From: an uncultured Candidatus Binatia bacterium
GTDB lineage: Bacteria; Desulfobacterota; Binatia; Bin18; CBDCRK01
Assembly (NCBI GenBank): GCA_965220955.1
Contig: CBDCRK010000039.1
Coordinates: forward strand, 4,694 to 68,693
Direction: 5' to 3'
Length of the DNA stretch: 64,000 nt
Under the pieces are notes generated by a model, which saw only the letters and a program-made list of their open reading frames with translations, was not told the DNA's origin and searched no databases. Shown in pieces: positions 1-64,000 of this stretch. The position numbers and the translations under genes were made by a program. Each line of letters starts with the position of its first letter. The first letter of the stretch is position 1.

Positions 1-184
1 CCGTATCCACAAACACAGTAGGGGTCGCCGGTGGGACTATTGGGTCTGCGCCGCATGTGAAGAGCAGATTCACCGGTTCATGAAGCTGTTCGCGTCCCAC
101 CGTAAATACTGCTCCGACCGCTGCAAGGAGCTTGCAGCCGAGGCACGCGCAGAAGTGAAGAAGGCCGGGAAGACACTGCATTGA
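1..184 (+). CDS. 3' end of a gene with a C-terminal four-Cys zinc finger (partial; runs off the window start)
   Basis: Frame from position 2 reads ...WVCAACEEQIHRFMKLFASHRKYCSDRCKELAAEARAEVKKAGKTLH* (CxxC...YCSxxC); TGA at 182-184; absent from the ORF track. Confidence 0.5.
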   Translation, partial: RIHKHSRGRRWDYWVCAACEEQIHRFMKLFASHRKYCSDRCKELAAEARAEVKKAGKTLH

Positions 185-240
185 GCGCGCTGTTGCTCCT
201 CTCAGGCCAGGGCGTAAGAAGGAGCGTGTTCAGTTTGTCC

Positions 241-548
241 CCCTCACCCGCCTGCCCTGCGGGCAGTCGCCCTCTCCCTCCGGGGGAGAAGAGATAAGAC
301 CTCAAGCACTAGCTGCCAGTCCTCACGTTGGCCTCTCCCTCCAGAGGAGAGGGAACGAGAGCAGAAGATATTGCCCTGGAAGCAATGGAGGCCGGCTTTC
401 GCTGGAATAACAATCCCCTCCTTGGAGGGGTGGCCCGAAGGGCCGGGGTGGGTCCCGCCGGCTCTGATGCCCCCCGGCCCTGACACTGCAACCCACCCCG
501 CTGCTGCGCAGCACCCCGCCGCTAAAGCTTCCAAGTCCCCGGAGGGGA
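241..548. repeat. Cluster of REP-like GC-rich palindromes
   Basis: CCCTCACCCG...CCCTCTCCCTCCGGGGGAGA (241-289), CCTCTCCCTCCAGAGGAGAGGG (~332-353), TCCCCTCCTTGGAGGGGTGGCCCGAAGGGCCGGGGTGGGT (414-453) and its inverted partner ACCCACCCCG...CCCCGGAGGGGA (491-548); near-identical copy of 414-453 at 56473-56510. Confidence 0.65.
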
Positions 549-573
549 TAAGACTGAGGGAAGAACACGTGCC

Positions 574-3204
574 ATGCAACTGAAGCAATATCAGACCGAG
601 ACCCTGTCCGTCCTGCGCCGCTTCTTCGAGGAAGCACGCCTCGCCGGGCCGAAGAACGCCTACGAGGTCATCATTAGAGAACCCGAACAGGCCGGGCGGC
701 TGGGCCGCTATATCGGGGCCTATGCGCCGCTGGCTGAACTGCCGAATGTTCCTTACGTCTGCCTGCGCCTGCCTACCGGCGGCGGCAAGACAATTCTAGG
801 CGCTCACGCCATTGCCGTTGCCCGCAACGCCTGGATCGAGAAGGACTATCCAATGGTCCTATGGCTGGTGCCGTCGAACACCATCCGTTTGCAAACGGTT
901 GAGGCGCTGAAGAACGCCCGCCACCCCTACCGCCAGGTGTTGGACGAGGCTTTCTCGGGCCGGGTGCGCGTGTTCGATATTGCCGACTTCACCCACATCC
1001 GGCCGCACGACCTCCGCGACCACTGCTGCATTGTGGTCGGCACCATTCAGATGCTACGCGTGACGCACACCGAAGGCCGCAAGGTCTACGCTCACAATGA
1101 GGAGATGGAGCCGCACTTCTCAACGGTCCCGAAGACGGTGCCGGGTCTGGAGACGCTGGACAGCGGCGGCGTCAAGTTTTCCTTTGCCAATCTGCTGCAT
1201 CTACACCGCCCGCTGATGATTGTGGACGAGGCGCACAACGCCGTTACCGGCCTGACACGGGAGATGCAGGCGCGGGTAAATCCATGCGCGATCATTGAGT
1301 TCACGGCAACGCCGCAGCCTAAGTCGAACATTCTGTACAGCGTCACCGCCCAGGAATTGAAACGCGAGGATATGATCAAGCTGCCGATCATGCTGTCCGA
1401 GCACAACACCTGGCAGAATGCGGTGAACGGCGCGATTGCCGCCCGCGCCTTGCTGGCCGAGGCCGCCCAGGACGATGCCGACTATATCCGGCCCATCGTG
1501 CTGTTTCAGGCCCAGCCAAAGAATCAGGAAGTGACGGTCGAGACGCTGAAGAAGTACTTGATGGATGTCGAACAAATTCCCGCAAGCAAAATCGCCGTTG
1601 CCACCGGCGACCAGCGGGAACTGGACGGCATCGACCTGTTCGACCCGCACTGCCCGATTGCATATGTCATCACGATCGAGGCGTTGAAAGAAGGCTGGGA
1701 CTGTTCCTTTGCTTACCTCTTCTGTTCCGTCTCGCGCATTCATAGCACGACGGATGTTGAGCAGCTTCTTGGCCGCGTGCTGCGCATGCCCTACGCCAAG
1801 CGGCGTAAGGCCACCGAGCTGAACCGGGCGTATGCCTACCTGTCCGAGCCGTCTTTTGGCGAGGCCGCGCGGGCGCTGGCGGATAAGCTGGTGGCAATGG
1901 GTTTCGAGGAGGACGAGGCATTCGACAACATTGAGCCGGTGCAAGAAGAACTCGGCGGCGAGGACGGTCTTTTCGGCTCGCGCGAGAAGCCCAAGCCGAC
2001 CTTCAAGCATACGCTCACGGCGACGCCGGAGATTCTGTCGGCCTTGAAGCAGACGGAACGAGACGGCGTGACGGTGCGTGAGACCGGCAGTGGACAGGTT
2101 GAGATTGCGATTACCGGCCATGTGGATGATCGCCTGGAAAAGGTAATCTATGCGGCGATTCCAGAGACAGAACGCCAGCATGTTGCCGAGGCCATTGAGC
2201 AGTATCGGAAGCTGGTAAAGAACCAGCTCTCACCCGCCGAACGGGGCGAGCCGTTCAAAGTCCCGCGCCTTATGGCGGAGGTCCAGGGGGAGCTTGAGTT
2301 CGCCGATACCGACGTGTTCATGGAAGATCACGACTGGTCGCTGCTCAGCCATTCGCCGAAAATGGACGAGCCTGAATTTACGATCCGTGAGACAGCGCGC
2401 AGCTTCGAGATCGATATTGACGGCAGGCATGTCAGGTATCAGTTTGCCGGTGAGGAGGAACAACTCACGCTGAACGTAAATGTGGAAGGCTGGACACCTG
2501 AAGCCCTGGTTCTGTGGCTCGACCGGCAGGTGCGCCAGCCCGACATTGGTCAGGGCGCATTGCTCAAGTGGCTTTCCAGTCTTGTGGGCCACCTGAGCAA
2601 CGCGCGCGGTATACATATCGCTGCGCTCATGCGTTGCAAGTTTATCCTGGCGCGAAAGATACGAGACCGGATTAGCGCCATTCGCCGCAAAGAACGCAAC
2701 AGCGTCTATCAGCGGTATCTCTTTGCGCCCGAGGCCAAGGTTGAGGTGTCCTTTGACAACACCTTCGCCTTTAGGGAGGGCATGTACCGGGACCAGCGGC
2801 GCTACCGGGGACGCTGGAAGCCACGCAAGCACTTTTTAGGCCCGGATCAGGTTCCGGCCTTTGACGGCGCGGACAACGGGGAGGAAGTCCAGTGCGCCCA
2901 GGCCCTCGACAGCCTGCCCGGCGTGAAATGCTGGACTCGCAATGTGGCCCGTCATCCAGAGTCGTTCTGGCTGCCCACCGCAACGGACAAGTTCTACCCC
3001 GACTTCGTAGCGGTGTTGGACAACGGGCGTCTTCTGGTTGTCGAGTACAAGGGCGCGCATATTGCAGAGGGGTCGGATACCGCGGAGAAGCGGGCTATTG
3101 GTGAGCTGTGGCAACGAAAAAGCGGTGGCAAGGGCCTGTTCAGCGTTGTTGAGAAAAGCGTCGGTGGGAAGGATGTGCGTCAGCAGTTGATGGAGCGAAC
3201 CTGA
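574..3204 (+). CDS. Type III restriction endonuclease Res subunit (SF2 helicase + PD-(D/E)xK nuclease)
   Basis: Walker A LPTGGGKT, DEAH box, TAT motif III, ALKEGWD, QLLGRVLR motif VI, C-terminal FYPDF...VVEYKG nuclease motif; 876 aa. Confidence 0.9.
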   Translation: MQLKQYQTETLSVLRRFFEEARLAGPKNAYEVIIREPEQAGRLGRYIGAYAPLAELPNVPYVCLRLPTGGGKTILGAHAIAVARNAWIEKDYPMVLWLVPSNTIRLQTVEALKNARHPYRQVLDEAFSGRVRVFDIADFTHIRPHDLRDHCCIVVGTIQMLRVTHTEGRKVYAHNEEMEPHFSTVPKTVPGLETLDSGGVKFSFANLLHLHRPLMIVDEAHNAVTGLTREMQARVNPCAIIEFTATPQPKSNILYSVTAQELKREDMIKLPIMLSEHNTWQNAVNGAIAARALLAEAAQDDADYIRPIVLFQAQPKNQEVTVETLKKYLMDVEQIPASKIAVATGDQRELDGIDLFDPHCPIAYVITIEALKEGWDCSFAYLFCSVSRIHSTTDVEQLLGRVLRMPYAKRRKATELNRAYAYLSEPSFGEAARALADKLVAMGFEEDEAFDNIEPVQEELGGEDGLFGSREKPKPTFKHTLTATPEILSALKQTERDGVTVRETGSGQVEIAITGHVDDRLEKVIYAAIPETERQHVAEAIEQYRKLVKNQLSPAERGEPFKVPRLMAEVQGELEFADTDVFMEDHDWSLLSHSPKMDEPEFTIRETARSFEIDIDGRHVRYQFAGEEEQLTLNVNVEGWTPEALVLWLDRQVRQPDIGQGALLKWLSSLVGHLSNARGIHIAALMRCKFILARKIRDRISAIRRKERNSVYQRYLFAPEAKVEVSFDNTFAFREGMYRDQRRYRGRWKPRKHFLGPDQVPAFDGADNGEEVQCAQALDSLPGVKCWTRNVARHPESFWLPTATDKFYPDFVAVLDNGRLLVVEYKGAHIAEGSDTAEKRAIGELWQRKSGGKGLFSVVEKSVGGKDVRQQLMERT

Positions 3205-3268
3205 AGAATTGACCTGAGGAAGAAGGTATTGAGACAGTAAGAGCTGCTCAAACATAGAATAATCCAGG

Positions 3269-3297
3269 GTAGGGGCGGGTTTGAAACCCGCCCCTAC
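3269..3297. repeat. GTAG-type REP-like perfect hairpin
   Basis: GTAGGGGCGGGTTT-G-AAACCCGCCCCTAC, intergenic. Confidence 0.7.
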
Positions 3298-3325
3298 TTA
3301 TCGGCGATCTTCATAAAGTCCCGCT

Positions 3326-4123
3326 GTGTCCCACCATCCCAGACGCTTTCTCTGCGCTTCAGCCATAGCGCTGTTACTGGCAGCCTCGCCGGCGTTAGCC
3401 ATTATCGACTGGAGTACGACCGAGCTTCACTTTCAGTATGGTCATCTCGAAAATCCGTTTTCGGACGCCAACAAGAGCACCTTCATTCTCACCTTACAAA
3501 ATGCTCTGGGCTGGAAGTATGGTGAGAGTTTCTTTTTTGCCGACTTCATCGAAGACGTCGAGGGTGACAACTTCAACAACACCGACTTGTACTTCGAGTG
3601 GTTTCCGAGCCTGAGCCTTGGTAAGCTGACAAACAAAAAGCTCGGAATCGGGCCAATCAAGGACTTCTCATTGATCGTTGGCATTAACGTCAGCGTGGAC
3701 GCCAAGGTCATCAAATATCTGCCCGGTCTGCGTGCGGCCTGGACTCTGCCGGGTTTTGCTTTTCTGAATACCGACCTGACCGCCTATATCGACAACAGTC
3801 GCGGAGTCTCGCGCGGAGGCGCTCCCAAACAGACCGACAGCTTTATGTTCGACCTCAGCTGGGCCTATCCCTTCAGTATTGGCAACCTGTCTTTCTCGAT
3901 CGAGGGCCATGCCGAGTACGTGCACGGCCGTACCGACGAATTCGGCAACCATGTCGAAAGCTGGTTTTTTACCCAGCCACAGTTCCGGCTGGATCTGGGC
4001 AAGGCGCTGGCGGGAGCGGCTGACCGGCTTTTTATTGGTATGGAGTACCAGTACTGGCGTAACAAGCTTGGCACGAAGAACGACGAAAGCCTGCCTCAGT
4101 TCCTGCTGGTCTGGCGGTTCTGA
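3326..4123 (+). CDS. Tsx-like nucleoside-specific outer-membrane channel (DUF5020-like)
   Basis: Signal peptide ending ALA, WSTTELHFQYG, GWKYGESFFFAD, QPQFRLDLG, GMEYQYWRNKLG, terminal aromatic residue (WRF). Confidence 0.8.
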   Translation: MSHHPRRFLCASAIALLLAASPALAIIDWSTTELHFQYGHLENPFSDANKSTFILTLQNALGWKYGESFFFADFIEDVEGDNFNNTDLYFEWFPSLSLGKLTNKKLGIGPIKDFSLIVGINVSVDAKVIKYLPGLRAAWTLPGFAFLNTDLTAYIDNSRGVSRGGAPKQTDSFMFDLSWAYPFSIGNLSFSIEGHAEYVHGRTDEFGNHVESWFFTQPQFRLDLGKALAGAADRLFIGMEYQYWRNKLGTKNDESLPQFLLVWRF

Positions 4124-4443
4124 AAACGATTTACGGCGTTATTGCTACGCCCCTATCGTTGCGTCTAGGACTCGCATGTCGTTGGGTTGGAAGCCTTGGA
4201 CTTGAGGAAGAAAAAATTGAGACTCTTCCTTGTCCAACCTGATTTCTCATTTTGTCATTCCTTGTGTTGGAAAAATTGACCTGATAAAGAAGACATTGAG
4301 ACGCGGACTAGTGCGCGGGTGCGGTGGATCATTGACCCACAGGCGTGTATAGTGCTGAGGTTCTTCGACCGCGTCACTGAAAGCACCAAACCGATTCTTA
4401 CAATAAACGGACGAGCAGCGTATGAACCGTGCGGAGAATATTG

Positions 4444-5271
4444 ATGACGAACAGAGACATTATCAACGCAGACCTGGGGAGAGCCCGCAGGCGTAAAGGC
4501 GCCGTGTGGGTCGTTTTGTTCATTGCGGTGCCAATATGGCTCTGCTCCGGGGCCGCGGCTCAGGCGGACGGCTTGTACTTCCGGGCCGGGGGCGGTGTCG
4601 ATTGGTCGGAGGAGACGCGGTTCAAGGACAAAGACTGTTCGGGCCGCGCGCGGCTGGCCCTGTACGGCTGTGGAGCGGGCATCGACGGGGCGCCCTTGAG
4701 TTCGCTTGGCGATTTCGGCGTGCTGGGCAACTACGAGCTCGGTGCCGGCTACGGCGTGGCAGACGCCCTGCGGCTCGAAGCCGTCTTTCAACACCGTCCA
4801 AGCTTTTCCTTCAAGGGCCGCGCCAATTTCGTGCAGACCAGGGGCCGGCAAGAGACCTCCGCGGACATGTCGTCCCTGTCCGGCATGCTGGCCGCGTATG
4901 TAGACCTCCCGCGGCTGGGCCTGCCGAAGCTCGGTCCGTTCAGCCCGTTCATCGGGGGTGGGGTCGGCATCTCTCACACCGATATCAACAAAACCCGCAT
5001 GAGGTTCACAAAGACGGCGACCATTGTGCCGGGCGGACAAGAGCTCAATTTCGCCTGGATGCTCACCGCGGGGGTCGGGACACCGCTGACCGAGAAAATA
5101 ACGCTCGACGTTGCCTATCGTTATACGGATTCCGGCACGGTCGAGACGGACAACGGTATTGCAAGGGTTGTGAATCAAGCCGGGACCACCCTGGTTCCTC
5201 TTGATATAGGCAAGACGCGGGGGCACCTGGCAAGCCACGGACTGCATCTCTCCCTGCGCTACACGTTCTAG
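4444..5271 (+). CDS. Opacity/OmpA-like outer-membrane beta-barrel protein
   Basis: Signal peptide, PFIGGGVG, FAWMLTAGVG, LDVAYRY, C-terminal LRYTF. Confidence 0.8.
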   Translation: MTNRDIINADLGRARRRKGAVWVVLFIAVPIWLCSGAAAQADGLYFRAGGGVDWSEETRFKDKDCSGRARLALYGCGAGIDGAPLSSLGDFGVLGNYELGAGYGVADALRLEAVFQHRPSFSFKGRANFVQTRGRQETSADMSSLSGMLAAYVDLPRLGLPKLGPFSPFIGGGVGISHTDINKTRMRFTKTATIVPGGQELNFAWMLTAGVGTPLTEKITLDVAYRYTDSGTVETDNGIARVVNQAGTTLVPLDIGKTRGHLASHGLHLSLRYTF

Positions 5272-5334
5272 GGCCGGTATTCGGCCGCCGGCCGACATTC
5301 GGCCGCCACACCGACACGCATGTACTCGATCTTG

Positions 5335-5354
5335 CTATAACTTATAAGTTATAG
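5335..5354. promoter_or_regulatory. Perfect 20-bp AT-rich palindrome, candidate operator upstream of nadV
   Basis: CTATAACTTATAAGTTATAG equals its own reverse complement; ~80 bp upstream of the ATG. Confidence 0.45.
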
Positions 5355-5435
5355 AATCATATGGGGTTTATTGTACACCGACACGAATGAAGAAGGAATG
5401 GGGGAACAAGAGGTTAGTTTACAGGAGCTTGGTTT

Positions 5436-6827
5436 ATGATCAATCTGATTCTCTCAACCGATAGCTACAAATTTACTCATTGGAAACAGTATCCTCCTGG
5501 AACCCAAACGGTTTATTCTTATTTTGAATCACGGGGCGGTCAATTTCCCCAAACCGTATTTTTTGGCTTGCAGTATTTGCTGAAAAAATACCTCACCGGG
5601 AAGGTGCTCACAGAATCCCATATCCAGGAAGCTCAATCGTTCGCTCAGGAACATTTCGCCAGAGAGGACGTTTTCAACCTAAGCGGATGGACCTATATCC
5701 TGCAAGAAAAAAACGGCTTCCTCCCCATTAGCATTAAAGCTGTCCCTGAGGGGTGTATGATTCCTAACCATAATGTTCTTGTAACTATTGAGAACACTGA
5801 CCCTAACTGTTTCTGGCTGACCAATCATTTAGAAACCCTATTAGTACAGATATGGTATGGATGCACCGTAGCCACCCTGTCTCAGTATATCAGGCAATTA
5901 ATATTGCGTTATTTGGCAGAGACCGGCGATCCGAGCCAAATCGATCTTAAGTTGCATGACTTTGGCTTTAGAGGGGTTTCCTCTTTGGAATCTGCGTCTA
6001 TTGGGGGAGCCGCTCATCTGCTTAGCTTCAAAGGGACCGACAATGTGGCTGGAATCAGCCTGGCACAAAGATATTACCAGGCTAGCATGCCGGGATTTTC
6101 CATACCCGCGGCCGAGCATAGTACGATTACGGCGTGGGGAGCAGAGAATGAGCACCAGGCCATGGCGCATATTTTGGACCAATTTCCTACCGGATTTGTT
6201 TCCGTGGTAAGCGACTCTTACGATGTCTACCGCGCCTGTAAAGACATTTGGGGCAACAAGCTTAGAGATAAGGTTCTCCATCGTGACGGTACTCTCGTTG
6301 TCAGACCAGACTCGGGTTATCCTCCTGAAATTGTAGTTGCGGTGCTGGAGATCTTGGGCGCCGCGTTTGGTTTCACCCCTAACACCAAAGGCTACAAAGT
6401 CTTAGACCCAAAAGTGAGAGTGATTCAGGGGGATGGGGTTGATTATGAGATGATTGATAAGGTACTGGCTCACATGAAAACTAAGGGTTGGTCGGCAGAT
6501 AATATAGTATTCGGTATGGGCGGGGCGCTCTTGCAGAAATTAAACCGGGACACACAAAAATTTGCCTTCAAGTGTTCGAGTGTAACGGTTGATGGCCAGG
6601 ATCGAGATGTCTATAAGCTGCCGGTGACAGATCAGGGTAAGAAATCTAAGGCGGGAAGGCTTAAACTTGCTCTTAAGCAGGGGCCTGACGGCAGGGTCTA
6701 TGAGACTATCCCCTATGATGGTGAGGGCGCGATGCACCAAAGCAAGGATGAGTTAGTAGAAGTATTCAGAGATGGTATGCTGTTAAAAGAATACTCTTTT
6801 GATGAGTGCCGTGAGCGGATATCATAA
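5436..6827 (+). CDS. nadV: Nicotinamide phosphoribosyltransferase (Nampt/NadV family)
   Basis: TDSYKFTHWKQYPP, LHDFGFRG, SIPAAEHST, SVVSDSYD, VRPDSG, IQGDG, FGMGGALLQ, KKSKAGRL. Confidence 0.9.
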   Translation: MINLILSTDSYKFTHWKQYPPGTQTVYSYFESRGGQFPQTVFFGLQYLLKKYLTGKVLTESHIQEAQSFAQEHFAREDVFNLSGWTYILQEKNGFLPISIKAVPEGCMIPNHNVLVTIENTDPNCFWLTNHLETLLVQIWYGCTVATLSQYIRQLILRYLAETGDPSQIDLKLHDFGFRGVSSLESASIGGAAHLLSFKGTDNVAGISLAQRYYQASMPGFSIPAAEHSTITAWGAENEHQAMAHILDQFPTGFVSVVSDSYDVYRACKDIWGNKLRDKVLHRDGTLVVRPDSGYPPEIVVAVLEILGAAFGFTPNTKGYKVLDPKVRVIQGDGVDYEMIDKVLAHMKTKGWSADNIVFGMGGALLQKLNRDTQKFAFKCSSVTVDGQDRDVYKLPVTDQGKKSKAGRLKLALKQGPDGRVYETIPYDGEGAMHQSKDELVEVFRDGMLLKEYSFDECRERIS

Positions 6828-7124
6828 GATATCCCAAGACACCCCTTAAGATATCCCCTTAAGATTATCCTTGGTTAGCTACCCCGGTTAGATACCCCAT
6901 TTGGGCAGAGTTGGAAGAGCAAGCAATAAACAACTAAGAGTTTGGACGCCCACCCTTTTTATCCCCCCTCGCTCCCAAAGGCAAGGGAAATTGGGAGCAA
7001 AATCCGCAGGCTCAGGGAGCTGGCGCGCCGAAGCCACGAGCAGGCATACCTGGCGGGATGTGAGTTCTTGACAAAGGGGGTTTTCTCAGGCAGACAAAGA
7101 GGGCGCAAGCACAAGGAGGAATCT

Positions 7125-8054
7125 ATGCTACTTGACGGTAAAGTTGCAATCGTTACTGGCTCGGCGCGGGGGATTGGCCGGGAAGAGGCTCTGCTGTTGG
7201 CCAAGCATGGAGCCAAGGTGGTGGTTAACGATTTTGGTGGCCATTTCGATGGCACGGGTGCCGACACCCGACCAGCGCAGCTTGTGGTTGATGAAATTAA
7301 GGCCACGGGTGGCGAGGCGGTTGCGAACTACGAGAGCGTAGCCGATTATAAAGGCGCCAAACGGATTCTTGAATGTGCGTTGGATACCTTTGGCAAGCTG
7401 AACATTCTAGTGAATAATGCTGGCATTTTGCGTGACCGCATGATTTTCAATATGGCCGAGGAGGAGTGGGACGCGGTGGTGGGCGTGCATTTAAAGGGCA
7501 CGTTTAGCTGCACCCGCCATGTCTGCGAGTACTGGCGTGAGGAACACAAAAAAGGCAATGTTCTCAACGGCCGGGTTATTAATACCTCTTCCGACTCCGG
7601 CCTTTTGGGCAATGCCGGCCAGACCAACTATGGTTCGGCCAAGGCAGCCGTGGCTACGCTTGCCATTATTGCTGATGCCGAAATGCAGAAATATGGAGTC
7701 ACGGCCAATGCTATTGCCCCTATGGCTCGTACCCGTCTTACTGTAGATGCTACTCCACAGACCGCAGGTCAGATGAATGCAGCTGAGGGAGAGTTTGATT
7801 TCTTCAACCCGCGTAACGTGGCCCCGCTCATTGTGTGGCTGTCGAGTGATGATGCGGCTGGCGTGCATGGCGAGGTCTTCCGGGTGGGTGGCGGCACGGT
7901 ATGGCTAATGCAAGGCTGGCACTCGGTAGCAACGGTGAAACAGAAAGACACCTGGAATCCTGAGGAACTCGGCGGGCAGCTGAAGGAAGTCCTGGCCAAG
8001 GGTCTCACCAAAAAGGAGAACCTTGGGGAAATATTTCGGGATCTGCGGCAATAG
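7125..8054 (+). CDS. SDR family NAD(P)-dependent oxidoreductase
   Basis: TGSARGIG, NNAGILRD, YGSAK; start moved to ATG 7125 after AAGGAGG. Confidence 0.9.
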   Translation: MLLDGKVAIVTGSARGIGREEALLLAKHGAKVVVNDFGGHFDGTGADTRPAQLVVDEIKATGGEAVANYESVADYKGAKRILECALDTFGKLNILVNNAGILRDRMIFNMAEEEWDAVVGVHLKGTFSCTRHVCEYWREEHKKGNVLNGRVINTSSDSGLLGNAGQTNYGSAKAAVATLAIIADAEMQKYGVTANAIAPMARTRLTVDATPQTAGQMNAAEGEFDFFNPRNVAPLIVWLSSDDAAGVHGEVFRVGGGTVWLMQGWHSVATVKQKDTWNPEELGGQLKEVLAKGLTKKENLGEIFRDLRQ

Positions 8055-8084
8055 CCAGGCTTCTTGCCTCTTTAACAGGACCCA

Positions 8085-8600
8085 ATGACGCCAATGCCTG
8101 ACCAGCCCCAACCCACGGTTCTCTTTGTCTGCCATGCTAACACCAGCCGTAGTGTCATGGCACATGCCCTGCTGGAAAAAATGCTAGCCCAGCGAGAGGC
8201 TGACCACATCCGCGTCCGCTCGGGTGGCATTGCTAACTATGCACGGGACCGGATGCTGCCTTCGCTTGATGCCCGCCTGGTTCTCCAGGAGGAGGACATC
8301 TATCTTGCCGAAGGGGAATTCAGCTCGATCGATCTGAGACGACATCGCGATATCATTGTTGAAGCTAACCTCATTCTGACCATGACCATAGAGCAGAAAG
8401 ACATGCTCAGGGTTTATCCTGAGGCTGAAGGGAAGCCGGTCTTCACCCTCAAAGAGTTTGCTGGCGACGAAGGAGACATCGACGACCCCGCCTGTCAGGG
8501 AGAAGATATCTTTCGCGCCCGCCTGATTGAGATCAAGCACTGCTTGGAGAAATCAATAGACCGCCTTATCGGGACATTAAACCATGACCGACTTTCATAA
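8085..8600 (+). CDS. Low-molecular-weight protein tyrosine/arginine phosphatase
   Basis: FVCHANTSRS (CX5R) P-loop and DIDDP general-acid loop. Confidence 0.8.
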   Translation: MTPMPDQPQPTVLFVCHANTSRSVMAHALLEKMLAQREADHIRVRSGGIANYARDRMLPSLDARLVLQEEDIYLAEGEFSSIDLRRHRDIIVEANLILTMTIEQKDMLRVYPEAEGKPVFTLKEFAGDEGDIDDPACQGEDIFRARLIEIKHCLEKSIDRLIGTLNHDRLS

Positions 8601-9012
8601 CCCCCCTGACGAAGTGATCCGGGACATTCTTGCCCAACCCCGCACCATTGCGGTGGTGGGCTGCTCGCCTGACCCCGGCCGGGACAGTCACCGTATTGCC
8701 GCGCTTCTGCAAGCCAAGGGACATAGGGTCATTCCCGTCAACCCTACTTGTGATTCCATCCTGGGGGAGCCCTGCTTTGCTACGCTCAGCGATATTCCCG
8801 AAAATATCCGTGAAAAGGTCGAGATGGTGGACGTCTTTCGCCGGTCGGAATTTGTGCCTGAGATTGCTGACCAAGCCATTGCCCTGGGCGCGCAGATCCT
8901 GTGGCTGCAACTAGAAGTGATCCATGTTCCTGCTGCTCGCAAGGCACAGGAGGCTGGGCTCACCGTGGTCATGGATCGCTGTCCCGCAATCGAGTACCGC
9001 CGGTTGTTTTAG
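8584..9012 (+). CDS. CoA-binding protein (YccU-like)
   Basis: IAVVGCS, IPVNP, VDVFRRSE, WLQL, VVMDRC. Confidence 0.9.
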   Translation: MTDFHNPPDEVIRDILAQPRTIAVVGCSPDPGRDSHRIAALLQAKGHRVIPVNPTCDSILGEPCFATLSDIPENIREKVEMVDVFRRSEFVPEIADQAIALGAQILWLQLEVIHVPAARKAQEAGLTVVMDRCPAIEYRRLF

Positions 9013-9027
9013 CCTCCCGCGCGGCCC

Positions 9028-9594
9028 ATGTCTGAACGGACAAAAATTCAGAAATGGGTGCGACTGGCTTCGGAAACCATCTATACCTGCCGTATTTTCT
9101 CTTTACGCAAAGATCGCAATCGCTCGCCTCGTGACAACCGCACGCACGATTTTTATGTGCTGGAGTCTCCTGACTGGGTGAACATTATTCCAGTAACACC
9201 CGATGGCCAGGTGGTCCTGATCCACCAGTACCGCCACGGCATTGATCAGATTACGCTGGAGATTCCTGGAGGAATGGTAGATCCGCACGACCCCTCTCCC
9301 CTGGACGCGGCCAGACGAGAAATGCAGGAAGAGACGGGCTTTGACTCCGAGAACATTGTGCCTCTGGGAGTTATCCATCCCAATCCTGCCATCCAGGGCA
9401 ACCGTTGTCATACCTTTCTTGCCCAAGACGCCGTCAAGCGATTTGACCCACAGTTTGACACAACTGAGGAGGCCGAAGTAACCCTGGTTCCGCTTAGCAA
9501 CATTCCCGCCCTTGTCAAACAGGGAGCAATCTCCCATGCCCTGGTAGTCGTGGCCTTTTACTGGCACGGTCTGGTGCAAGGAAAAATGCCGTGA
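9028..9594 (+). CDS. Nudix hydrolase (ADP-ribose pyrophosphatase-like)
   Basis: QYRH, LEIPGG and Nudix box AARREMQEETG. Confidence 0.9.
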   Translation: MSERTKIQKWVRLASETIYTCRIFSLRKDRNRSPRDNRTHDFYVLESPDWVNIIPVTPDGQVVLIHQYRHGIDQITLEIPGGMVDPHDPSPLDAARREMQEETGFDSENIVPLGVIHPNPAIQGNRCHTFLAQDAVKRFDPQFDTTEEAEVTLVPLSNIPALVKQGAISHALVVVAFYWHGLVQGKMP

Positions 9595-11273
9595 GCGCGG
9601 CCTGGGTCGCGGTCGGCTGTCTACTGGTTTACACCCTTGCCTTTCGTTTCTATGCCCGCCGACTTGCTGGCAAGATTTTCTCCCTTGATTCTAACGCTAT
9701 TACTCCCGCCCACCAACTACGGGATGAGATTGATTATGTTCCGGCTAATCGCTACGTGCTCTTTGGTCACCACTATGCCTCCATTACTGGCCTCTCCCCT
9801 ATGTTGGGCCCAGCTATTGCTGTCATTTGGGGGTGGATCCCTGGACTTCTGTGGGTGGTCTTTGGCGCCATCCTGATTGGCTGTGTCCATGACTTTGGTG
9901 CCTTAGTCCTGTCAATGCGGGCTAGGGGCCAATCGATTGGCAAAGTGACCGAGGGGATCATTGGGCAGCGGGCCAAGACTCTCTTTCACCTGATTATCTT
10001 CTTTGGCATTGCCCTGGCCATGGGGGTATTTGTCTATGTAGTGGCCCTCCTCTTTACCTCAGCCTATTATCCCCAGGCCGTTTTTCCTTCTGCTACTATT
10101 CTGGCGCTGGCTATAACCATGGGAGTGTTGGTTTATAAGAAAAGGGTGCCTCTGGGTCCGGCTACGGCTATAGCCTTTCTCCTTACCTTGATCAGTGTAT
10201 GGATGGGAGCCCGTTTTCCCTTGGGTGGAGATCTGACGGTGGCCCAATGGAGTCTGATCCTGCTCGGATATGCCTTTTTTGCTTCAGTCTTGCCGGTATG
10301 GATGCTGCTGCAGCCCCGGGATTTTATCAACTCGCTGCTTCTTTATCTTGGCCTGGGCAGCATGTACGTTGGCTTTTTTCTTCTACGTCCACAGTTTGTG
10401 GCTCCGGCCGTAGATTTTCATCCTCCAGCCGCGCCCTCTATTTTCCCCTTTGTGTTTATTGTGATTGCTTGCGGGGCAGCCTCTGGCTTTCATGCCCTGG
10501 TCTCTTCCGGTACCACAGCCAAGCAGATTGACAAAGAAACCGATGCCCGTTTCATTGGTTACGGGGGAATGATTGGGGAATCGCTCTTGGGGCTTATGGC
10601 GGTGCTTGCCTGCACGGCAGGGTTTGCCTCAGTCAACGCCTGGCATCAACACTATGCTAACTGGGACACCGCCCAGGGGCTGGGCAGAGGGATCGGGGCG
10701 TTTATCAGCGGCACTTCCCGTTTTGTCTCTGTGCTGGGTCTGGCCCCAGAGCTGGCCAGCATCTTTGTTGCGGTTATTGTGGTTTCCTTTGCCCTCACTA
10801 CTCTAGACTCCGCCACCCGGCTGTTGCGCTACAACATTGCCGAGATAGGCGACACCCTGGGTCTTTCCCTGCTCAATAACCGCTATGTCTCCTCCCTGGT
10901 GGCTATTGGCGCCATTGCTTTCTTTGCTTTCTATAAGGTAGGGGGAGAGTCCGCAGGGCTGTTTCTGTGGCAGCTTTTTGGTACCACCAACCAGCTGCTC
11001 GCCGGCCTTACCCTGCTGGTGATTACCCTCTACCTTGTCCAGCAAAAAAAACCCTACTTCTACACCTTGGTTCCCATGCTGTTTATGCTCGGTAGCACGC
11101 TTACCGCTATGGTAGCAAACCTACAGAGTTTCTGGAAAACGGGCAACTATCCCCTGCTTACGGTTGGCTCGCTGCTTTTTTTCATGGCCTTATGGCTGAC
11201 CGTGGAGGCCGCGGTCAGCCTTACTGGGGCGAGGGTTGAGGAAGTTTCCGGTGGGGTGGACTTCAGAGCCTGA
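9591..11273 (+). CDS. cstA: Carbon starvation protein A family transporter
   Basis: TPAH, DYVP, LFGHHYASI, LLQPRDFIN, IACGAASGFH, LWQLFGTTNQLLA; many TM helices. Confidence 0.9.
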   Translation: MSAAWVAVGCLLVYTLAFRFYARRLAGKIFSLDSNAITPAHQLRDEIDYVPANRYVLFGHHYASITGLSPMLGPAIAVIWGWIPGLLWVVFGAILIGCVHDFGALVLSMRARGQSIGKVTEGIIGQRAKTLFHLIIFFGIALAMGVFVYVVALLFTSAYYPQAVFPSATILALAITMGVLVYKKRVPLGPATAIAFLLTLISVWMGARFPLGGDLTVAQWSLILLGYAFFASVLPVWMLLQPRDFINSLLLYLGLGSMYVGFFLLRPQFVAPAVDFHPPAAPSIFPFVFIVIACGAASGFHALVSSGTTAKQIDKETDARFIGYGGMIGESLLGLMAVLACTAGFASVNAWHQHYANWDTAQGLGRGIGAFISGTSRFVSVLGLAPELASIFVAVIVVSFALTTLDSATRLLRYNIAEIGDTLGLSLLNNRYVSSLVAIGAIAFFAFYKVGGESAGLFLWQLFGTTNQLLAGLTLLVITLYLVQQKKPYFYTLVPMLFMLGSTLTAMVANLQSFWKTGNYPLLTVGSLLFFMALWLTVEAAVSLTGARVEEVSGGVDFRA

Positions 11274-11358
11274 TCAAGCGAATATTGGTCCCGCACTCAA
11301 TGTGTATGTTTTTGTTGCTTGTGATCGCTTGGGGAGATGTTCGCCAATGAAGTAGGAG

Positions 11359-12696
11359 TCAAACGGTTTCCTTCTCTGGCATGACCAGGTTCCAGCAGGC
11401 AAAATGACCCTTAGCCATAACCCGAGGCGAAGAGCTACCGTCCAAGGGAAGAACATAAACCTGAGGAGCAGGGGAAACCTCAACCATATCTTCACTTATG
11501 AATTGACCGGCAAAGGTAAGAAAAGCACCATCAGGAGAGATAAGAGGGTGGGAGCAGGCATATTGGTCAAAGAAGGAAAGGATAAAGGCTTGCTCGCGGC
11601 TGGGAAGAAAGGTAGCCAGGTGAGTCTTCTCATCGGTAGCCAGGTCTAGAGCATGCCAACGGAGACAGTGGTGCGGCATACCGATCTTATTCTCGGCAAG
11701 GTCGAGATAGAGAAGACGTTGGCCACGTGGCGACCAAAAAAAGGCAGTGATCTCTTGGGCAAACAGCTGCCTCACGTTCTGGCTATGTACATCAAGAAGG
11801 TTAAGGCCGGAGAACAAAAGCGATGGTGCGGCATACCGATCGCGTCTGGTTGCACAACCAAAGGCTAGGTAGCGCGAGTCCGGAGACCAAAGAAAAGTGG
11901 TAAGCCCCTCTGTTGGGCAGACCAGCTTCTTTTCCCCGTTGCTCATATCCAGGAGGTGTAGGGCGTCATGTCCATCACTTCCCTGAGCCACATATGCTAA
12001 GTACGACCCGTCAGGCGACCAGTTGGGAGCCCGAAACTCCCCGGGTCTGGCGGTCAACTCTTCCACCACCTTGCCAGACACACCATCAAAGAGAAAAGTC
12101 CAGGCCGAGGATGAAAAACGATAGCTGCCGCCGACATGGGCTGCGCCATAACGCCCTAGTGGAGACCACGTCCAAAATAGGGGAGAGCCGCTGAACAGCA
12201 AGGAGGAGTCACCGGGCTGCCCAAGGCGAAACAATTCAAGAGACAGGCCCCTCTCGCGTTGAAGCAGTGCGGTGATCAATTCCCCATCTGGAGACCAGCT
12301 GCTGTAAATGGGCAGCGTTTCGCTTAAGCTGCATAGCTGCCAGGATTCAATCCCGTCCGCAGCTATCACATAAAGACTTGTACGCACGGCTGACTCAGTT
12401 GTCCCTTGAAGACTGAAGCAGGCTACTTGGCGGCTGTTTGGTGACCACATCGGCCAGACATAAATCAACCGGGAGCGGGTAAGGCCCTGTCCGGATGCCT
12501 CCTCGGAGGTCCCTTCGGGCTCCCCTGTAGGCTCTCCTTCCTCCCATCCCCAGGTAAGACGCTGTTGGTTGGCACCAGTAGCGGAAACCGTATATACGTC
12601 CCCAGCTGCCCCAGTATAGATCAAACGAGAATCAGCTGGGGCTGTCCCACCAGTCTGCACTGCGCCAGCTTGGGCTGCCCCTCTTTTCTCTTCCAT
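11359..12696 (-). CDS. TolB-like (PD40) beta-propeller protein
   Basis: Repeated WSPD/WSPN/WSPR motifs. Confidence 0.75.
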   Translation of the reverse strand: MEEKRGAAQAGAVQTGGTAPADSRLIYTGAAGDVYTVSATGANQQRLTWGWEEGEPTGEPEGTSEEASGQGLTRSRLIYVWPMWSPNSRQVACFSLQGTTESAVRTSLYVIAADGIESWQLCSLSETLPIYSSWSPDGELITALLQRERGLSLELFRLGQPGDSSLLFSGSPLFWTWSPLGRYGAAHVGGSYRFSSSAWTFLFDGVSGKVVEELTARPGEFRAPNWSPDGSYLAYVAQGSDGHDALHLLDMSNGEKKLVCPTEGLTTFLWSPDSRYLAFGCATRRDRYAAPSLLFSGLNLLDVHSQNVRQLFAQEITAFFWSPRGQRLLYLDLAENKIGMPHHCLRWHALDLATDEKTHLATFLPSREQAFILSFFDQYACSHPLISPDGAFLTFAGQFISEDMVEVSPAPQVYVLPLDGSSSPRVMAKGHFACWNLVMPEKETV

Positions 12697-12710
12697 TTCT
12701 CCCCCCGCTG

Positions 12711-13424
12711 TTACTCCTGCCTTGCTCCCTCAAATACCACAATGGGATCTCTGCCCTTGCGCACCCGTCGTAACAACACATATAGAGCTCCTGGACCACC
12801 GTCATGCGGACGAGCGGTTGCAAAAGCAAGAATCAACTTAGACAGTCTCCCCCGAGAGAGCCAAAACTTTAAGCGATCTTTGAGCACCGGGATTTGGCCT
12901 GCCGAGTTCCGTCCACGGCCATGCACAATGAGTATACAACGCAGACCATCGCGCACGGCATTGGTGAGAAACTGCTCCACCTCTGCCTGTGCCAGGTCGA
13001 TTGTCAGGCCATGAAGGTCAAGGTGCTCCTGACGAGGGAAGTCTCCCTGCCGCAGCTTTCTTACCAGACGGAGGTCCAGACCAACAATTGTGCCTTCGAT
13101 GTATTCATCTGTATCCGTGATATCAAATCCCTTTTTACCCGAGACCAGATCCGACAGTTCTGCCAGCGCTTCTGCCTCAGAGTCAATCAGCGGGCGACGG
13201 GCGAAGAGGGCAGGCGGAATCCCCCCGACCCGGGATCGGTCGTCCTTGGCCAAAGGCACCACATCGGCCATTTCTTGCCGGAACAGCTCTTCTTGGGTTT
13301 GCTCAGACTCGGGATACGAGAAAGACGGTTTCGTCAGAATAGGTTTCTCTGTCTCTCTAGAGGCTTGGTTCGTAGATTTAAAGATATGCTTTAGCTTGTG
13401 AAAAGGCGAGTTAAAGGATGACAT
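12711..13424 (-). CDS. Smr/MutS2 domain endonuclease (SmrA-like)
   Basis: LDLHG, IVHGRG, HDGGPGALYVLL; start taken at ATG 13424. Confidence 0.9.
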   Translation of the reverse strand: MSSFNSPFHKLKHIFKSTNQASRETEKPILTKPSFSYPESEQTQEELFRQEMADVVPLAKDDRSRVGGIPPALFARRPLIDSEAEALAELSDLVSGKKGFDITDTDEYIEGTIVGLDLRLVRKLRQGDFPRQEHLDLHGLTIDLAQAEVEQFLTNAVRDGLRCILIVHGRGRNSAGQIPVLKDRLKFWLSRGRLSKLILAFATARPHDGGPGALYVLLRRVRKGRDPIVVFEGARQE

Positions 13425-13555
13425 GGACAAAATGGTACACAGGAAAGGCAGAAAGAACAAGTAGATCTCCTCGCAGAGAGATAAAGCTAGAGAGGGCCGT
13501 GGACTCCTCCCCAACGCTATGTGCCCTAGATTGTGCTGAAGGGAACTTTCTGAGC

Positions 13556-13918
13556 TTAAAGCAAACGAATACGTGGCACCCGCAAGCGCTCGAAAAAACC
13601 TGCCCGTGCGTGCTTGGAGCTTCTTAGTTCTTTCAGATAAGTTTCGACCCCCCGGTAGAGGGTATCCACATCAACCTTCTGGTACTGAGGACAATAGTTC
13701 TCCAGCTGGAGCAGGGCTTGAGTGAGAAGGTTGATTGTGCCCCGGTGCCCACCACGGTGAAAGCGAAGATGCAGGGCGGTGGCCAGCTGAATAACCCCCT
13801 GGTAGAATTTCTTGTCTTCCTCTGATGCCTTTTGCCAGGCTTCCTCGAGGACTTCGTGACAGGCAAAATAATCGCGGCGATTGAACAGGGTAATGGCATC
13901 TTTAAGGCTGTCATTCAT
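13556..13918 (-). CDS. DUF309 domain protein
   Basis: LFN...YFACHEVLEEAW...FYQGVIQLA. Confidence 0.85.
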   Translation of the reverse strand: MNDSLKDAITLFNRRDYFACHEVLEEAWQKASEEDKKFYQGVIQLATALHLRFHRGGHRGTINLLTQALLQLENYCPQYQKVDVDTLYRGVETYLKELRSSKHARAGFFERLRVPRIRLL

Positions 13919-15198
13919 GTTAGAGAGCCGCTGTTAAGGTGGTAGAAAACTAAACCCGTCAACAGCTTGGGGAAAAAGTAGGTAGATTTCTCCGGCATCA
14001 TCTCTCCGGTCGAACACACGGCCTGAATCTCTTCTACCGTGGTAGGGTTGAGAAAAAAGGCAGCCTGATACCTGCCCTCAGCCACCAAACGCAAGGTCTC
14101 TTCTTCAGCAACTGTGTATTCCAGCTTCTGTTTTTGCACGGCCGGGGGTAGACCAAGGTATCTCTCAAAAATCACCGTATGTAAAACAGCAACATCCAGG
14201 CTCCTCACAGGATCAGACAGCGGAATCCCTCTTTGCACCCGGTCATCAAACGAGAGCAGCCAGTAGTGCTCGGCCTCAGCCAGCACACAGCCGATCCGCC
14301 TGTCTTGACCCGGAGCTTTGAGGGCAGCAAAAAAGGCCGCGGGATGATTCTTGGGGAAAAGGGTAACACGGAAGTTGCCCCGCAAAACTTTTTGCAGGTC
14401 CGGGGCTCTTGGCAGGGGCACCTCACGCAGCAGGCGGTGGGTGGGAAGAATTACCAGCCCTTCTTCCTGCATATGGGTGAGGTAGGTCAAGACATAATGA
14501 AAGGGTTCTTCCCCGTTTGTGGGAGCCTGGGCCATACGCTCATTACAATAGCGCAGAGCCGTCTCATAACGGTGGTGTCCATCGGCAATAAGTACTGGCT
14601 CCTGCGCTAACCCATGGACAAACTCGTGGATAATGTCTCGATTGGTTACTCGCCAGAAACGGTGGGTGACTTCCCCATTGTCCTTCACGTCAGCCAGGGG
14701 CGGCGCCTCTAACCTTTCTTCGACCTCTTGCAGCAAAGGCCCTTGGGGCCGTGAATAGAGAGCAAAAATAGGGCTAAAGTTGGCCTGGCAGGAACGAAGC
14801 AATTCCAGGCGGTCGGTCTTAACCTTTTCTAGTGTGTGCTCGTGGGGCCGTACCATGCGGGTAGAAAACTCTTCTAGTCGCATGGCAGCAACAATTCCCC
14901 GCCGGAAGCGCTGCCCTCCCCTATGAGTAAACTCTTGTCGATAAAAGTACAGGGCCGGTTCTTGCTCTTGCATCAAGACGCCCTGGGCCAGCCAGTCGGT
15001 AAAAGTTCTGGCAGCCAAACTGTACCGCTCGGTATCCCGGTTTAAATCGAGGCGAACCGAGTTGTAGGGACTACGTAGGTAGAGTTCTTCCTGCAACTCC
15101 GGGGTAATGACGTCATAAGGAGGAGAAACAATCTGTTGGAGGTCAGCAACAACCTCTGGATTGTAGCGGAGCCCACGAAAAGGTTTTAGCATTACCAT
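13915..15198 (-). CDS. DUF1015 family protein
   Basis: PFRGLRY, SPPYDVI, PHEHT, IADGHHRYETA, MPEKSTYFFPK. Confidence 0.9.
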   Translation of the reverse strand: MVMLKPFRGLRYNPEVVADLQQIVSPPYDVITPELQEELYLRSPYNSVRLDLNRDTERYSLAARTFTDWLAQGVLMQEQEPALYFYRQEFTHRGGQRFRRGIVAAMRLEEFSTRMVRPHEHTLEKVKTDRLELLRSCQANFSPIFALYSRPQGPLLQEVEERLEAPPLADVKDNGEVTHRFWRVTNRDIIHEFVHGLAQEPVLIADGHHRYETALRYCNERMAQAPTNGEEPFHYVLTYLTHMQEEGLVILPTHRLLREVPLPRAPDLQKVLRGNFRVTLFPKNHPAAFFAALKAPGQDRRIGCVLAEAEHYWLLSFDDRVQRGIPLSDPVRSLDVAVLHTVIFERYLGLPPAVQKQKLEYTVAEEETLRLVAEGRYQAAFFLNPTTVEEIQAVCSTGEMMPEKSTYFFPKLLTGLVFYHLNSGSLT

Positions 15199-15208
15199 AA
15201 GGATAACT

Positions 15209-15841
15209 TTACGGATTTGATAGGGTTCTGTGAAGGGCCTGAGCAAGAGCCGAAGAAGGAATAACTCCCTCACGGATAAGGACCGGATCTTTACCTGTTA
15301 TGTCCACTACGGTGGACCCGATTCCACCGCTCAGGGCGCCACCGTCAAGATAGTAGTCCACGCTCTCGCCAAAGTACGCCTGGGCCTCGGTAAGGTGAAC
15401 CGGAGGGGACTGGCCTGCAGGATTAGCACTGGGCGTGGTAAGAGGCCGGCCGAGCTCTCGAACAAGGGCAGTGGCAATAAGATGACTGGACAGGCGAAGA
15501 CCAATAGTACCTGTACCGCCGGTGAGGAGAGGGGAGAGGATGGGCAGAGCAGGAAAGATAAGGGTTAAAGGGCCGGGCCAGAAAGCCCTGATTAATGGAC
15601 GGGCAAGATCGGGAATCCCATCTACCACCTGTTCTAACATGGCCTCATTAGCAATAAGCAAAGAAATAGGTTTTCCTTGGGGTCGCTCTTTGAGCCGGAA
15701 GAGACGTTTGACCGCATTTTCATTGAGGGCTTCCACTCCCAAGCCATATAAGGTCTCTGTTGGATAGACAATGACTCCTCCCTGTTTGAGAGCCTGAAGA
15801 GCCTGGGGCAGGTTGCCTGGCAGCACAGCAGAGGAGGTCAC
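15209..15841 (-). CDS. tsaC: L-threonylcarbamoyladenylate synthase (Sua5/YrdC)
   Basis: YPTETLYGL, KERP, FWPGPLT, TPSAN, STVVD, IREG. Confidence 0.9.
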   Translation of the reverse strand: MTSSAVLPGNLPQALQALKQGGVIVYPTETLYGLGVEALNENAVKRLFRLKERPQGKPISLLIANEAMLEQVVDGIPDLARPLIRAFWPGPLTLIFPALPILSPLLTGGTGTIGLRLSSHLIATALVRELGRPLTTPSANPAGQSPPVHLTEAQAYFGESVDYYLDGGALSGGIGSTVVDITGKDPVLIREGVIPSSALAQALHRTLSNP

Positions 15842-16368
15842 AGGCGGACCTTCTCTTGGAGCTGGCGGTCTCTCTCTGCCACTCTCTCTGCCAGCTCGGC
15901 CTTGAAGCGGAGCAGGCGTGTTGCCAGGGCTTTATTGTTGAGGGCAAGGATTTGGGCCGCCACAATAGCCGCGTTTTCCGCGCCTGCTTTGCCTATTGCC
16001 ATGGTGGCCACCGGTACACCGGCAGGCATCTGTACGGTGGCAAGAAGAGCATCAAGGCCCCGGAGGTCGCTGCTAGCAAGAGGAACGCCAATAACGGGGA
16101 CTGTGGTGTGAGCGGCAATGGTTCCGGCTAGGTGAGCGGCAGCCCCAGCCCCAACAATAAAAACCGCAATCCCTCGCTTACCAGCGGAAGCAACATAGGT
16201 AGCCGTCCGCTCTGGCGAGCGGTGGGCGGATGTCACCGTTACCTCATAGGCAAGGCCAAAGGTTTCTAGTCTTTTGGTCGCAGCAGACATAACCTCCCAG
16301 TCACTATCGCTACCCATAACTACGGCAACCCGGGGAGGCTTGGTTGATCTCTTTTTTGCCACCGGCAT
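15838..16368 (-). CDS. purE: N5-carboxyaminoimidazole ribonucleotide mutase
   Basis: MGSDSD, SAHRSP, AGAAAHLAG, QMPAGVPVAT. Confidence 0.95.
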   Translation of the reverse strand: MPVAKKRSTKPPRVAVVMGSDSDWEVMSAATKRLETFGLAYEVTVTSAHRSPERTATYVASAGKRGIAVFIVGAGAAAHLAGTIAAHTTVPVIGVPLASSDLRGLDALLATVQMPAGVPVATMAIGKAGAENAAIVAAQILALNNKALATRLLRFKAELAERVAERDRQLQEKVRL

Positions 16369-16376
16369 CCTCAGAG

Positions 16377-17645
16377 TCAGGTCAGGGCTCTTCGGCCAAT
16401 ATCCTTACGGTAATACATGCCCTGCCATTTGACTTTCTCTACTGCCCAGTAGGCCTCGTCAATAGCCTGGCTGAGGTTTCCACCTATTGCGGTCACTCCT
16501 AGGACCCTACCACCGTGGGTTATTAACTTCCCATTACTTCTGGCGGTCCCGGCGTGAAACACCGCCCCTTTCTTCCAATGGCGTAGTTTCCCTAAGCCAG
16601 AAATTTTTTTACCCTGCTCATAGCTTCCCGGGTATCCATCGGCAGCAAGCACCACGCATACCGCTGCTCGTTCATCCCAAAGAAGCTCTACCCCATCAAG
16701 CTGTTCTTCAATCACTGCTTCCATGACCTCTACCAAGTCGGACTTCAGGCGCATTATAAGCGGTTGACACTCCGGGTCACCAAAGCGGGCGTTAAACTCC
16801 AGGACTTTAGCCTCTTGCCCCTGAACCATAAGCCCGGCATAGAGAACACCCTTATACTTGATCCCTTGTTGCCTCAGCCCCTTTACTGCCGGGATCATAA
16901 TCTCGCTCATGACCCTGGTGGCAAGGGCTGGAGTGATTACGGGCGGCGGCGAGCAGGCGCCCATCCCTCCAGTGTTAGGCCCTCGATCACCGTCAAAGGC
17001 CCGCTTGTAGTCCTGGGCAGGATCGAGGGGAAGAACAGTCTGGCCATCGGTAAAGGCCATAAACGAGGCTTCCTCACCTTCAAGGAACTGCTCCACCACA
17101 ATCCGTTCTCCGGCATCGCCAAAGAGCTTGCCCCGCATGATCTCATCCACCGCCTGGTAAGCCTCTTTGACCGTAGTACAGATCAGTACCCCTTTGCCTC
17201 CGGCTAGACCGTCTGCCTTAACCACAATGGGACTACCAACCTCTTTAATATAGATCTTGGCTTCCTCAGGATCAGAGAACACTCCAAAGTAAGGGGTGGG
17301 AATATTGCAGCGGCGCAAGAGTCTTTTAGCAAAGGCTTTGCTCGCTTCAATCTGGGTAGCCTTCTGACCAGGGCCAAAGATCTTTAGCCTATGTAGCTCA
17401 AACTCGTCGACTATACCCAGGCTGAGTGGCAGCTCCGGCCCCACCACAGTCAGTGCGATCCGCTCCTCCTCAGCAAACTGTCTTAGCCCCTTGATGTTAT
17501 TTGGGGCCAGGTCGACGAGATCTGCTATCTCTGCTATACCGGCGTTTCCCGGCGCGCAATAAATTCTCTCCACCCGCGGGTTTTGCCTGATCTTCCACAC
17601 CAGCGCATGTTCTCTACCCCCGCTGCCAATGACCAAAACTTTCAT
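16377..17645 (-). CDS. purD: Phosphoribosylamine--glycine ligase
   Basis: MKVLVIGSGGREHAL, KADGLAGGKGV, GPNTGGMGA, EFNARFGDPE. Confidence 0.97.
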   Translation of the reverse strand: MKVLVIGSGGREHALVWKIRQNPRVERIYCAPGNAGIAEIADLVDLAPNNIKGLRQFAEEERIALTVVGPELPLSLGIVDEFELHRLKIFGPGQKATQIEASKAFAKRLLRRCNIPTPYFGVFSDPEEAKIYIKEVGSPIVVKADGLAGGKGVLICTTVKEAYQAVDEIMRGKLFGDAGERIVVEQFLEGEEASFMAFTDGQTVLPLDPAQDYKRAFDGDRGPNTGGMGACSPPPVITPALATRVMSEIMIPAVKGLRQQGIKYKGVLYAGLMVQGQEAKVLEFNARFGDPECQPLIMRLKSDLVEVMEAVIEEQLDGVELLWDERAAVCVVLAADGYPGSYEQGKKISGLGKLRHWKKGAVFHAGTARSNGKLITHGGRVLGVTAIGGNLSQAIDEAYWAVEKVKWQGMYYRKDIGRRALT

Positions 17646-17836
17646 ACCTGCACTCGCATAGGGTTTATAGTTTACCCCTTTGCTCCTGACCAACCTACCC
17701 AATAGCCCAGGGCCTAAGGCTTAGGACCAAATTTATGTACCGGCCCTCGCCCTTAGCCTCTCAGGCCCTTAGTTCTATACCGCTACAAACTAATAAACTA
17801 TAAGTGGAGCAGGTAGGCAATACGTAATAAAACTAG

Positions 17837-19429
17837 CTAATGGCGAAAATGGCGCATTTGGGTAAACACCATGGCCAAGCCATGCTCGTTAGCTGCCTCA
17901 ATCACCTCTTGGTCGCGCAAGCTGCCCCCGGGTTGGATAATGGCTTTAGCTCCCGCACGGGCAGCAACATCAACGCCGTCGCGAAAAGGGAAAAAGGCGT
18001 CAGAGGCAACCACCGTACCCTGGGTGTCGAGCCCCAAGTCCCGCGCGCGCATGATGGCTACTTTAGCTGCATCTACCCGGCTCATCTGCCCGGCACCAAC
18101 ACCAATAACCTGGTCCTCCCGAGCAAAAACAATAGCATTAGACTTTACATGCTTGCATACCTTCCAGCCAAAGTCTAAGGCCTGATACTCTGCTGGCGCT
18201 GGCTGTCTACGGGTAACCACCTGACAGTCAGCTACTTTGACCTGGCCCAGGTCCCGCTCCTGCAACAGCAGGCCGCCAACCACCTGCTTAATTTCGTGTT
18301 GGGATAATGGCGGTTGCTCCGGCATGGAAACCTCAAGGAGCCGGATGTTTTGTAGGCGCTTAGAGGAAACCAGCATTTCCTGCGCCCGGGCAGAAAAGGC
18401 CGGGGCAATAACAATTTCCAAAAATCCTTGTTGGTAAAGGCGGAGAATCTCCTGGGCGGTCTCTTCGTCCACCTCACGGTTAAACCCCACAATACCGCCA
18501 AAAATCGACACTGGATCACAGGCCCAGGCTTTACGAAAAGCGTCCGCCGTGGAGATGGTAGAGGTGGCTACTCCACAGGGATTGGTGTGTTTGATCGCAA
18601 CCGCAGCAATCTCCCCCACAAACTCTTTGAGGAGTTCTAGCGCAGCATTAGCATCAACAATATTATTGAACGAAAGCTCTTTGCCCTGCAGCTGGCGGGC
18701 GCTAGCTATGCTAGGTTCGTTAATTTCCCGCTCTCGGTAAAAAACCCCGGCTTGGTGGGGATTTTCCCCATAGCGAAGGTCTTGGGCCTTAAAGAACTGC
18801 AGATGCAGGGTGTCGTTGAAGGGTTTACGCTGCCCCTCATCAACGCCTCCCAGGTAGTCGGCAATGGCCCCGTCGTAACGGGCGGTGAGTTGGAAGGCTT
18901 TCTTGGCCAGAGCGAATTTGCTTGCCAGCGAAAGACTCCCATCATGGGCCCACATTTCGGCAAGGATGCTAGGGTAGTCAGCCGGGTCGATTATGACTGC
19001 AACGTCTCTATAGTTTTTTGCCGCCGCCCGGATAAGTGTAGGACCACCAATGTCAATGTTTTCTATGGCCTCGGCTAGCAAGCACTCAGGTTTGGCCACA
19101 GTCTGTTCAAAAGGATAGAGGTTCACTGCCACCAGGTCGATAGTCGGAAGGTTATGAAGGCTCATCTGTTGCTGGTGAGTAGGGTTATCCCGCTGCCCTA
19201 GGATCCCTCCGTGGATCTTGGGATGAAGGGTTTTCAATCGGCCATCAAGCATTTCCGGAAAACCCGTGTGCTCTTCTATGCGCACAACGTTGATCCCCGC
19301 CTCCTCCAGGGCCTTGGCCGTTCCGCCGGTAGAGAGAATCTCCACTCCCAGGGCCACAAGCTCCTGAGCTAGCTCTACCACGCCGTGCTTGTTGCTAACA
19401 CTTATAAGAGCCCGAACGATTTTGCTCAT
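17837..19429 (-). CDS. purH: Bifunctional AICAR transformylase/IMP cyclohydrolase
   Basis: [46 protein letters not shown]. Confidence 0.97.
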
Positions 19430-19519
19430 ACCCTTCTCTTCTTCTATGAGGAGTGAACGGGACATAGCAAAACCACCCTGGGTTGTAAAGGAGAAGGGAA
19501 AAGACTATGGTAAAAAATA

Positions 19520-19720
19520 ATGACCATCATGCTCAACGGCGAGGAGCGGACCTTAAAAGAAGGTACCACCGTTGCCGAGCTCATTGCCGAGCTGGGCATA
19601 AAAAAGCGGCGTATTGCCGTAGAGGTCAACCGGGATATCATCCCCCGGGAAGAATATGCAACCACAGAGCTGCACCCTGGGGACTTGGTAGAAGTCGTCC
19701 ACTTTGTGGGTGGGGGGTAG
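19520..19720 (+). CDS. thiS: Sulfur carrier protein ThiS
   Basis: 66-aa ubiquitin-like protein ending VHFVGGG, directly upstream of thiG. Confidence 0.95.
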   Translation: MTIMLNGEERTLKEGTTVAELIAELGIKKRRIAVEVNRDIIPREEYATTELHPGDLVEVVHFVGGG

Positions 19721-19759
19721 ACTAGGATAACAAGGGTATAGGTCCTGCGGAGGAATATT

Positions 19760-20533
19760 ATGCAAGATCCGTTTGTCCTAGCAGGGAAAGAGTATCAATC
19801 TCGACTAATCGTTGGCACTGGTAAATATAAAGATTTTACTGAGACCAAGCGGGCTATAGAGATATCGGGAGCCGAGATTGTTACGGTGGCAGTGCGTCGG
19901 GTGAACATCACTGATCCCGGCAAAGAGAGTTTACTCGAATACCTTGACCCTAAAGTCTACACTATCCTGCCCAATACCGCTGGTTGTTACACGGCCGAAG
20001 AAGCCGTACGGACCTGTAGGCTCGCCCGTGAGGCTGGGGTGGGAACCTTGGTAAAGTTAGAGGTGATCGGTGATGAGAAGACTCTCTTTCCCGACATTCC
20101 TGCCACCATTGAGGCGGCCAGGACTTTAGTCAAAGAGGGATTTACTGTCCTTCCTTATATCAATGACGATCCGATCACGTGCCAGCGACTGGAAGAAATT
20201 GGCTGCGCCGCGGTCATGCCACTGGCCGCGCCCATTGGCTCGGGCCTGGGCATTCGCAACCCCTATAATATTCGTATTATCCTTGAGCACAGCAAAGTAC
20301 CGGTGATTGTGGACGCCGGAGTAGGAACAGCCTCAGACGCAGCTGAGGCCTTGGAGCTAGGGTGTGATGCGGTGCTTATGAACACGGCCATTGCCGGGGC
20401 TAAAGACCCTATCCTTATGGCTGAGGCCATGAGGCTGGGCATTGAGGCGGGCCGCAAGGCATTTCTTGCTGGTCGCATTCCCAGAAAGCTTTATGCCACT
20501 GCCTCCAGCCCTCTGGAGGGAATGATCCAGTAG
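19760..20533 (+). CDS. thiG: Thiazole synthase
   Basis: [39 protein letters not shown]. Confidence 0.97.
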
Positions 20534-20657
20534 CCATAAGCTGCTCGGCCAGCAGCCTTCAGCCGTCAGCACAGAAGGAGTTAAGAATTTTCAGTTCTTC
20601 AACTCCTCGTCCATAACTCTTCCCTGGGTCCGAGGCTGATCGCTTAGTGTGGACCTC

Positions 20658-21281
20658 ATGAGTATTGACTTCCGTCTCTACCTTGTTACCGATCGTAAGC
20701 AAAGCGGCGGGCGTCCACTTGTTGAGGCTGTGAAGGCCGCCCTGGAGGGTGGAGTACGAGCGGTTCAGCTGCGGGAAAAAGATCTTGGGGGGCGAGACCT
20801 GTACTTTTTGGCCCGTGATCTACGGAATCTTACCGCCCGCTATGGTGCTTGCTTGTTGATCAATGACCGTATTGATGTTGCTTTAGCGGTAGAAGCTGAC
20901 GGAGTGCATTTGGGGCAGGCTTCTTTGCCTGTAACCGAAGCTCGCAAACTTCTGGGGCCAGAGAAACTCATTGGCGTTTCCACGCACTCGCTGGACGAGA
21001 TCGCTGGTGCCGCAGGGGCGGACTTTTTGGTTTTTGGTCCGGTGTACTTTACCCCTTCCAAAGCAGCCTATGGCGAGCCCCAAGGTCTTAATCGCCTCAG
21101 GGAAGCCGTGGCCCAAAGCTTGCTGCCTGTCTTTGCCATTGGAGGAATTACTACGGAGAAATTGGCTGAGGTGTGTACCGCTGGAGCCTATGGTGTTGCC
21201 ATGATCTCCGCTATTATCTCTGCTCCTGACCCTCAGGAAGCGGCCCAAAGACTCCTGGCCGCCCTGCCTACCGGGCAGTGA
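20658..21281 (+). CDS. thiE: Thiamine phosphate synthase
   Basis: LYLVTD, VQLREK, INDRID, GVHLGQ, GVSTH, TPSK, AIGGI. Confidence 0.95.
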   Translation: MSIDFRLYLVTDRKQSGGRPLVEAVKAALEGGVRAVQLREKDLGGRDLYFLARDLRNLTARYGACLLINDRIDVALAVEADGVHLGQASLPVTEARKLLGPEKLIGVSTHSLDEIAGAAGADFLVFGPVYFTPSKAAYGEPQGLNRLREAVAQSLLPVFAIGGITTEKLAEVCTAGAYGVAMISAIISAPDPQEAAQRLLAALPTGQ

Positions 21282-21325
21282 GTTGACTTTCTCAGCGCTC
21301 TTGTCTATTTCTCAACAAATCTTAC

Positions 21326-21398
<73 letters not shown>

Positions 21399-21402
21399 CT
21401 TC

Positions 21403-21429
21403 AAAAGCCCTGATAGACCAGGGCTTTTT
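21403..21429. terminator. Intrinsic terminator (bidirectional-looking) after tRNA-Thr
   Basis: AAAAGCCCTG-atagac-CAGGGCTTTTT. Confidence 0.8.
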
Positions 21430-21596
21430 GCTTATCAACGTACACTAACCCCATTCCCTCTCTATATGAGTCAGCAATCGCACATAAAATAAAGCCCTCT
21501 ATCCTCCCCTAGCTCAAGACTTGCAGCCTTCCGTTTCTCTTGACCTCTCTGGGATATAGGGAGTAATCCTGCCTCGTAATCGGTTGGGGTTTGCGT

Positions 21597-21935
21597 CTAC
21601 TTAACAGACAATCCGCTTTTCGCCGATGTCAAGAAGCCAGCGGAAAGGGCATCGGCAGCTCGGGGAAATTTTCCGTAGCGGTCCTCGCCACGGACGAGGA
21701 TGGTCGGGTACTTATTGCCCAGTGAACTGATCTCGACCTGTTTGACGTGGGGGGCGACGTAGCGCAGCGTCAGCCCGTAGCGGCGGCGGTTGGAGGTATT
21801 TGGGTTGCTGGAGTGGAAGAGCTGGCCGTGGTGGATCGAGATCTGTCCGGCTTTGAGCTCGAGGTCGAAGGCCTGGCTGGCGTCGACGAGCTCGTCGGGG
21901 ATCTCCTGGTTGATGCTGAGGCGGTGCTGATTCAT
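21597..21935 (-). pseudogene. C-terminal fragment of a phytanoyl-CoA dioxygenase (PhyH) family gene
   Basis: LKAGQISIHHGQLFHSSNPNTSNRRRYGLTLRY; N-terminal half with the HxD motif missing. Confidence 0.75.
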
Positions 21936-22097
21936 GACTCCGGGAACCTCTGTGGAGCCCTTTTTCCCAGGACAGATCGCGTAGCAACGCTGGTATTAGC
22001 ATTCCTCAGCCTTGCGGCCGTAGTGACAGTCCTAGGTTGGGAGCGGCGCTCCTCGGCTTTGTGAATCGGCTCACGGTTGTACTTTTCTATATGTGTG

Positions 22098-22128
22098 GTT
22101 ATACTGAAGGTAATAAAAGAGGTATAAC
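22098..22128. promoter_or_regulatory. Inverted repeat, likely TA autoregulatory operator
   Basis: GTTATAC-N17-GTATAAC immediately before the antitoxin ATG. Confidence 0.5.
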
Positions 22129-22131
22129 TCA

Positions 22132-22386
22132 ATGACGAATGTCAAGACCGCAATTTCGCTGCAAAAGTCGCTCTTTGAGCAGGCGGAAGCCTTAGCCAGC
22201 GAGATGAAAATCTCACGCAGTCGCTTGTTTGCGCTTGCCCTGCAAGACTTTATCTCTCGCTCTCAGAACCAAGAACTGCTTGAGCAAATCAACACTGCAT
22301 ACGAGGACATTCCAGATCCAGGAGAACTTGTTCTTCAACGCCGCATGCGCCATCAGCATCGACGGATTGTCCAAGACGAATGGTGA
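22132..22386 (+). CDS. Ribbon-helix-helix antitoxin (ChpI/MazE-like)
   Basis: VKTAISL...ISRSRLFALAL; overlaps the downstream PemK toxin. Confidence 0.8.
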   Translation: MTNVKTAISLQKSLFEQAEALASEMKISRSRLFALALQDFISRSQNQELLEQINTAYEDIPDPGELVLQRRMRHQHRRIVQDEW

Positions 22387-22736
22387 TCAACCAAGGCGAC
22401 ATCTTCTGGATTGACCTGGATGAACCTTTGGGCTCTGAACCCGCGTACCGCCACCCTCATGTAGTTATCCAGAATAACGTCTTTAACCGCAGCCGGATCA
22501 AGACGGTCATAGTGTGTGCTCTGACGTCAAATCTTATACGCGCTAGGGTGCCGGGAAATGTGCTCCTCAATCCAGGGGAAGCCAACCTCCCCAAGCAAAG
22601 TGTGGTTAATGTCTCTCAGATTTTTACGGTGGACAAAACCCAGCTGAGCGAAAAGATCGGTACACTTTCGGCTAGGCGAGTGCAGGCAATTCTCAGGGGC
22701 ATAAGACTACTTACCGCACCACGCGATCCCGAATAA
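22380..22736 (+). CDS. mazF: PemK/MazF family endoribonuclease toxin
   Basis: QGDIFW, GSEP, HPHVVIQNN, ALTSN, SVVNVSQIFTVDK. Confidence 0.92.
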   Translation: MVINQGDIFWIDLDEPLGSEPAYRHPHVVIQNNVFNRSRIKTVIVCALTSNLIRARVPGNVLLNPGEANLPKQSVVNVSQIFTVDKTQLSEKIGTLSARRVQAILRGIRLLTAPRDPE

Positions 22737-22806
22737 ATTGATCTGGTAGGGATGAAGCAACGATATCCGGTATGCGCCGTTGGAACTTGTGGAGCTCGAG
22801 TCGCAC

Positions 22807-23220
22807 CTAGCTCGGTGAGGCTCCATCGAGCTGTCCGTGGAGCGGCCCTTGGTGCCAACACACGAGCTGCCATTTGCCGCCTTCTCGTACCCAGGTCTGC
22901 GAAAAACCCATAAACCGCTGCCGGAAACCGGCATCTTTGGGCTTGCCGCGAAAGATGGCGTAACCTGAGACTACGCCGGCATCACCCCAGCCCTGGAAAC
23001 GCAGCTCGCGCGGAACCCACTCGAAGAATTCCCAGAGGCCCCGACTGTGAAACTCAATGTGGTTGACGAAGTCAGCTTTGCTGAGTCGGAATGGGATGTC
23101 CTCATCGTAGATCACCACTTCGTCATGGATCCAACTATAGAACGCGTCGAGATCACCCTTGTTGAGCCCGTCTTTCCATGCGCTGAAAGCAGCCTGCAGT
23201 TCTTGGGTTGGTGATGCCAT
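22807..23220 (-). CDS. NTF2-like (SnoaL/DUF4440) protein
   Basis: 137 aa, GDLDA, C-terminal TWVREGGKWQLVCWH; AAGGAGG RBS. Confidence 0.8.
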   Translation of the reverse strand: MASPTQELQAAFSAWKDGLNKGDLDAFYSWIHDEVVIYDEDIPFRLSKADFVNHIEFHSRGLWEFFEWVPRELRFQGWGDAGVVSGYAIFRGKPKDAGFRQRFMGFSQTWVREGGKWQLVCWHQGPLHGQLDGASPS

Positions 23221-23236
23221 CTTGACCTCCTTGTGC

Positions 23237-23430
23237 TTAAAAATTCAATGCAGAGTTCCTGACGTCCAACCTAAGCACGGGGAGTGACGAATGCCATTCT
23301 GAGTGTGGTTGCGGATAGGTGTGCACTGATGGTCCAGGTGTTCTGCAATTCGCTTGTGGACTGCCGGCAGTGTCCCCAGAGATTGCCGGCCACGCGTGGT
23401 GTTCGGCGTGATAGTTCATGTTCCACCCCG
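23237..23430 (-). pseudogene. Fatty-acid desaturase C-terminal fragment
   Basis: WNMNYHAEHHAWPAI is the third histidine box; rest of gene absent or degraded. Confidence 0.65.
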
Positions 23431-23555
23431 GTGCCACTTTACAGCCGACCCCTATCAAAGTAAAGGCAAGCTGAAAGAGGTGCCATTTTCTCTTGACAGC
23501 ACTACCGCCCTAGGCCTACTGTTTACTGGAAGAGAACAAATAAAGGAGGGTCGTA

Positions 23556-24317
23556 ATGGCAGAATTACTGAAAGGAAAAGTTGCTTTAGTGACGGGTGCT
23601 GGCTCAGGGATTGGTAGAGCTTCTGCCCGCATCTTTGCCAGAGAAGGAGCAAAGGTTGTTGTTGCCGACATTGTTGCAGAAGGTGGTGAAGAGACTGTGG
23701 GTATGATCAAGAGAGCTGGCGGTGAGGCTATCTTTGTCAGAGCCGATGTGTCCAAAGCAGCCGAGGTAGAAGCAATGGTTAACCAAGCGGTTGAAGCCTA
23801 TGGTAGACTAGACTGCGGCTTTAACAACGCTGGCACTGAAGGAGCTATAGCTCAGACAGCTGACTATACCGAGGAGAACTGGGAGCGTGTCATTGCTATC
23901 AATCTCAAAGGGGTGTGGCTCTGCATGAAGCATGAGATTGCCCATATGCTCAAACAGGGGGGTGGAGCTATTGTCAATACCGCCTCGGCGTTGGGACTTG
24001 TGGGCATTGAGAATCAACCAGCCTATGTAGCCAGCAAGCATGGAGTGGTAGGTCTAACCAAGACAGCGGCTCTAGAGTATGCCAAGATGGGTATCCGGGT
24101 CAACGCGATGTGTCCCGGGGCTATCAGTACTCCGATGCTTGACCGGGCTTTGGGTCCCCAGCCCCAATTGGCTGAGGCCGTCACCAATATGGAACCGGTA
24201 GGACGGCTAGGCAAACCTGAGGAGATTGCTGAAGCTGTGGTGTGGTTATGTTCAGATGCAGCGTCTTTTGTCACTGGACATGCTATGTCCGTGGATGGCG
24301 GTTGGGTGGCACAGTAA
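23556..24317 (+). CDS. Classical SDR oxidoreductase
   Basis: TGAGSGIG, NNAG, YVASK, VDGG. Confidence 0.93.
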   Translation: MAELLKGKVALVTGAGSGIGRASARIFAREGAKVVVADIVAEGGEETVGMIKRAGGEAIFVRADVSKAAEVEAMVNQAVEAYGRLDCGFNNAGTEGAIAQTADYTEENWERVIAINLKGVWLCMKHEIAHMLKQGGGAIVNTASALGLVGIENQPAYVASKHGVVGLTKTAALEYAKMGIRVNAMCPGAISTPMLDRALGPQPQLAEAVTNMEPVGRLGKPEEIAEAVVWLCSDAASFVTGHAMSVDGGWVAQ

Positions 24318-24472
24318 AGGCAAAAGAATGTAGGGACAGTGCACTAAGCGCTTCAGCAAGAAATATACGAAGGTGCTCACAAGGCAGAAAAAGACTGCGC
24401 CCTTGCTGGGGCCGGAATCAGTCTCTAATGCCACAATCCCTCTATAGGTCAAGAGAGAAGGGGCAGCCTATA

Positions 24473-24610
24473 CTAGTGGTGGGCTTCTGGTGCCCTGGCG
24501 TGGGATTCTCTTTCCCGCTGACGATCTTCCCTTCTCATAATAAGGCCAAGGAGGACAAAAAAGGCAAAGAAGGAGACGCTGATAGCAATAACGGCAATAG
24601 TGACGCTCAC
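24473..24610 (-). CDS. Small single-pass membrane protein (45 aa), not in the ORF track
   Basis: GAAAGGGGG RBS then GTG; MSVTIAVIAISVSFFAFFVLLGLIMRREDRQRERESHARAPEAHH*. Confidence 0.55.
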   Translation of the reverse strand: MSVTIAVIAISVSFFAFFVLLGLIMRREDRQRERESHARAPEAHH

Positions 24611-25084
24611 AAAAACCCCCTTTCTGTGGTACCGCGGAGAGTCATGGCTGTCCTTGAAATGATCTATCGCTTAAGTAGGGAATGTGCAAGGGTGCAGCTT
24701 CCCCCCGTAATCTCTGTCTTACGGTTGAAGTGGATCCTGAAGGAGCCGTAGTCTGGTCATAGGACTGGACCTCTAAAGGCTGCTGACAGCTTTTTTAGCA
24801 TACCGCCAGAAAGGCTTGCGCTAGCTCCTGGCTAGAAATGCGGTTGAGTGAAGGATTGATCTTGAGCAAAATCCTCCCCAGCTTTTCTGGGCAGCGGACA
24901 GATAGATATTGCGCTGCTGCAAGCGTACCCGGAATTGATCGAGGTCAGTGCCGGAAACATACAGTTTGACAACATGGTTGGGTGGCGGTTATCGAGAGGG
25001 AAGGGAAGTGTTTGGAACCAGAGAACCGCGACATGAGCCAGAGGAAATAGAGGGAAACAACCCCTCGCTAGGGTCACCCGCAGT

Positions 25085-25522
25085 ATGAACTCCCGAGAGC
25101 CAAAAGGCCTGCCCCAACCATCTGACGCCGAGGCTGGTGTCTGGCAGGGTCAATCCATTGCCCGCCGCTTTATCTCGCCTGAGGGGTGGGTCATCCTGGT
25201 TGGGCGAACGGCAACGGAGAATGATGCGCTGACGTTCAAGCTTGCCTCGCCTAAAGACTTCTGGCTGCATGTGGCCAGTGAATCCGGTTCTCATGTTGTG
25301 GTCCGCAATCCAGCCGGGCTGGATCGCCTGCCGCGGGAAACCCTGCGTTTTGCCGCCTCGCTTGCAGCTGGCTACTCCAAAGCCCGTCATGCTGGTCAGG
25401 TAAGTGTCCATGTGACCCGTGTTGCCAATGTCCGCAAACCACGTGGTTTCCCGGCAGGAAAAGTTAACCTCACCCATTTCGAATCCGTTCGCGTTGCCCC
25501 GTTCCAGCAAGAGACGGATTGA
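25085..25522 (+). CDS. Stand-alone NFACT-R (DUF814) RNA-binding domain protein
   Basis: ILVGRTATENDALT, DFWLHV...GSHVVV, AAGYSK, KPRGFPAGKV. Confidence 0.85.
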   Translation: MNSREPKGLPQPSDAEAGVWQGQSIARRFISPEGWVILVGRTATENDALTFKLASPKDFWLHVASESGSHVVVRNPAGLDRLPRETLRFAASLAAGYSKARHAGQVSVHVTRVANVRKPRGFPAGKVNLTHFESVRVAPFQQETD

Positions 25523-25616
25523 CAGATTGGGGAAAAAGTTGCCATGTTCCCTTTTTCCTGGAACCCCTAGGGCTGGGGAACCGACATAATAGAATTTGCC
25601 GGATAATGAGAACTGC

Positions 25617-26438
25617 CTACCGCCCCTTATACCCAGGATTCGTTGGCTTTTCGAGCCAATCCCGGCGTTTTTCGTAGGGCAGGTTAATATAGGTCTTCAT
25701 AGCCAGCAGCCCGTCGTCCGACAGCATTGTCTCCAGAAACGCCGAGCTCTCAATATCAAGGCCTGCGGAGAGATGGGTATCACTTCCAGCATACACGGCA
25801 TGCTTGGCGCGGGCCACGGCCAGTGGCGGAAAACTGGCAATCTCGTTGGCAATTTCCTGTGCCCGGGCAAGGGCATTGTCGGCCAGCTCGTGGACAAGCC
25901 CCAGAGCCAGCGCCTCCTCAGGAGGCACAACGCGGGAGCGCAAGACAAACTCGATCGCCCGGCCGGCGCCAATAAGACGGGACAGTCGCTGGGTGCCGCT
26001 GCCGCCGGGCAGAATGCCCAACTTCACCTCGGGCAACCCGAAGCGGTAATCGCCGCGCTGTCCAATACGAAGGTCACACGACAGACTGAGCTCGAAGCCT
26101 CCACCCATGGTGTCGCCGTTCATAGCCACAATCACGGGCTTGGGCAGATCACGCAGGCGCAGCAGCATGCCATGGTAGCCAGCAGTGAGCGACGTTCCTA
26201 AGGCACGCATGCCTTCACGGTTACTGGCCAGTTCAACTAGCTCTTCCACCGAATAGTGGGTAATGAATTTGCCCTCTATAGCCCCGGTCAGCACTACAGC
26301 GCGTATGGCTGGATCACGCCACGCTTGGATCAGGGCATTAAATTCTTGGGTTCCCTCGGCGCAGAAGTAATTCATCGGCGGGTTATTATAGGTTGCAACC
26401 ACAACCCCACCTTCAACCTGGGTTGTCCAAAGACTCAT
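25617..26438 (-). CDS. Enoyl-CoA hydratase/isomerase family protein
   Basis: PKPVIVAMNG, GGGFEL, CDLR, PEVKLGILPG. Confidence 0.9.
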   Translation of the reverse strand: MSLWTTQVEGGVVVATYNNPPMNYFCAEGTQEFNALIQAWRDPAIRAVVLTGAIEGKFITHYSVEELVELASNREGMRALGTSLTAGYHGMLLRLRDLPKPVIVAMNGDTMGGGFELSLSCDLRIGQRGDYRFGLPEVKLGILPGGSGTQRLSRLIGAGRAIEFVLRSRVVPPEEALALGLVHELADNALARAQEIANEIASFPPLAVARAKHAVYAGSDTHLSAGLDIESSAFLETMLSDDGLLAMKTYINLPYEKRRDWLEKPTNPGYKGR

Positions 26439-26553
26439 GGTTCAGCCTCCTTTCTGGTTGTTGTTATGGGCTCCGGATGTGTCCGCCATTTCTTCGTACT
26501 TATTTCAGTCGCCCTACACCTCCCTGCTTGTCCCAGAACGTCCACGAATCAAC

Positions 26554-27321
26554 TCAGAGGTAGTCCCGCTGAAACTCGCTTGAAAGTGGACACATGGTAT
26601 CGACATCCCAGTCAAAGGTGAGGACCACAGAGCGATCCGAACGGTAAGCAAGCAGTCGTCTACCATCTTTAATGACAAGACTTTCCGCCTGCATAAAATC
26701 CAGCGTTTCCTCTTTGCCCGTGCGGTTACACACAATAAGCGGAAGACCCGTCTCCCTGGTCCGTTGTTCCCACTCGCCCTCAGGACCGTGGAGGCCAGGC
26801 CCCCACGCAGCTGAGGAGACGAGGATTTGCGTCCCTTGCCGCTTCAGCGTCTCGGTGACCTGCCTTGTATAGGCATCCGCGCAAATCAGCAGACCGACCT
26901 TGAGGGTCTGCCATTGGATTGGCAAGATCGTCTCGCCGGGAGTGGCCCAGAGGTCAGGGCGCGTGTTGATCTTCCGATGTTTCCCCAGGAGCTCCCCAGT
27001 GGAGTTGATGAGAAAAACGGAATTGTAGAGCTTATCAGTCTGTCTATCTCGCTCAGGACCGCCAACAAAGACCGTAATCTGTAACCTATTTACCAGCTGA
27101 CAGAACTCCCTCATCCAGCTATCGGGTTGAGGCGCAATCCAGTCGGTGCCGACCAGCCGGGAAAACTGATAGCCCGAGACCGCCAGCTCTGGTGATACCG
27201 CCCAGTCTGCTCCTTTTTCAGCCGCTCGCTTGATCGCCTGTGCAAGCAACCGGCGGTTGTACAAAAGATTCCCTGGCACGGGAGCAATGTGTAGGAGGGA
27301 TATTCTTAAGGGGGCGGTCAT
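26554..27321 (-). CDS. Carbon-nitrogen hydrolase (nitrilase/amidase) family protein
   Basis: Glu-Lys-Cys triad in SPEL, HRK and LICAD. Confidence 0.85.
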   Translation of the reverse strand: MTAPLRISLLHIAPVPGNLLYNRRLLAQAIKRAAEKGADWAVSPELAVSGYQFSRLVGTDWIAPQPDSWMREFCQLVNRLQITVFVGGPERDRQTDKLYNSVFLINSTGELLGKHRKINTRPDLWATPGETILPIQWQTLKVGLLICADAYTRQVTETLKRQGTQILVSSAAWGPGLHGPEGEWEQRTRETGLPLIVCNRTGKEETLDFMQAESLVIKDGRRLLAYRSDRSVVLTFDWDVDTMCPLSSEFQRDYL

Positions 27322-27412
27322 AAATGAGGGCAACTTGGTTTTCAGTACTATGCTGATTTTTCCTTCAAATAGAGCGCTGAGGGGTGAAAAGAATCGGAGA
27401 AGAGGCTAGCCC

Positions 27413-27560
27413 TTACCTTCTGTTCACCACTTTGAGGAGATCATCAAACTCCCCCCCGTCTAGCCAAATGCCACGACATTTTGGGCAGGTGTCTATGACC
27501 ACTGACCGGTCGATGGCACTGTATATTCGCAGCAGAGTCGTTGCGTCGCGCGGGCACTGG
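27413..27560 (-). pseudogene. zf-TFIIB zinc-ribbon fragment
   Basis: CPRD...IDTCPKCRGIWLDGGE; 5' side abuts an argS-like fragment and has no start of its own. Confidence 0.6.
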
Positions 27561-27640
27561 CTGCGGCCAGCGCTTGGGTCGTCTTTTCTTCGAGCAGCTG
27601 TTGAATCGTTGACATAGCGATTGGGATAACGGTGCGTTTG
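27556..27640 (-). repeat. argS-like 5' fragment, copy 1 (leader plus ~20 codons)
   Basis: ATG at 27615: MSTIQQLLEEKTTQALAAAS; direct repeat with 29590-29675. Confidence 0.6.
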
Positions 27641-27666
27641 CGCCCCATTTATAGTCCGAGCTTGTA

Positions 27667-28266
27667 TCAAATGGTCCTCAAGCGGTCCAGAAGCTCTTTG
27701 GCGTGAGGACATGCGGCTTCGACGCGAGTTGGATCGACTTGCGCCAGCAAGTCGAAGGAGACCCTGCCCTTGGCATAGGGTTTCGAGCATTTAGCGGTAG
27801 CTCTCTGGAGTGCGTCGAGCACCGTCTTCTTGGGCACATCCTCCAACTGAGGCCATTGCCTGAGCGCGTTTTCTGCAAACTGTGCGCCGAAGTATCTTCG
27901 CAATGCATCGCGGTCGGCCAGGAACCAAGTCTCCATGATCTGAACCATCAGAAAGGCCTGACCGTCGCCGGCACCTCCGGGCTGATTCCAATGGTCGCGT
28001 TCTTGCAGGTGCTGCCAGACCGAGCGGCCCGCCTTAACCGAGGCCTCGCTGTCCACGAGGAGGAGGGGAACGATGTCCGGACGAGGGTCTGCGACGGCCG
28101 TGGCAAAGAGGTCGAAAGTTTTGTCGCGCCCGCCGCCCCGCACAACCCTCGGCATCTGGCTGCCGAGTTCAGCAGACTTGAAAAATTCGCTCCAACCTTC
28201 ACGAAAACGTGCGCCGAGATCCCTCGAGTCGCCGCCGCCCTCAATGTAAAGCTTGGCGGTTACCAT
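27667..28266 (-). CDS. DUF4276 family protein (TOPRIM/RloB-like putative nuclease)
   Basis: LYIEGGG, LLVDSE, MVQIMETWFLAD; start overlaps the ATPase stop. Confidence 0.8.
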   Translation of the reverse strand: MVTAKLYIEGGGDSRDLGARFREGWSEFFKSAELGSQMPRVVRGGGRDKTFDLFATAVADPRPDIVPLLLVDSEASVKAGRSVWQHLQERDHWNQPGGAGDGQAFLMVQIMETWFLADRDALRRYFGAQFAENALRQWPQLEDVPKKTVLDALQRATAKCSKPYAKGRVSFDLLAQVDPTRVEAACPHAKELLDRLRTI

Positions 28267-29504
28267 CGGTTTCCGCCCAATTCGCCCGAAGTCCAAAGAG
28301 CCCCAAGACGGTATTTTTCCAACCACTTCGCAAGATCGTCCTTGTCGAGACGGCGCATCTCGGTCTGTCCATTGTGCTTTTCACAGACTACGATGCTCTC
28401 CGGTGTTTCGGTCAGCGCATCGACAAGCACATCCGAATGGGTCGTCACGATCAGTTGACTACGTTCGGACGCTGCGAGCAGTAAATCTCTCAACGTGGGT
28501 AGCAGATCCGGGTGCAGGCCGAGTTCCGGCTCCTCGATCGCAACCAAAGGCGGCGGCTCGGGGTGCATCAGAATGGCCAGTAGGCACAGGTAGCGTAGTG
28601 TGCCGTCCGATAGGCGAGTGGCCGGAATCGCGCGGTTGTTGTCTTCTTCCAGGAATAGTGCCACTGTACCACCCGCCACGGAGTAGGTGACATCGACGAT
28701 GCCATCAAAGAGCTTCTGCAATGCCTTGACGAGTTGCCGCTTTTTCTCTCCCGAGAAGTGCGACAGCACAAGCGCCAAGTTTTGCCCTCCTTCGTCCAGG
28801 AAGTCGGCGCGGTCGTGCGCGCTCTGGTTTTGGCGCAACTCTGCCGAAGGACCAAACGCCCAGTTCCGGTAAAGGCGAATACGTCCGTACTGTTCCTTCA
28901 GATGCCAAAGCGCCGGGTAATCCGGATTGGCAGCGTACGAGAGCAACGACTGCTCGGGTTGCATCTCACTGGCGAAGTCGATAGCGCCCGGGCGAGAACG
29001 GGCGAAGAGGCGCGGTGTCGACCATTCGCCGGCGCCCCTCTTCCTCTTGGAATCCAATCGCGCCGCCTCTGCGTTGGCGTTCGAGATTTCTAACGCGGCC
29101 TGCTCATCCTGAGGGGGGCGGTAATAGGACAGGGCGGCGCGCTCGTCGGCGTGCGTCTCCGAGGGCTCAACCTGCTCGTCAGTCACCTCGGGGCGACCGT
29201 TCTGGTCGGCCAGCCTTAACGAATGCCGCAGCACGCCGCCCAGCGGATAGTCGACCATGGCCTCCATGCTGATCGAATGCGGCGCGCCTGATCCCTTCCA
29301 CAGCCACTCACGAACACCGCCCATGCGTGAGATCGGTTCTGAGATACCGCGTGGCGCGGCCTTGAGCAATGCAATCGTCTCCAGAAAGTTCGACTTTCCC
29401 GATCCGTTCGGGCCGATGAGGACGTTCAGTGGTTCCAGGGGCAAGTCGATCCCGCTTGGTCCGAAGGAAAGGAACCCCGAGACCTTCAGTCTATGGATTA
29501 GCAT
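28260..29504 (-). CDS. ABC-type (AAA_21-like) ATPase
   Basis: GPNGSGKS, LSDGT signature, IEEPELGLHP, TTHS, C-terminal LGALWTSGELGG. Confidence 0.9.
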   Translation of the reverse strand: MLIHRLKVSGFLSFGPSGIDLPLEPLNVLIGPNGSGKSNFLETIALLKAAPRGISEPISRMGGVREWLWKGSGAPHSISMEAMVDYPLGGVLRHSLRLADQNGRPEVTDEQVEPSETHADERAALSYYRPPQDEQAALEISNANAEAARLDSKRKRGAGEWSTPRLFARSRPGAIDFASEMQPEQSLLSYAANPDYPALWHLKEQYGRIRLYRNWAFGPSAELRQNQSAHDRADFLDEGGQNLALVLSHFSGEKKRQLVKALQKLFDGIVDVTYSVAGGTVALFLEEDNNRAIPATRLSDGTLRYLCLLAILMHPEPPPLVAIEEPELGLHPDLLPTLRDLLLAASERSQLIVTTHSDVLVDALTETPESIVVCEKHNGQTEMRRLDKDDLAKWLEKYRLGALWTSGELGGNRW

Positions 29505-29544
29505 GCCATCTCCTCGTCTAGCACTTCATCCGCCGGGCGCGTCC

Positions 29545-29675
29545 GTCGGATTGGCCGCCGGGTTGACCAGGGCAGGGGCCGAGGTCCCGCTAGCCGCGGC
29601 CAGCGCTTGGGCCGTTTTTTCTTCGAGCAGCTGTTGAATAGTTGACATAACAATTGAGATAGCAGTAGCGTCGGG
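29545..29675 (-). repeat. argS-like 5' fragment, copy 2 (leader plus ~34 codons)
   Basis: MSTIQQLLEEKTAQALAAASGTSAPALVNPAANP resembles the ArgRS N-terminus and breaks off just before the expected FGDYQ motif. Confidence 0.6.
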
Positions 29676-30009
29676 CCAACAACATATATAGCAAATACCG
29701 TTCTGTATTCGCAAGAGTTACAGCACGCGGCGATTTGCGTCGGTCCCGGCTTTGTGTCATTTTTTTGCTGGGAATGTGGAATTAGACAAGAACGCAGGAC
29801 AAGATCCCGGTGCGAGCCGGGTTAGCGCACAGCCGGCGCAGTGGCGCGAATGGCTCAGCCGCTCTGCGTTCGGTGCGCGGGGTGGGCAATGTTACCTACC
29901 GCTGATTATTGACGATGTGCTGGACCACGATGTCGTGCGGCGCGGACAGCGGACCGTGCACTGCCTCTTTGGCCACATTCCGGCCACGGCCGCCGCGGGC
30001 AAGCTGTGT

Positions 30010-30237
30010 ACACAGGTGGCCGGCTCCGGCGAGGTTATGCGTTTTAAACCGGACGGCACTGTTGATCGGCGGATCAACATCCCGGCAAAAACAATCACCA
30101 GTGTGGCCTTCGGCGGTCCTGATATATGTGACCTGTACATTGTTACCGCCAACAACGATCAGCGAGATCTGAAGGGCACGGTTTTCCGTTCCCGTTCAGA
30201 GATTCCCGGTTTGCCGGTGCCCAAGGCAAAGTTCTGA
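30010..30237 (+). pseudogene. SMP-30/gluconolactonase C-terminal fragment
   Basis: VMRFKPDG...ITSVAFGGPD..DLYIVTA; upstream part of the ORF is unrelated sequence. Confidence 0.75.
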
Positions 30238-30263
30238 GGCCGATTGTGCCAAAGGGAGGTATG

Positions 30264-30584
30264 CTAGGCAGCTTTCGTCTCTGGGGGCTTGACCTCCACG
30301 GAGAGCTTCAGCCCGACGCTCTCCAACACAGCCTCAAGGGTGGAAAAGCGAGGATTGCCCTTGCGGGACAGCGTTCGGTACAAGCTCTCACGGCTCAGTT
30401 GCGTATCCAGAGCGATCTGTCTGATGCCTCGGGCCTTTGCGACATCGCGGAGAGCCAATAGGAAGACTTCTGACTCCTTGTCGGATTCGTCCTCTAGGGC
30501 AGCGTTCAAATAAGCCGCGGCTTCTTCAGGATCTTGGAGATCCTGATAGAGGATGTCTTCGTACGGAACGATTCGCTTTGCCAT
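30264..30584 (-). CDS. Addiction module antidote protein (HigA-like HTH)
   Basis: AAAYLNAALE, LALRDVAKARG, LSRESLYRTLS, GNPRFSTL. Confidence 0.9.
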   Translation of the reverse strand: MAKRIVPYEDILYQDLQDPEEAAAYLNAALEDESDKESEVFLLALRDVAKARGIRQIALDTQLSRESLYRTLSRKGNPRFSTLEAVLESVGLKLSVEVKPPETKAA

Positions 30585-30588
30585 ACGC

Positions 30589-30921
30589 TTATCTCCCAAT
30601 ATGATCAGCCCAATACTCTCGGGCCTTTTTGATATCTGCCGCTTGGGTCCGTTTAGTTCCTCCACACAAGAGGGGGATTAAACGGGAGCCGTCTTGTCCG
30701 ATATACACCCGGTATCCCGGGCCGATATCTACGCGTAGCTCTAACACCCCGCGGCCGACAGATTTGTGATCTCCCAGGTTGCCTAGGCGGAGCCGTGCTA
30801 TCCTAACGCGAATACTATTTCGCGCTTTCCGGTCTGTCAGCTGACGTAACCAATCCGCAAATGGGGTACTACCATCGGCTGCCACGTATGCTACGACTCG
30901 CCGATATCGCGCCTCAGACAT
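30589..30921 (-). CDS. RelE/ParE family toxin (addiction module killer protein)
   Basis: PFADWL, RLRLGNLGDHKSVG, ELRVDIGPGYRVY, LLCGGTK; upstream GTAGC-N6-GCTAC palindrome at 30930-30945. Confidence 0.92.
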   Translation of the reverse strand: MSEARYRRVVAYVAADGSTPFADWLRQLTDRKARNSIRVRIARLRLGNLGDHKSVGRGVLELRVDIGPGYRVYIGQDGSRLIPLLCGGTKRTQAADIKKAREYWADHIGR

Positions 30922-31068
30922 ACCTTATGGTAGCGTATAGGCTACTTTTCTGCAACACTTTGACAATTAGGCTGGGGAAGGCCGTAGGTATCCTGCGTGA
31001 AGTGCCCTTGCGACCTGAAAACGACCCATCCGATCGGTTAAGTTCAGTACCCAGAATCTCAAGGAACG

Positions 31069-31350
31069 TCAGCGGTAGAACTCCACATAGAAGCGAACGC
31101 TGCCGATGGCTTCGACCTCATGTGGAACTTCGGGCTCTACCACCCCGTACTTGTCCGAGCAGAGTTCGATCTCCTCAATCTCTGGCTCAAGGATGCGGTA
31201 TCGCAGCTTCCCCTCCAAAACGACGATCTTTGCCCAGGTCCCAGCCTTGGTTCGGTGGGATTCCAGCAGGTTGTTCGGTATCGTTTCTTCGGTGAATTCG
31301 GAGGTTTTGGCATAATCCGAAACCTCTGCGGGGAGTGTTTTCATAGCCAC
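31069..31350 (-). CDS. DUF1971 (YeaR/TehB N-terminal-like cupin) protein
   Basis: FTEETIP, HRTKAGTW, VLEGKL, PHEV, FYVEFY. Confidence 0.85.
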   Translation of the reverse strand: MAMKTLPAEVSDYAKTSEFTEETIPNNLLESHRTKAGTWAKIVVLEGKLRYRILEPEIEEIELCSDKYGVVEPEVPHEVEAIGSVRFYVEFYR

Positions 31351-31371
31351 ATCTCCATTACATATTCAGCC

Positions 31372-31821
31372 TTACGACGACACCCCCGCTTTGACGACCA
31401 GTGAGGCGTAGCTGACCCCGTCGCCATTATCCGTACTAATCGGCAGCCCCGCATCACGCCAGCCCACCACTGCCCGCCCGGCCGGGTTCTGCCCACCACC
31501 AAATCCGCCCTGCATATTTGTCACATCGCTGTAGCCGGCCTGCTCCATGATCTCGGCGGCGTGTTGGGAACGTCCCCCCGCCTGGCAGCCGACAATCACC
31601 GCCACTCCTTTGGCAATATTGGCCTCGACAACCGCCTGAAAATGCGGATTCGGACTGGGTTGGCGGGTGGCCAGATCAAAAAAGATGACCGGAATATTAA
31701 TCGCGTCCTCGGGATGACCGGCGGTAAATTCGGCCTCGGTGCGTACGTCAAGATAGATGACCGACGGATCACTGCTCAGGGTCTGGTGGGCTTGGGGCGG
31801 GGTAGTTTGTTTGACTGGCAT
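31372..31821 (-). CDS. Rhodanese-like domain protein
   Basis: YLDVRTEAEF, GHP, CQAGGRS active-site loop. Confidence 0.88.
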   Translation of the reverse strand: MPVKQTTPPQAHQTLSSDPSVIYLDVRTEAEFTAGHPEDAINIPVIFFDLATRQPSPNPHFQAVVEANIAKGVAVIVGCQAGGRSQHAAEIMEQAGYSDVTNMQGGFGGGQNPAGRAVVGWRDAGLPISTDNGDGVSYASLVVKAGVSS

Positions 31822-31954
31822 ACACGACTCCTCTCTTTCGTTAGCAACCAGAATTTTATATAGAACCAGAGCCAGCCAGAATATGTTCGGTGATCCTGTA
31901 CGCCCAGTCAAGCGGGGAAGCGGTAGGAACACCGAGGCACAAAAGGAGAACACA

Positions 31955-32747
31955 ATGGGAGACGCCGTAGTGTTAGAACGTCAAGGCCGCGTTGCCACAA
32001 TTACCCTCAACCGCCCCGAGCAGTTCAACGTCATGAACACCGAACTGTCGATTGGCTTACGCCAGTCTCTCCAGGAGTGCGCCGATGATACGGAGGTCCG
32101 GGCTGTTATTCTGACCGGCAACGGTCGGGCCTTTAGCGGTGGAGGGGATATCAAGTTTTTTGTCAGTGAGCTGCAAACCCAAACCATCGGACCCAGCTTT
32201 GAAAAGATGATGCCCAATGCTGCACGCGGCGATTTCTCTGGTCCGCGAAATGCAAAAGCCAGTGATTGCCGCCCTCAACGGCGTGGCGGCAGGCGGAGGG
32301 CTGGGTTTGGCCCTGGCCTGCGATTTTCGGATTATGTCTGCCAAGGCCAATCTGGTGACCGCCTTTGTTGGCATTGGGGCCAGTCCAGACTCTAGCTCAA
32401 CCTTCTTTTTGCCCCGCTTTGTTGGCATGGGAAAGGCAACAGAACTCTTTATGCGCAACACCCCGGTCTCGGCCCAGGAAGCGCTCGATCTGGGCTTGGC
32501 CACCGCGGTTGTCCCTCCCGAAAACGTTCTGGAAGAAGCCATGCGCCTGGCCGATGAGCTGGCCCAAGGACCGACCGCGGCATTTGGTCGGACCAAGCTG
32601 CTCTTAAATCAGAGCTTTGGCAGTTCTTTCCAAGAACAGCTCCACAGTGAAGCGCGCTCAATTACCATCTCGGCCCAGTCACCCGATTTTGCCGAGGGTG
32701 TGACGGCGTTTGTGGAAAAACGTAAGCCGAGCTTTAAGGGCAAGTAG
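31955..32747 (+). pseudogene. Enoyl-CoA hydratase/isomerase (PaaG-like), frameshifted near 32215
   Basis: N-terminal half (ITLNRPE, FSGGGD) and C-terminal half (KPVIAALNG, FVEKRKPSFKG) lie in different frames. Confidence 0.8.
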
Positions 32748-32917
32748 CCTCCTCTATGAAAGCCATTCTTTTTGCAGAACCCCGACGGCGCGTCGGTCAG
32801 GGCGATAATCCGTCCGCCGCGCGCCTTCCTCGATCGAACAGCGTGACGGCCATGGTATTGTCCGAGAATTATTATTCGACCCCTATTTCAGAATAAGGTC
32901 AGGGAGGTGGTGCGGCC

Positions 32918-33763
32918 ATGACCAGCCTACGGGTGCCCCACAAGAAAATTGGCTCCGGCGATACCTTTGAGACGCTACATCGTGGACTTGCAGTCGCCCT
33001 GATTTCGACCCAACGTGATGACTTGAAGACATGCCGTCTGAATGAATCTCTTTCCGATGTTATAAATGCTATAAAAGATCATAATGAGCGGGAGCGCTAC
33101 GACTATCTTCCTGTGACAAATGATGAAGGAGACAAAATCGTCGGGCTTTTTCATGCCGTAGATTTCGTTGATGAGTCTTCCCTTACAGGGCACGTCAAAG
33201 AGCGTTGCTGTCCGCTGTTGGAAGAGCATTTGATCGGGGCGGATGCGAGTATCCTGGACTTCATCAAAGAAGCGGATTGCAAGCCCTGCCGCCTTGTCGT
33301 TTCAGGAACAAGAATCGTCGGGCTAGTCACCCTGTCCGACCTCCAGAAACTACCCGTCCGTGCAGCCCTTTTTGCGCTCATCACCGGACTTGAAATCACG
33401 ATGTTTGAAGCGATCAAAAAAAAGTTTCCGACTGGCGAAGGCTGGTTGGATTCCCTCAGCGGCGGTCGGCAGCAGAAGATCAAAGATGAAAAAGAAAAAA
33501 GCAAGAAAGAAGATGGTTTTGTAGACGCGCTGCTATTTACTCAATTCTGTGACAAGGCGGATATACTAACAAAATCTCTTCCCTTTTCTCGCCGCAAAAA
33601 GGAACTACGCAACATTCAAAATCTCAGGGATAGTCTTGCCCATGCCAATGAGTACGCGGTAACACCGGAAGACGCGCGAAAGGTTTGGGCTGTTGTCAAA
33701 AGCCTGCTGAAACTGAGGGAAGAGATCCAGGACCAAGTCTTGAACATAGCGACCGGGTCCTAA
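32918..33763 (+). CDS. CBS-pair protein with C-terminal Swt1-like HEPN domain
   Basis: CBS motifs YDYLPV..IVGL and IVGLVTLSD; C-terminal helical domain with LE, FxD and RDSLAH (Rx4H). Confidence 0.7.
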   Translation: MTSLRVPHKKIGSGDTFETLHRGLAVALISTQRDDLKTCRLNESLSDVINAIKDHNERERYDYLPVTNDEGDKIVGLFHAVDFVDESSLTGHVKERCCPLLEEHLIGADASILDFIKEADCKPCRLVVSGTRIVGLVTLSDLQKLPVRAALFALITGLEITMFEAIKKKFPTGEGWLDSLSGGRQQKIKDEKEKSKKEDGFVDALLFTQFCDKADILTKSLPFSRRKKELRNIQNLRDSLAHANEYAVTPEDARKVWAVVKSLLKLREEIQDQVLNIATGS

Positions 33764-33862
33764 GGCGGGCGGCCGCCTTTGGAGCCGTCCGAATAGTTCA
33801 GAGCTACCTCAAGCCGAGCGCGGGAGTATTAAAAAATCGCTGGAGGCGGCTTCCTCCGCCCT

Positions 33863-35275
33863 TCAGTGATGCACCGGACACTGTCCCGCGGCCGCGTGAT
33901 GAGCCCCTAGCGCCTCGGGAGTCTGGCGCTCCACCTTCGGCACTCCGTGTCGCCGCTGATAGCTCACACGGCACGGACTGGCCGGCCACTTGGTCATGGC
34001 GCCAGACACCGGCTGGGGATTGGGATTAAGCAGGCTGAACTCATAGTGTTGCAACAACAGGCTGAGCACCACCTTCATTTCCAGATAGGCAAAATTCACT
34101 CCGGCGCAGCGGTGCACGCCGCCGCCAAAACCAATCAGGCTATGCGGGTTGCGGGACTCGTCGCGTTCCGGAGAGAAGCGCTCCGGGATGTAGCGGCCGG
34201 GCTCAGGAAAGACCTCCGGCATGCGGTGAGAAACCGACGGAGCGGCGAACACCTGGCTGCCTTTGGGCACCTGAAAACCGTTGATATCAAGGTCCTCGGC
34301 GGCGGTGCGCATCAAAATATAGGCGACCGGATGGAGCCGCTCGGTTTCTTTGACCGCCCAGTCAATGCGCGCCAGCTGACGCGCATCGGCCATCGTTAGG
34401 TCCTGGCGGTCACCGATGAGCGCGTCCTGTTCGTCAATCACGGTGTGCAGATAGTCAGAATGCTGCAACAGGTCGATCAGCGCCCAGCTAATATGACCGG
34501 CGGTTGTTTCATGACCGGCCCAGACCAGGAGCAGAATCAAATTGATGACGAGCTCCTCATCGACCGGTCTGCCGTCAGAAAAATGCGCCTCAACCAGGGT
34601 CTGCAGAAAGTCGGGCGGATCGGCCGGCTGCTGGCGGCGGGTGCGGATCAGTTGGCCTAACATGCGGTGCAACTTTCTTTTGGCCTTTTGGCTTTTGAGC
34701 AATTTGGGCAGGGGCAACCACAGCGGCAGAATGGCTTCCATGCCCCCGGAGAAGCGCCGAAAGTCGGCAAAGAATTCACCGCCCAGACGACTCCGAAAAT
34801 CCGAACCCAAAAAGGCGTGGGCGGCGATATTCATGACCACCGGGCCAAGGGTCGGAATTAAATCAAACGAACCGCTGTCACCCAGTTGGTCGATGAGATC
34901 ACGGGTCTCCTGGACCATGGTCGAGACATACTGGTTCATCTGCTGGCCCTGGAAACGGGGCAGAATAATGGCGCGTTGCTCCAGGTATTCTTCAAACTCG
35001 GCAAAGAAGTAAAACCGTTCGTGGAACATTTTGATGAAGAACGGATAGCCTTCCCGAATCGACAGCAGCTTGTCGGTTTCGGCAAAAAAGAAGCGGTTGT
35101 TTTCAGGCCCAAGGAGGATGACCGCAGGCTTGGTGCCGAGCCGTAGAGAGAACACCGAGCCGTGCTCCTGATAGCCGCGTTCCAGGAGCGGAATCGGGTC
35201 TCTGAGAAATTGGAGCGCGTGTCCAATAACCGGGGTCGAACCGCTGACTGTCGGGGGTAATGAAAGCGCTGTCAT
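33863..35275 (-). CDS. Cytochrome P450 (CYP51-like)
   Basis: AGHETT I-helix, ETER (ExxR), PERF, FGGGVHRCAG heme loop; start ATG 35275 after AGGAG. Confidence 0.92.
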   Translation of the reverse strand: MTALSLPPTVSGSTPVIGHALQFLRDPIPLLERGYQEHGSVFSLRLGTKPAVILLGPENNRFFFAETDKLLSIREGYPFFIKMFHERFYFFAEFEEYLEQRAIILPRFQGQQMNQYVSTMVQETRDLIDQLGDSGSFDLIPTLGPVVMNIAAHAFLGSDFRSRLGGEFFADFRRFSGGMEAILPLWLPLPKLLKSQKAKRKLHRMLGQLIRTRRQQPADPPDFLQTLVEAHFSDGRPVDEELVINLILLLVWAGHETTAGHISWALIDLLQHSDYLHTVIDEQDALIGDRQDLTMADARQLARIDWAVKETERLHPVAYILMRTAAEDLDINGFQVPKGSQVFAAPSVSHRMPEVFPEPGRYIPERFSPERDESRNPHSLIGFGGGVHRCAGVNFAYLEMKVVLSLLLQHYEFSLLNPNPQPVSGAMTKWPASPCRVSYQRRHGVPKVERQTPEALGAHHAAAGQCPVHH

Positions 35276-35285
35276 GGGCTTACTC

Positions 35286-36428
35286 CTATGGCTGTTGTGA
35301 GGTCCGAGACGGCAGGCGAACGGTGGCCGTGGCACGCACAGACAGCTCATCATTCTGATTTGTGGCCGTCTGGGCAATCTCGACATAGGGCGCCTGGTCT
35401 TGTTCAAAAATGCGCGTGACCTCACCGTTGATATACAGGGTGTCACCAACCGGATTATGGCGCCGAATTTCCACATGAATACGGCGCAGGAAGCCATCAT
35501 CCCCCATCCAGTCGGTCAGATGGTGGGTCATCCACGAGGTGCGCTCCGGTCCATAGTCATACGCGTCGGGCGTGCCGACCAGGGTGGCCAAGTCGCCGTC
35601 CCAGTGCACCCGCTCCGGCACATCCGGAATGCCAAAGCGATCCGGAATACCCAGGCCGGGATGTTTTTTGAGCTGCTTCCAGGCCAGACGGTTGGCCCGA
35701 ATATACAGACCACCCCAGCCCTGGGCGTAGCAGATAAAGCCCGTCACCGTCATCGGACCTTTGACCATGGTGGGCAGTTTTTCGCCGACCCGAACGTCTT
35801 CAATATAGCGTGGGGTCGCCCCCCGGATTTTTTCCTCGGCGTACTGGGCAAAGATCTGGGCAATATTGTCGCGCGAATAGCTGACGGGCTGGCGTTGTTT
35901 GACCTCGGTGTATTTGGTGCCCCGCTCGCGGGCGGTATCGCGCTCGGTCCGAAAACACCAGCTATCGCCGCTAGCCACGGGTTGCTTGTGCTGATTGTAG
36001 TACTCAACGTGGTAGACCTGCTGAATCGCCCGGCCGGCAAAGCGGGTGTCGTGCTCGATCAGGTCTTTGAGCCAGGCTTTGGTGGTAAACGCGTCGCCGC
36101 GCAGCATGGGGGTATGCCAGCTGATATCGGCCCCCGCCCACATGGCGTGCACGCCAGGCAGCCCGCCAACATAACCGCTCAGGATGCGGTTCAGAGGAAA
36201 AACAAACGACGGCGGAGCGACCAGCGTTCCGTACTGTGTTGTGACGGCATAGTCGGGGTCACACCACAGCGGGTTATCGTCACCGATGCCATGGGCGTAG
36301 TGACGAATGTTGTCGCGGGTAGCTTCGTAGCACCACGGTTCCAGCGAGTCCTCAATCGGCACCTCAATCAGCTGACGGAGGGCGGCCAGGGATTCATCGC
36401 TAATCAGGGAAAAACGTTGCTCTGCCAT
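35286..36428 (-). CDS. Double hot-dog MaoC-like dehydratase
   Basis: IRHYAHGIGDDNPLW, APPSF, EDVRVG, LTDWMGD. Confidence 0.85.
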   Translation of the reverse strand: MAEQRFSLISDESLAALRQLIEVPIEDSLEPWCYEATRDNIRHYAHGIGDDNPLWCDPDYAVTTQYGTLVAPPSFVFPLNRILSGYVGGLPGVHAMWAGADISWHTPMLRGDAFTTKAWLKDLIEHDTRFAGRAIQQVYHVEYYNQHKQPVASGDSWCFRTERDTARERGTKYTEVKQRQPVSYSRDNIAQIFAQYAEEKIRGATPRYIEDVRVGEKLPTMVKGPMTVTGFICYAQGWGGLYIRANRLAWKQLKKHPGLGIPDRFGIPDVPERVHWDGDLATLVGTPDAYDYGPERTSWMTHHLTDWMGDDGFLRRIHVEIRRHNPVGDTLYINGEVTRIFEQDQAPYVEIAQTATNQNDELSVRATATVRLPSRTSQQP

Positions 36429-36479
36429 GCGGTTTCTTTTTCCTTCCGTTGGTCTTTGTATACCAGCTTGGCCACAGCG

Positions 36480-36805
36480 TTCAAGAGCAAGTGCCGCCGG
36501 CCATCAGTACGATTTCCAGGGCGGTGTGTCCGGCGCAATGGCTGCCCTGGCCGCCTATCATCGGGCCTTGGAAACCGGCTATGGGAAACATATCGACCTG
36601 TCCACCCAGGCTTTTATCGCCGCCTTTTTAGAGCAGAATTTTGTCTACTACTCGTACAGCGAACGGATTGCCTCGCGTTTGGGAAAACGGTTGCTGTATC
36701 CGTGGGGCATCTTTGAGTGCAAAGACGGGCTAATCTTCATTGTGGCGGTCGAAGAGAACCAGTAGGAGCGGATTGTCGAACTGATGGGCAGGCCCGAGTG
36801 GTCCG
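36480..36805 (+). pseudogene. CaiB/BaiF CoA-transferase internal fragment with in-frame stop
   Basis: TGYGKHIDLS, PWGIFECKDG, EENQ*ERIVELMGRPEW. Confidence 0.75.
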
Positions 36806-36843
36806 GCTCAGTCTGGATTTTCGGCCCTCTTGAGGGGTACTTT

Positions 36844-36966
36844 TTACTGGGCCACAAACCCGCCATCGACCGGCATTTGAATCCCGGTCACAAACGACGC
36901 GGCCGCCGAACACAGCCAGACCACAGCCTGGGCAATTTCCTCTGGCTTGCCAATCCGCCCGACCGG
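36844..36966 (-). pseudogene. SDR C-terminal fragment
   Basis: [40 protein letters not shown], closely similar to the end of the SDR at 23556-24317. Confidence 0.8.
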
Positions 36967-36972
36967 CCGGCC

Positions 36973-38364
36973 TCAGCCATCAGGGCGCTCCTCGCTCGAC
37001 GCCGCCGTTTGGGCGCCGCTGCGCAGTTCCTCAATATCGTCCGGGTCGAGCATGAGCACGAACTCGGGGTAGGCTTCGATACCGAGTTCCATCGAGTCCT
37101 GGCCGATCTCTTCGACACTGCGCGAGACCCGGACCCCCAATACCTTTTCCAGGGCCAGCCACACCAACCAAGAAGTCCCGAACACGAACACACCCACCGC
37201 GAGCACTCCGAGGAGCTGTACGCCGAAGTTGCCACCAGCCGCGATACAGACCGCCAACGTTCCCCAGATACCGGCGAACAGATGGGCTGGAACCGCGCCG
37301 ACCACGTCGTCCACCTTCATGACCTCCAGCAGCTTCATGCCACCCAGGCACAGCACGCCGCCAGTCGCCCCGATGATGACCGCCCAATAATGCTCGACAA
37401 TGTCCGGTCCCGCCGTAATCGAGACGAGGCCCGCAATGGCTCCGTTGAGGACCGCGAGGAGATCGATCCGCCCGAGTAGAGGCCGTGATACAAACAGGGC
37501 GGCCACGACCCCCGCCGCTGCCGCAAGGTTCGTGTTCACGAGCACGTTGCTCATCGCCACCGCGTCGACCACGCCGGCCAGAGCGAGTTGTGAGCCACCG
37601 TTGAAGCCGAGCCACCCAAACCACAAGATGAGGACGCCTAAGGTGACTAGCGGGACGTTCGAGGGCGGCGTGGATTTGATGCTGCCATCGCGCCGAAACT
37701 TGCCTATTCTCGGCCCCACGACGATGGTGCCGGCTAGCGCGGCCCAGCCGCCGGTCGAATGGACAATGGTGGAGCCGGCGAAGTCCTGAAAACCCAGTTG
37801 ACTGAGCCAGCCTTCACCCCACGTCCAGGCGCCAATGATGGGATAGATAATTGCTGTCAAAACGGTTGTGAAAGCAAGGAACGACCACAGCTTTACCCGC
37901 TCGGCTAGGGCACCGGAAACAATCGAGGCGGCAGTCGCTACGAAGACCATCTGAAAGAACCAGTCCGACATCGTGGAGTAGCCGTTCTTGACGACGGCGG
38001 CCTTCGCTCCTTCCTGGCTGGACAACAGGGCCAGCTCATCGGCCGAAGGACCGTGGAGGAAGGTAGCGGAGCCGATCCAGGACTCTACATCAACGTACAT
38101 GAGGTTGTACCCAATGAAGTAGTAGGTCAATCCTGCGATCGAATACAGGCCGATGTTCTTGAGACAGATCACCGAGGCGTTCTTGGTGCGCACGGAGCCG
38201 GACTCCAGCATGGTGAAGCCCGCACACATCCACATAACGAGCGCCCCCCAGATGAGAAACGAGAAGGTGTTCAGGATAAACTGAGCCTCCTCGTCTATGG
38301 CTGCCTGGGCGGTGTTTGCCAGCAACACGAGGCCGAATACTGCGAGAAACGCTCCCACTGTCAC
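36973..38364 (-). CDS. amtB: Ammonium transporter (Amt family); start uncertain
   Basis: AGFTMLE, FFQMVF, SIVSGALAER, DFAGSTIVH, WFGWLGFNGGS, DDVVGAVPAH. Confidence 0.93.
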   Translation of the reverse strand: MTVGAFLAVFGLVLLANTAQAAIDEEAQFILNTFSFLIWGALVMWMCAGFTMLESGSVRTKNASVICLKNIGLYSIAGLTYYFIGYNLMYVDVESWIGSATFLHGPSADELALLSSQEGAKAAVVKNGYSTMSDWFFQMVFVATAASIVSGALAERVKLWSFLAFTTVLTAIIYPIIGAWTWGEGWLSQLGFQDFAGSTIVHSTGGWAALAGTIVVGPRIGKFRRDGSIKSTPPSNVPLVTLGVLILWFGWLGFNGGSQLALAGVVDAVAMSNVLVNTNLAAAAGVVAALFVSRPLLGRIDLLAVLNGAIAGLVSITAGPDIVEHYWAVIIGATGGVLCLGGMKLLEVMKVDDVVGAVPAHLFAGIWGTLAVCIAAGGNFGVQLLGVLAVGVFVFGTSWLVWLALEKVLGVRVSRSVEEIGQDSMELGIEAYPEFVLMLDPDDIEELRSGAQTAASSEERPDG

Positions 38365-38411
38365 GGGGCAACGGACGCTGCCACGGCGACCGCGCGTACC
38401 TGGTTCGTATC

Positions 38412-38773
38412 CGCCACGGATGACGCCTATCGTTTTTTTGCCGTACATCATTTTCTCGCCGTAGGCACCGTACTTGGCCATGACTTTCTTGTCGGGGTCG
38501 CACAACCGGGAAAACGACAATTTGTATTTGGTGACAAACTTCTGGTGTGAAGCCTCATTGTCAGGCGAGATTCCGAGCACCGTCGCGCCGTGCTGCTGAA
38601 TGTCTTGCCATACATCACGAAAAGCATGCTTCTTTGGTGCAGCCGGGTGTGTCGTCCTTGGGATAAAAGTAGACAATCACACCTTGGCCTTTGAAATCTT
38701 TGAGGGAAACCGTATTCCCGGACGGGTCTTTGAGGCGAAAGGCCGGGGCGGCTTTTCCTTCTTCAACCGGCAT
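38412..38773 (-). pseudogene. bcp: Peroxiredoxin Bcp/PrxQ, frameshifted and 3'-truncated
   Basis: ATG 38773 after AAGGAGG: [10 protein letters not shown]...[16 protein letters not shown], frameshift, then FRDVWQ...GKKTIGVIR and an abrupt break. Confidence 0.85.
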
Positions 38774-38926
38774 CGCGTTGTCCTCCTTGTCGTCTTGCGC
38801 GTTCGGACGCTAGTGCTTGTATCAGATTTTCTTCTTCCAGATCAATTGCCCGTTCCGGGTGTACGCCGAGCCAACCCAAAAGGCCAGCCGCCCGAAATCT
38901 GAATCAACGCATAACCCAGGACAAAG

Positions 38927-39226
38927 GTGTGGTTCTCTTCGCTTGAGAGTTTCGCCAAGATACTATCAGATCGAAACCGCGCACTCTTGAAGATGATTGC
39001 GGAGGAAGAGCCGGCATCGCTCGCCGAATTGTCCGAGATTTCGGGACGCGCCAAGTCAAATCTGTCCAGAACGCTCCACACCTTGGAGCAATACGGTCTT
39101 GTGCATTTGGCAAAGGGCTACAAGGGCAGGATCGCCCCGCGCGTGCCTTATTCGGATATTATTCTGGTCATACCGACCGGGGCGCCTGCCAAAGAGACGG
39201 TGCCTCCCATGGTACAACCTGATTGA
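38927..39226 (+). pseudogene. MarR-like wHTH regulator/antitoxin (HVO_A0114-like), 5'-truncated
   Basis: VWFSSLESFAKILS, SLAELSEISGRAKSNLSRTL; usual N-terminal segment absent. Confidence 0.65.
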
Positions 39227-39488
39227 CGCACCGTCGATGCGGGAGGATAGGATGGTCGAGGGTGGGGATTGACCTAGGGAATCCGGGATTCCGAAAATGG
39301 GTAAAGTCCTTGGGGATATGTTCCTGGGCTTCGGCCTAGATATACTCCAGCCGCAACTTGTCCAGCAGCAGGCTCCAGTTGGCTTTGCGGTCGGTCAGGT
39401 AGAAAAAAACATAGACGGAAAGTTGCGGTAGTACGGATCGTAGGGACGCTTGGCCATACGCCTCCCCCCACGTCAGGGCTGTTGCGGG

Positions 39489-39908
39489 CTATTCGGTGCC
39501 GGGCAGCGGTGGCATCTTTGGATAGGACGGCAAATCCGGGTCAAGTATATCCCAGGGCTGGGCGCTGGAGGTCCAGATGTTTGCGCTCGGCCGGAACCAG
39601 CTGGGATCGTCCAAAGTGCCCACCCGGATGCCCATTTTGTCGGCCAGGATGGCGGGCCGGGTAAACAGCGGCGTGCCGCACTCCGGGCAAAAGCCCTTGC
39701 GGACCGTGTTGCCGCTGTCGGCCGTGCGTTCGTGATACTTCACCTCGCCGCTGATGGTGACGGCAGCGGCCGGGACCAGCAGGCTCGACGTGTGTCCGCC
39801 ACCGCTCACCCACTGACATTCCCGGCAGTGGCAGTTGCCCATAAACAAGGGCTCGGCACTACACTCGTAACGAATCGCGCCACAGGCGCAGCCTCCAGTA
39901 AATGACAT
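39489..39908 (-). CDS. GFA family (CENP-V-like) zinc protein
   Basis: GGCACG, CHCRECQ, FCPECG, GTLDD. Confidence 0.92.
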   Translation of the reverse strand: MSFTGGCACGAIRYECSAEPLFMGNCHCRECQWVSGGGHTSSLLVPAAAVTISGEVKYHERTADSGNTVRKGFCPECGTPLFTRPAILADKMGIRVGTLDDPSWFRPSANIWTSSAQPWDILDPDLPSYPKMPPLPGTE

Positions 39909-39967
39909 AGCTATTCTCCTCTTGGTGTACTCTCCTAGCATTTTGGCCTTTGACACAAAACCCCATT

Positions 39968-39998
39968 CCCGGATTCCACTTCGTTCCATCCAGGCTAC
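39968..39998 (-). repeat. GTAG-type REP, copy 1
   Basis: Minus strand GTAGCCTGGATGGAACGAAGTGGAATCCGGG; related copy at 49335-49365. Confidence 0.7.
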
Positions 39999-40106
39999 AT
40001 TTCTATCAGCCCCCAGACACCCAACACAGGCTCCCTTGCCTGCCCAGAGCCTGATCGTTATATCTTTGCCTAATAAATAAACCAATTTGTATTGGACAGG
40101 ACTGCC

Positions 40107-41393
40107 ATGCCAAGCCCCGCCCCGGTCGCGCCCTCCGAACGCATCGAAGCCATCGACACCATCCGGGGTTTCGCGGTACTTGGCATTCTGCTCATGAACA
40201 TTCTGGCCTTCGGGCTACCGTCCCGGGCCTATTTCGACCCATCCGTGGACGGCGCGGTCAGCGGCGTCGATTTCGGCGTCTTCTTCGTTGTGGACTTCTT
40301 GATCGAGGGCGCCATGCGGGCGTTGTTCTCGATGCTGTTCGGGGCGGGGGTCGCAATCCTGACAGTCAGTCGGGAAACTCGCCTCAAGGGAGCGGGAATC
40401 TACTACCGCCGCCAGTGCTTGCTGCTCGGCATCGGCCTTGTCGATGCCTTCGTCCTACTGTGGACGGGTGACATCCTGGTCCACTATGCGCTGGCTGGCA
40501 TGGTCCTGTATCTCTGCCGCAACTGGCGGCCGAAGAGCCTCGGCATCGCCGCGAGCTGCATCTTCGCCTACTTGGCCATCTCCTACGCTGCGATCTTCCT
40601 TGTGCTCTCTTGGGGGCCAGTGCAAGCCAAAGCGGTGCAGACGCGCCTCGAGGCCGGCCAAGCCGTCTCCGCCGAGGATCGGGCCATGCTCGATGCCTGG
40701 GTCGACTTGGAAGCCATGATCCATCCCCCAGAGAGCATCCGGGCCCGGGAGGCGTTGAAATTCGAAGGGTCTTACCGCCAGGCCTTCGCCGCCAACGCCG
40801 AGGAGGTCGGCGAGGTGTACGCCTTCGTCCTGCCGATGTTCTCCATCTGGGACGCCGCCGCGTGCATGCTGCTCGGCATGGCGCTCTACAAGACCGGCTT
40901 CTTCCAGGGACGGCGCAGCGTGCGTTTCTACACGCTGGTGGCGGTCTTCGGTTTCGCCTTCGGTCTATCGGTTAACGGATTCGAACTGGCGATGAAAATC
41001 AGTAGCGGCTACGCGCCCCAATGGGTGTCGGGCGCGTCGATGTTCACCAATGACCTCGGGCGCGTGTCGATGGCGTTGGGATTCGTCTCTCTAGCAATGA
41101 TCGCCTGGCTGCGCGACTGGTTCGCAAGACTGCGGCAAGGCCTCGCGGCCGTCGGACGCATGGCGCTCACGAACTACATCCTGCAAAGCGTCTTCGGCCT
41201 TGTGATCTTTCACGATTTCGGGCTTGGGCTCTGGAACGAACTAGCGCGCCATCAGCTTTACTACATTGTGCTGGCAGAGTGGATCGTCATGATCTGGTTC
41301 AGCATCTGGTGGCTTGGCCGCTACCGGTTCGGCCCGCTGGAGTGGCTGTGGCGGTCGCTGACCTATGGGCGCGTCCAGCCCATGGCCGCGTGA
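40107..41393 (+). CDS. DUF418 (YeiB-like) membrane protein
   Basis: RIEAIDTIRGFAVLGIL, FSMLFG, GDIL, GRMALTNY, GPLEWLWR. Confidence 0.92.
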   Translation: MPSPAPVAPSERIEAIDTIRGFAVLGILLMNILAFGLPSRAYFDPSVDGAVSGVDFGVFFVVDFLIEGAMRALFSMLFGAGVAILTVSRETRLKGAGIYYRRQCLLLGIGLVDAFVLLWTGDILVHYALAGMVLYLCRNWRPKSLGIAASCIFAYLAISYAAIFLVLSWGPVQAKAVQTRLEAGQAVSAEDRAMLDAWVDLEAMIHPPESIRAREALKFEGSYRQAFAANAEEVGEVYAFVLPMFSIWDAAACMLLGMALYKTGFFQGRRSVRFYTLVAVFGFAFGLSVNGFELAMKISSGYAPQWVSGASMFTNDLGRVSMALGFVSLAMIAWLRDWFARLRQGLAAVGRMALTNYILQSVFGLVIFHDFGLGLWNELARHQLYYIVLAEWIVMIWFSIWWLGRYRFGPLEWLWRSLTYGRVQPMAA

Positions 41394-41616
41394 TGACGGT
41401 CAACGGGCGCTGGCGAAAGCGATTGTCTAGTGGCAGATCTTGATCGCACCATGACCGTGGGAAAAGCCATCGTCGCCGACTGGACGAGAGTTCCCGGCTG
41501 GCAGACCGACGAAGAGATTCGCGATTTCGCTCAGACGCTCAGCCGGCATCGATCGAGGTTTGCCTTTCCCAACGAGTTTATTGACGCAGCCCGAGCCGGG
41601 GAGTTCACTACGATCG

Positions 41617-42804
41617 CTAATTCCGGAATAGGGCCTTGAGGCGCTCGGTCCAGCTTGGGTCCGGGTCGGGCACCTGGAGCGCCATGCGACTGTGGATTTC
41701 ACTCAGGTCCCAGCCGGTGAGCGAGGCCAAGGTCAGCGCTGCGGTCTGTTGTCACTTGGCGAGCTGCCTGCGGTACTCCTCACCGGCCGGACACGCTACG
41801 TCTCCTTTCCAGGGGTAGCGCAGGACGTAGCGTCCCTGAAAATTGCTGCTGTCACTGGTCAGCTTGAATCTGAGGTCCTCGGGGAAATGCTGAGCATTGT
41901 ACCGCGCGTGCAAACGGGTCACAAAGACCGGCAGGCCTACTATGCGGGGCGCAAAATCTGGAGCGGAAGGGTTTTGTGGCAGCCACCAGACCCCCAGCGA
42001 TTCGAGCTCCTCGACGGATAGCGGATCGGCCGCGCAGGGGTCGCACCAGCCCATGTTCCAGGCATACTCGGTGAATACGGCGCGCTGGTTTTCCTTGTCG
42101 GTCGCGGTTAAGAATAAGTCGGTATAAAACTGCTTGAACTCCTCTTTTACATACACCGGAATCTCTTTGTCACTGGGAATCTTGGGGTTGCGGTAGTTGG
42201 TGACTTCGACCCGGTATTGCTTAGTGAGAAAATAGATCAGCAGATCCTGGGGACCCTCGGCATTCAGCATGCCCAGGCGGATGGGCAGCATGAACCGCGG
42301 CGATTCAAAGGCGAACTGGAGAGGGCGCAGCGAGGTGAAGCCTGATTGGGCCTGCTCTTTCAGGTTCACCTTGGCCACAAAGAACTTTATCTCGCTGCGG
42401 ATGTAGGGTGCCAAGGCTGCGGCCGCGCCGGCCGGAATATTATAGTCGTTCTGCCGCAGCCAGGTTTCGAGACCATCGGACTGTTCGGCGGACAGGATGA
42501 CAATGTCGTATTCGGCGACAGAGTACTCGGCTTCGACCTTCACCCCGAGATCTGCGGCGCTTTTTTCCCGTGTACCTGCGGCTGCACCCGCGATAATAGC
42601 GCCCGTCGACGCCCCCAAAAGGACATTCTCTGGCGGGCGACACGGATCCGGATCATAATACTCAACCAAACGCGGGGCCGAGTAGGCGTCCAGGTGTTTC
42701 ACAACCTTGGGCTCGATGACGCGCACCATCTCACGCTGCAGAATGACGGGCACCGGGACCACCAGGGCGAACTCTTTGGGGTTACCCTGATAGTTGTTCA
42801 CCAT
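41617..42804 (-). pseudogene. DUF2330 domain protein, 5'-truncated with internal stop at 41752-41754
   Basis: FALVVPVP, SAPRLVEY, FFVAKV, MLPIRLG, CDPC, FQGRY; frame continues after TGA as QQTAALTLASLTGWD...LFRN*. Confidence 0.8.
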
Positions 42805-42935
42805 AGCGTGCTCAGGATACGCGGATAGCCGATGTAGGGCAGCAGGTTTAAGACGGTTTCATACATCTGTAGCTCGCTGAGTCCGGCGTCTTTGCCCTCG
42901 CTGAAGAGCTGCTCGGCGCTGATTCGGACCTGCAC
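42805..42935 (-). pseudogene. Carboxymuconolactone decarboxylase-like fragment
   Basis: [23 protein letters not shown]. Confidence 0.5.
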
Positions 42936-42963
42936 CCTAGCGATCACACGAGAGGCTGTTGCT

Positions 42964-44651
42964 ATGAGCGCGAATAATACTCCTGCTGACTTTATCCGCG
43001 AGATTATCGCCACCGACCTCAGGGCCAACAAAACCGGCGGCCGGGTGGTGACCCGCTTTCCGCCCGAACCGAACGGCTATCTGCACATCGGCCACGCCAA
43101 ATCCATCTGTCTCAACTTTGGTATTGCGGCCGAACACAGGGGGGTGTGCCACCTGCGGTTTGACGATACCAATCCGACCAAAGAAGACCTCGAATACGTG
43201 AGGTCTATTCAAGAGGACGTCCGCTGGCTGGGATTCGACTGGCAGGCAAACTGTTCTACGCCTCGGACTACTACGAGCAGCTGTACCAGTACGCCGTGCA
43301 CCTGATCACAAACGGCAAGGCGTATGTGGACAGCCTGAGCGCCGACGAGATACGCGAGTATCGCTGGACCCTGACCCAGCCGGGCAAAAACAGTCCGTAT
43401 CGAGACCGGTCTGTCGCGGACAACCTCGACCTGTTTGCCCGCATGCGCGCCGGTGAGTTTGAGGACGGCAGCCAGGTCTTGCGGGCCAAAATCGACATGG
43501 CCTCGCCCAATCTCAATATGCGCGACCCGGTGATTTACCGTATCCGTCGGGCCACCCACCATCGGACCGGGGACATGTGGTGCATTTACCCTATGTACGA
43601 CTTTACCCACGGTCAGTCTGACGCCATTGAGGGCATTACCCATTCGATTTGTACGCTCGAGTTTGAAGACCACCGGCCCCTGTACGACTGGTTCCTCAAG
43701 GAGTTGCCGGTGCCGTGTTACCCGCAACAGATCGAGTTTGCCCGACTCAACCTGACCTACACCGTGATGAGCAAACGCAAGCTGTTAGAACTTGTCACCA
43801 ACCGGCACGTCACGGGCTGGGACGACCCGCGTATGCCGACCCTCAAGGGCTTGCGCCGCCGCGGCTACACGCCGGAATCGATCCGCAATTTTTGTGAGAA
43901 CATCGGTGTCGCCAAGCGCAACAGCGTGGTCGATATGGCCATGCTTGAGCACTACGTGCGGGACGATCTCAACAGACGCGCCCCCCGGGTCATGGCCGTG
44001 CTGCGTCCGCTGAGGGTCGTGATTGACAATTATCCGCCCGACCGTGTCGAACAGCTCGACGCCGTCAACAACCCCGAGGACCCCAGCGCCGGTACCCGTC
44101 AGATGCCGTTTTCGCGGGTGGTGTACATTGAGCAGGACGATTTTCGGGAAGCCCCGCCCCGAAAGTTTTTCCGTCTTGCGCCGGGTCGTGAGGTCCGGCT
44201 GCGCTATGCGTATATCATCAAGTGTGTTGAGGTGGTCAAAGACGACAGCGGCAACACTGTTGAGCTGCACTGTACCTATGACCCGGAAACCCGCAGCGGT
44301 GGGTTGGCCGCGGCCCGCAAAGTCAAAGCAACCCTGCACTGGGTATCGGCCACCCACGCCATCCCGGCCGAAGTGCGGCTGTACGACAGTCTGTTCACCA
44401 AACCCGACCCGGACAATGTCGAAGCCGGACACAGCTATACCGATTTTCTGAATCCCAACTCCCTGGAGGTGCTGCCGGCGTGTCAGCTCGAGCCCGGCCT
44501 AGCCGTAGCGGAGGTCGGCAGTCGGTATCAGTTCGAGCGCCTAGGCTATTTCTGTGTTGATCCGGATTCGGTTGAGGGCCAGCCGGTCTTTAGTCGAACG
44601 GTGACCCTGCGGGATACGTGGGCAAATATCCAAAAGGCGGGCAAGGGTTAA
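42964..44651 (+). pseudogene. glnS: Glutamine--tRNA ligase with a single frameshift near 43245 (or a sequencing error)
   Basis: [18 protein letters not shown] and RFDDTNP in the first frame; [37 protein letters not shown] in the second. Confidence 0.9.
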
Positions 44652-44724
44652 GAGATCAGAATTGATTACTCTATTAAGTATTTTTACTCAGTAGAGCAAA
44701 TTCCTCTGGATACCTATCCAGTTG

Positions 44725-45129
44725 TCAGCGTTTGAACGGATCCAGTACGTCCACACCGAATTGGCGAAAGTCACGCACATTTCGGGTCACAACGGTCAGC
44801 CTGTGCACCAGGGCTGTCGCCGCGATCATGGCGTCTTCGATCAGTGTGTCCGACTTTCGATGCTTGAGCCGCGCCCATTCCCTGAAAGCGGCCGCATCCA
44901 TGGGCAATACGCCGTAGGAGCCAAGGACTTTGTTGAGCCAGGTTTCCAACTCCTCCGCCTTTGCGTCGTCCTGCTCGCGTGTCATCTCGATACCGGCCTG
45001 AATCTCTCCGACCGTCACCGCCGATAGAAAAAGCTGATCGGCAGGGATATTCGCAATCCAACTCAGGACCGCCTTGTGCGGGTTGGGGCGCCGCAGTTCG
45101 GAAACGACGTTGGTATCAAGAAGATACAT
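44725..45129 (-). CDS. vapC: VapC family PIN-domain toxin
   Basis: YLLDTNVVSE, EIQAG, DAMIAATA, VTRNVRDF. Confidence 0.93.
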   Translation of the reverse strand: MYLLDTNVVSELRRPNPHKAVLSWIANIPADQLFLSAVTVGEIQAGIEMTREQDDAKAEELETWLNKVLGSYGVLPMDAAAFREWARLKHRKSDTLIEDAMIAATALVHRLTVVTRNVRDFRQFGVDVLDPFKR

Positions 45130-45133
45130 CGGC

Positions 45134-45394
45134 CTACTCGAAGGCCGGGGACGCCCGATGACGATGCTTCGGACGCGGTGGCGTCAGCGCATCCGTTCGC
45201 GCTTCCGGCGCGAGGAGGAGTTCCTTCAAGTCAGGTCTCGTCATCTGTTGTAATCTCCGCCACTGCTCAATTGGCACGAGCACCGCCGCTTCCACACCTC
45301 GCTTGGTCACGATCTGGGGTCCCTCGGCGAGGCTCGTTTCGAGCAACTCGCTGAACCGCGCCTTCGCGTCTTGAACCTGCCATGTTCTGCTCAT
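45134..45394 (-). CDS. Phd/YefM family antitoxin
   Basis: WQVQDAKARFSELL, GPQIVTKRG. Confidence 0.92.
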   Translation of the reverse strand: MSRTWQVQDAKARFSELLETSLAEGPQIVTKRGVEAAVLVPIEQWRRLQQMTRPDLKELLLAPEARTDALTPPRPKHRHRASPAFE

Positions 45395-45423
45395 GGATTC
45401 TCCCGGAAACTGGATTGCCTTAT

Positions 45424-45463
45424 GACTAGACGTAAAACTAGTCCGGTCTCCGCTCAATGTCAA
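45424..45463 (-). promoter_or_regulatory. Sigma70-type promoter with overlapping operator for phd-vapC
   Basis: Minus strand TTGACA-17 bp-TAGTTT; GACTAG-N8-CTAGTC palindrome over the -10. Confidence 0.6.
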
Positions 45464-45699
45464 TGCGATTCAAGATCGTCATCCACCAGTTCACCCCCAC
45501 TTGCTTGGGGACGATGCCTACACGCGTTCTGCCCACCCGCGCCCGTTTAACGCCCGTTACTGGCAAAGCGCCTCAAGTAGCGCGGTCCTGATCAGGCAAG
45601 ACGCGCTGATACACGAGCTCGCAGCGTTTGTTCGTCCTGTCTACCAGGCGCTGGCCCTCGGCTTTGTCAGCTTTGATATTGTGCGCTCTTTTGACAACC

Positions 45700-46046
45700 C
45701 TACAGCCGCTGCACATCGGGCAGGGCGGCCAGCTGTCTGTCGAGCGTCAGAACTTGCAGGCTAGCGCGAGCGTACTCGTCGGCAATGAGGCGGTCAAACA
45801 GGCCGACGCCCCCGGAAGCCTCAATGGCAGCAAAAACCGAACCCCCGTTCAACGGCGCAACCAGCCCGCTGTGCAGCACGTCGAGCAAGCCGGCACGGGC
45901 CTCTGCCTTGGATACCTCATAGTGATGCTGAACGGCGACATAGGCCTCGCCGATGACTTGGCAACGCAATACGCGAAGTCCGCCTCGGGTTCACCAGTCA
46001 GCAACCGTACAAGCACGGACGTATCAATCCCGAAGCGTCGGGTCAT
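45700..46046 (-). pseudogene. PIN-domain toxin with internal deletion/frameshift
   Basis: MTRRFGIDTSVLVRLL in one frame; QVIGEAY...LFDRLI...TLD in another. Confidence 0.75.
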
Positions 46047-46266
46047 AGGGTTGCTCGCGGAACGATTCGAGATCGAACGGGCTACGTCCACGTTTAAGCT
46101 TGGTACGCAACGGCGCAAGGCGGGTAGGGTCGATTCGCCGGGGCCGCAGAACGAAGCCGTTGGGACCTTCTTCCAGCTCAAGCTGGTCGCCAGGCCCTAC
46201 CCCTAGCGCGTCCAGCACCCGCGCGGGGAAGGTGACTTGGCGCTTTGACGTAATCTTGACGATCAT
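46024..46266 (-). CDS. AbrB/MazE/SpoVT family antitoxin
   Basis: VKITSKRQVTFP...LGVGPGD; upstream CCTTAC...GTAAGG inverted repeat at 46275-46301. Confidence 0.88.
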   Translation of the reverse strand: MIVKITSKRQVTFPARVLDALGVGPGDQLELEEGPNGFVLRPRRIDPTRLAPLRTKLKRGRSPFDLESFREQPYDPTLRD

Positions 46267-46359
46267 GCGTTTCTCCTTACAAAAGACTTAGCTAAGTAAG
46301 GCAGAAGAATCAAGCATGAGGAGATGAATGAATGCCGCCCCGCCCGACCGCCGGTTGCC

Positions 46360-48189
46360 CTAGCGGCCGATATAATCCTCAAGCTTGGGCGTTTTGCTCT
46401 CCTGCCACAGGTCAACCAGCCGCTTGGGGATGAGCGTTGTCACCCGGTCGCGCGAGCCCCGAAACCAGTTGCTGATTCCCGGTAAGCTCCACACGTAGTG
46501 CTCAAGTTCGGCCTTGACCTCGTCAACAAACTGCTGGACCGCCCCGCTGCGAACCTCCAGACGTGACCACTTGTTCTCGAACATGGCCCGCAGGCACTCG
46601 ATAATATAGCCAATCTGACACTCGGCAAAGAAGATACCGCTGCCCCCATGGCCGGGCGTGCCGTTCGGACCCGGCGTGATAAACAGGTTGGGGCAGTGTT
46701 CGAGCGCCATGCCCTGATATGTTTCGAGATTTTCGTCCAGCAGGGTGCGCACATCAACCCCGTTGCGACCGTTGACCCGAATCGGCCACAACACCTTGCC
46801 GGTGTCAAAGCCGGTGGCGAAGACAATGATATCGACCGGCTCATGGCCGTCAGCGGTGGTGATCCCGTCGGCGGTAATGCGCTCAATCGGTGTATCAATC
46901 AGCCGCACATCATCCCGCCGCAGCGCCTGATACCAGCCGTTGTCGAGCAACAGCCGCTTGCCGTACGGCGGATATTGGGGCAGCACCTTTTCGACCAGGG
47001 CCGGCATATCCCCGATCTGAGCCTTGATGTACTCGGTCATCTGACCGCGGAGTTTGTCGTTGGCCTCATTCACCGAACGTTCCGGATAGGGCCAGTTGGG
47101 ATCGATCCGCAAGGTCGGCAGGATGGAATCGCCGATCTGCCAAAACTGGCGGAAGCGGAACCACGACAGATAGGTCGGGATCTTGTCGATCAGCATCCGC
47201 TCGGTACCCGACAGGGCTTTGCCGTACTGGGGGTGCGACAGCATCCAGTGCGGGGTGCGTTGATAGATCAGCACCTCGCGGGTCTGGGGCGCAATGGCCG
47301 GCACGATCTGGTTGGCGCTGGCCCCGGTGCCGATTACCGCCACCCGTTTGTTGCTCAGATCGACCTCGTGGTCCCAGTATGTGGAGTGGAACGACGGGCC
47401 TTGGAAGGCGTCCACGCCCTCAATGTTGGGCCACTTGGGAATCCGCAGCAGGCCGGTCGCTCCGATCAAAAAATTGGCGCTGATGCGCTCGGTCGAGCCG
47501 TCGCCACGGCGCAGGTCAATATCCCACACCGCCTTCTCGTCGTTCCAGCTCATGGTCTCAACCGCGGTGTTGCACTGCAGCCGATCGCCAAAGTTGCGGC
47601 TGGCAACGATTTCTTTGACATATTTCAGCAGCTCGGGCTGGTGACTGAAGTGCTCCGGCCAGCCCATATCGGGCGCAAAGGAGTACGAGTACAGCAGGCT
47701 GGGCGTATCCACCCGACAGCCTGGATAGCTGTTCTGCCACCAAGTGCCGCCCGGCTCGGGATTCTTTTCGAGAATCGTGAACGACGACAGGCCGAGTTCT
47801 TCGAGTCTGAGACCGGCCAGGACGCCGGTCACCCCGGCGCCGATAATCACAACTCTAAAGTCGGCCGGTGGGCTGAGCGGCGGGGTTTTCCCCCGCGGGC
47901 CGAGCCCCATCTGTTCACGCGCCATGGGGCCGTACTCGGGGGCGACCGGCATGCCGGCGGCCAGGTTCATCGCCGCCTGTAGGACCTCGTTGCTCGGCGG
48001 TCCGGCCGTTTTCTGGCCCGATAGATAGGCCGGCAGCACCTCGGCCGCTTTTTGCTCAATCTGGGCTCGGTCGCGCAGATCCGGAACGGCGTGCGGATCT
48101 GCGGCCAGGTGGGTCACAACTGCCGCCAGGGTTCGCCTGTCGGCCTGCTCAAGCAGGGACGGAATATCAATATCAATGGTGTTTGTCAT
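46360..48189 (-). CDS. Baeyer-Villiger monooxygenase (4-hydroxyacetophenone monooxygenase-like)
   Basis: GAGVTG, GGTWWQNSYPGCRVD, FQGPSFHSTYWD, GTGASA, ATGF; N-terminal extension. Confidence 0.9.
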   Translation of the reverse strand: MTNTIDIDIPSLLEQADRRTLAAVVTHLAADPHAVPDLRDRAQIEQKAAEVLPAYLSGQKTAGPPSNEVLQAAMNLAAGMPVAPEYGPMAREQMGLGPRGKTPPLSPPADFRVVIIGAGVTGVLAGLRLEELGLSSFTILEKNPEPGGTWWQNSYPGCRVDTPSLLYSYSFAPDMGWPEHFSHQPELLKYVKEIVASRNFGDRLQCNTAVETMSWNDEKAVWDIDLRRGDGSTERISANFLIGATGLLRIPKWPNIEGVDAFQGPSFHSTYWDHEVDLSNKRVAVIGTGASANQIVPAIAPQTREVLIYQRTPHWMLSHPQYGKALSGTERMLIDKIPTYLSWFRFRQFWQIGDSILPTLRIDPNWPYPERSVNEANDKLRGQMTEYIKAQIGDMPALVEKVLPQYPPYGKRLLLDNGWYQALRRDDVRLIDTPIERITADGITTADGHEPVDIIVFATGFDTGKVLWPIRVNGRNGVDVRTLLDENLETYQGMALEHCPNLFITPGPNGTPGHGGSGIFFAECQIGYIIECLRAMFENKWSRLEVRSGAVQQFVDEVKAELEHYVWSLPGISNWFRGSRDRVTTLIPKRLVDLWQESKTPKLEDYIGR

Positions 48190-48317
48190 AGCGGCAAACT
48201 ACAAGAACCGGGCCGACTTGTCTAGAAAGCCAACAAGAAGACCGCCGAGGGCTTACCAGGCGGGCTGGGCGGGGCCAGGCTCCACACAGCGCCGAGGGGA
48301 GCAGGGGCTGAGATGGA

Positions 48318-48346
48318 TTGACAATTTTTCTTTCGAGCGTCATGCT
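48318..48346 (+). promoter_or_regulatory. Sigma70-type promoter upstream of the TauD gene
   Basis: TTGACA-17 bp-CATGCT. Confidence 0.55.
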
Positions 48347-48444
48347 GAAGCAACCGAAGGAATCTTGACCCAGAACACGGGTGAGTACCGTTCCGCGGTT
48401 GCGTAGGTCCGGCTCACTCGGAGAACGTTTGAGGAAGAATACAG

Positions 48445-49302
48445 ATGACAGACTTCCATGTTGAGCCTCTCGATGCGAGCTTCGGGGCGATCGTGACCGG
48501 ACTAAAGCTCACCGAAATTGACAATACATCCTTCAGCCGGCTCTACGCCGCCTGGCTTGAGCACGCGCTGCTCATTTTCCCGGATCAGCATCTATCGAAT
48601 GAACAGCAAGTGAAATTTGCCACACGATTTGGTGATCTGGAGTTTGATCTTGTGGCGATTAGCAATGTGAAAAAAGATGGGAGCCTTCGAGTAGAAGATG
48701 ATTCAGACGGAATCATTCAAGGGCTCAAGGGGAACATGGGCTGGCATTGTGATAGCACCTATATGCCTGTTCAGGCAAAGGGCGCGGTGTTTACGGCGCA
48801 TGTTGTTCCGTTGTCTCGCGGGGAAACCGGCTGGGCTGATTTGCGTGCTGGATATGATGCCCTTGACAAAGCCACGAAAGAGAAAATTGCCTCTCTGTCG
48901 GCCTATCACTCACTCTATTATTCGCAGGAAAAGGCCGGCTTCACCCCCAAAGCGGGGAGCGACTATAGCGGCTATGGTTTTCATGGCCAGGACCCACCGC
49001 TAAGACCCCTTGTCAAAACGCATCCTGAGACCGGGCGGAAGTCCCTTCTGATTGGCCGCCATGCCTACGGCATTCCTGGACTGGACCCGGCTGAATCTGA
49101 AAAATTACTCCAGTCATTGGTGGACCATACCTGCCAGGCTCCACGCGTCTATCACCACAGTTGGACAGTAGGAGACGCGGTTCTGTGGGATAACCGTCGC
49201 CTGCTTCACCGGGCCTGCCCATGGGATATGACGGAAGTTCGGGTGATGTACCACGCGAGAATAGCCGGAGACTCGGTGTCTGAATTTGCCGGAACTAGCT
49301 AG
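48445..49302 (+). CDS. TauD/TfdA family Fe(II)/2-oxoglutarate dioxygenase
   Basis: WHCDSTY, HPETGR, WDNRRLLHRA. Confidence 0.92.
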   Translation: MTDFHVEPLDASFGAIVTGLKLTEIDNTSFSRLYAAWLEHALLIFPDQHLSNEQQVKFATRFGDLEFDLVAISNVKKDGSLRVEDDSDGIIQGLKGNMGWHCDSTYMPVQAKGAVFTAHVVPLSRGETGWADLRAGYDALDKATKEKIASLSAYHSLYYSQEKAGFTPKAGSDYSGYGFHGQDPPLRPLVKTHPETGRKSLLIGRHAYGIPGLDPAESEKLLQSLVDHTCQAPRVYHHSWTVGDAVLWDNRRLLHRACPWDMTEVRVMYHARIAGDSVSEFAGTS

Positions 49303-49334
49303 TTGCGACTTTTTGAAACCGAAACAGTAGTGAG

Positions 49335-49365
49335 CCCGGATTCCGTTCCCCTTCATCCGGGCTAC
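49335..49365 (-). repeat. GTAG-type REP, copy 2
   Basis: Minus strand GTAGCCCGGATGAAGGGGAACGGAATCCGGG. Confidence 0.7.
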
Positions 49366-49414
49366 ATTCACCAAGATTCCAAGGCCAGCGCTCGATTTGC
49401 GATAACGCCGCGAC

Positions 49415-50358
49415 CAGGGGCAAAGCCCCTGGAGCCCGAGACGGCGCTCCAGTTTGAGAAGGTGCTGGGCGTGGATGCCAGCATCTGGCTTGGCCTCGAG
49501 TCCTACTACCAGCTTCATCGGGCCCGAGAGGCCGAGGCTGCCAGTGCGACTGCATCAGCCGCATGGTTGAATGCCTTTCCAGTCGGTGAACTCGTGAAAC
49601 GTGGCTGCTTCGGTCGGCCGGAATCGGACGCAGACGCAGTCTCCAAGCTGCTTGCGTTCTTCGGAGTTGGGGCGATTGAAGCATGGACCATGAAGTATGG
49701 TCTAGCGAACGTTGCCTATCGGCATTCACCGAGCTTCAAGAGTAATGAGGCGGCCTTGGCGACCTGGTTACGACTTGGTGAGTTGGATGCAGAGAGCCAG
49801 GAGTGCGCTGACTATAACGAAAGCAGGTTTAGGCACATGGTTAGAGAGATTCGCGGTCTAACGCGTCTGCCCATTGACAAGGCGCTGGCGCACGCACAGC
49901 GGCTCTGTAATCAGTCGGGGGTCGCCCTGGCGCTGGTCAAGCCTCTGCCGCAGACGGCGCTCAGCGGAGCCGCTTGGCGGCTCTCTCCACGGAAAGCCGT
50001 CATCCAGCTGAGCGCGCGTCACAAGACGGATGACCATCTGTGGTTCAGTTTTCTTCATGAGGCTGCACACATTCTGCTTCACAGCAAGAAGGGCGTCTTC
50101 GTTGATGGCGTCAACGATGAGGCTGTTGATCTAGAAGCGGAGGCAAACGAATGGGCTTCGAACACGCTGGTGCCGCGGAGTTACTGGGAGAGGTTCGCTG
50201 CAACTTCGCCCCGGAGTGCGTTGGTTGTCCGTACATTCGCCGATGAGCAGGGAATTGCTCCCGGCATCGTTGTCGGCATGCTCCAGCATACTGGCTACCT
50301 GCCCTGGACGCATCTGAATGGGCTCAAGGTGAGGCTTAAATGGGAAAAGGCTGAGTAG
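49415..50358 (+). pseudogene. HigA-type antitoxin fused to ImmA/IrrE metallopeptidase, HTH start deleted
   Basis: PETALQFEKVLG..ASIWLGLE (end of the HigA HTH), WFSFLHEAAH, EAEANEWA; upstream codons run through a REP. Confidence 0.75.
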
Positions 50359-50481
50359 CATGGGCTATACGGACGCGGGGAAGGCATGATGGCCGAGTCG
50401 GCATACCATCCTCCACACAGCGAGGGACAACCCAGCTACTACTGCCAGGAACTCCTCCGCTTCCTCAAATACGTTCAGTTC

Positions 50482-51501
50482 CTATGGTAGCGCGTCTTTC
50501 TCAGAAGGGAAAAGTGTTTGATAATCTTGTTCATGACGAAAAGCCTGTTGCTCAGATGTCAACCCAGTCCCATCTTCTGGACCGAGATCAGCAATCATAC
50601 ATTTGACCGACCCGCCTCCTTTGAGCAAAAACTCGGCCACATTGATGAGCACTGGCTCAACCCCTCGATCCCGGATTTGCTTCTGGAGCGTTGCACTCAC
50701 CCCAGCCGGCATAAACAGGTGAGAGGTCCCATTCTGGGTCAGCGTAAATGAATTAGCCGCATACAGAGCCGCATCTTCTTTTGTCAACGCAATGAGCTTG
50801 TCCTGGAATGCCGACTGCAGATGCTCCACATCGGTGGGCATCAAGCCGTCAAGATAGGCCAGCAAAAACTGACGCTGCGGACCAAAAGCGCACAGGGTAG
50901 TATCGCCGTGATAGTAGGCTTCGTCGCGTAATTGGAGCGCAAGAATTTCGGCATCTCTAGCGATTGGGCATAATTCTTTGAGCGCACCAATTTCAGACCG
51001 AAACCCATACGTTCTTTCATACGGCGGCCAACCAAGGCGGAAGCGGAAACGCTGGTCCCTCACCTGCCCATAGGTAAAGAGGTAACGTCCTCCAGCTGGG
51101 AAAAAATCGGCCTCGCCTTCAAAGCGGGACTTCAGCCGCAATAGACGAAAGCCGCAGCGTTCCAAAAATTGAGCATACACTGGCTGTTCTCCTGCCCGAG
51201 ACTGCAACAGGTTAGCCAGATAAAAAGTCTTCTGCCCCACGGCGCTCGGAGTATCAAGAGAAAAAAGGAAACCAGCGTTGGCGGGATACACCAGACCGGG
51301 GAGCGTAGGATCAGGGGGCACAACGAGGATACGTACGTTGTACTGCCCAAGTGTTCGGGCAAACGCATGCCACTGTTTGATAGCAGCAGCACGATCAACC
51401 TTCTTACGTCGCCCCCATCGCGTTCGCGTATGTGGATTCGCTCCACCGACGATCGAAAAATAGCTCGGATCGCCCATCAGGATGAGACGGGAATCAGTCA
51501 T
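50482..51501 (-). CDS. Amidinotransferase/dimethylargininase-like pentein enzyme
   Basis: ANPH, GLVYPAN, FEGEAD, YYHGDT, GGGSVKC catalytic motifs. Confidence 0.8.
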   Translation of the reverse strand: MTDSRLILMGDPSYFSIVGGANPHTRTRWGRRKKVDRAAAIKQWHAFARTLGQYNVRILVVPPDPTLPGLVYPANAGFLFSLDTPSAVGQKTFYLANLLQSRAGEQPVYAQFLERCGFRLLRLKSRFEGEADFFPAGGRYLFTYGQVRDQRFRFRLGWPPYERTYGFRSEIGALKELCPIARDAEILALQLRDEAYYHGDTTLCAFGPQRQFLLAYLDGLMPTDVEHLQSAFQDKLIALTKEDAALYAANSFTLTQNGTSHLFMPAGVSATLQKQIRDRGVEPVLINVAEFLLKGGGSVKCMIADLGPEDGTGLTSEQQAFRHEQDYQTLFPSEKDALP

Positions 51502-51505
51502 TGGC

Positions 51506-52540
51506 TCACAGGAACGGAATCGCTCCAACCTCCATGCCTTTGTCTAAGTTGAGTGCAGCTGCCTCAGGTTCCGAGCACCGCAGCACCGAGGCATCCGGCT
51601 GAGCCGCAATACGGGCCGCGCAGAATCCGGCCGTGCTTTTCCAGCCAATCAGCAAATCAATCGTCTGCTGCGTCTCTAGATCAGTCTGACTCACTTCGAC
51701 TTGGTAGCGGCGAAATTGCTGAATCAGGACAAGATCTTTAACGGGGGCACCATAGAACGGACCAGCATCGAATGGATCAACATGGTTCAGAAAACGCAAC
51801 CCGACCTTCTCAAGCAAATGAACCGCACCCTCAGTCTCGCGACCGACTTTGCCAATCTGTTCCTGGACGTCCACCGGCAGCATACACACATATAACGGAA
51901 CCGAAGGAAACAAAGCCTCAATAAATTCTTTGTCGGTGATGCTGAGCTTATCGGCTGTGCGAAAGTCGAGCCCAGTCACTCGCTTGCCGTAACACTCCCA
52001 AAACAGACTTTCACCCTTAGGGGTTAAGAGCGGGAGCATTTCTGCCAGCACCTGGTTCTCAAAGCGATCAGGATACATGGCCAGGTACAGAAAACGGACA
52101 AAGGACAGCTGCTTGCCAATCTTGGCCGGTCCTTTACGAAATGCAGGATCAACGATCAGTCCACCAAGCTCAGTTGGGCCATCCATAGAACGGTGCAGAG
52201 AGAGGTAGGGATGCCGAAACAGCTTTTTGAGCGTTTTGGAATAACGCTCGTCTGTTGCCATCTGGAGATAATAATGTGGATACTCAGGCGTGCCGTGCTT
52301 GGCAATCAGCATCGCGGTCCCGACAATCTTCTTGGTTGTCGCCTCCTCTAACACAAACAGGTATATCCCGTCCTTCGGGGCCGGAAGCTGAGCATCAAAA
52401 GATAGCCGGGACCGCTGAATAAAATCGGCTAAGGCGTTCCGCTCAGTCGGCAAATTAGTCGAATCAAGCATACGCCCAAGACGCAGGACCTGCTCCAGAT
52501 CATCCAGTGCAACTTCACGAATGCGGAAGGGAATTAACAT
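51506..52540 (-). CDS. astA: Arginine N-succinyltransferase
   Basis: NLP, YLFVLE, GPTELGGL, GKQLSFVRFLY, LAEM, FW, DPFDAGP. Confidence 0.85.
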   Translation of the reverse strand: MLIPFRIREVALDDLEQVLRLGRMLDSTNLPTERNALADFIQRSRLSFDAQLPAPKDGIYLFVLEEATTKKIVGTAMLIAKHGTPEYPHYYLQMATDERYSKTLKKLFRHPYLSLHRSMDGPTELGGLIVDPAFRKGPAKIGKQLSFVRFLYLAMYPDRFENQVLAEMLPLLTPKGESLFWECYGKRVTGLDFRTADKLSITDKEFIEALFPSVPLYVCMLPVDVQEQIGKVGRETEGAVHLLEKVGLRFLNHVDPFDAGPFYGAPVKDLVLIQQFRRYQVEVSQTDLETQQTIDLLIGWKSTAGFCAARIAAQPDASVLRCSEPEAAALNLDKGMEVGAIPFL

Positions 52541-52688
52541 ATACGGTCTCTCAGTCAGGAGTAAGGGAAAACAACATTCCCGGACTAGCGTCATTTTTTT
52601 TCATTTTAAATGTCATTTTACAGGACCCGGCGTCGCTCGGTAAGCGCGTGATAGGGGCGTTGGGGGCAAGTATAAGTGGGGACCGATA

Positions 52689-52737
52689 TTACGTTAATTC
52701 AAACTTGACAACTGACTGAATTAACGTAAATTCAGTC
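52689..52737 (+). promoter_or_regulatory. TTGACA promoter element inside overlapping inverted repeats
   Basis: TTACGTTAATTCA (52689-52701) / TGAATTAACGTAA (52717-52729) and GACTGAATT / AATTCAGTC (52714-52737); TTGACA at 52705. Confidence 0.55.
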
Positions 52738-52739
52738 TT

Positions 52740-53108
52740 ATGTCTGACACCTACATACCCCAAGCTCAGCTTGCACGACTCGAACGCTCCGTGGCGGCCA
52801 ACAGAGTCGTGGTGGTGTACGGTCCCAGGCGGGTCGGGAAGACCACCTTGATCCGCCACTATGTCCAGGTCGAGCGGCTGAAATACAACCTGTACACCGG
52901 ACGATTAGCCAAGAGTTATTTCTGGCGCACCTACGACCGTCAAGAGATCGACCTAGTCGAGGAGTGGGGAGGACGTATTCATGCCGCGGAAATGAAGTGG
53001 TCCGCTCACTCCAAAGCCCGTACCCCCCGCGGCTGGAGCGAAGCATATCCCGACAGTTCGTTCCGCGTTGTCCATCAGGACAACTATCTCGACTTCATCA
53101 CCCAGTAG
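52740..53108 (+). pseudogene. AAA_14/DUF4143 ATPase with large in-frame internal deletion
   Basis: YGPRRVGKTTL joined directly to YFWRT..QEIDLVEE..AAEMKW; 122 aa, far shorter than usual for this family. Confidence 0.8.
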
Positions 53109-53260
53109 ACGTTGCCCTTCACATCGACCTTCATGCCGTCCGGGGCGCCTGGGCGAGGATCTGTACTCATGTCGCAGAATACCCGATCGGAGGCCAAATT
53201 CAACATGCCCGAGTCCCACATCACATCGAGGTCAAAGGCCCGGATATGGCGTCTTGTTTC
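53102..53260 (-). pseudogene. SMP-30/gluconolactonase internal fragment
   Basis: RHIRAFDL...RVFCDM...PGAPDGMKVDVKGNVYW. Confidence 0.75.
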
Positions 53261-53277
53261 AGTCTGGCAGGGAGGTG

Positions 53278-53639
53278 TTAAGCAACCCGCTCCAACTGAA
53301 CAAGTTTATTCGTAAAATTGATCAGCAAAGAATAATCCCGCAGCAAATGAGTACCAATGAGGATATGGGCGCCAGCGACAAATGTGGCTTCTGCCGAGAC
53401 AGTACGGCCGTCAAAAGAAAAATCGACTAAATACAGAGTCTCCTCGATGATCTGACCTCCGGCTAAGGTAGAAGTCACGCGGCCCACATACCTAACGTTG
53501 AGCGAGTTTTGCAGGCTAAGGGGTAACTCCAAGTCTCCATTAAATCCAATCCAGTGTCGATGATGGCTTCCCAGTCTCGACCAGCAAGCGATACGGTAAT
53601 AGTAGGCTCCCCCTCAGGAGAGACACGCCCAAGAATCAC
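53278..53639 (-). pseudogene. Clan AA (retropepsin-like) aspartic protease, frameshifted by a 5-bp duplication
   Basis: AIIDTG, then the TGGAT duplication (actggattggattt), then FNGDLELP...ILIGTHLL. Confidence 0.75.
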
Positions 53640-53893
53640 CGGCGATTACCTTTGCGGTAGTAGGTTTCTGAGCCAATCCGCTCAAAAAACAAAGGCGAGA
53701 GCAGCCCTTCAGCGTCTCTTTGATTAATAATGTCCCGGACCGATTTACCAAACCATATACGCCCGCTGCGTGGATCAATTCCCGCTGTCTGCCCCAAGCG
53801 ATCGGAAAGATCGTGCTGTTGTTGGTACTCGGCCCAAATCTGATTGGCCTTAACAGAGTTCGTCTCGTCCCAACTCTCGGGTGTTTCCTTCAT
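53636..53893 (-). CDS. Small hypothetical protein translationally coupled to the aspartic protease
   Basis: 85 aa; GTGA stop/start overlap with the protease. Confidence 0.65.
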   Translation of the reverse strand: MKETPESWDETNSVKANQIWAEYQQQHDLSDRLGQTAGIDPRSGRIWFGKSVRDIINQRDAEGLLSPLFFERIGSETYYRKGNRR

Positions 53894-54549
53894 AGCTCAT
53901 GCTCTCCCCAGATCGTTATTTAAGACTACATCCGGCCTTAATTAAAAGGTCTTTTCCTGGATCGAAACCCAAAAGGTATCTGTGCGATTTCGACTTCGGG
54001 GAGCGGCTTTTCCAATTCTCCATTCAAGTCTTTGCACCTCTCCGTGAAGTCTGTCGCGGGGGGGGCCGTCGTGAAGTGTTTGCGTTGCTCCTTCTTGTTG
54101 GTGCCGTTTCCAGACCAGGTAGTGCCCCTCAGAAGAACGCGGCTTATATCTATCCTGTTCCCGACTGCCGAAGAGGTCCTTGCAAGGGTTTGCTCAGGAT
54201 GGTGCTAGCCAAGCTACGAGGAGAAACATGCCGCACCCTGATACGATTATGACCGATTTCCGAATCAAATACTTCATTCTGCTTATCCTTCCTCTTGATA
54301 TACGCCATAAACACAGGTCAATTCTCCTAGGAACTCTCGTCCATATCTTCCCCATTATCCTTCTCTTTGCTACGCGGCCACAGCTTCGGCCACACATTGT
54401 AGAGAAACCAGCAGTAGAGAACACCACCCATGGCTATCTAGCCGCCAGTATCAAGCAACCATGCTAGCACGATAGCTGTCAGAAGCCACCGACGGAACTC
54501 ATAGCAAGATTCATAGAGGTTCTCAATAATTTTCAGAATTTTTTGCTCT

Positions 54550-54755
54550 AACGCCCTGGGTATCCAGCAGCGCTCTCATGTCATCGATCGACAACGCCTC
54601 GGAATACGCCGCCGGGTCAGCCGGACTGTCCGACTGACTGTGACCCCGCAGGTCCCAGGTGATGAGCTGATAGTGCTCGGACAGGGCTTCGACCTGGGGG
54701 TTCCAGGCCGCGGTTGTGGCGCTAAAGCCGTGCGTCAGCAGCACGGCCGTCCTGA
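54550..54755 (-). pseudogene. Alpha/beta hydrolase N-terminal fragment
   Basis: AVLLTHGF, WNPQ, WDLRGHSQS; ends before the nucleophile motif. Confidence 0.75.
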
Positions 54756-54929
54756 GCCGTGCGTTTCGTAATAAATATGGACCCCACCACGATCGAGAGT
54801 TGGCATGCCGCGCCTCCATTCAGAACAGTCCAGAATATGCTAAGCTCAGCATCACATCACATTTGACGCGTCAGGGAAACCGCTAAAACCGCTCACCAAG
54901 CCCTGAGCTTTTCCGTCAGGCTGCCAATC

Positions 54930-55095
54930 CCGGCCGTACAGCTCGCTAATCAGGTCGGTTGCTAGAAAGGTAAACGGATAGGCCAACAGGCCGGCCGGAA
55001 TCACAAACCAGCCCAGATCAACAAACTTGGTGATGCCAACGACATTGCCCAGGGTCAGCGAGGTGAGAAAAATACCGGCCAAAAAGGAATAGCAG
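54930..55095 (-). pseudogene. Queuosine precursor transporter (VUT/YhhQ) fragment
   Basis: GLLAYPFTFLATDLISELYG. Confidence 0.75.
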
Positions 55096-55228
55096 ACATG
55101 GCTGGAATGGGTCGACTAGGCCGAGGAGATGGTATCAAAAGTGGAGTCCCGCATACAAGCGGGACTCCCAAACACGCGCGGTGTGGTTTTGCAAGTCGCC
55201 CTACCGGGCTGCCCCCTCTCCCCTGGAG

Positions 55229-56436
55229 GGCTCACGGCACGACAGTTTTGGGCAAGAGGGGGAGATGGGGGACGAAGGCGAAGTCGGTCCATAAGGGGCG
55301 GCCGAGGGCGAGCCGACGGGCGAAGAGGCGCAAGCCGAGTTGGAGGACACTGTATTGCCAGCGATGGCCGCGGGTGAGTTCGCGCCGCAGCACCCGCGAG
55401 CGCACCACGTGGGTGCCTAAGCTGCTCATCCAGGCCGATGCCAGCGCCAAGACCAACCAGAGCCGATTCGCGTGGGCGGGGCGGCGCACGTGGCTGCGCT
55501 GCCAGTGCCAGCCGCTAGACTTGAGATCTTTGAACGCCGCCTCTTCCCACATCCGTATCCCATACCAGGCGGCCTGCGCCTGGGGCCAATTGGTCAGTAA
55601 CAGCCACGGCTGGGCGGCGCGCCGCCGCCACTGCCCCACGACCCAGTAGGAGCGCCAGCCCGCGTTCTTGAACACCTCTACGGCCCCGTGCCACCGCTTG
55701 CCGGGGGCCGGCACCAAGGCCCCAATCTCCCCCTCCTGGCCACCGACTTGGACGTGCACCCGCCGTTGGACCCGAACCAGGAAATACCACCCCCGCTGGG
55801 CAATCGCCTCCAGCAGGGCGGGACTCGTGCCCAGCCCCCGATCTGCCTGCACGAGGATTTGACTCTGCGGCGGGAAGACCGGGGCGAGTTGGTCCAGCAG
55901 GTGCATAATCAACCCCACTTGCCCCATCGGCCACGCCGCGGGCCGATAACACCACCACGCCACCGGTAAGGCCCGGCCCCGATAGGCAATGCTCACGACC
56001 ATGGCCTTGAGATGCTCCTGTAAGCTCGTCTCGTCCACCAACAAGACAATCACGGCGCGGGACCCCAGCCGGGCCACGATCCAGGCGGCCAGCGCCGTGG
56101 CCCCGGCCTGCCAGTCCACCCGCGGGTTCGCCACAAACCGCTGCAAGCGCCGCTCCACCGTATCCGGTTTCCCCCAATGCGCCAGGGCCTCCGCCACCCG
56201 CCGCAACGTACACCGCCGACTGGCCACAACTCCCCAACTCAACGCCGCTAGCTCCTTCGCCTGCGACGCCCGGAGATGTGGAAACTGCCGTGCAATGCGC
56301 GCACTCCACTGATATACTGCCCCCTGCTCACTCATGGCCCCCTCCTGCCTTGCTTGGGATGGTTGCTCACCCAAACATGACCCGACGGGGGCTCATGGGT
56401 CAACCCGCTCCCTCCCAAACTGTCGTGTCCTCAGCC
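55229..56436 (-). mobile_element. IS4-family insertion sequence
   Basis: Imperfect terminal inverted repeats GGCTCACGGCACGACAGTTT (left) and GGCTGAGGACACGACAGTTT (right, reverse complement); GC markedly higher than flanks; no clear target duplication. Confidence 0.8.
55232..56335 (-). CDS. IS4-family DDE transposase
   Basis: LLVDET, GRALP, ADRG, WLLLT, YxxRxxxExxFKD (YGIRMWEEAAFKDLKS). Confidence 0.9.
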   Translation of the reverse strand: MSEQGAVYQWSARIARQFPHLRASQAKELAALSWGVVASRRCTLRRVAEALAHWGKPDTVERRLQRFVANPRVDWQAGATALAAWIVARLGSRAVIVLLVDETSLQEHLKAMVVSIAYRGRALPVAWWCYRPAAWPMGQVGLIMHLLDQLAPVFPPQSQILVQADRGLGTSPALLEAIAQRGWYFLVRVQRRVHVQVGGQEGEIGALVPAPGKRWHGAVEVFKNAGWRSYWVVGQWRRRAAQPWLLLTNWPQAQAAWYGIRMWEEAAFKDLKSSGWHWQRSHVRRPAHANRLWLVLALASAWMSSLGTHVVRSRVLRRELTRGHRWQYSVLQLGLRLFARRLALGRPLWTDFAFVPHLPLLPKTVVP

Positions 56437-56472
56437 CAGCGGGGGAGAGGGGATAAGAAAAATTCCGCTATT

Positions 56473-56510
56473 TCCCCTCCTGGGAGGGGTGGCCGCAGGC
56501 CGGGGTGGGT
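56473..56510 (+). repeat. REP-like palindrome, copy of 414-453
   Basis: TCCCCTCCTGGGAGGGGTGGCCGCAGGCCGGGGTGGGT. Confidence 0.7.
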
Positions 56511-56519
56511 TTCCTCTCT

Positions 56520-57130
56520 TATCTGGCGGGCAGTTTGTGTCGGCTTATTGCCTTCATTGTTGGGCCAGGTTGCATTCGTCACGCCGGGGCAGAGCCTTTG
56601 GTTCAATTTGGCGAGCTAAATAATCGTCTGAGCAAGCGTGCTGAAAAGTTATATCGGGCTTTTGCTCGGGCCAAGGCCTGCCTGCAGACAGGCAGGGCTT
56701 AACTGTCGAAATTCCTTCTGATATTGAGGCCGCCATGTGGCAGAAGTTTATGTTTATTACTGCTTGGAGCGGCGTAGGAGCACTAACCCGGGCTCCTGTT
56801 GGCATATTTCGTAGCCAGCCTGGAACACGCCAGATGCTGCAGCAGGCGATGAAGGAGATTTATGAGGTTGCCCAGGCATGTAAGATTTCCTTAGCACCAG
56901 AGATCATCAATAAGACCCTCGAGCTGTTTGACAGCTTGCCGGCAGAGGGGACGGCTTCCATGCAGCGAGATATTATGGAGGGACGGCCCTCGGAGTTAGA
57001 GATACAAAACGGAGCCGTGGTACGCTTAGGTCAGAAAGTTAGCATAGAAACGCCGGTGAATGCTTTTATTTACTACAGTTTGCTGGCAATAGAGAGGCGG
57101 GCACGGGGTGAGCTGCAATTTGGCAACTAA
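56520..57130 (+). pseudogene. panE: 2-dehydropantoate 2-reductase, 5'-truncated and frameshifted by a 20-bp palindrome
   Basis: GPGCIRHAG..FGEL in one frame; DIEAAMWQKF, ASMQRDIMEGRPSELE, GAVVRLG, TPVN in another. Confidence 0.8.
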
Positions 57131-57329
57131 TCCTATTTGAGTGACGGCAGCGTCGCTAAAGCTTACAAGGGTCAAGGCAGCTATAGCAGATATGATTATA
57201 AACAAGATCAATTGGGAGCGGATGCAAAGAAAGAATCATTGAACCTCAGTCAATCATGGAACCTGAGGTGGCAGGGCAGTACGAACATAAGTCGCTGGCC
57301 CTAATCTATGATCTGCAAGGAGTAGCGTT

Positions 57330-57734
57330 ATGACCACGTCGCTAAACTTACGGACGAATATTTCTTCAGGTGCCCCCTTAGAGTCGCTATATGGTTATTC
57401 GCGAGCTGTGAAGGTGGGCCATATGGTTTTTGTTTCGGGTTCAACCGCCATTAAGCCTGACGGTACAGTGGCTGGCGTTGGCGACCCCTATGCTCAAACT
57501 ATCCACACGTTCAGAACCATTGAGGCTGCCTTACAGCAGGCTGGGGCAACCATGAAGGAGGTGGTACGCACCCGCATGTTTGCCACCAACCTTGATCACA
57601 CCGAGGCCATTGGCAAAGCCCATGCCGAGTTCTTCGGTTCCATCCGTCCAGCTTCGACCCTAGTCGAGGTCTCGCGCTTGGTCCATCCCGATATGCTCAT
57701 CGAGATCGAGGCTGACGCTGTGATTCTTGAATAG
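57330..57734 (+). CDS. RidA/YjgF family protein
   Basis: GYSRAV, VSGST, VVRTR, RPASTLVEV, IEIEA. Confidence 0.92.
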   Translation: MTTSLNLRTNISSGAPLESLYGYSRAVKVGHMVFVSGSTAIKPDGTVAGVGDPYAQTIHTFRTIEAALQQAGATMKEVVRTRMFATNLDHTEAIGKAHAEFFGSIRPASTLVEVSRLVHPDMLIEIEADAVILE

Positions 57735-57977
57735 ACGGAAATACAAGGTGACGGTAACTATATTTGCACCAAAGACCTCACCCATCTGCGCCTGAGCGGG
57801 CTGTACCTGACCCGCCATCTCAAAAGCGACGTTTAGTGGATTGGCCTCAGGGATTAGCCGTGCGCTTATTGACTTTTGTGGGTTTACGGGGGTATGGAGG
57901 GTTGGGTAGGGTCTGGAAAAGGGGACGAATAGAGGTCCATTGAGCACAAGTAGTTCAACCGGGAAAAGCTTGGCTAG

Positions 57978-58928
<951 letters not shown>

Positions 58929-58978
58929 TAAGGCTTGCTTCGCCTCTCTCATAAGAGAAACAGAAGAGACGACTCACA

Positions 58979-59794
58979 ATGGCAGTTGTTTCCGCATTTC
59001 TGGTGCCAGGCTCGCCGTTACCTTATCTCAAACCGGAAAATCCTCCTTGGCACGCACTTGTGGAAGGCTATAAGACGGCGGGCGCAGCGTTGGCCGAGTC
59101 GAGCCCGGATGTCATTTTGGTTTACTCGACCCAGTGGGTCGCGGTGCTCGACCAGCTTTGGCAGACGAAACCGCGTGTAATGGGCCTACATGTCGATGAG
59201 AACTGGTATGAGTACGGAGACCTACCCTTTGATCTGACCGTCGACACGGAGCTTGCCCAAGCGTGCGTGGTAGGCTCAAAGGAAATCGGTGTCGGCTCCA
59301 AGGGCGTCAATTATGATGGCTTTCCCGTTGACACGGGAACCATTGTCATGGCGAATTTTCTCAATCCTGGTGGCGGATATCCCCTGGTAATAGCCTCCAA
59401 TAACATCTATCACAACGGAGCTATTACAGCGAGGCTGGCAGCAATGGCGGTGAGCAGAGCGCAGGATCAGAAAAAGGAGGTTGCCGTTGTTGGTGTTGGC
59501 GGGCTGTCGGGTACGATTTTCCGAACCGAAATCGACATCTCCGAGGATCACATTGCCAATGAGAATGACAACATGTGGAACAAGAAGATCCTGGCCATGA
59601 TGGAAAACGGAGATGTGGCAGGCTTGAGAACTGGCATAACGGATTACGCCAAAGAAGCCAGGGTTGATATGGGCTTCAAGCACTTCTGGTGGCTTCTGGG
59701 TGCTCTTGGGGGCAGCTTCGCTGGTGCCAAAGTCCATGCCTACGGGCCGAGCTATGGTAGTGGATGCGCCATTGTGGAACTAAAAGTGTCTTAG
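58979..59794 (+). CDS. amnA: 2-aminophenol 1,6-dioxygenase alpha subunit
   Basis: VVSAFLVPGSPLP, YSTQW, VDENWYEYG, DTGTI, GGLSG, DMGFKH; follows amnB. Confidence 0.85.
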   Translation: MAVVSAFLVPGSPLPYLKPENPPWHALVEGYKTAGAALAESSPDVILVYSTQWVAVLDQLWQTKPRVMGLHVDENWYEYGDLPFDLTVDTELAQACVVGSKEIGVGSKGVNYDGFPVDTGTIVMANFLNPGGGYPLVIASNNIYHNGAITARLAAMAVSRAQDQKKEVAVVGVGGLSGTIFRTEIDISEDHIANENDNMWNKKILAMMENGDVAGLRTGITDYAKEARVDMGFKHFWWLLGALGGSFAGAKVHAYGPSYGSGCAIVELKVS

Positions 59795-60032
59795 AGAAGC
59801 TAAGGCAAAAAGGCTCATCCTTCAGGTCCGGGCTTTTATAAGATAGGTAACCCTGGGTAAGGAAAAGGAAACGTCCTTAACTTCTACTCTTGTACTCCCC
59901 TGGCTTACTTGAAAATAGTTCCTTCTCCACCACCTCTAGACACGAAAGCTTGCCCCATAAACTAAACCTGTGTCTATGCCGATGAGTCAGTCAAATCAAC
60001 ACCATCACCAACACCATCCAATAGTATGGCCT

Positions 60033-60662
60033 TTACAAATTTGTTCGGTAATCCTCCTCCACAAGTTTGTCGATCTCCTCAGCCATTTTGTTGTCGCCGC
60101 CGATTTTAGCGGAGAGGATCTTGCCAAACGAGATCTTGTGCCGCTCATGCCAGGTTTCAGGTTTCCAGAGATGGGCGCGAATGAACGCTTTGGCACAGTG
60201 GTAGAAGACTTCTTGCACTTTCACCCGGATTGCCACTACCGCGGGCTGGCCTCTGGCTGAGAGACGTTCGAGAACATCGGGATCAGACGTGATCTCTGCT
60301 ATACCATTAACGCGGAGAGTTTCATCGGTTCCCGGCAGGAGGAAGATCGTCCCCACACGCGGATTGATCAGAATGTTCTGCAGGCCAAAGATCAGTTTAT
60401 TGCCTTTGCGGTCCGGAATGAGCAGAGTAGTTTCGTCTTCCACAGCCACGAATCCTGGTCCATCACCCTTAGGGGAGACATCTAAATTGCCGGCAGCATC
60501 CGATGTGGCAAGAAAGAGAAACGGAGAACGTTTGATGAACTCAATACCGGATTCATCAAGCTTCTGCCACAGCTTGTGGGGGACCAATTCATGAGGAGTA
60601 TCGATAATGGTGCGAAGTTGTTCGACGGTTGTGATCCGATAAGCATCTGTTGCTGTGTCCAT
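60033..60662 (-). CDS. Pyridoxamine 5'-phosphate oxidase-like FMN-binding protein (MSMEG_1061-like)
   Basis: DVSPKGDGPGFV, IPDRKGN, ETLRVNG, HCAKAFIRAHLW. Confidence 0.9.
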   Translation of the reverse strand: MDTATDAYRITTVEQLRTIIDTPHELVPHKLWQKLDESGIEFIKRSPFLFLATSDAAGNLDVSPKGDGPGFVAVEDETTLLIPDRKGNKLIFGLQNILINPRVGTIFLLPGTDETLRVNGIAEITSDPDVLERLSARGQPAVVAIRVKVQEVFYHCAKAFIRAHLWKPETWHERHKISFGKILSAKIGGDNKMAEEIDKLVEEDYRTNL

Positions 60663-60774
60663 GGCAATCCTCCTTCTGTCTGTTGCGTTATCCCTTCCCT
60701 TAGGCGCAAAATGCGATAAAGTGCAACCTACCCATGGAGAAAAGTGACAAGCGGCTCCTTAAGAGGGGGTCAAA

Positions 60775-61782
60775 ATGAGGGGGGGGATTCATTCTGTTTT
60801 TGTCCTTAGCCTGCTCTCTTTGGGCTCTTTCGGTGTGATCGCTCCTCCTCCCGTTGTCCAGGCCGCACAGTCTCAAGAGGACGGTCACTCTCACTCGACG
60901 CTCGAAGTAGCCGGTGTGACGGTCGAGGCTAGCTTTGCTCCCGGTGCCCTCGATTTACCAAGAGCCAAGGTGCTGGACTGGGTTACAACCTCGGCCCGGG
61001 CCGTTGCCCACTACTATGGGCGGTTCCCCGTACCTCACCTGCGCCTGCAGCTGACCCCCATAGGCGGCAAGGGTGTCCGTTTTGGCAGAACTTTCGGTGG
61101 TCGCCAGCCACTCATCAAAGTCTCACTCGGACAGTTCACAACGGAAGCCGATCTGCACAAGGACTGGGTCATGACGCATGAGATGGTGCATTTGGCCTTT
61201 CCATATATGCCCAGAACCCATCATTGGATTGAAGAAGGGATAGCTACATATGTCGAACCCCTGGCTCGTTTGGGGATTGGTCAGTTAAGTGCCGAGGAAG
61301 TCTGGCGCGAGTTGGTGGATGGTCTACCCCAGGGCTTGCCCAAACCCGGAGATAAAGGGCTTGATCACACGCCGACCTGGGGACGAACCTATTGGGGAGG
61401 GGCACTCTTCTGTCTACTGGCCGATATCGAAATCCGCCAACAGACGGCAAATCAGCACGGGTTACAGGATGCGCTCAGAGCCATTCTGGCAGCGGGCGGT
61501 AGTATGCAGACAAGCTGGCCTCTGCAGCATGCCCTTGAGGTCGGGGATGAGGCGACTGGTGTCCCGGTCTTAACGGAACTGTACAACCGGCTGAAGGCAA
61601 CACCGGTTGAAGTCGATCTGGCCAAGCTATGGCAGCGTCTGGGCATCGAAGTCCATGGCAAGACCGTCATCTTTGATAATAAGGCCCCATTGGCCTCTGT
61701 GAGACAGACCATTACCAACCCCCAGACAAGAAAGTCTTTTAGGAGGGATGCTGCAGTGCTACTCCGTTCACCACTCCATTGA
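60775..61782 (+). CDS. Secreted gluzincin-type zinc metallopeptidase (M61-like)
   Basis: Signal peptide; HEMVH followed by WIEEGIATY. Confidence 0.75.
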   Translation: MRGGIHSVFVLSLLSLGSFGVIAPPPVVQAAQSQEDGHSHSTLEVAGVTVEASFAPGALDLPRAKVLDWVTTSARAVAHYYGRFPVPHLRLQLTPIGGKGVRFGRTFGGRQPLIKVSLGQFTTEADLHKDWVMTHEMVHLAFPYMPRTHHWIEEGIATYVEPLARLGIGQLSAEEVWRELVDGLPQGLPKPGDKGLDHTPTWGRTYWGGALFCLLADIEIRQQTANQHGLQDALRAILAAGGSMQTSWPLQHALEVGDEATGVPVLTELYNRLKATPVEVDLAKLWQRLGIEVHGKTVIFDNKAPLASVRQTITNPQTRKSFRRDAAVLLRSPLH

Positions 61783-61868
61783 GCACAGCTGGAAAGCCGG
61801 CGGTTTGCTTGTCACTCAGAGGTAAAGGGTATAAAGGAGAAACAGTTACTGGCCACACAGGGGGAAAA

Positions 61869-62273
61869 ATGATTACAGGAAGCTGCCACTGTCAAACTGT
61901 GCGATTCGAAATATCCGATGAAATCCGAGGTTTCATGCACTGCCATTGCCAGACATGTCGGAAAATCCACGGAACCGTTTATGGGTCCAGTGCACTTGTT
62001 CCCAAGGAAGGATTCAAGCTTGTTGTTGGCGAGGACTCAATAACCGCCTATGAATCCTCACCTGGCAAAAAACGCTATTTCTGCTCTTGCTGCGGTTCCC
62101 ATGTATACGCTCATTCAGAAGCTAATCCTGATTATATGATTTTACGCCTAGGGACTCTCGACAGTGATCCCGGAGTTCGTGCCCAAGCTCATATTTGGCT
62201 TAGCCATAAAGCAGCTTGGTATGATATCCTGGATTCATTACCCCGCTTCGAACGGAATCCTGACCGACGATGA
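61869..62273 (+). CDS. GFA family protein
   Basis: GSCHC, CHCQTCRK, FCSCCGS, GTLD. Confidence 0.92.
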   Translation: MITGSCHCQTVRFEISDEIRGFMHCHCQTCRKIHGTVYGSSALVPKEGFKLVVGEDSITAYESSPGKKRYFCSCCGSHVYAHSEANPDYMILRLGTLDSDPGVRAQAHIWLSHKAAWYDILDSLPRFERNPDRR

Positions 62274-62294
62274 GCTACCTTCTAAAGGAGAAAA

Positions 62295-62738
62295 ATGAAA
62301 GATATTCTCAAGAGGCTGGTACGCATTGCCCACGCTTATGGCCCGTATAGCGAAGACTTTCTGGCCAAAGACCGTTGGCAAAGCCGGTTGGCAAATTACT
62401 GGCAAGACCGTCCTCGTAGGAACAGAGGCTCATCCTCGGATACCTCTGCAGGAAATAAGCATTCGAGTTATACCAGAAGCCGAAAGTCTTCTGCTGGTGA
62501 TGCCGGTGACAATTTCTATCCAGGAATACCTCCACAAGTGGTTGAGGATCTTGCCGTATTTGGCTTAGCCCCGCCCTCATCCTTGGCCGAGGTCCGCAAA
62601 GTACGTAACCAGGAAATAAAGAAATACCATTCTGATAAGTTCATTCATGATCCGGAAAAGTTTACAACCTCAAAGGAAATTATGCAGATTTATAATGCCG
62701 CCTATGATCGTCTAAGCGAATATTATAACAAAAAGTAA
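62295..62738 (+). CDS. Protein with C-terminal J-like domain
   Basis: FGL..SSLAEVRK...KKYHSDK...MQIYNAAYDRL; HPD replaced by HSD; AAGGAG RBS. Confidence 0.7.
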   Translation: MKDILKRLVRIAHAYGPYSEDFLAKDRWQSRLANYWQDRPRRNRGSSSDTSAGNKHSSYTRSRKSSAGDAGDNFYPGIPPQVVEDLAVFGLAPPSSLAEVRKVRNQEIKKYHSDKFIHDPEKFTTSKEIMQIYNAAYDRLSEYYNKK

Positions 62739-62779
62739 TCTGGTAACGGCTCACTTAAGAAGGGTAAGAGGAGAATGCT

Positions 62780-63658
62780 ATGACAGTTACGTTCACAAAA
62801 CTCACCCAGACATTCGCCGCGGAGGTTCACGGTGTCGATATTGCCGCTGGGGTCAGTGACAAGGATATGATTGAAATCGTCCATTTGTTCAACACCTACT
62901 CGGTACTTGTATTCCATAATCAGCACATCAACAATGAACAACAAATTCGCTTCAGCGGTAGATTCTCTGAATTGGGAAACTTCGGTGGGCTGGAAAAAAC
63001 GGTCTTGTCGAACGCTGGGGCGGGCTCAGCGATTGCGGACATCTCCAACGTTGATCAAGAAACAAACGAGATCATTTCACCAACTGACAAGCGCATGATC
63101 TTCAACTCTGGTAATGAGATGTGGCACACTGACAGTTCGTTCAAACGGGTACCAGCAACGGCTTCACTACTGTCTGGCCGTGAGGTTTCCCCAGTAGGTG
63201 GTGAAACTGAGTTTGCCACTCAGCGGGCAGCTTATGCCGATTTACCTGAAGAGATGAGACAGCGCATTGAGAATCTTGTGGCGATCCACGACTTTGCCTA
63301 TTCACGGGGTTTGATCGACCCAACGCTGATAAGTGAAGTACAAAAACGTGAAACCCCGCCCGTGCCACACGCGGTTGTACGAACCAACCCGGCCAATGGT
63401 TGTAAGAGTTTCTTCGCGGGTTCTCACGCTTCGTATATTCGTGGCATGGCAGTTGAGGAAGGCCGTGCTCTGCTAAGGGAATTGACCGCCTTGGCAGCGC
63501 AACCGCAGTATGTTTATACGCACAAGTGGCGTCCTCAGGATTTGGTGATATGGGACAATCGCTGCTGCCTGCACCGAGGCCGGACGTGGGATAAGGCCAA
63601 GTATCGGCGTGTAATGAATAGGACAACTGTGGCCGGAATTGGCCCTACAGCGGAGTGA
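62780..63658 (+). CDS. TauD/TfdA family dioxygenase (TfdA-like)
   Basis: DISN, WHTDSSF, GGETEFA, WDNRCCLHRG. Confidence 0.92.
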   Translation: MTVTFTKLTQTFAAEVHGVDIAAGVSDKDMIEIVHLFNTYSVLVFHNQHINNEQQIRFSGRFSELGNFGGLEKTVLSNAGAGSAIADISNVDQETNEIISPTDKRMIFNSGNEMWHTDSSFKRVPATASLLSGREVSPVGGETEFATQRAAYADLPEEMRQRIENLVAIHDFAYSRGLIDPTLISEVQKRETPPVPHAVVRTNPANGCKSFFAGSHASYIRGMAVEEGRALLRELTALAAQPQYVYTHKWRPQDLVIWDNRCCLHRGRTWDKAKYRRVMNRTTVAGIGPTAE

Positions 63659-63743
63659 GATAGGTGCTCGCGGCCAAGCCCACGTTGATCACGCCACTAT
63701 ACTCTTTCTTGCCAACGCTTCCCAGCTTTTTACTCTGTTGCAT

Positions 63744-64000
63744 TTATGCGAGCGCCGCCAAGGTAATCTCGATGTTGTGCATCTGCGTTTCGCACTCCGC
63801 CAGCCGATCGCGCTCTTTTTGCACTACGTCCGGGCTAGCTTTCCTGAGAAAGTCCTCATTTTCTAGCTTCTGACGCGATCCGGTCATACGTTTGAGAAGC
63901 TGCTCACGCTGCTTGGTCAACCGCGCCCGCTCCTTGCTGGGATCGATCACTCCGGGGATATAGACTTCAACCGGTCCCACCACGGCGGTGGCAGCATCGG
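63744..64000 (-). CDS. valS: Valine--tRNA ligase, C-terminal coiled-coil arm (partial; runs off the window end)
   Basis: VYIPGVIDPSKERARL...KLENEDFLRKASPDVVQKERDRL. Confidence 0.85.
   Translation of the reverse strand, partial: DAATAVVGPVEVYIPGVIDPSKERARLTKQREQLLKRMTGSRQKLENEDFLRKASPDVVQKERDRLAECETQMHNIEITLAALA

Follow-up and report, generated by a model that had tools for sequence, protein, structure and literature searches.

In PARIS, the ABC ATPase AriA is paired with AriB, which PMC11464382 describes as a DUF4435 protein and a TOPRIM nuclease that cleaves tRNA. OLD and the GajA of Gabija are single polypeptides that contain both an ATPase and a TOPRIM domain. A candidate system of the two-gene type, HEC-01 (Hma-embedded candidate 01), consists of the ABC ATPase HEC-01A and the TOPRIM/DUF4276 protein HEC-01B. 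HEC-01 has shown no phenotype so far, and in the preprint account of Payne et al. (10.1101/2024.01.29.577857) the homologue tested gave no protection against the phages tried in E. coli. A mode of movement for small defence blocks, insertion with long target duplication, was described for restriction-modification (RM) genes by Furuta, Abe and Kobayashi (2010, PMC2853133). In that description, an insert of less than 20 kb with homologues of R and M genes and no mobility gene lies between direct repeats of >30 bp of duplicated target sequence, which is single-copy in insert-free relatives and varies in length from event to event.

The window analysed here, a stretch of 64,000 nucleotides, contained an ATPase gene and a DUF4276 gene on the minus strand, both intact and overlapping by 7 nt, between two direct repeats (Table 1). 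The repeat search revealed a 77-nt direct repeat with 87% identity (27557-27633 and 29590-29666, 2033 nt apart), and none of the remaining four direct-repeat families in 27000-30300 exceeded 30 nt. When the entire 5.13-Mb genome was searched with 27540-27680, only the two copies in the window were found. Both copies encoded MSTIQQLLEEKT(T/A)QALAAAS on the minus strand, with the ATG at 27615 and at 29648. Among the 60 coding bases, copies A and B differed at six (five synonymous and one Thr/Ala), and the leader contained five further differences. An earlier note on this DNA had reported such a repeat around the pair, with mostly synonymous differences, and both observations were confirmed. The ATPase ATG was separated from the end of copy B by a 21-nt spacer, in which GACGAGGAG looks like a ribosome-binding site. 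No Rfam match was found over 26000-31500 at E <= 0.1.

Table 1. Features of the islet and its flanks (positions in the window)
Feature	Position	Strand	Basis or remark
Zn-ribbon gene, C-terminal half of a local two-domain gene	27413..27562	-	Pfam PF13453 1.7e-11
argS' copy A, first 20 codons of donor-type argS	27556..27615	-	ends at Zn-ribbon junction
Islet-linked argS leader, A-type	27616..27666	-	alignments with relatives
HEC-01B / DUF4276, 199-aa TOPRIM-like putative nuclease, intact	27667..28266	-	Pfam 8.5e-17
HEC-01A, 414-aa ABC-type ATPase, intact	28260..29504	-	Pfam AAA_21 1.1e-35
argS' copy B, 40-codon mini-ORF	29526..29648	-	ArgRS-like over ~34 codons, then TDAPGG-stop
Donor-type argS leader and argS-dprA intergenic region	29649..29751	-	alignment with genus g4
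dprA' stub, ~50 codons of donor-type dprA 5' end, frameshifted	29752..29905	+	tblastn
Gene debris fused in one ORF	29903..30237	+	polyprenyl-synthase fragment (PF00348, 1.5e-06), then SGL (SMP-30/gluconolactonase) C-terminal fragment (PF08450, 1.3e-12)

Profile matches identify the pair as HEC-01, a candidate defence system in the PADLOC catalogue. The ATPase matched HEC-01A (PDLC04177) with an E-value of 1.2e-142, its residues 1-414 covering profile positions 3-393 of 393, and the DUF4276 protein matched HEC-01B (PDLC04201) with 6.6e-68 over profile positions 1-198 of 202. Both proteins therefore matched the models end to end, and the gene order and the overlapping stop and start were also those of HEC-01. 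The HEC-01 of the preprint was embedded in Hma, whereas the window pair was not in an Hma system and had argS-start repeats at its flanks. The ATPase residues GPNGSGKS, SDG, IEEPE, and TTHS, invariant in 20 sequences, were read as the Walker A, signature, Walker B, and H-loop motifs, respectively. In the small protein, E10 and D73-S74-E75 were invariant in 24 homologues, consistent with the conserved Glu and acidic DxD-type motif of the TOPRIM fold, although the motif was DSE rather than DxD. DUF4276 domains contain the catalytic residues, according to PMC12065111. The DUF4276 protein has the fold of a TOPRIM nuclease, its four best structural matches all being TOPRIM nucleases from ABC-ATPase defence systems, with OLD, AriB, and GajA at the top. 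A Foldseek search against the PDB gave no match at E <= 0.001. The ABC-ATPase/TOPRIM architecture suggested earlier agreed with both the profiles and the structures. The two-gene arrangement is that of PARIS, unlike the single chains of OLD and GajA. However, the ATPase matched the AriA model at 1.9e-35 and the HEC-01A models scored far better; the nuclease had DUF4276 as its only Pfam domain, in contrast to the DUF4435 given for AriB in PMC11464382, and the AriB model was absent from the 10 PADLOC matches of the small protein, so that it did not classify as AriB of PARIS. The dN/dS of the pair against its relatives at loci L004 and L041 was 0.16-0.39.

The best explanation of the locus, to which we assign a probability of about 0.7, is that the HEC-01 islet was inserted into the start of argS in the genus g4 and that a piece of this site was then acquired horizontally by the window's genome. 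Both repeat copies are, by alignment, the start of an argS gene, as the earlier note had proposed from their likeness to the N-terminus of ArgRS; copy B matched the ArgRS of this genome and that of L041 over ~34 codons. Locus L041 lies in genome G047 of g4, a Binatia-type genus from the sister family of the window's genome. Its order was argS (459+ aa, continuing beyond the contig end), DUF4276, ATPase, a 21-codon argS' stub, and then dprA-topA-trmFO. The two argS-start copies in L041 were identical over 71 nt. In all five sister genomes examined (G037, G026, G005, G024, and G022), the argS-dprA site was empty, and the empty-site sequences L032, L034, and L035 aligned to both sides of the islet with 94-98% identity and an overlap of ~71 nt. 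The comparison of the occupied site with the five empty ones shows that the islet entered at the start of argS and that a long stretch of the target was duplicated. Much of what the note had envisaged was therefore found in g4 rather than in the window: argS alleles with and without the pair, the entry of a ~2-kb integrase-less islet, the duplicated argS start beside an intact argS, and a position downstream of the argS promoter region. A decayed site was found in G003, where a broken dprA and DUF4276 fragments were followed by an islet-type leader before an intact argS; transcription starting within the A-type leader itself would account for continued argS expression there. L004, with an ATPase 87% identical to that of the window, ended in the same way, DUF4276 passing through the leader into the argS start, and this junction pattern occurred in only three records among the genome contigs searched. 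The A-type leader, which started directly after the DUF4276 stop within TTTGATACAAG, was common to the window, L004, G003 and, in part, L041. No ArgRS was found within 5 kb of ATPase relatives at 26 loci (best tblastn E-value 2.2), and an argS start was seen among them only at the contig end of L004. A metagenome scan with the argS-start pattern gave no matches.

Among known mobility modes, insertion with long target duplication comes closest. The L041 insert resembled the RM cases in that it was a small defence block (~1.9 kb, two genes) with no mobility gene, and its 71-nt duplication was single-copy in the insert-free relatives and differed in length from that in the window. It differed from the cases described in PMC2853133 in its cargo, which was the ABC-ATPase/TOPRIM pair of HEC-01 instead of R and M genes. 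Its duplicated target was the beginning of an essential gene, close to the promoter, which puts the islet within the operon of that gene, and the window structure has since moved together with its flanks.

Housekeeping genes are kept functional by a substitute gene end when SXT/R391 enters the 5' end of prfC or when e14 and phage 21 enter icd, and each of these elements encodes an integrase and has a short core site. The islet could likewise be a cis-mobilisable satellite, with the argS-start repeats as the attL and attR of a recombinase encoded elsewhere that targets the 5' end of argS and supplies a substitute start, which is essentially the model of the earlier note. Site-specific integration usually leaves direct repeats of a gene end around its cargo as a footprint, and the identity of the L041 copies over 71 nt fits this footprint, as does the agreement of window copy A with both L041 copies over the first 33 nt of argS, where other g4 genomes differed at 1 to 5 positions. 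However, no recombinase was seen with the islet: no recombinase or transposase family was present among the Pfam hits of ORFs in 13.9-45.5 kb of the window, no integrase was seen among the window Pfam hits or in L041, and argS, the pair, dprA, topA, and trmFO took up the L041 contig. Of 56 genomes in the order, only two, G047 and that of the window, had two strong argS-start copies, so that no second element was seen at the site in the other 54. In addition, the repeat ended at codon 21 in L041 but at about codon 34 in the window, and the A-type leaders were all of one origin, which fits a single insertion better than repeated targeting. A site-specific satellite is therefore unlikely. A recombination hot spot at a hairpin in argS codons 15-21 was also considered and rejected, since only two events ended there, which were too few. 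The three closest relatives of G047 lacked the islet, so a single old insertion needs several precise losses or a later transfer by recombination.

In the window's genome, comparison of the flanks suggests that the islet, the two argS' stubs, and the dprA' stub are a displaced foreign fragment about 80% identical to the donor genus. The stretch 29548-29902 was 80-81% identical to five g4 genomes, whereas the genome's own argS start showed ~70% identity to the window stubs on a rough reading. The dS of argS between the window's genome and g4 was >2. The dprA' stub matched residues 16-88 of the L041 DprA with 53-55% identity in two frames (tblastn). The genome's own argS was intact on contig C2 and its dprA-topA-trmFO on contig C35, the two not being adjacent. 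The later loss of the rest of argS, as put forward in the earlier note, is thus unsupported, the stubs being closer to g4. The same evidence bears on the idea that the window is the lineage's ancestral argS-dprA locus, which would have decayed where it stood once a second argS and a second dprA had taken over. The divergent order of dprA' and argS' was kept and other genes in the region were decayed, as such a history would leave them; against it stand the far closer likeness of the stubs to g4 than to the own argS, the dprA-topA-trmFO synteny kept on another contig, and copy A abutting the middle of an unrelated Zn-ribbon gene that is whole in relatives. Decay in place is accordingly very improbable.

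At least at the left end, the foreign fragment was joined illegitimately to the local Zn-ribbon gene at a short microhomology, GCCAG(T)G, which was found at the junction with copy A. The half gene was cut at its 5' end by the fragment and was out of frame with copy A. In a relative (G006, locus L044), the full two-domain Zn-ribbon protein was present, with the GCCAGTGCCCGCGCGAC stretch in mid-protein. The CPRD motif was considered as a sign of a degenerate Zn-ribbon and rejected, since G006 and G040 carried the same CPRD in whole genes. The only homologue on viral contigs was distant (43% identity), and hence no phage vehicle was seen.

The steps are probably as follows. As the comparison shows, the islet was inserted into the first codons of argS in g4, in a single event on the preferred reading, and the leader and start of argS were duplicated, a long target duplication of ~70 to ~150 nt. 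The resulting order was the argS promoter region, an argS' mini-ORF, the ATPase, DUF4276, the second leader, and the intact argS. The islet may thereby ride on the promoter of an essential gene, and homologous recombination between or through the repeats may allow its precise loss or onward passage. The window's genome, a member of a different family, probably then acquired by horizontal transfer a 2.35-kb piece of such a locus (the dprA' stub, the intergenic region, argS' of 34 codons, the two genes, the leader, and argS' of 20 codons), joined to an unrelated region by illegitimate recombination at short microhomology. Judging from the similarity of the pair to OLD, Gabija, and PARIS, the ATPase may sense a cue of infection and release or activate the TOPRIM nuclease against DNA or RNA.

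The assembly of the window's genome consists of 47 contigs and has a contamination of 3.2%, and several pieces neighbouring the islet were 80-88% identical to another genus. The arrangement, or at least its right end, might therefore be a chimera of different populations in the metagenome assembly. At the right junction, 29762-29900 was unbridged among the contigs listed, and the contigs of sequencing runs X1 and X2 shared 29900-30220 but diverged left of 29900, where their different flank may represent an allele lacking the insert; a bridging contig may exist beyond those listed. On the other hand, the repeats and the left junction were covered by contigs from two DNA studies. A 4730-nt contig of X1 covered 27300-29762 with 3 differing positions, and so was not simply the same assembly; a 1767-nt contig of X2 covered 27300-28143. 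The same joins were found in X2 and in RNA libraries, and both junctions had short microhomologies, as in real illegitimate joins. A chimeric assembly is therefore very unlikely. The RNA-library contigs (28979-29670 and 29101-29655) had no differing letters and bridged copy B and the ATPase, so that the window islet appears to be transcribed, although these libraries possibly included DNA and the contigs do not reveal the transcription start. The window fragment, judging from its alignment with g4, still carries the donor promoter region. A promoter consensus scan gave no sites above threshold, and the only promoter-like site noted in 29649..29751 was a weak one below it (TTGCGA, 17 nt, CTATAT; 8/12 matches).

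The islet thus offers a natural series for one small defence system, with occupied, empty, and decayed sites and a transplanted copy. If the reading of insertion followed by transfer is correct, the recombinase-free route of long target duplication would extend from RM genes to an ABC-ATPase/TOPRIM candidate system. A defence islet could then lie within the operon of a tRNA synthetase gene that is essential, and could later pass from one bacterial family to another together with remnants of its former surroundings. The G047-type locus provides a concrete object for islet insertion and excision and for the expression and activity of HEC-01 in its native setting.

Pairs of the HEC-01 kind might even be mobile in their own right, as an addiction strategy without a toxin. 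Staggered breaks some distance apart, made or exploited by the nuclease and the ATPase, would on repair lead to a duplication of 60-150 nt of target sequence. A pair that arrived in the opening codons of an essential gene would be wired into the operon, where selection of the host for argS expression would keep the pair transcribed and make imprecise deletion costly. We regard such self-mobility as quite improbable.

The main reading, insertion with long target duplication, gains generality from two HEC-01 loci in other phyla with long duplications of differing targets: a 136-nt repeat at L008 duplicated the leader and ~17 codons of a small downstream ORF, and a 63-nt repeat at L057 duplicated the 3' end of an upstream flavoprotein gene. 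Flanking repeats at E <= 1e-3 were present at 2 of 22 HEC-01 loci in one set and at 3 of 70 in another (one of the three being the same record as L014), compared with 1 of 205 in the mismatched-flank control; the majority of the loci had no flanking repeat, which counts against the main reading. Since unrelated targets were duplicated at these loci, nothing supported a functional link of the nuclease to ArgRS or tRNA-Arg. An origin of the 3' end of DUF4276 from the duplicated argS promoter was rejected, because the ...LLDRLRxL C-terminus was conserved in loci unlinked to argS; what was left at the junction of DUF4276 and the leader was a short shared TTTGA(TACA).

The ATPase and DUF4276 genes, both intact and overlapping by 7 nt, were enclosed by a direct repeat, as the earlier note had claimed. 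A repeat search gave 77 nt at 87% identity with a spacing of 2033 nt, and a whole-genome search revealed no further match across the 5.13-Mb genome. On the minus strand, both copies carried an ATG start followed by MSTIQQLLEEKT(T/A)QALAAAS, and copies A and B differed at 6 of 60 coding bases, five of them synonymous, so the differences were mostly synonymous as claimed. The window's genome contained one intact argS (contig C2, 587 aa). The N-terminus of this ArgRS could be aligned to copy B over ~34 codons, confirming the proposed ArgRS-like character of the repeats; copy A ended after only 20 argS codons.

Coordinates of the repeat, the gene pair and other features (window positions unless a locus is named)
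Feature	Position	Strand	Remarks
Direct repeat, copy A / copy B	27557-27633 / 29590-29666	-	
DUF4276	27667-28266	-	Pfam 8.5e-17
ATPase	28260-29504	-	Pfam AAA_21 1.1e-35
argS' hairpin, copy A / copy B	27563-27582 / 29596-29615	+	argS codons 15-21
Copy B, intergenic region, dprA' stub	29548-29902		80-81% identical to genus g4
Single open frame, dprA' to SGL	29752-30237	+	
Gp49/HigB-like toxin + HI1420-type antidote	30264-30921	-	adjoins gene debris
MazF	22380-22736		
PIN/Phd pair	44725-45463		
tRNA-Thr(CGU)	21326-21399	+	6 kb from islet
Enoyl-CoA hydratase	31757-32747	+	two overlapping ORFs
GlnRS/GluRS-type synthetase	42892-44651	+	two overlapping ORFs
L042, decayed site	3600-4840		dprA fragmented; argS 572 aa, intact
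L008, 136-nt duplication	4837-4972 / 6856-6991		brackets HEC-01 pair
L007, upstream stub	4780-5010		

The PADLOC-DB models HEC-01A (1.2e-142) and HEC-01B (6.6e-68) each matched the pair over the full length, and the AriA, mad3, AbiLi and Old models scored much more weakly. A preprint (10.1101/2024.01.29.577857) describes HEC-01 as a candidate system, pairing an ABC ATPase with a TOPRIM protein, embedded in Hma systems, and reports that defence was not detected in the authors' E. coli assays. With 24 homologues as input, the structure of DUF4276 was predicted with a pLDDT of 93.9, and the model shows a TOPRIM fold; its top Foldseek match was 6nk8_B, at an E value of only 0.07. E10 and D73-S74-E75 of DUF4276 were invariant among the 24 homologues; the ATPase residues that we read as Walker A, signature motif, Walker B and H-loop were invariant in a separate set of 20 sequences. 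The dN/dS against two relatives was 0.16-0.39. The defence function of the pair is an inference.

Related genomes of genus g4, in a sister family, contained occupied, empty and decayed versions of the site, so that argS alleles with and without the pair, as looked for, were both found. A pattern scan identified two argS-start copies 1935 nt apart on the Binatota-labelled contig L041, which carried argS (intact to the contig limit), DUF4276, the ATPase and an argS' stub of 21 codons ending in a stop, followed by diverging dprA, topA and trmFO. These copies were identical over 71 nt (-8 to +63). In five other genomes of the genus, argS directly adjoined dprA, and these empty-site sequences matched both flanks of the L041 insert with an overlap of 71 nt. 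A sixth genome (G003, contig L042) had an intact argS after an islet-type leader, DUF4276 fragments and a broken dprA, with a deletion equivalent to window 28210-29829 that removed the native argS promoter region along with the ATPase. Because argS remained intact despite this deletion, the islet-type leader or the DUF4276 remnant is suggested to supply a promoter. A 1.8-kb contig (L004, ATPase 87% identical) terminated in the same DUF4276-leader-argS start junction, which in the genome collection was limited to these three records. All downstream (A-type) leaders carried common features that were not present in native leaders, and in the A copy of L041 the recipient's own sequence took over at -8. 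The dS of the islet between the window and L041 (0.71-0.96) was of the same order as that of argS across the genus (0.12-0.68). The GC-rich argS' hairpin was terminator-like when read on the antisense strand and was predicted to be conserved across 9 argS starts, with one covarying pair (AU in 4, GC in 4); its 3' foot was the location of the L041 repeat end and of the copy A truncation.

The locus in the window was a displaced foreign fragment. The window's genome belongs to another family than g4 (argS dS >2), and its argS (C2) and dprA-topA-trmFO (contig C35) were intact and not adjacent; the claimed later loss of the rest of argS therefore did not hold, since the genome's own argS persisted and the flanks were g4-like. 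In relatives, a Zn-ribbon gene with two domains is complete; here its middle adjoined copy A, and this junction fell within a shared GCCAG(T)G. At the other end, the dprA' stub was followed by a polyprenyl-synthase fragment and an SGL fragment, with ~5 nt in common at the junction by our reading. The intact genes elsewhere, the g4-like flanks and the junction microhomologies indicate that an occupied argS-dprA locus was the source of a 2.35-kb piece, which was imported and joined illegitimately. The dprA' stub, the polyprenyl-synthase fragment (DDxxD region) and the C-terminal SGL fragment formed a single open frame, and the SGL piece was 83-88% identical to g4 genomes, where it lay at a distant chromosomal place.

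Contigs assembled from other sequencing runs supported most of this arrangement. A 4730-nt contig of run X1 spanned 27300-29762 with three different letters, two of which also occurred in X2 and X5 and thus pointed to a strain that differs slightly. From X2, one contig spanned 27300-28143. Among the listed pieces, none bridged ~29762-29900. X1 and X2 contig sequence matched 29900-30220 and diverged to the left, which may represent an allele without the imported fragment; the diverging sequence resembled more of a polyprenyl-synthase gene. Contigs from two RNA libraries labelled sponge metagenome covered 28979-29670 and 29101-29655 with zero differences and connected copy B to the ATPase. This is consistent with the imported promoter region of argS driving transcription, although the contigs do not prove a start and the RNA libraries may contain DNA. 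A promoter scan found no consensus promoter, and we read a weak promoter-like site (8/12 matches) upstream of copy B. At an occupied site, the islet would be co-transcribed with argS.

Flanking direct repeats (E <= 1e-3) were present in 2 of 22 loci with ATPase relatives, L008 (136 nt, 87.5%) and L014 (23 nt). In a second set of 80 further loci, the pair was present in 75 and the flank was long enough for testing in 70; three of these 70 carried repeats (L057, 63 nt; L073, 15 nt; and L046, the same record as L014), and L049 was likewise a duplicate record of L021. The control with mismatched flanks gave 1/205. The L008 repeat, in a Gemmatimonadota-labelled genome, comprised the leader of a small ORF downstream plus ~17 of its codons, and that of L057 was the 3' end of an upstream flavoprotein gene. 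Long target duplications thus recurred at unrelated targets in three phyla, which argues against a special tie to ArgRS. They match what PMC2853133 reports for restriction-modification genes under the term "insertion with long target duplication". The first insertion could have arisen through staggered breaks with repair, or a circle with argS' homology could have integrated by a single crossover; less probably, an integrase acting in trans may have made it. Behind the tRNA-Thr(CGU) gene lay a PhyH fragment and then genes of toxin-antitoxin type, and no integrase was seen there. In L008, the stop of the upstream stub overlapped the ATPase ATG (ATGTTGA), and the related genome of L007 retained the upstream stub only. 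The split synthetase and hydratase of the window were either frameshifted genes or sequencing errors.
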